NCBI GenBank assembly: GCA_964573185.1
Contig: CAZNIQ010000001.1
Location: 7,861-14,811 of the forward strand
Length of the DNA stretch: 6,951 nt
From: Candidatus Woesearchaeota archaeon
GTDB taxonomy: Archaea > Nanobdellota > Nanobdellia > Nanobdellales > CAZNIQ01
Direction of reading: 5' to 3'
The notes under the pieces are model-generated. The model was not told where the DNA came from. It ran no database searches and worked only from the letters and a program-made list of their open reading frames with translations. Numbering within the stretch: position 1 is the first letter of the stretch; the number at the start of each line of letters is the position of its first letter. Below are positions 1 through 6,951 of this stretch, piece after piece. The translations under genes and the position numbers were made by a program.

Positions 1-690
1 TTCTTTCTGATAGTTTCATTATTAGCTTTAGCAGATTCAATTAATCCCTGTATGATATCCTTAATGATTATTATGATAGCAAATTTGTTTTCCTTAGGTT
101 TAGATAAAAAGAAAATTTTAATTCGAGCAGCAATATTCACAGCTGTTGTCTATTTAACTTATTTGGCTTTAGGTATTTTGATTTTCTTGGGCTGGTCATA
201 TCTTTATGCTGTTTCGATTGCAGCACAAGTCTTTAATATTCTAAAATTAATATTAGTTCTAGTTTTATTTATTTCTGGAATAATAAATATTATTGATGCT
301 TTTAGAGAAAAAGCCGTTTTTGCTGTTCCAGAGAGTGCTAAAGGAAAAATTCAAAGCTTGATGGTAACAATATCCGTTATAGCAACAATTCTATTAGCAG
401 TTTTTGTTACATTAGTAGAATTGCCTTGCACTGGTATATTCTATTTAGGCTTAATTGCAGTCCTACATTCTATTTTCAAGTCCTTAATAAAATCTTTACC
501 TATTTTAATTTACTATAACGCTTTGTTCATTTTACCTGAAATATTAATTACTTTATCTGTTTGGAAAGGAGCTGAGTATAAAAAGTTATATGATTTCTAT
601 AGGGAGCATAGAAAAGAAATGAGGTTATTAGAGGGTATACTATTAATCATAATGGCTTTATTTGTTTACTTATTCGTTAAAATAGGATGA
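1..690 (+). CDS. CcdA/DsbD-superfamily integral membrane thiol:disulfide transfer protein (5' partial, continues off the left edge)
   Basis: The frame of ORF 52..690 stays open back to nt 1 (FFLIVSLLALADSINPC|MISLM...), so ATG-52 is probably an artefact of the ATG-start rule. A conserved-looking NPC motif sits at nt 43-51 and a second membrane-embedded Cys lies in ELPCTG (Cys codon 427-429). Two Pro-Cys motifs in hydrophobic helices are the hallmark of CcdA/DsbD-type proteins. The protein is strongly hydrophobic with multiple predicted helices. Confidence 0.7.
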   Translation, partial: FFLIVSLLALADSINPCMISLMIIMIANLFSLGLDKKKILIRAAIFTAVVYLTYLALGILIFLGWSYLYAVSIAAQVFNILKLILVLVLFISGIINIIDAFREKAVFAVPESAKGKIQSLMVTISVIATILLAVFVTLVELPCTGIFYLGLIAVLHSIFKSLIKSLPILIYYNALFILPEILITLSVWKGAEYKKLYDFYREHRKEMRLLEGILLIIMALFVYLFVKIG

Positions 691-1490
691 AAGAATATTT
701 GCGATTTATAATTCCTTTAATTATAGCATTTATAATTTTAGCACCCTTTTTTGCTAACATAATAAAAGTAATAAAAAAAGCTGAAAATAATTATGAACAA
801 ACAGAAAATGCTACTATTAATATCATAGAAAATAAAAGCTTTGATATCTGGCAAGGAAAACCGAAAATTTGGTATTGTGATAGAGTTTTAATAATTACGA
901 AAAAGGATTATAGACCTCCGGAAAATGTTTTAGAAGAATTCTTTAATCCAAACGGAAATTTATCAAAATTAGGCGAAAAAATTAATCCGATACCAGTAGA
1001 ATATTCTTGCAGACCTGATGTTAGTAGATGTTTTTATGGAGGAAAAGTTTGCTTTAAGCATGCTGTTAAAGGTGATGGTTATATAATTGAGTGGGGAATG
1101 TATTTCTGTCATAATGGAACAGAAATAGAAATGGAATGTAAAGAACCAAAATATTGTTTAATTTACTTTACTGGAATAGGATGTCCACACTGTGCCTTAA
1201 CAGATCCATTCTTATTTTATGGAATTTTAGAGTGGAACGGTAAAAAATATGTTTTTAAAGAAAAAGAAAACACTATTGTAGTTGAATATGAAATTTATAA
1301 GGAAGGAAAATATAATGCAAAAGTTTTTGATAAATATTTAGAAATCTTCTTTAAGCCTGAAGAAAGATGGTGGTATGCCGGAGTACCACATATTTTCATA
1401 AATAAAAACAAGGTTATTGTTGGAGACATACCGATTTTAGAAAAATTAAATAAAGAAATTAGATTTTCTACTTGTTCATTTATTAAATAA
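687..1490 (+). CDS. Membrane-anchored, cysteine-rich thioredoxin-fold protein with a CPHC (CxxC) active-site motif
   Basis: There is an N-terminal hydrophobic anchor (FIIPLIIAFIILAPFFANII). LIYFTGIGCPHCALTDP (CPHC at nt 1182-1193) has the beta-strand, CxxC, helix pattern of thioredoxin/DsbA-like oxidoreductases. Eight further Cys precede it. The ATGA start/stop overlap with the upstream CcdA-like gene (687-690) suggests translational coupling. Confidence 0.65.
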   Translation: MKEYLRFIIPLIIAFIILAPFFANIIKVIKKAENNYEQTENATINIIENKSFDIWQGKPKIWYCDRVLIITKKDYRPPENVLEEFFNPNGNLSKLGEKINPIPVEYSCRPDVSRCFYGGKVCFKHAVKGDGYIIEWGMYFCHNGTEIEMECKEPKYCLIYFTGIGCPHCALTDPFLFYGILEWNGKKYVFKEKENTIVVEYEIYKEGKYNAKVFDKYLEIFFKPEERWWYAGVPHIFINKNKVIVGDIPILEKLNKEIRFSTCSFIK

Positions 1491-2354
1491 AGCAATTGTT
1501 TCAATTATTAATTTTGCAGCAAAGTTCTCACAGAATTCCTGAGGATATAGCTCAACAACGTCAAAGGCTATCAAATCCACAAAATCTTTTATTTCTTTTA
1601 TGATTTTAAAATAGTGGAAAGGTCTTATTCCAAAAGGTTCTAGCCAATGTCCACAGCCGGTATCAAAAACATCTAGATCTATTGAAATATAAACTTTTTT
1701 CTCTTTAATTTTTTCTCTTATTTTTTCAATAACATTATTTATATTATCCCAAATTTCATAAGGTGTAAAATATAGTATTTTATTTTCTTCTAAGAATTCT
1801 TTTTCTCTGAAAGACCAGTTTGAGATTCCAATGAAGATTACATTTTCTGGTTCAATTATTCTTTCCTTTATTAAATAATACATAAAGCTTTGATAATTTA
1901 CATAAGGGTCTGGCTCACAATCCGGGTGGGCATCGAAATATAATAAAGCAAAATCATGGTTTTCTTTCATTAATTTCAAAATCGGATACGTTATCGAATG
2001 GTCTCCACCAAGGAATACGTACTTCTTATCTTTTCTATAAATTTTCTTTATCTCTTGATAAATTCTTTCATATAATTCTTCTAAATTTTTAATATCTTCC
2101 AATTCCAAATCACCATAATCAAAAATTTCTTCATAATTAACTTTTCCAAATATGGGGTCAAAAATTCTATAGGAAGCATCTCTAATAGCTTCCGGACCTT
2201 CTAAATAATTTTTAACTTTAGATAAGCTTCCTAATTCAGAAGGTATCCCAACTATAATCCATTTGGCTTTTTCAAAGGATTCTGCTTGGGCGTGTGCGAA
2301 CATTAGATATCTAGGGCTTGCATATATAAACATTATATCTTGGATTTTCCCCAA
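1476..2354 (-). CDS. Ureohydrolase family protein (agmatinase/arginase-like)
   Basis: The family signature motifs occur in the correct order: FLGGDHSITYP, YFDAHPD and SIDLDVFD (Mn-ligand His/Asp clusters). The start is uncertain. The annotated ATG at 2354 overlaps the upstream gene by 44 nt, and in-frame ATGs at 2333 and 2303 are alternatives. The 3' end overlaps the convergent gene by 15 nt. Confidence 0.85.
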   Translation of the reverse strand: MGKIQDIMFIYASPRYLMFAHAQAESFEKAKWIIVGIPSELGSLSKVKNYLEGPEAIRDASYRIFDPIFGKVNYEEIFDYGDLELEDIKNLEELYERIYQEIKKIYRKDKKYVFLGGDHSITYPILKLMKENHDFALLYFDAHPDCEPDPYVNYQSFMYYLIKERIIEPENVIFIGISNWSFREKEFLEENKILYFTPYEIWDNINNVIEKIREKIKEKKVYISIDLDVFDTGCGHWLEPFGIRPFHYFKIIKEIKDFVDLIAFDVVELYPQEFCENFAAKLIIETIALFNK

Positions 2355-2898
2355 TTAGAAATACTTCTTTAAAAGTGGTTTTTAACTTTCTGTAATATAA
2401 TGCCTTAAATTTCTTTGGAACAACTATCTGAAAAATACCATTCTTCTTTAAATGTTCTCTAGCTCCCTCTATAAACTTAAAAACAATATCTTTTCCAGCA
2501 GAGTATGGTGGATTTGTTATTATTGTATCAAACTTTTTATCTTTTACAGGTTCATAAACATCTCCTTGTAATACTATGCAATCAACATTATTTAATTTAC
2601 AGTTTAATTTTGCCAATTCAACAGCTTTTGGATTTATATCTACCATATATACTTTGCAGGAAGGACATAATTTCTTAACAACAATTCCAATAACACCATA
2701 ACCACATCCCAAATCCAATACCTCCCAATTATCTAAAATTAACATGCTCTCAATAAGAAGCCTTGTTCCCTCATCTATTTTATCTTTTGAAAAGACTTCT
2801 GATGAAGTATAAAGCTTTATTTTTACTCCTCTTACAATATCTTCTATTAATTTTAATTCTAATGGTTTCTCAGGTTTATTTGTGAAATAATGAGTCAT
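2311..2898 (-). CDS. Class I SAM-dependent methyltransferase, RsmC/MJ0882-like small-domain family (NPPY type)
   Basis: SAM motif I is VLDLGCGYGVIG and catalytic motif IV is IITNPPY. The length (195 aa) and the N-terminal segment (VRGVKIKLYTSSEVFSKDKIDEGTRLL) resemble the archaeal MJ0882 / bacterial 16S rRNA m2G methyltransferase family as I recall it. It overlaps the upstream gene by 23 nt. Confidence 0.85.
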   Translation of the reverse strand: MTHYFTNKPEKPLELKLIEDIVRGVKIKLYTSSEVFSKDKIDEGTRLLIESMLILDNWEVLDLGCGYGVIGIVVKKLCPSCKVYMVDINPKAVELAKLNCKLNNVDCIVLQGDVYEPVKDKKFDTIITNPPYSAGKDIVFKFIEGAREHLKKNGIFQIVVPKKFKALYYRKLKTTFKEVFLIGENPRYNVYICKP

Positions 2899-3814
2899 AA
2901 TCTTTTATTAACTCTTGTAAGTCTATATTTCTTTTTTTCAAGTATTTTAGTAACATTAGGAAAGTGTGAATACCATCAGGAATATAATACCAGCTTTTAA
3001 ATCCAAATTTGTATCCATCAACATAAAACTTTGCCTTTTTAGATATAGCAACATTATGGGGATTATCTGTTACAATTATATCTACCCTTTGTGCTAGTAC
3101 TTTTAATAATTTTTCAGGAAAATCTGGAGTAACAACTATTAGTTCTCTTCTTTTGCATAATATTTCTACAAAAATATATGTTAATAATTTATAGTCTAGA
3201 AATCTTTCTTTGGTATAAATGCCAATCTGATCAGCATCTGGATCTAGAACTATGTAGAAATCTCCGTTAAAATTAGTTAAATTGGTTAACTCTACGGTTA
3301 ACTCATGGTTAAATTGGTTAACTTGATCGTTAACCCAGTTAACTTCGTTAAATAATTGGTTAAGTAACGGTTTTAAGTAAATACCCGTACCGCCGTTAGG
3401 GTCTACAGTTATAGAATAATCGAACTTCTGGAACTTACCTTTTAAGGCGTTAAGATAAATAGGCTTTATATCTAAAACCATAATATCCTTCTTTTCTTCA
3501 TTATAATAATCTGAAGGTTTTGGTTCGAAGTTTCTATAGTAATATTTGTAGATAAATTTGAATCCCGTGATATCTTTTGATAAACTTGATCCTGTAATCA
3601 TAAGTACAGGTATATTTTTTCTTATAGAAGCAAAGAAAGCCATTGGCGTTGAAATAATCTTAAAATCAATAACTGCCGGTTTTATATATTTTAAAATTTC
3701 CTTTTTTACTTCAATAGAAATATTTCTTGTATCAGTGCCTACTCCAATTATATCGTAATCGTTTAGAAAACCAACTATATTTTTTACTTCTTTTACACTC
3801 TTAATTACTAGCAT
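2876..3814 (-). CDS. alpha-D-phosphohexomutase (PGM/PMM)-like protein, short and with degenerate catalytic motifs
   Basis: MITGSSLSKDITGFKF aligns by eye to the phosphoserine loop MITASHNPxxYNGxKF. VDPNGGTG resembles the domain II Dxx(N)GxG motif. VLDPDADQIG resembles the metal loop DGDxDR. At 312 aa it lacks the C-terminal domain IV, and there is no GEESG or RxSGTEP motif. A TATA-like box lies 26 nt upstream of the ATG. Confidence 0.55.
   Translation of the reverse strand: MLVIKSVKEVKNIVGFLNDYDIIGVGTDTRNISIEVKKEILKYIKPAVIDFKIISTPMAFFASIRKNIPVLMITGSSLSKDITGFKFIYKYYYRNFEPKPSDYYNEEKKDIMVLDIKPIYLNALKGKFQKFDYSITVDPNGGTGIYLKPLLNQLFNEVNWVNDQVNQFNHELTVELTNLTNFNGDFYIVLDPDADQIGIYTKERFLDYKLLTYIFVEILCKRRELIVVTPDFPEKLLKVLAQRVDIIVTDNPHNVAISKKAKFYVDGYKFGFKSWYYIPDGIHTFLMLLKYLKKRNIDLQELIKDYDSLFHK
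3266..3363. repeat. Phased array of ten GTTAA motifs (five are full GTTAAC palindromes) inside the CDS
   Basis: GTTAA starts at 3266, 3276, 3285, 3297, 3308, 3317, 3329, 3338, 3347 and 3359. The spacings are 10, 9, 12, 11, 9, 12, 9, 9 and 12 nt, mean about 10.3. GTTAAC occurs at 3285, 3297, 3317, 3329 and 3338. The longer unit ATTGGTTAA recurs at 3281, 3313 and 3355. Confidence 0.8.
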
Positions 3815-3835
3815 TTTTTCTTAAAGGAACAAATA

Positions 3836-3843
3836 AATATAAA
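3836..3843 (-). promoter_or_regulatory. TATA-like box (TTTATATT on the minus strand) for the 2876..3814 gene
   Basis: The minus strand reads CTGA-TTTTATATTTATTTGTTCCTTTAAGAAAAA-ATG. The box centre is about 26 nt upstream of the ATG at 3814, which is typical archaeal spacing for a leaderless mRNA. Confidence 0.5.
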
Positions 3844-3844
3844 A

Positions 3845-3894
3845 TCAGCGAAGCAGAGACGTCATCACCCTGCAGCTGTCCTCGGCTTCATCAC
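3845..3894 (-). ncRNA. Box C/D sRNA (2'-O-methylation guide)
   Basis: The minus strand reads GTGATGA (C, 3894-3888), AGCCGAGGACAG (12 nt), CTGC (degenerate D', 3875-3872), AGG, GTGATGA (C', 3868-3862), CGTCTCTGCTTCG (13 nt), CTGA (D, 3848-3845). It is a GC-rich island in an AT-rich intergenic region. Confidence 0.7.
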
Positions 3895-3898
3895 CATT

Positions 3899-3906
3899 TT
3901 TATAAA
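3899..3906 (+). promoter_or_regulatory. TATA box (TTTATAAA) for the reverse gyrase helicase-half gene
   Basis: TTTATAAA is centred about 26 nt upstream of the ATG at 3929. No Shine-Dalgarno-like purine tract intervenes, which is consistent with a leaderless transcript. Confidence 0.55.
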
Positions 3907-3928
3907 GTTTTCAAGTTTTTTAGCTTTA

Positions 3929-5719
3929 ATGGAAAGAATCGCTATATTCAATTGGCAATGCCCAAATTGTGGTGGTTCCATTTCTAATGATCGTTTAGAA
4001 ATCTATGCTCCTTGTGAAAAATGTTTGGATGTTCCCATTGAAAAATTAAGGGAATTATTTAATAAATTACCTAGAGAAGAATATCTTAAAACAATTGTAA
4101 AACTTTTAGAGGAAAGAGGAAAGTTAAAAGATTATAAAAAATTATATGAATTGGAATTAAAGGTAAAGGAATTTGAGGAATTCTTTAAAAAAGCTGTCGG
4201 GTCTAAACCCTGGTCTGCTCAAAGAACCTGGTTTATAAGAGTCTTAAAAAAAGAATCCTTTTCTATAACAGCTCCAACAGGAATGGGAAAAACCACTTGG
4301 GGTTCGGTAATGGCTATATACTTAGCTCATAAGGAAGGAAAGAAATGCTATATTGTTTTACCTACAAGGATTTTGGTAAAACAGGTTTATGAAAGAATAC
4401 AGAAATTCCTAGAGAATTTAGGGATTCTAGATATAGAGGTTCTAGCTTATTTAAAAACTTCTCAAAAGTTAAAGAAGCAAATTCAGGAAGGAAAATTTGA
4501 TATTTTAATTACTTCTAACCAATTTTTAGCAAGGAATTTTGAAATCCTAAAAGACAAACATTTTGGTTTTGTATTTGTAGATGATGTTGATGCTTTACTA
4601 AAAGCTTCTAAAAATATTGACAGAACTTTACAATTAATTGGTTTCAAAGAAGAGCATATTAACTTGGCTTGGGAAATTATTAAATTGAAATTACAAATAG
4701 CTAAAACAAAAGATCAAAAGAAAATTGAAGAACTTGCTAACAAGATTAAAGAACTAAAAGATAAGTTAGAAGAAGAGAAAAAGAAGTTAGATTTAGGTGT
4801 TTTAGTTTTATCCTCCGCTACAGGAAAAGCTAGGGGATTGAGAGTTAGATTATACAGAGAACTATTGAATTTTGAGATTGGAGCTTCGAAGGTTTCTATA
4901 AGAAATATAATTGATGTTTATAAATATCCTGAAAAAGATATAAAAGAAGAAGTTTTGGAATTAGTCAAAAAGCTTGAGGATGGTATTTTGATATTTGTAA
5001 CTACAGATCAAGGAAAGGATTTTGCAGTAGAACTTGCGGAATATCTTAAAAATCATGGAATAAAAGCGGAAGCTGCGATCGCAGGGAAAACTGATGTTAT
5101 AGAGAAATTTGCAAAGGAAGAATTAAATGTTCTCGTTGGAGTAGCCCATTACTACGGTACTATAGTTAGAGGATTAGATCTTCCACATAGGGTAAAATAT
5201 GCTATATTCACTGGAGTTCCAAGATTTAGATTTAGTGCTAAGGTTGAAGAAACGGATCCTAGAAGAATATTGCTATTATTAAGAACGTTATTAGATTTCT
5301 TACCTGAAGAATATAAGGAAGAAGCTGAAAAAGTATTTAGAAAACTTGCAGATAATCTCAAAAAAACAAGTCCCGCAGCTATTACAGAAGTTAAAAAAGC
5401 TATTGAGGAAAATAGGAAATTAGAAGGTTTTCTAGGATATTTACAGGAATTAACGTTAAGAGCTAAGGAAATTTGTAAAAAAGCGTTATCTGATGAAAGA
5501 GTGATAAAGAAAATAGAGGAATATCCATATTTAGCTTTAGAAAGAAAAGACGATACTTTATATATCTTAATTCCTGATGTAAAAACTTATATACAGGCTT
5601 CTGGAAGAACCTCAAGATTATATGCAGGAGGCATTACAAAAGGTTTGTCAATAGTTTTGGTAGATAACGAAAAATTGTTAAAAGGCTTGATGCAAGCTCT
5701 AAAGTGGATAGAGTATTAA
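3929..5719 (+). CDS. rgy: Reverse gyrase, N-terminal zinc-finger plus helicase-like half only (split reverse gyrase)
   Basis: There is an N-terminal zinc ribbon CPNC-x14-CEKC. The SF2 helicase motifs are present: APTGMGKTT (nt 4271-4297), DDVD (4580-4591), SSATG, VRGLDLP and QASGRTSR. The ORF ends at aa 596 (...LKWIEY*). No topoisomerase IA domain follows, and the next gene is convergent and overlaps the stop. Confidence 0.9.
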   Translation: MERIAIFNWQCPNCGGSISNDRLEIYAPCEKCLDVPIEKLRELFNKLPREEYLKTIVKLLEERGKLKDYKKLYELELKVKEFEEFFKKAVGSKPWSAQRTWFIRVLKKESFSITAPTGMGKTTWGSVMAIYLAHKEGKKCYIVLPTRILVKQVYERIQKFLENLGILDIEVLAYLKTSQKLKKQIQEGKFDILITSNQFLARNFEILKDKHFGFVFVDDVDALLKASKNIDRTLQLIGFKEEHINLAWEIIKLKLQIAKTKDQKKIEELANKIKELKDKLEEEKKKLDLGVLVLSSATGKARGLRVRLYRELLNFEIGASKVSIRNIIDVYKYPEKDIKEEVLELVKKLEDGILIFVTTDQGKDFAVELAEYLKNHGIKAEAAIAGKTDVIEKFAKEELNVLVGVAHYYGTIVRGLDLPHRVKYAIFTGVPRFRFSAKVEETDPRRILLLLRTLLDFLPEEYKEEAEKVFRKLADNLKKTSPAAITEVKKAIEENRKLEGFLGYLQELTLRAKEICKKALSDERVIKKIEEYPYLALERKDDTLYILIPDVKTYIQASGRTSRLYAGGITKGLSIVLVDNEKLLKGLMQALKWIEY

Positions 5720-6186
5720 AGTTTTTCTAAATAAAAGATTGCATAAAAATTTCTCCCTTTTCTTTTAATAAAAACATCTATAACTGCAAAATACTTAATA
5801 ATTTCGTTAACAAAATCTTGAGGATATATTCTTAATTTAGATTTCATTTCAGGAAATCCGAAGAGTTCGAATTCTATATAAGCTTTTCCACCCGGCTTTA
5901 AAACGTTGTATAAAGCGTTTAAGAACTGCTTATAGTTTTTATCTAAATTTTCAACATATACTAAATCCACTTTGTTTATAAAATTCTTGTACATATCTAG
6001 AAAAGATCCTTTAACATATACTTTATTTCCAAAAGTTCCAGCTTTTTTATCATTTATAAAATAGAATTTCTTATCAGTATATTTATTTGCAAACCTTTCT
6101 AATTTAAAACCATATATATCTAAAATTATTTTTGCTTCAGAGAGGTCATGAGTCATCATTTTCTCAGCTAAGGGTGAGTTCCTCAT
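5716..6186 (-). CDS. Small class I methyltransferase-fold-like protein with an atypical motif I (function uncertain)
   Basis: The order of motifs resembles a Rossmann methyltransferase: IILDIYGFK (degenerate GxGxG), YFIND (acidic end of beta2), VDLVYVENL and NVLKPGGKAYI. It shares a TTAA stop/stop overlap with the convergent reverse gyrase gene (5716-5719). Its first 16 codons coincide with a C/D-box-like module, so the real start could be ATG 6186, 6159 or 6156. Confidence 0.45.
   Translation of the reverse strand: MRNSPLAEKMMTHDLSEAKIILDIYGFKLERFANKYTDKKFYFINDKKAGTFGNKVYVKGSFLDMYKNFINKVDLVYVENLDKNYKQFLNALYNVLKPGGKAYIEFELFGFPEMKSKLRIYPQDFVNEIIKYFAVIDVFIKRKGRNFYAIFYLEKL
6137..6186 (-). ncRNA. 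Box C/D sRNA-like module overlapping the 5' end of CDS 5716..6186
   Basis: The minus strand reads ATGAGGA (C-like with one mismatch, 6186-6180), ACTCACCCTTAG (12 nt), CTGA (D', 6167-6164), GAAA, ATGATGA (C', 6159-6153), CTCATGACCTCT (12 nt), CTGA (D, 6140-6137). Both spacers are exactly 12 nt. The U5-to-G change in the C box would replace the U-U pair with a G-U pair. Confidence 0.5.
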
Positions 6187-6216
6187 TTAAAATTAAGATT
6201 AGTTTATAGATTTTTA
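6186..6216. promoter_or_regulatory. AT-rich spacer with putative back-to-back TATA-like elements
   Basis: On the plus strand, TTTAAAAT (6186-6193) is centred about 26 nt before the C box at 6217. On the minus strand, TTAAAAAT (6216-6209) is centred about 26 nt before position 6186, which is the ATG and C-like box. A further TTTATAGA/TCTATAAA element lies at 6203-6210. Confidence 0.4.
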
Positions 6217-6264
6217 ATGATGAGGCGTTTCCACTCTGATTATGATGATAGGTCCCATTGCTGA
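6217..6264 (+). ncRNA. Box C/D sRNA (canonical double-guide architecture)
   Basis: The plus strand reads ATGATGA (C, 6217-6223), GGCGTTTCCACT (12 nt), CTGA (D', 6236-6239), TT, ATGATGA (C', 6242-6248), TAGGTCCCATTG (12 nt), CTGA (D, 6261-6264). All four boxes match the consensus and both spacers are 12 nt. It lies in an intergenic GC-rich island. Confidence 0.85.
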
Positions 6265-6312
6265 TCAGCCCCGTGACGCTTCATCATTTTCAGCAGTACA
6301 GATCCTCATCAC
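6265..6312 (-). ncRNA. Box C/D sRNA embedded in the 3' end of CDS 6265..>6951
   Basis: The minus strand reads GTGATGA (C, 6312-6306), GGATCTGTACTG (12 nt), CTGA (D', 6293-6290), AA, ATGATGA (C', 6287-6281), AGCGTCACGGGG (12 nt), CTGA (D, 6268-6265). All boxes match the consensus and both spacers are 12 nt. Confidence 0.75.
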
Positions 6313-6951
6313 TTCTTTTAATGTATAAATGTTCTTTTTAAAATCACAAGACCTTAAATATTCAAAACCTGTAATATCTATAAATGCAATTTTTCCTTTT
6401 ATTTCTCTTAAAATGATTAAAAGCTCATTCAAATCTAAAAGAAACGCATAATTATTATATCTGTTGCAAACAAAATCTCTCTTAAGTATATCCAAATCTA
6501 TAGACACATATAGTTCGTTTGGAAGTTCTTTTAAAAAATTAATAACGTTTCCCCAATTACTTCTATCTTTTCTTATCAAAATATATTTATCAAAAGAATT
6601 CGTTTCAGGTTTAAGAAAGCCAACATAGAACATTTCTTTTACATTTGCCAATTTTTTAATAAATCTTGCAAAGCTTCCAGTGTTTATCCCTTTCATTAAA
6701 GAGTAATCATCTGGATGTTGATCTATATGTAAATAGTACTTCGGTTTTATTTTGATTAAAATAGCTAGAGTAATGAAATGTTTTTTATCTGAACCATAAA
6801 TGTAAAAATTATCTTCAGGTATTATTTTTGATATTTCGAGAATTTCATTTTCTGTATAATAAGGTTTGCTTGGAAGCTTAAGATCTACAATCTTATCAAA
6901 GTTAAAGTACTTCTTTAATTCCTCCGTTGCTTTATCTATATTGATTAACGC
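6265..6951 (-). CDS. Divergent ureohydrolase-fold paralog (5' partial, continues off the right edge)
   Basis: My translation of the minus strand shows the frame of ORF 6265..6696 stays open from 6696 up to nt 6951 (ALINIDKATEELKKYFNFDKIVDL...FYIYGSDKKHFITLAIL...YYLHIDQHPDDYSL-MKGINTG...). The motifs align with the 1476..2354 protein: GSDKKHFIT versus GGDHSIT, HIDQHPD versus FDAHPD, VSIDLDILKRD versus ISIDLDVFD, and IAFIDITGFEY versus IAFDVVELYP. Confidence 0.6.
   Translation of the reverse strand, partial: ALINIDKATEELKKYFNFDKIVDLKLPSKPYYTENEILEISKIIPEDNFYIYGSDKKHFITLAILIKIKPKYYLHIDQHPDDYSLMKGINTGSFARFIKKLANVKEMFYVGFLKPETNSFDKYILIRKDRSNWGNVINFLKELPNELYVSIDLDILKRDFVCNRYNNYAFLLDLNELLIILREIKGKIAFIDITGFEYLRSCDFKKNIYTLKEVMRICTAENDEASRG

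Follow-up and report, generated by a model that had tools for sequence, protein, structure and literature searches.

The closest described counterparts of the locus reported here are iteron and type II centromere arrays. The R1 parC site is a type II centromere array with ten 11-bp repeats. Our array shares with this group about ten short repeats in the same orientation, roughly one per helical turn, with conserved cores, variable spacers and lineage-specific flanks. It differs in lying inside a housekeeping-type coding sequence of an archaeon, in being read in two frames, in its core of 5–6 bp and in having no adjacent rep or par gene, and its binding is putative. At least three same-orientation repeats at near-helical spacing define an iteron- or centromere-type array, and here there are 10 units at steps of 9–12 bp. 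Comparable arrays of direct repeats, with a (C)TTAAC core every 11 bp, occur in ORF-free phage DNA, one of them at ~4401–4510 of its own sequence. The arrays retrieved from IMG/VR are mostly in-frame tandem coding repeats of 9 or 12 bp, with a few non-coding, iteron-like arrays of 11 bp, and none is related to this locus.

Replication elements can also be written into genes. The lambda ori iterons sit inside gene O. In Rhizobium etli p42d, oriV lies inside repC and silent mutations abolish its function (PMC3155836). The present array resembles both in being a DNA element placed on codons, with information at synonymous sites and in a tolerant region of the protein. However, the host gene of p42d oriV and lambda ori is the initiator that uses the element, whereas the present host, a degenerate paralog of a sugar-phosphate mutase, is not known to have any connection with DNA. 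At E. coli oriC, the GATC clusters that SeqA binds show a similar local accumulation of a short palindrome at near-helical spacing, with a word that is uncommon in the background; in our case only half of the units are palindromic, the cluster is intragenic and no cognate methylase is found in the sampled loci. Coding tandem repeats produced by slippage, to which most of the IMG/VR matches belong, share a short word repeated within an ORF in 9- and 12-nt steps, but they are near-perfect and keep to one period and one frame, while the spacers here are heterogeneous, two frames are used and the orthologs are equal in length. Rickettsia palindromic elements are dispersed, multi-copy, in-frame insertions that add length to genes. 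They have in common with this locus about 100 bp of palindrome-rich DNA translated within a protein of a reduced genome; here, homologous residues are replaced and no further copy is found.

Host gene and its neighbourhood

The window, the whole 6951-bp stretch of DNA that was analysed, belongs to the Nanoarchaeota-like genome of a very small, heat-loving archaeon. The gene that carries the array encodes a diverged member of the PGM/PMM/GlmM (alpha-D-phosphohexomutase) superfamily (Table 1). Only PF02878 passes the Pfam threshold. The AF2 model (pLDDT 90) shows the alpha/beta fold of domains I–III and matches P. aeruginosa PMM/PGM (2fkm/1k35) in Foldseek with E = 3.5e-20 and TM 0.78. The protein stops after domain III at 312 aa, compared with 420–455 aa in relatives, and domain IV is absent. 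The metal loop reads DPDADQ in place of DxDxDR, retaining the three Asp residues of the superfamily with Arg changed to Gln. The catalytic loop reads TGSSLS in place of T(A/G)SHNP (TASHNP), with Ser kept and HNP gone, and the sugar-binding loop is lost. A single ortholog, 74% identical, is found among ~5.8 billion proteins; an exhaustive HMMER search of 1.84 billion representatives returns this one ortholog and then canonical PGMs, and no others are present in GTDB genome contigs or JGI metagenome contigs. Both assemblies encode a canonical full-length PGM elsewhere.

The array corresponds to residues ~151–183 and falls in the strand and loop of domain II. The AF2 model places it over a helix end, a strand, a low-confidence loop (pLDDT 55) and a short helix. 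There is no single periodic element in the model, and amphipathic-helix or coiled-coil periodicity is rejected. Hydrophobic residues L151, F155, V158, V161, F168 and L179 derive from the PGM fold, and Asn162 of unit 4 is the sole array Asn inherited from the family. Full-length PGM homologs align across the region without the motif pattern; compared with them, the region is shorter and the homologous residues are replaced. The number of motif dipeptides per 40-residue window is at most 6 in 191 other family proteins, while it is 10 and 9 in the two proteins considered here.

Downstream, the host gene overlaps a methyltransferase gene, and a C/D box sRNA lies upstream; both are conserved at the ortholog locus (Table 1). 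In the window the neighbours further include half of a reverse gyrase and an agmatinase-like gene; at the ortholog locus they include Lon_C-like and ABCE1 genes. The methyltransferase scores 2e-45 against MTS and ~1e-5 against type II DNA methylase models. As an MTS/RsmC-type protein of 195 aa it is rejected as a GTTAAC DNA methylase; its length accommodates the catalytic domain only, leaving no room for a separate target-recognition domain. Pairing of the sRNA guides with the array is also rejected, the guides being GC-rich and without complementarity to it. No candidate binding protein (Rep, ParR/ParB, SegB and the like) and no partition or replication gene is located near the array in either locus, the sampled loci contain no restriction-modification genes, and the literature yielded nothing relevant on GTTAAC- or TTAAC-binding factors in archaea.

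Table 1. Coordinates of the array units and associated features in the 6951-bp window (minus-strand codons; unit 1 is nearest the start of the gene)
Feature	Position	Strand	Description	Ortholog locus
Host gene, 312 aa, three-domain degenerate phosphoglucomutase/phosphomannomutase paralog	2876-3814	-	purifying selection (dN/dS ~0.12 outside array)	
Methyltransferase gene, MTS type (RsmC/MJ0882-like), 195 aa	2311-2898	-	overlaps host gene downstream	sole conserved protein-coding neighbour
C/D box sRNA	3843-3898	-	28 nt upstream of host gene	guides conserved
Unit 1	3359-3363	-	CTT-AAC (Leu-Asn), rare Leu codon CTT	same
Unit 2	3347-3351	-	TTT-AAC (Phe-Asn)	same
Unit 3	3338-3343	-	GTT-AAC (Val-Asn), palindrome GTTAAC	same
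Unit 4	3329-3334	-	GTT-AAC (Val-Asn162), palindrome	same
Unit 5	3317-3322	-	GTT-AAC (Val-Asn), palindrome	absent
Unit 6	3308-3312	-	TTT-AAC (Phe168-Asn)	same
Unit 7	3297-3302	-	(GAG)-TTA-ACC (Glu-Leu-Thr), second phase	same
Unit 8	3285-3290	-	(GAG)-TTA-ACC, second phase, palindrome	core same, flank C to G
Unit 9	3276-3280	-	(AAT)-TTA-ACT, second phase	AAG
Unit 10	3266-3270	-	TTT-AAC (Phe-Asn), first phase again	same
15-mer GTTAAATTGGTTAAC, copy 1	3276-3290	+	coding-strand reading E-L-T-N-L-T	
15-mer GTTAAATTGGTTAAC, copy 2	3308-3322	+	exact copy, 32 nt off, other frame, V-N-Q-F-N	

Organization of the array

The array spans 3266-3363 and contains 10 TTAAC cores in the same orientation on the minus strand, equivalent to GTTAA on the plus strand, where each word starts at the first coordinate of its unit in Table 1. 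Core-to-core steps are 10, 9, 12, 11, 9, 12, 9, 9 and 12 bp. Five units carry the full palindrome GTTAAC (at 3285, 3297, 3317, 3329 and 3338) and the other five are TTTAAC or CTTAAC. In the remainder of the window GTTAAC occurs once more, at 5806. The minus-strand ORF reads the units as LN, FN, VN, VN, VN, FN (xTT-AAC), LT, LT, LT (TTA-ACx) and FN. The sequence-only reading had counted ten GTTAA and five GTTAAC in 98 bp at a mean spacing of ~10.3 bp, and the recount agrees (10.33 bp); its division into seven xTT-AAC and three TTA-ACx units matches the ORF exactly. In unit 7 the rare codons GAG and ACC complete GTTAACC. At the site of unit 5 the ortholog has CCT-GGA (Pro-Gly), and the resulting 21-nt gap keeps phase, while at unit 9 its change of AAT to AAG (Asn to Lys) turns TTTAAC into GTTAAC.

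At a period of 10.35 bp the array has a phase coherence R of 0.88, and the ortholog gives 0.87. When the 3- and 4-codon steps are permuted, any order gives R of ~0.79 and 9% reach the observed value (P = 0.09). The helical phasing proposed earlier is real as a period of ~10.3 bp, but steps of 3 and 4 codons largely force it, so the period is no independent sign of constraint on a DNA face.

The array is present in the window and in an ENA contig, and its orthologous counterpart occurs both in an NCBI MAG and in a Logan assembly; recurrence in separate assemblies rules out an assembly artefact. An overlapping gene is rejected as well. No other ORF of at least 20 aa spans the array, since the TAA within the motif closes the other frames, and a 30-aa plus-strand ORF (3178-3270) reaches only the first unit on that side. 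Conserved RNA structure is rejected; the fold z-score is −2.6 for the sense strand of the window and −0.76 for the ortholog, the pairings differ and the fold is not shared.

Enrichment and codon choice

The strong local enrichment claimed for GTTAAC holds up. Whole-window counts are 6 compared with 1.27±1.10 in dinucleotide shuffles, and five GTTAAC within 59 bp have P ~2e-12 per window at the background rate. For ten TTAAC within 98 bp the value is ~3e-15 per window. TTAAC forms by far the strongest 5-mer cluster in ~57 kb of both genomes, in which no second TTAAC cluster is detected (maximum 3 per 100 bp); the DNA sampled is ~10% of each genome, with genome size being our own estimate. Outside the arrays, GTTAAC is found 3 times in 53 kb where 10.8 are expected (P ~0.006 uncorrected; ~10% of each genome), namely 3 versus 5.3 in the genome of the window and 0 versus 5.4 in that of the ortholog. 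This scarcity fails correction over 64 palindromes, and ATGCAT is far more depleted. Depletion of GTTAAC outside the arrays is only suggestive. Counting as the sequence-only reading had called for, over ~10% of each genome, gave no second array and this GTTAAC deficit in 53 kb.

The peptide does not account for the array, whose cores arise from non-random codon choice in two frames. Recoding the same peptide with local codon usage gives an expectation of 3.0±1.3 TTAAC, and 0 of 200,000 such recodings reach the 10 observed. For GTTAAC the expectation is 0.73 and the observation 5 (P = 4e-5). All seven array Asn residues of the first phase are encoded by AAC, which serves for 30% of Asn outside the array and for 21–25% after an NTT codon. 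The rare codons CTT (9%), ACC (8–10%) and GAG (20–22%) are used precisely where the motif needs them. Codon-pair or context bias is rejected, NTT-AAC being the minority form outside the arrays (5/27 and 4/16).

Conservation between the two genomes

Nine of the ten units are at matching positions in the ortholog, with 0 substitutions over 45 core bases. Since only two genomes carry the gene, every comparative statistic is one pairwise comparison, including the five-fold lower dS of the array (0.31, compared with 1.57 for the rest of the gene), its dN (0.143, compared with 0.184) and its dN/dS of 0.46. Where Asn is conserved, the two genomes share AAC at 6/6 positions in the array and at 0/15 outside; translational-accuracy selection for AAC at conserved Asn is rejected on the latter count. 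Given residue-specific background rates, the probability that all 15 motif codons remain unchanged is 2e-4. Substitutions are confined to the spacers, which change freely, and the alignment across the array is gap-free at dS ~1.5, with no indel or copy-number difference. Each genome has five GTTAAC, of which four are common to both and one is private, and the non-palindromic units are conserved as strictly as the palindromic ones. A recent recombination tract is rejected, non-synonymous differences being interspersed among the cores with dN close to that of the rest of the gene.

Judged from this alignment, the cores are held invariant at synonymous positions while other synonymous sites are saturated between the two genomes. 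The silent positions keep TTAAC in both, which implies that the DNA or RNA there has some reader. Two points raised before the comparison are answered by these data: the ortholog keeps the DNA motif itself, at synonymous sites in nine of ten units, and a nucleic-acid-level cause rather than amino-acid selection is borne out by the codon-choice test, the reduced dS and the lack of such a pattern in 191 other family members.

Interpretation and alternatives

We interpret the locus as a recognition-site array, probably read as DNA, that is overlaid on codons and kept by purifying selection, and we assign this reading a probability of roughly 0.4. As at iteron, centromere or operator arrays, a putative sequence-specific factor would bind the repeats cooperatively, more or less on one side of the double helix. 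Purifying selection would then target the DNA word itself as the binding site of the factor. The core may have been extended to the palindrome GTTAAC wherever the protein permits, and the protein would have adapted to the motif by taking hydrophobic-Asn and Leu-Thr dipeptides where relatives have other residues. A binding-site array was among the earlier proposals and is still the best fit, although neither a binding factor nor a second array was found. Counting against a DNA array, a core of 5 bp is small for specific recognition of DNA, and the sense-strand orientation of all units is equally explained by an RNA-level reader. Counting against selection, the lineage-specific flanks and the cross-frame copies of 14–15 nt could be the result of conversion within the array.

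That last observation belongs to an unlikely, functionless alternative, in which slippage or template switching multiplied a TTAAC unit of 8–15 nt within a structurally tolerant loop of a decaying paralog and short-patch conversion repairs the cores. A motif in two frames would be further locked, since substitutions silent in one of them would be missense or create a stop in the other. The exact 15-mer GTTAACCAATTTAAC present twice in the window in different frames, a different 14-mer TTAACGAAGTTAAC duplicated across frames in the ortholog, flanks that are CAA/CAT four times in the window and GAA/GAT six times in the ortholog, and weak 9- and 12-nt periodicities in Tandem Repeats Finder (scores 34–42) all favour such a history. 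The raised dN/dS of the array and its low-confidence loop likewise point to relaxed protein constraint. However, active slippage should shift the register, and the orthologs show neither indels nor copy-number change at dS ~1.5; rather than constant-period, head-to-tail units in one frame, there are two frames with 10- and 11-nt steps. Most spacers are unlike each other (GAAG, TGGG, GATCAAG, CATGAG, CGTAGAG and others), and conversion frequent enough to restore all the 5-bp cores in both lineages would be expected to even out the spacers too. The rare G-ending codons that complete GTTAAC and its scarcity elsewhere are also left unexplained. Slippage, as proposed earlier, may thus explain the origin of the array but not its persistence, given two frames and an unchanged copy number and register at saturated dS. 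Somewhat less probable again is a linear motif at the RNA level, where ten UUAAC on the mRNA would either gather an oligomeric RNA-binding protein or act on the translating ribosome to control the PGM-like and methyltransferase genes. The ten of ten sense-oriented cores agree with it, synonymous constraint fits selection on the transcript equally well, and the overlapping, conserved methyltransferase gene is probably co-transcribed. Secondary structure, on the other hand, differs between the orthologs, an Rfam search of the array gave no match, and the 5' G that makes the DNA palindrome and the scarcity of GTTAAC in DNA lack an obvious RNA rationale. We know of no archaeal RNA-binding protein with UUAAC specificity.

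GTTAAC is a HpaI-type site, and a cluster of targets for a restriction-modification system or an orphan methylase had also been proposed; it would act as an epigenetic switch or a sequestration site, like the GATC clusters at E. coli oriC. The five GTTAAC per genome, their low number outside the arrays and the second-phase units that obtain the 5' G of the palindrome from rare G-ending codons are in its favour. Nevertheless it is improbable, because the half of the units that are TTTAAC or CTTAAC, not palindromes, are conserved equally strictly. The depletion is lost on correction, the adjacent enzyme is too short for target recognition, and restriction-modification genes are missing from the sampled loci. 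A pure protein or translation effect, in which important Asn residues are coded by accurate AAC and hydrophobic-polar periodicity sets the spacing, is very improbable and already largely refuted. The inherited PGM hydrophobic positions and the family-wide Asn162 do account for anchoring and for a spacing of 3–4 residues. They leave unexplained the rare CTT, ACC and GAG codons, the Leu-Thr units in the second frame and the lineage-specific dipeptides; moreover, conserved Asn residues elsewhere in the two genes are not AAC in both, NTT-AAC accounts for only 9/43 outside the arrays, and the region forms no single amphipathic helix.

Implications

The putative recognition-site array could serve segregation, replication or chromatin nucleation, or it could regulate the unit formed by the sRNA, PGM-like and methyltransferase genes. 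A more specific and rather doubtful version of this reading is that it is a chromosomal cis-element (a centromere, a replication or chromatin-nucleation site, or an operator) of a Nanoarchaeota-like symbiont, written into codons, with the protein fitted to it in two frames. To our knowledge, no origin, segregation site or regulator operator has been described for Nanoarchaeota or other DPANN archaea, whose chromosomal cis-elements are almost unstudied. If the version holds, no such element would have been defined before in DPANN archaea, and the locus would show with unusual clarity a gene segment that evolved DNA first and protein second. If instead the array is a functionless microrepeat maintained by conversion, it would document concerted evolution over unusually short patches. 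The array offers a concrete 100-bp probe for fishing out its reader. It is also a clean natural instance of dual coding, in which one DNA word in two frames imposes dipeptides on an enzyme fold, and it bears on how far non-protein information shapes proteins in very compact genomes.

Organization of the TTAAC array

Ten TTAAC cores in the same orientation form a lineage-specific array inside the coding region of a phosphoglucomutase (PGM)-like gene, where non-random codon choice makes them in two frames. On the coding (minus) strand, units 1 to 10 encode LN, FN, VN, VN, VN, FN, LT, LT, LT and FN; seven are read as xTT-AAC and three as TTA-ACx. Spacings along the plus strand are 10, 9, 12, 11, 9, 12, 9, 9 and 12 bp (mean 10.33), and five of the ten units complete the palindrome GTTAAC, which occurs once elsewhere in the window. 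The sequence-only reading had given the same counts, spacing and 7 + 3 phase split, and our recount is identical. The probability is about 2e-12 per window for five GTTAAC within 59 bp and about 3e-15 per window for ten TTAAC within 98 bp. TTAAC is the top 5-mer cluster in a scan of about 57 kb from both genomes. The presence of the array in independent assemblies excludes an artefact; the array is a real finding with robust statistics, and protein selection does not explain it.

Positions of the array, its host gene and related features (window coordinates unless a locus is named)
Feature	Position	Strand	Remarks
GTTAA starts	3266, 3276, 3285, 3297, 3308, 3317, 3329, 3338, 3347, 3359	+	Ten units
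Full GTTAAC in array	3285, 3297, 3317, 3329, 3338		Five units
GTTAAC outside array	5806		Single copy
ORF touching array	3178-3270	+	30 aa, reaches only the 3266 end
PGM-like ORF (host)	2876-3814	-	312 aa
Methyltransferase	2311-2898	-	195 aa
PGM-like/methyltransferase overlap	2876-2898	-	23 nt; 20 nt in ortholog
Methyltransferase/agmatinase-like overlap	2311-2354	-	44 nt
C/D box sRNA	3843-3898	-	Rfam sR45, 42.3 bits (gathering score 40)
C/D box sRNA, ortholog locus L001	9917-9972	+
C/D-box-like match	6214-6265	+	26.6 bits
C/D-box-like match	6262-6316	-	29.8 bits
Reverse gyrase, N-terminal half	3929-5719	+	TIGR01054 positions 4-557 of 1172
Canonical PGM/PMM, L004 (GCA_054017035.1)	5681-6946
Canonical PGM/PMM, L005 (ERZ27262635)	8703-9974
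Differences from L003 (near-identical ENA contig)	263-316, 1542-1677		Clusters among 22 positions
Phage array, IMG/VR L046	~4401-4510		Also in L033
Phage array, IMG/VR L034	~1099-1200	-

Codon choice and synonymous constraint

With the 40-residue peptide fixed and local codon usage applied, 200,000 recodings contain 3.0±1.3 TTAAC (maximum 9) against the real count of 10, and 0.73 GTTAAC against the real five (P = 4e-5). This agrees with the earlier claim that amino-acid repeat selection is insufficient. AAC for Asn (background 30% overall, 21–25% after NTT) is used in all seven hydrophobic-Asn units, CTT for Leu (9%) in unit 1 and ACC for Thr (8–10%) in units 7 and 8, while GAG for Glu (20–22%) supplies the 5' G in the same two units. 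The region lines up with the ordinary domain-II segment of PGMs and inherits from the family only Asn162 and the hydrophobic positions. Such dipeptides number at most six per 40 residues in all 191 other family proteins, against ten in the window and nine in the ortholog. The AF2 model spreads the array over a helix end, a strand, a loop (residues 171–180, pLDDT 55) and a short helix, so the periodicity cannot be put down to a single amphipathic helix. The protein sequence does not account for the motif.

The sole ortholog among about 5.8 billion proteins is P0002 (74% identical, MAG GCA_054017035.1, locus L001), and every comparative statistic refers to this one pair of genomes. Nine of the ten units are kept at identical positions with 0/45 core bases substituted, and the differences sit in the spacers, radical ones included (QVNQ to KPGE). 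dS is 0.31 in the array, 1.57 in the rest of the gene and 1.39 in the neighbouring methyltransferase gene; dN is 0.143 in the array and 0.184 in the rest of the gene. Conserved Asn residues are coded AAC in both genomes in 6/6 cases within the array and 0/15 elsewhere (exact P ~2e-5, calculated by hand). Codon identity at conserved residues in 20-codon windows is 0.95 in the array and 0.25–0.8 elsewhere, and at residue-specific background rates the 15 motif-defining codons would all remain unchanged with a probability of 2e-4. A recent recombination tract cannot account for the pattern because non-synonymous differences are scattered between the cores. The motif is under synonymous constraint, its cores invariant across saturated divergence and its spacers free to change; the proposed comparison of DNA motif with amino acids comes out on the side of the motif.

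Host gene and genomic surroundings

The host protein is a member of the phosphoglucomutase/phosphomannomutase superfamily. Pfam detects domain I, the archaeal GlmM model gives a weak match, and the AF2 model of the protein (pLDDT 90) superposes on solved PMM/PGM domains I–III with a TM of 0.78. Domain IV is absent and the catalytic loop is degenerate, with TGSSLS in place of TASHNP. The gene is functional, as dN/dS is ~0.12 outside the array. A canonical full-length four-domain PGM/PMM, closest among named proteins to Pyrobaculum and Thermoproteus enzymes (~40% identity), lies directly upstream of a TIM gene in both source assemblies, so the array gene is an extra, truncated and divergent paralog; L005 belongs to the metagenome assembly that also contains L003 and is presumably of the same organism as the window.

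Three elements only are conserved between the window and L001: a C/D box sRNA, the PGM-like gene downstream of it, and the MTS-type methyltransferase gene that overlaps the PGM-like gene. The sRNA and the PGM-like gene are 28 nt apart, and the sRNA in L001 has the same distance and essentially identical guides. Two further C/D-box-like matches, below Rfam gathering scores, lie in or beside the intergenic gap between ORFs 5716-6186 and 6265-6696. The reverse gyrase half-gene, with zinc finger and helicase-like parts, is followed by an opposite-strand gene; we take the reverse gyrase to be split as it is in Nanoarchaeum equitans. GC content (28–30%), the C/D box sRNAs and the N-terminal-only reverse gyrase point to a Nanoarchaeota-like hyperthermophile. 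The gene overlaps are typical of a very compact genome. Of the differences between the window and L003, ten lie within a 136-bp part of the agmatinase-like gene, and the PGM-like gene has none; the clusters may be strain-level recombination patches.

Proposed binding and alternative explanations

We tentatively propose, at a probability of about 0.4, that the nucleic-acid word TTAAC is under purifying selection through a putative sequence-specific factor that would bind the repeats, most likely on DNA. DNA is preferred over RNA because rare codons complete the palindrome and GTTAAC is scarce elsewhere. The one-face spacing read earlier from the sequence is a real period (R = 0.88 at 10.35 bp; 0.87 in the ortholog, where a 21-nt gap in place of the missing unit keeps the phase), but it is not independent evidence, as shuffling the array's 3- and 4-codon steps into random order still yields a mean R of 0.79 (P = 0.09). 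It is compatible with one-face binding. Selection on the protein or on translation is highly improbable, contradicted by the recoding test, the dS and conserved-Asn contrasts and the minority of AAC after NTT elsewhere. An RNA-level linear motif is unlikely, as it would explain neither the palindrome nor the scarcity of GTTAAC throughout the DNA. RNA folding in the window is modest (z = -2.6 sense, -3.1 antisense, from self-complementary copies); the ortholog has a different fold, no more stable than those of shuffled sequences (z = -0.76), and Rfam has no match within the array, so a structured RNA is rejected. An overlapping gene is rejected too, no ORF of at least 20 aa besides the host spanning the array.

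In the window, two copies of the coding-strand 15-mer GTTAACCAATTTAAC lie 32 nt apart and are read as V-N-Q-F-N and (E)-L-T-N-L-T; the ortholog has a 14-mer of its own, TTAACGAAGTTAAC, in both frames (F-N-E-V-N and L-T-K-L-T). The flanks of the cores differ by lineage: the window has TTAAC-CAA/CAT four times and the ortholog TTAAC-GAA/GAT six times. Short-patch conversion within the array and an extended site co-evolving with a putative reader both fit these copies and flanks, the changes being unpolarised with no outgroup. A function-less microrepeat kept by such conversion and two-frame locking is rather unlikely: the orthologs show no length change and the spacers are heterogeneous. Slippage-generated duplication, suggested earlier, may account for the array's origin but not for its persistence, and the array lacks the features of a slippage tandem repeat. 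A cluster of methylation or restriction-modification targets, also suggested earlier, is improbable. Half of the units are non-palindromic and no cognate enzyme was found in the sampled loci; the adjacent methyltransferase has an RsmC/MJ0882-type catalytic domain (2e-45 to MTS, ~1e-5 to type II DNA methylase models) and is too short for a separate target-recognition domain. The array contains five GTTAAC in either genome, and four of these are common to both; unit 5 is private to the window and unit 9 to the ortholog (AAT to AAG). Conservation is equally strict in the five non-palindromic units and in the palindromes, which makes TTAAC, rather than GTTAAC alone, the word under selection. With arrays masked, GTTAAC counted beyond the array, as had been proposed, occurs 3 times against ~10.8 expected (uncorrected P ~0.006; ortholog 0 against 5.4, window genome 3 against 5.3) in the 53 kb of L001+L004 and L003+L005, ~10% of each genome if roughly 0.5 Mb. 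This scarcity is suggestive but not decisive. ATGCAT, the most under-represented 6-bp palindrome there, is depleted much more strongly (1 against 15.8), which may reflect a restriction-modification system or another constraint on the word.

Relation to known binding-site arrays

Iteron and centromere arrays are a known type of binding-site array, and the TTAAC array would work most like these. For the protein-binding array proposed earlier, constraint at the nucleic-acid level stands, but no adjacent rep or par gene was found. Phage DNA holds direct-repeat arrays with a (C)TTAAC core, 11-bp spacing and no ORFs of at least 40 aa, which resemble ordinary iteron-type arrays. The other viral sequences that match the TTAAC pattern are mostly coding tandem repeats with an in-frame period of 9 or 12 bp. 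The array may also be likened to cis-elements embedded in coding sequence, such as the lambda ori, which lies inside gene O. A second example is the p42d oriV, which lies within repC and loses its function through silent mutations (PMC3155836). We regard the array as binding-site-like and overlaid on codons.

Follow-up and report, generated by a model that had tools for sequence, protein, structure and literature searches.

A probable C/D-box guide RNA within the 5' end of a methyltransferase-like gene in an uncultured, Nanoarchaeum-like archaeon

A motif of 50 bases on the minus strand of a 6,951-nt stretch of DNA from a Candidatus Woesearchaeota archaeon (the window, meaning this entire stretch) is very probably a genuine archaeal C/D-box guide RNA for rRNA methylation, judging from its sequence. 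We consider it likely that this RNA acts as a guide for two sites in 23S rRNA and at the same time forms the 5' end of a real methyltransferase-like gene, the start codons of which lie in the C and C' boxes. The locus would then be a natural example of a single DNA stretch under selection for two products, a guide RNA and a protein, with its translation starts buried in a K-turn and a K-loop. Such overlaps offer a test bed for studying how mRNAs release sense-overlapping C/D sRNAs, and whether the host gene is repressed by RNP assembly.

Read from position 6186 to 6137, the minus strand gives AUGAGGA-12-CUGA-GAAA-AUGAUGA-12-CUGA, and both this reading and a pattern scan bear out the C/D layout with two 12-nt spacers that was described in an initial annotation of this DNA (Table 1). 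The terminal boxes are those of a C/D sRNA (a 5' C box, RUGAUGA, and a 3' D box, CUGA), with AUGAGGA departing from the former at one position, and the internal features are likewise present, namely D' and C' boxes, a short linker, and two spacers of exactly 12 nt. The initial annotation took the U5-to-G departure for a mismatch. It is not a defect, because AUGAGGA or UGAGGA occurs in a bona fide sR48 at another locus, L006, and in many sRNAs detected by RNA-seq, among which MKAsR38, MKAsR40, IHOsR157 and IHOsR473 share AUGAGGA itself; AUGAGGA is a common natural variant of the C box. The K-turn of U4 snRNA has the sequence AAUGAGG. Secondary-structure folding of the modules was uninformative (z -1.6 to +1.1), as is expected for K-turn RNAs, and inspection by eye of the window and of the related locus L004 showed no conserved terminal stem around the C and D boxes.

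Table 1. Features of the candidate module, the overlapping ORF and their surroundings (positions within the window)
Feature	Position	Strand	Remarks
Dual-guide C/D-box sRNA core (candidate)	6137..6186	(-)	50 bases = ORF codons 1-17; read from sequence and pattern scan
C box AUGAGGA	6180..6186	(-)	AUG = ORF codon 1; L004 counterpart AUGAUGA
D' guide ACTCACCCTTAG (DNA) = ACUCACCCUUAG	6168..6179	(-)	12 nt
D' box CUGA	6164..6167	(-)	Unchanged in L004
D'/C' linker GAAA	6160..6163	(-)	Loop of K-loop; L004 AAGG, 1/4 identical
C' box AUGAUGA	6153..6159	(-)	Contains in-frame AUG codons 10 and 11; unchanged in L004
D guide CTCATGACCTCT (DNA) = CUCAUGACCUCU	6141..6152	(-)	12 nt
D box CUGA	6137..6140	(-)	Unchanged in L004
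ORF, 156 aa, near-orphan	5716..6186	(-)	Starts at C-box ATG; called likewise in public assemblies
Codons 18-34	6086..6136	(-)	Best-conserved protein segment; 46/51 nt, 16/17 aa identical in L004
Palindromic TTTAAA	6186..6191	(.)	N. equitans box-A consensus; putative function
TATA-like TTAAAAAT	6210..6217	(-)	Centred ~27 nt upstream of A6186; putative promoter, predicted from sequence
C/D sRNA 'B'	6217..6264	(+)	Perfect boxes, 12/12 spacers; divergent from candidate; sR5 26.6 bits
C/D sRNA 'A'	6265..6312	(-)	Perfect boxes, 12/12 spacers; snoPyro_CD 29.8 bits

Chance is excluded as the origin of this architecture. None of 1000 dinucleotide-preserving shuffles of the window yielded any C/D architecture, loose rules included, while the pattern scan of the real window returned three strict and four loose matches. 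The module also stands apart from the remainder of its ORF in GC content (44% vs 23%) and in GC3 (0.53 vs 0.18), its codon typicality falls in the lowest 0.5% among 2020 windows, and it employs the unusual codons CTC (1% of Leu), CCC (10%) and GAC (12%). When peptide and genome codon usage are held fixed, the boxes survive in 3% of synonymous recodings. The initial annotation had allowed for coincidence with coding sequence, by which box-like words would arise from an ordinary N-terminal peptide and have no RNA function; AT-rich coding DNA is indeed rich in ATG and TGA words, and one position of the C box is off consensus. Set against the shuffles and recodings, the rare codons and jump in GC, the homology of a guide to known sRNAs, and conservation that is concentrated on boxes and guides and not on the linker, this reading is effectively refuted already, and we find it scarcely credible.

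That conservation emerged from a comparison of orthologous loci, which the initial annotation had proposed. L004 and L005 (sister species) carry the module with the canonical C box AUGAUGA. Window and L004 are identical at 45/50 nt of the module overall, and at 44/46 in boxes and guides, with the spacing maintained; the D' guide is identical throughout (12/12) and the D guide at 11/12 positions, the exception being a C-to-U substitution at guide position 1 that keeps the pairing with the target G. Only the linker varies freely between the two. Outside the module the gene is 68-72% identical, and the upstream flank is unalignable. Constraint thus acts on the nucleotides themselves: codons for the same amino acid are identical in 10/10 cases within boxes and guides vs 46/69 elsewhere, a test that is weak (Fisher P=0.025) because the comparison comprises two species only, and dS is 0.26 in the module vs ~0.98 in codons 35-155. 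Boxes, spacing and guides are therefore kept in L004 beyond what coding requires. Since L004 has the canonical C box and the window has not, the U-to-G change might be supposed to have inactivated the window copy, so that this copy would be a relic drifting towards coding sequence and the L004 copy the only working one. This is very unlikely, given that AUGAGGA is the C box of an sR48 above its gathering score and of many RNA-seq-detected sRNAs, and that the guides, 23/24 identical to those of L004, show no decay.

The D' guide belongs to a family that recurs across archaeal phyla, including Pyrococcus sR48, Ignicoccus sR160 and M. kandleri sR38. It is identical to the sR48 consensus at 9/12 positions, and the sR48 alignment reaches into it; the resemblance is confined to the half of the candidate made up of C box and D' guide, and the Rfam score of the module, 24.7 bits with sR48, falls under every family's gathering cut-off (the L004 module scores 25.5 bits with sR48). 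The sR48 at L006 scores 43.0 bits vs a gathering score of 40, joins its AUGAGGA box to the guide CCACCCUUAG, and has no ORF running out of the module. A CACCCUU core is common to the D' guide, IHOsR160 and MKAsR38, of which the latter two have been mapped on 23S CCAAGGGUGGGG.

Under the rule that the methylated nucleotide lies opposite the fifth guide position upstream of the D or D' box, the predicted target of the D' guide is the 5' strand of the 23S A-loop helix (~E. coli 2539-2550, methylation at ~G2543), and that of the D guide lies 28 nt downstream (~E. coli 2567-2578). Pairings were computed on the 23S of other archaea rather than that of the source organism, using the archaeal alignments in the supplements of Dennis (2015). 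The D' guide forms 9 Watson-Crick (WC) pairs and 1 GU pair with the 23S of seven other archaea (null P 0.10). For the D guide the best case is M. maripaludis GGGGAUCAUGAG, where 9 WC and 2 GU pairs form and position 5, the predicted methylation position, is mismatched; most other archaea give 7 WC and 3 GU at the same column (shuffled-guide P=0.036). Both guides pair inside one 100-nt block of 23S; the guide-target comparison that had been suggested thus gave plausible sites for both, with imperfect pairing. The contigs examined carry no rRNA or tRNA genes, and a scan of a viral collection for both predicted target sites gave no match. Lui et al. (2018) report no target for 88% of the guides that the 5' end of an ORF overlaps, so that the D guide may be an orphan. 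On guide similarity, the module would extend a widely shared, A-loop-proximal 23S guide to an uncultured Nanoarchaeum-like lineage.

The ORF opens at the C-box ATG, as the initial annotation had it, and an in-frame TAA (6189-6187) lies directly 5' of it. In-frame ATG, GTG or TTG codons are found at codons 1, 10, 11, 65, 73 and 114 only; the other nearby in-frame ATGs are indeed those inside the C' box, and the next start is Met65. The frame stays open for 156 codons in DNA of 26% GC and is under selection, with dN/dS relative to L004 of 0.12 in codons 18-34, 0.23 in codons 35-64 and 0.32 in codons 35-155 (overall range 0.12-0.36), and by this comparison it is a real, lineage-restricted gene under purifying selection. 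A k-mer protein search returned the ORF itself only, and an exhaustive HMMER search of public protein sets a single relative, P0002; this sole public homolog (L004, 92-aa product) is called from the equivalent of Met65. The 'methyltransferase-like' label of the initial annotation holds at the level of fold, for residues ~65-156, in what is otherwise a near-orphan with a sub-threshold, C-terminal resemblance in Pfam: no Pfam match was obtained at E<=0.01, the gathering score of the class I SAM-methyltransferases was not reached, and the hit to Methyltransf_11 (E=0.074, 14.1 bits vs a cut-off of 21.2) covers the C-terminal tail of the domain only. The AF2 model is confident for residues 65-156, and residues 1-61 have pLDDT below 50, possibly because the alignment row for the ORF covers residues 65-156 alone. 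The best 50 PDB matches of this model in Foldseek are almost all SAM methyltransferases (E down to 1.7e-5, ~100-115 columns), and no SAM-binding motif I (GxGxG) was recognised in the model, which is confident over residues 65-156 only. The model thus suggests a class-I SAM-methyltransferase-like fold, at fold level only, for the C-terminal two-thirds of the protein.

Because codons 18-34 are constrained and the only starts upstream of them sit in the C and C' boxes, the overlap between sRNA and ORF is obligatory, as the initial annotation had it on condition that both are real. An annotation artefact, in which a stand-alone sRNA precedes either a protein translated from Met65 (92 aa) or a decaying ORF, codons 1-64 being untranslated, is unlikely. 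It would fit the start called in the sole public homolog, the low pLDDT of the N-terminal residues, the frameshift that follows codon 34 in L004, and the remark in a published review that pseudogenes can arise downstream of 5'-overlapping sRNAs; but dN/dS in the window's frame across codons 18-34 and 35-64 is unlike that of untranslated sequence, the frame runs for 156 codons of 26% GC DNA without a stop, and the low pLDDT may reflect merely the extent of the alignment row. As the L004 frame from the C box ends after 34 codons, through an apparent C insertion after GCAAA at L004 ~1744, a documented overlap of the sRNA with a full-length protein exists for one species only. A pseudogene downstream of an sRNA was entertained as the main reading on account of the L004 frameshift, and was downgraded because dN/dS shows purifying selection on either side of it. 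In L004 the strongly conserved first 34 codons form an ORF by themselves, and they might code for a small peptide.

The candidate is one of three adjacent, clustered C/D modules, a cluster that the initial annotation overlooked. The sRNA A lies on the candidate's strand, 75 nt upstream of it, within the 3' end of the upstream ORF, the stop codon of which falls in the D box of sRNA A; the D guide of sRNA A matches N. equitans 23S ACGUGACGCC, and that of sRNA B matches N. equitans and M. kandleri 23S GAAUGGGACCUC. The window also holds a gene for the N-terminal half of reverse gyrase, and a genome-collection scan with this half for syntenic relatives returned only an unrelated Flavobacterium helicase. 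With regard to promoters, the TATA-like element placed by the initial annotation about 26 nt upstream can be identified with TTAAAAAT, the spacing of which compares with that of box A in N. equitans (-26/-27; Randau, 2012) and which may be a promoter for an RNA with its 5' end at the C box; yet a more obvious TATA-like element, TCTATAAA (6210-6203), is centred only ~20 nt upstream. Read on the plus strand, the palindromic TTTAAA precedes the C box of sRNA B by ~26 nt; read on the minus strand, it precedes the C'-box AUG by ~27 nt. A scan for sigma-70 promoters and terminators, a model not applicable to archaea, gave nothing useful.

Taken as a guide RNA joined to a gene, the module would be transcribed from its own promoter or by read-through from the upstream gene and sRNA A, after which the flanks would be trimmed and the 50-nt core shielded by RNP assembly, following the published model for such genes. 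L7Ae, Nop5 and fibrillarin, together with the sRNA, would then direct 2'-O-methylation of two positions in domain V of 23S (~G2543 and ~2571), which are predicted to flank the A-loop hairpin. [quoted passage not shown]

A K-turn translational switch, whereby the main role is regulatory and L7Ae or the C/D RNP hides the start codon of a leaderless mRNA and so adjusts the output of the methyltransferase-like protein, seems improbable to us. Every candidate start codon lies within the C or C' box, the TATA-like element is placed to start an RNA at the C box, L7Ae binding to K-turns in mRNAs represses translation in Sulfolobus (Daume et al., 2017), and a 5' overlap is reported to have lowered expression of a downstream reporter (Tripp et al., 2017, as summarised in a review). 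For a switch, however, a single K-turn would do, and there would be no need for a pair of 12-nt guides that retain 23/24 positions and of which one has target-mapped homologs in four other lineages; at L006 the same guide RNA stands by itself, no ORF following it. Any repression would come as a side effect of sRNP assembly. It is doubtful, though conceivable, that a bifunctional leaderless transcript from the C-box AUG is at once mRNA and functional dual-guide sRNA, its fate decided by occupancy of L7Ae, Nop5 and fibrillarin; if so, the supply of an rRNA methylation guide would be coupled to the expression of a protein methyltransferase.

Excision of the sRNA and occlusion of the start by L7Ae were implied to be novel in the initial annotation, and are not, because both were proposed for such overlaps by Lui et al. 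(2018) and Tripp et al. (2017); C/D sRNAs overlapping ORF 5' ends on the sense strand have been published, as have these ideas (Randau, 2012; Daume et al., 2017; and the two studies just named). The class is 'category 1' in Pyrobaculum (Lui et al., 2018) and accounts for 7% of sRNA genes in six archaea (Tripp et al., 2017). The candidate resembles it in that an sRNA on the same strand contains the ORF start codon, and co-transcription is suspected; the authors consider the same pair of consequences, excision from the mRNA and a block of initiation by L7Ae or the RNP. The Pyrobaculum start codons are situated in the C' box or D guide and most overlapped guides are without target (Lui et al., 2018), whereas both guides of the candidate are conserved with plausible 23S targets, and its sRNA would lie entirely inside the ORF because the frame opens at the C-box AUG.

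Among individual systems, the sRNAs of N. equitans (Randau, 2012) are similar in their AT-rich compact genome, 12-nt guides and want of a terminal stem. [quoted passage not shown] Other guides in the window match N. equitans 23S best, and an sR45-like module resembles NeqsR02. The source organism is nevertheless of another, uncultured lineage, and the N. equitans catalogue has no sRNA with the candidate's guides, NeqsR10 targeting neighbouring but different positions. With sR48 (RF01132, Pyrococcus/Thermococcales), IHOsR160 (Ignicoccus) and MKAsR38 (M. kandleri), the candidate shares a UGAGGA-type box followed by a NCCACCCUUNG guide and CUGA, and their target is 23S CCAAGGGUGGG beside the A-loop, as predicted here. 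It differs from sR48 in falling well below the gathering score and in a second guide unrelated to the CUCGUGG guide, and from the Ignicoccus and M. kandleri sRNAs in that the shared guide is their D guide and the candidate's D' guide. The autoregulatory K-turn in the l7ae 5' UTR (Daume et al., 2017) is comparable as a K-turn-forming element in the region where translation of an archaeal mRNA begins, but it is a single K-turn in an SD leader and has no guides, whereas the candidate is a C/D and C'/D' guide RNA predicted inside a CDS. The arrangement is thus one already known from Nanoarchaeum, Pyrobaculum and Sulfolobus, to which the candidate adds no new kind of element.

Re-reading the minus strand from 6186 to 6137 reproduced exactly the box and guide layout described in the initial annotation: ATGAGGA / ACTCACCCTTAG / CTGA / GAAA / ATGATGA / CTCATGACCTCT / CTGA. 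Across the 6951 bases of the window, a scan for C/D grammar recovered four modules, three being strict (12-nt spacers and at most one box mismatch), and none in 1000 dinucleotide-preserving shuffles of the window, loose rules included. Chance is therefore ruled out as the source of the pattern, which answers the earlier caveat of a coincidence with coding sequence. In our view the candidate is probably an authentic C/D guide RNA that overlaps the start of a real gene, and five independent lines favour a real guide RNA: composition, comparison, family, C-box variant and predicted targets.

Features of the window and of other contigs (window coordinates unless a contig is named)
Feature	Coordinates	Strand	Score or remark
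Candidate module	6137-6186	-	Rfam sR48, 24.7 bits (site 6135-6193)
Module A	6262-6316 (Rfam); core 6265-6312	-	Rfam, 29.8 bits
Module B	6214-6265 (Rfam); core 6217-6264	+	Rfam, 26.6 bits
Palindrome of A and B	6260-6269		GCTGATCAGC
sR45-matching C/D sRNA	3843-3898	-	Rfam sR45, 42.3 bits, above gathering score
156-aa ORF	5716-6186	-	mechanical ORF list
ORF codons 18-34	6086-6136	-	
Reverse-gyrase helicase half	3929-5719	+	zf_Rg + DEAD, separate 596-aa ORF
Upstream ORF	6265-6951	-	230 aa in L001, a longer contig copy
Agmatinase	1476-2354		
MTS-family methyltransferase	2311-2898		
C/D sRNA, L004	1573-1620	+	
Topoisomerase half, L004	3952-7098		separate 1048-aa gene with intein
Half-module, L006	2771-2793	+	

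The 50-nt module differs from the remainder of its ORF in GC (44% against 23%) and GC3 (0.53 against 0.18), and when 2020 windows of seventeen codons are ranked by codon typicality, its 17 codons belong to the bottom 0.5%, drawing on the rare codons CTC (1% of Leu codons), CCC (10%) and GAC (12%). An exhaustive HMMER search returned a single relative of the ORF, P0002, carried by two contigs (L004, NCBI GCA_054017035.1, and L005) that read ATGATGA ACTCACCCTTAG CTGA AAGG ATGATGA TTCATGACCTCT CTGA. The comparison of orthologous loci proposed by the initial annotation bears the module out: boxes and guides match L004 at 44 of 46 positions, against 1 of 4 in the D'/C' linker, 68-72% in the rest of the gene and 41% in an unalignable upstream flank. 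Where the amino acid is shared, codons are identical in 10/10 cases within boxes and guides versus 46/69 elsewhere (one-sided Fisher P=0.025), and the module has a dS of 0.26, codons 35-155 one of ~0.98. Only one guide base differs, position 1 of the D guide (C to U), and this change keeps the pairing with the target G.

The Rfam alignment of the candidate to Pyrococcus sR48 reaches into the D' guide (uCCCACCCUUGG versus ACUCACCCUUAG), and the C box of sR48 itself, AUGUGGA, is likewise non-canonical. A metagenome scan by guide and box grammar matched two contigs: L007, from the same organism, and the GC-richer L006, whose module (ATGAGGA TCCACCCTTAG CTGA TGTG ATGATGA AGCCTCGTGGTT CTGA) exceeds the sR48 gathering score at 43.0 bits. 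This copy lies directly 3' of a dehydrogenase-gene stop codon, and no ORF extends out of it. Immediately before it stands an additional half-module, ATGAGGA GCTGGATCCGAC CTGA, inside which the preceding ORF, a 2-hydroxyacid dehydrogenase, has its stop codon. The K-turn of U4 snRNA has the sequence AAUGAGG. The AUGAGGA C box, previously counted as a mismatch, is a normal variant: AUGAGGA/UGAGGA boxes occur in the sR48 of L006 and in many sRNAs that RNA-seq has revealed in M. kandleri and Ignicoccus, among them MKAsR38, MKAsR40, IHOsR157, IHOsR160 and IHOsR473 (Dennis et al. 2015, PMC4644070).

Two of these, IHOsR160 (…GTGAGGA ACCCACCCTTGG CTGA) and MKAsR38 (…CCCACCCTTGA CCGA), were both mapped to 23S CCAAGGGUGGGG (Dennis et al. 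2015, PMC4644070). In E. coli numbering that site is at about 2539-2550, on the 5' strand of the A-loop helix, where the candidate's D' guide is predicted to form 9 Watson-Crick and 1 GU pairs with the 23S of 7/7 other archaea. Coordinates come from an alignment anchored on A2451 and A2602. The D guide would pair 28 nt downstream of the D' site, at about 2567-2578, with 9 Watson-Crick and 2 GU pairs in M. maripaludis and 7 and 3 in most other archaea aligned; UCAUGAG occurs once across all 16S and 23S alignments, at the D-guide site. Null probabilities were modest because the rRNAs used were foreign (shuffled guides, P=0.036 for D and 0.10 for D'; random AT-rich 12-mers, P=0.007). Among rRNA-targeting sRNAs, dual guides with targets <=100 nt apart are the rule (Lui 2018).

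The ORF begins at the C-box ATG, adjoined upstream by an in-frame TAA, and public assemblies call an identical product. No Pfam domain was found in it at E<=0.01, and among 5.8 billion proteins it matched only itself. Its initial description as methyltransferase-like appears to hold only at fold level, for two-thirds of the protein: a permissive scan gave sub-threshold matches to the C-terminal tails of Methyltransf_11 (E=0.074) and Methyltransf_25 (E=0.29), and the AlphaFold model is confident for residues ~65-156 (pLDDT 70-83), which resemble class-I SAM methyltransferases (E down to 1.7e-5, ~100-115 columns), and falls below 50 for residues 1-61. After removal of a 1-nt insertion in L004, dN/dS against that contig rises from 0.12 in codons 18-34 through 0.23 in codons 35-64 to 0.36 in codons 65-155, which marks a protein under purifying selection, the segment just 3' of the module included. 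Codons 18-34 are the best-conserved protein segment (16/17 residues and 46/51 nt identical to L004), and start-type codons occur in frame at positions 1, 10, 11, 65, 73 and 114 only. Initiation must therefore take place before codon 18, using either the C-box AUG (codon 1) or the C'-box AUGs (codons 10 and 11). The overlap of guide RNA and coding sequence, which the initial annotation deemed obligatory if both were real, appears real. Conservation of codons 18-34 is far above that of the methyltransferase-like core, and AlphaFold assigns them no confidence. At its other end, the ORF is convergent with the reverse-gyrase half, their 3' ends overlapping by 4 nt (5716-5719). In L004 and L005 the inserted C (after GCAAA, L004 ~1744) limits the frame opened at the C box to 34 codons, the rest of the protein being read in the +1 frame (TTG 1736..2110). 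Purifying selection has acted on both parts over the long term, and the insertion is therefore a recent mutation, a read error common to two assemblies, or a split into two products.

The Rfam C/D models place the candidate in a cluster that the initial annotation did not describe. Its neighbours there, modules A and B, both have perfect boxes and 12/12 spacers. The 3' end of the upstream ORF contains module A (GTGATGA-12-CTGA-AA-ATGATGA-12-CTGA), and the TGA stop of that ORF falls within A's D box CTGA (6268-6265). Module B lies antisense in the gap, divergent from the candidate and convergent with A, such that the D boxes of A and B abut in a palindrome; the C box of B is preceded, at about 26 nt, by a palindromic TTTAAA (6186-6191). 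The best counterparts of the guides in the other three modules are in N. equitans 23S rRNA: the D guide of A matches ACGUGACGCC, that of B matches GAAUGGGACCUC (Neq/Mka), and the D' guide of the sR45-like module resembles NeqsR02, with a predicted target, CUGUCCUCGGCU, found in N. equitans 23S only. A PGM-like ORF and the reverse-gyrase half border the gap that holds the sR45-like sRNA. Nanoarchaeum equitans is known to have a split reverse gyrase; in the relative, too, the topoisomerase half is a separate gene elsewhere. Together with the guide matches, this split points to a source that is probably a Nanoarchaeum-like archaeon; the window is a contig assembled from a metagenome, with a GC content of ~28%, and the longer contig carries a form-III-like RuBisCO. 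The upstream ORF extends past the window edge, and its motifs HIDQHPD and SIDLDIL recall the arginase/agmatinase family, of which it would be a second copy next to the clear agmatinase; its 143-aa in-window part has no Pfam match.

A published model holds that a C/D module in any transcribed context yields mature sRNA, RNP assembly shielding the core while flanks are trimmed (Tripp 2017, as summarised in PMC7994747). For the candidate, we infer that the transcript might come from read-through of the upstream gene together with module A (both on the candidate's strand, 75 nt before it), or from a TATA-like TTAAAAAT whose centre lies about 27 nt upstream of A6186; an mRNA without the C box might arise from TTTAAA (6191-6186), about 27 nt upstream of the C'-box AUG and a match to the N. 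equitans box A (Randau 2012). In L004 a different C/D sRNA (GTGATGA GCCTGTTACCAT CAGA TTT ATGAAGA TACCGCGAGGTG CTGA) is placed in tandem with the candidate's homolog, 21 nt upstream of it, suggesting a dicistronic precursor; the D' guide of this sRNA matches domain V of 23S (Neq GGGGGUAACAGC), so that adjacent sRNA genes would target adjacent rRNA regions. Because all candidate start codons lie in the K-turn or K-loop, sRNP assembly and translation would be mutually exclusive on any given transcript. Overlap of a 5' end with an sRNA reduced downstream reporter expression (Tripp 2017, via PMC7994747), and mRNAs carrying K-turns are repressed by L7Ae (Daume 2017).

Sense overlap of a C/D sRNA with an ORF 5' end is an already documented arrangement, seen at 7% of sRNA genes across six archaea (Tripp 2017, via PMC7994747), to which the candidate adds an example. 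The initial interpretation is partly supported, in that a C/D module overlapping a real gene start probably stands; excision versus L7Ae/RNP interference had already been discussed explicitly for Pyrobaculum overlaps (Lui 2018). In N. equitans, genes overlapped by C/D sRNAs include putative rRNA methyltransferases, and NEQ434, the N-terminal part of reverse gyrase, is flanked by sRNA genes (Randau 2012), as the corresponding half is by C/D sRNAs in the window. In Pyrobaculum 'category 1' overlaps, start codons lie in the C' box or D guide, and 88% of 5'-overlapped guides have no target (Lui 2018); in contrast, two features of the candidate are less usual: its frame starts with the AUG of the C box, which places the whole sRNA within the coding sequence, and its two overlapped guides appear still functional.

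Follow-up and report, generated by a model that had tools for sequence, protein, structure and literature searches.

What are two guide RNA genes whose 3' ends touch on the DNA, two separate genes, one gene and its by-product, or the halves of a single device? The question is raised by a stretch of 6,951 nucleotides from Candidatus Woesearchaeota archaeon (contig CAZNIQ010000001.1, positions 7,861 to 14,811), hereafter called the window. A preliminary description had placed a canonical plus-strand and a canonical minus-strand C/D box sRNA tail to tail in this window, and a regex scan returned exactly two perfect C/D matches in its whole length, at exactly these coordinates:

6217-6264, plus strand: C/D box sRNA, found by the regex scan, Rfam and the N. 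equitans profile
Parts of the plus sRNA: C 6217-6223; D' guide 6224-6235; D' 6236-6239; C' 6242-6248; D guide 6249-6260; D 6261-6264
6312-6265, minus strand: C/D box sRNA, found by the regex scan, Rfam and the N. equitans profile
Parts of the minus sRNA: C 6312-6306; D' guide 6305-6294; D' 6293-6290; C' 6287-6281; D guide 6280-6269; D 6268-6265
6261-6268, both strands: abutting D boxes with a 0-nt spacer, palindrome CTGATCAG

The plus sRNA is laid out as ATGATGA / GGCGTTTCCACT / CTGA / TT / ATGATGA / TAGGTCCCATTG / CTGA, and the minus sRNA as GTGATGA / GGATCTGTACTG / CTGA / AA / ATGATGA / AGCGTCACGGGG / CTGA. In both RNAs the C box (AUGAUGA or GUGAUGA, for a consensus of RUGAUGA) and the D box (CUGA) are perfect, as are the D' box (CUGA) and the C' box (AUGAUGA), the 7-nt C' box being preceded by a 2-nt linker. 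The distance from D' to UGAUGA was 3 nt in each, 1 nt below the N. equitans consensus. The eight consensus boxes and four 12-nt guides of the preliminary description were both borne out by the scan, and the 3' ends were seen to touch at 6261-6268, as it had said, with zero spacer at an 8-bp palindrome of D boxes. A flanking G and C extend CTGATCAG to the 10-bp palindrome GCTGATCAGC. Zero spacing is the closest packing possible for two canonical CUGA D boxes. As an absolute minimum for sRNA genes it was rejected, for it holds only for two CUGA boxes, and another pair of the same host overlaps through a CAGA variant.

Chance origin of the C/D motif set was excluded. Arrangements with at most one box mismatch occurred in 0 of 400 first-order Markov windows versus four times in the real window, and the junction pattern was absent from all 200 shuffles. 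The sRNAs had a G+C content of 42-49%, compared with 28.6% for the window. Four independent assemblies agree on the junction, which was 100% identical in an ENA assembly (L033), in a JGI contig (L046) and in a Logan contig from another run (L080), and the palindrome is therefore not an assembly artefact. A profile (R1) derived from 25 sRNAs of Nanoarchaeum equitans that had been defined by experiment (Randau 2012 supplement) scored the two sRNAs at 20.7 and 20.5 bits, with E values of 3.7e-6 and 4.2e-6. Rfam gave sub-threshold C/D matches on both strands, led by snoPyro_CD (29.8 bits, E 0.0037) and sR5 (26.6 bits, E 0.0046). The generic snoPyro_CD model reached 29.8 and 22.8 bits for the two sRNAs against a gathering score of 45, and the gathering thresholds of sR5 (26.6 versus 40) and sR9 (25.9 versus 36) were likewise not attained. 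Scores of this size are no surprise, as each of these families is built around particular guides; the two sRNAs are non-members of the guide-specific families sR5, sR9 and snoPyro_CD. Inverted duplication of a single sRNA was considered as the source of the pair and rejected, guide identity between the two halves being 8/24, which is background.

The general build of both RNAs is that of the N. equitans sRNAs, which share the layout C-12 nt-D'-short linker-C'-12 nt-D without a terminal stem and likewise have TTTAAA box A promoters and genes overlapping mRNAs (Randau 2012, PMC3491384). The guides differ, however, and no two of the 26 sRNA genes in N. equitans abut, unlike the pair studied here.

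Of the two RNAs, the minus sRNA lies in protein-coding sequence:

6951-6265, minus strand: arginase-like ORF (230 aa in full), its 3' part in the window

The whole minus sRNA is in frame and constitutes the last 16 codons of this ORF, whose stop codon TGA (6267-6265) is formed by bases 2-4 of the minus D box. Only three homologues of the arginase-like protein were present in the protein database. In alignment A1, which comprised two homologues, homology stopped at ...TLKE, and the sRNA-encoded tail VMRICTAENDEASRG was not conserved. The ORF at 6265-6951 was very divergent in general (Pfam Arginase E 0.0018, below threshold); a second arginase-fold gene of the window, the agmatinase-like gene at 1476-2354 on the minus strand, matched Pfam Arginase with an E value of 4e-48.

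Sense overlap between an sRNA and a 3' ORF end, with the sRNA carrying the stop codon, is a published category (PMC6009581, PMC7994747). [quoted passage not shown] It differs from that class in two respects: it lies wholly inside the ORF, whereas there only the 5' part of the sRNA overlaps, and it carries the stop codon in the D box, whereas the C box is the most common location there.

These features could be taken to mean that one sRNA alone works, the other being a decaying copy, an antisense by-product or, in the case of the minus element, mere coding sequence for the arginase-like C terminus. The in-frame position of the minus element within the ORF agrees with this, as does its D' guide, which had no target (see below), and 61% of the guides in sense overlaps of 3' ORF ends have no predicted target (PMC6009581). 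Nevertheless, protein coding fails to explain perfect boxes over a peptide tail that is unconserved. Both elements, moreover, have perfect boxes, eight in total, and a promoter box at the correct distance, and both D guides match 23S rRNA. We consider a single working sRNA very unlikely. The evidence from promoters and targets is as follows.

6186-6191, plus strand: putative box A TTTAAA of the plus sRNA, beginning 31 nt upstream of the C box
6337-6342, minus strand: putative box A TTTAAA of the minus sRNA, beginning 30 nt upstream of the C box
6186-5716, minus strand: orphan 156-aa ORF, downstream of the sRNA cluster

In N. equitans promoters, TTTAAA is located ~26-27 nt upstream of start sites (PMC3491384). 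The window contained only 13 copies of the motif, and a TTTAAA beginning 29-32 nt upstream was present for only 0.77% of positions. This spacing makes a promoter of its own very probable for each sRNA, with transcription starting 1-4 nt ahead of the C box; for the plus sRNA, the start site is predicted near A6216. The minus box A falls within the arginase-like coding region, and the closest genome (L001), which has no sRNA at the homologous place, reads TTTAAG at the matching codons. The palindromic TTTAAA at 6186-6191 may also drive the 156-aa ORF on the minus strand, for which no homologue was found outside this strain. A promoter and terminator scan of bacterial type, inapplicable to archaeal promoters, yielded no match.

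Two further C/D sRNAs of the window bear on the targets:

3898-3843, minus strand: sR45-like C/D sRNA (Rfam RF01274), 42.3 bits, above the gathering score of 40
6186-6137, minus strand: third C/D sRNA candidate, c3, with one box mismatch; profile score 9.3 bits, E 0.015

Guide targets were searched in the 23S rRNA of the closest genome, L001 (79-93% protein identity), and in the E. coli rRNAs. A contiguous-run test was used; scoring with an end-mismatch penalty had undervalued the plus D guide. This guide formed 10 contiguous Watson-Crick pairs with nt 118-127 of L001 23S rRNA, the fifth position being covered, and 1 of 500 shuffles did equally well. Its predicted methylation site is 23S G121 in E. 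coli numbering. For the minus D guide, 11 of 12 positions paired with nt 2190-2201 of L001 23S rRNA (site CCCCGUGAAGCU); the 8-pair contiguous run was not significant, and p ~0.02 against shuffles was reached only under mismatch-tolerant scoring. The predicted site is 23S G2067 (E. coli numbering), in domain V, and directly adjoins the target of the sR45-like D guide. The latter formed 11 contiguous pairs with L001 23S rRNA, a result equalled by 3 of 500 shuffles. The plus D' guide paired weakly at nt 345-356 of L001 23S rRNA, near G298, and in all 12 positions (two of them G-U) at 294-305 of E. coli 23S rRNA, homology of the two sites being judged by eye; a target near G298 is suggestive only. 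The minus D' guide had no target in L001 23S rRNA or the E. coli rRNAs and is an orphan there. No guide had a site of at least 10 Watson-Crick pairs in any tRNA gene of the examined loci. The preliminary description had proposed predicting targets of all four guides in rRNA and tRNAs; both D guides have predicted targets in the 23S rRNA of the relative, and neither D' guide had a convincing one in that 23S rRNA or in the E. coli rRNAs.

Candidate c3 lies 30 nt from the pair and is laid out as ATGAGGA / ACTCACCCTTAG / CTGA / GAA(A) / ATGATGA / CTCATGACCTCT / CTGA, with two 12-nt guides and its mismatch in the C box (AUGAGGA). The 5' end of the orphan 156-aa ORF overlaps c3, and an alternative ATG lies within the C' box of c3. 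Like the embedding of the minus sRNA in the ORF, the promoter boxes and a second convergent pair of the host (see below), c3 is absent from the preliminary description. The c3 guides matched helices 90-92 of L001 23S rRNA ~30 nt apart, with the D guide pairing at 12 of 12 positions including three G-U pairs; the region of helices 90-92 is a known methylation hotspot (PMC4644070). The D' guide of the sR45-like sRNA, AGCCGAGGACAG, resembles the D' guide of N. equitans sRNA2, AGTCGAGGACAA, and no other sRNA of the window has a clear counterpart in N. equitans.

The shared junction leaves the question of how the transcripts end. No intrinsic-terminator-like site or T-run was found between the genes, nor any terminator-like site in 6050-6450, and the junction lacks the G+C-rich stem-loop followed by a T-run that defines an intrinsic or bidirectional terminator. 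The nearest T-runs lie beyond it:

6287-6290, plus strand: first T4 run past the plus sRNA, antisense of the minus D'-C' linker, 23 nt beyond the junction
6316-6319, plus strand: T4 run, candidate oligo-T stop for read-through
6335-6339, plus strand: T5 run, candidate oligo-T stop for read-through
6192-6189, minus strand: first T4 run past the minus sRNA, inside the plus promoter box, 73 nt beyond the junction

Minus-strand read-through thus crosses the whole antisense of the plus sRNA before reaching the T4 run at 6192-6189. The earlier claim that there is no terminator and that read-through is antisense to the partner agrees with the lack of any T-run or terminator-like hairpin between the genes; with no terminator there, the primary transcripts should carry antisense of the partner gene. 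In the model of archaeal C/D sRNA maturation of Tripp et al. 2017, as summarised in PMC7994747, the flanks are dispensable, box motifs and sRNP assembly define the mature RNA, and the assembled sRNP shields the sRNA body while the termini are trimmed. The model fits the locus, and the 3' ends of the two sRNAs are most likely set by RNP-protected trimming, in line with what the preliminary description had inferred. Coupled expression of the two sRNAs, which had also been raised, is pure speculation.

A 96-nt read-through RNA would fold into a hairpin of -34.9 kcal/mol (plus) or -37.3 kcal/mol (minus), with z-scores of -5.0 and -4.5, and none of 200 shuffles was as good. Each box in this hairpin pairs with the antisense of the box of the partner. 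Such a fold allows the pair to be read as one module, in which the read-through hairpin or the two RNPs would serve as a bidirectional transcript end or insulator, stabilising the 3' end of the arginase-like mRNA or coupling the levels of the guides. The strength of the fold speaks for this, as do the position of the ORF stop codon at the apex of the hairpin and the occurrence of close convergent pairs far above random placement, four of them in one Desulfurococcales MAG and two in the host. However, the hairpin arises automatically because two RNAs of identical box consensus and geometry stand tail to tail, and read-through folds in other convergent pairs had z-scores from -0.9 to -6.4 without a conserved geometry; it is not taken as a sign of selected structure. 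The guides are not mutually complementary, no T-run follows the palindrome, no terminator-like site is present, and the other pairs have spacers of 2-8 nt or a 5-nt overlap, so that no fixed junction is conserved. A joint module is accordingly an unlikely reading of the locus, and two separate guide genes remain the preferred one.

The preliminary description had not recognised the tail-to-tail fusion as a described architecture. This needs correction, as a Pyrobaculum pair with a 1-bp spacer is published and three more exact CTGATCAG fusions were found in this work. In Pyrobaculum aerophilum, sR113a and sR08 are convergent with a 1-bp spacer, an arrangement called 'highly unusual', and have reads for both; in several species sR34 and sR40 also converge, 16 nt apart (Lui et al. 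2018, PMC6009581). The present pair shares with sR113a/sR08 the convergent C/D sRNA genes with essentially no gap and, like it, consists of two complete opposite-strand C/D genes, the 3' ends here being 0 nt apart. It differs in having a 0-bp spacer with the exact CTGATCAG, other guides, an unrelated lineage and one partner in an ORF. In a Thermococcus sp. (L024), the curated sR36 (Rfam RF01124) stands tail to tail with a C/D sRNA and the model boundaries abut at 486/487; unlike in the host pair, there are 4 nt between the D boxes and no D-box palindrome.

To place the architecture more widely, 185,579 species genomes, a collection without the host genome, were scanned with the pattern C'-N12-CTGA-N0-12-TCAG-N12-anti-C'. 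The resulting counts are lower bounds, since the strict pattern (perfect C', 12-nt D guides) missed the published Pyrobaculum pair. Among the 24 loci retrieved, 15 were bacterial chance matches and nine were archaeal. The archaeal loci had C/D boxes on both strands and spacers of 2-8 nt. Desulfurococcales contributed four, all from a single MAG, and a Thermoproteales MAG another two; one each came from Njordarchaeota and from Thermococcus, the latter with sR36 as a partner. The four convergent pairs of the Desulfurococcales MAG JAMOOB01 (L008, L013, L018, L025) had spacers of 3-8 nt, far above random placement. A metagenome scan for the exact fused junction retrieved 44 loci, four of which were real C/D pairs: the host pair (L046) and three unrelated zero-spacer pairs (L042, L064 and L068) with different guides and 40-55% G+C. 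Two of the three unrelated pairs sit between convergent protein genes. On the unrelated contig of L064, at least five C/D sRNAs are densely clustered at 1385-2556, and the two members of its zero-spacer pair have an identical D'-linker-C' segment, CTGAGAAGTGATGA, and D-guide 7-mers TTCTTGG and TTCTCGG; this similarity suggests that the L064 pair arose by inverted duplication.

The host has a second convergent pair of its own. On L046, where the window coordinate equals 10990 minus the L046 coordinate, six more host sRNAs are found ~2.7 kb from the pair and ~2 kb past the end of the window. Two of them, at 1910-1956 (+) and 1999-1952 (-), converge with a 5-nt overlap in which CTGA and CAGA share TCTGA. 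They belong to a trio at L046 1910-2048 in which three interlocked sRNA genes follow a zig-zag, first a convergent overlap and then a head-to-head contact where the C boxes of the minus gene and the second plus gene overlap in the palindrome TCTTCATGAAGA; there is no space for a separate promoter of the middle gene. The other three sRNAs lie at L046 1016-1148 and 1833-1881. Two form a divergent pair ~36 nt apart, and the D box CTGA of the third runs into the ATG of the downstream ORF (CTGATG).

The zero-spacer fusion is thus one point on a continuum that runs from a 5-nt overlap to 8 nt and has several independent origins. The architecture is rare and not unique, and the guide RNAs belong to a known kind. 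A more general proposition, that tail-to-tail C/D pairs between a 5-nt overlap and 8 nt are a selected design of compact archaeal genomes, in which the nascent sRNP or the read-through hairpin would define the transcript end of the opposing gene and of the upstream mRNA, replace oligo-T terminators and tie guide levels together, appears to us doubtful.

The surroundings of the pair bear on the nature of the host and on a further alternative:

3929-5719, plus strand: N-terminal helicase half of a split reverse gyrase

A stand-alone reverse gyrase N-half of ~575-596 aa was present in the host and in the relatives L028, L029 and L031, a split also seen in N. equitans and Nanopusillaceae, and the best named homologues of similar length were from Nanopusillaceae. 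The split gene points to a nanoarchaeote-like hyperthermophile as host. The 3' ends of the reverse gyrase N-half and the 156-aa ORF overlap by 4 nt (5716-5719), another sign of extreme packing. The sR45-like sRNA lies just upstream of the reverse gyrase N-half and the sRNA cluster ~400 nt downstream of it. In N. equitans, the reverse gyrase N-half gene NEQ434 lies between sRNA23 and sRNA24 (PMC3491384), so that sRNAs flank the split N-half in both organisms. In the closest relative, a different sRNA lies just upstream of the reverse gyrase N-half, in opposite orientation, and tRNAs follow the gene. The reverse-gyrase homologue neighbourhoods L028-L032 carry other sRNAs without these two, and no diverged orthologue of the sRNA pair was found among the arginase-like homologues, in L001 or in these neighbourhoods.

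In L001, whose arginase-like protein has 79% identity, the RuBisCO and arginase-like genes are still adjacent, and at 10600-10700 the gene for ribosomal protein L15 converges on the arginase-like tail and overlaps it, no sRNA being present there. Downstream of the arginase-like gene, L001 has a ribosomal protein operon, whereas the host has the sRNA cluster and the reverse gyrase. By this comparison of gene order, the sRNA cluster is located at a rearrangement breakpoint, exactly at the arginase-like 3' end. Randau proposed that C/D sRNAs mark or mediate rearrangements (PMC3491384), and the position of the breakpoint is compatible with this proposal and is no proof of it.

A synteny break of this kind versus the closest genome might also be left by a mobile or duplicated palindromic element, either a MITE-like repeat derived from an sRNA or an inverted duplication of one sRNA. 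Mobility has been proposed for the N. equitans sRNAs, which are neighbours of split genes (PMC3491384), MITE-like sRNA elements are known in Pyrobaculum (PMC6009581), and the L064 pair has signs of inverted duplication. The host pair, on the other hand, has no terminal repeats past the boxes, and neither the loci of relatives nor the host sequence, over a contiguous ~11.5 kb, contained a second copy. An element of this type is therefore extremely improbable here.

Taken together, the locus most probably comprises two box C/D guide-RNA genes, separate and both functional, that belong to a nanoarchaeote-like hyperthermophile and lie as close together as CUGA boxes allow. The build of the pair and its departure from chance, the distances of the promoter boxes, the pairing with 23S rRNA, the position in the ORF and the occurrence of similar pairs elsewhere are shown by the results above; expression, RNP assembly, trimming and methylation we infer as follows. 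Each gene would be transcribed from its own TTTAAA box, starting ~1-4 nt before the C box, and the minus sRNA may in addition be excised from the 3' end of the arginase-like mRNA. L7Ae, whose gene was found in the L001 locus of the relative, would bind the C/D kink-turn and the C'/D' kink-loop, followed by assembly of Nop5 and fibrillarin. The 12-nt guides would then direct 2'-O-methylation of rRNA, the D guides most likely at 23S G121 and G2067 (E. coli numbering). Primary transcripts would extend across the partner gene in antisense as far as T-runs 23-75 nt further along, and trimming up to the border of the RNA covered by protein would yield the mature 3' ends. For the zero spacer as such, genome compaction is the best reading, and not a device.

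The RNAs themselves are ordinary in kind, and the four guides add to the poorly charted repertoire of nanoarchaeal methylation guides. The pair also provides a natural test of 3'-end formation in archaeal C/D sRNAs. Because the sequence downstream of each gene is the partner gene read backwards, none of it is free for a signal; should both RNAs prove stable, their 3' ends must be fixed by nothing other than the box motifs and protection by protein. Abutting or overlapping pairs occur across several archaeal phyla and twice in this host, which raises the question of whether they are a tolerated by-product of compaction or a favoured arrangement. The locus thereby prompts a census of the spacing and orientation of sRNA genes, which would be able to tell the two apart.
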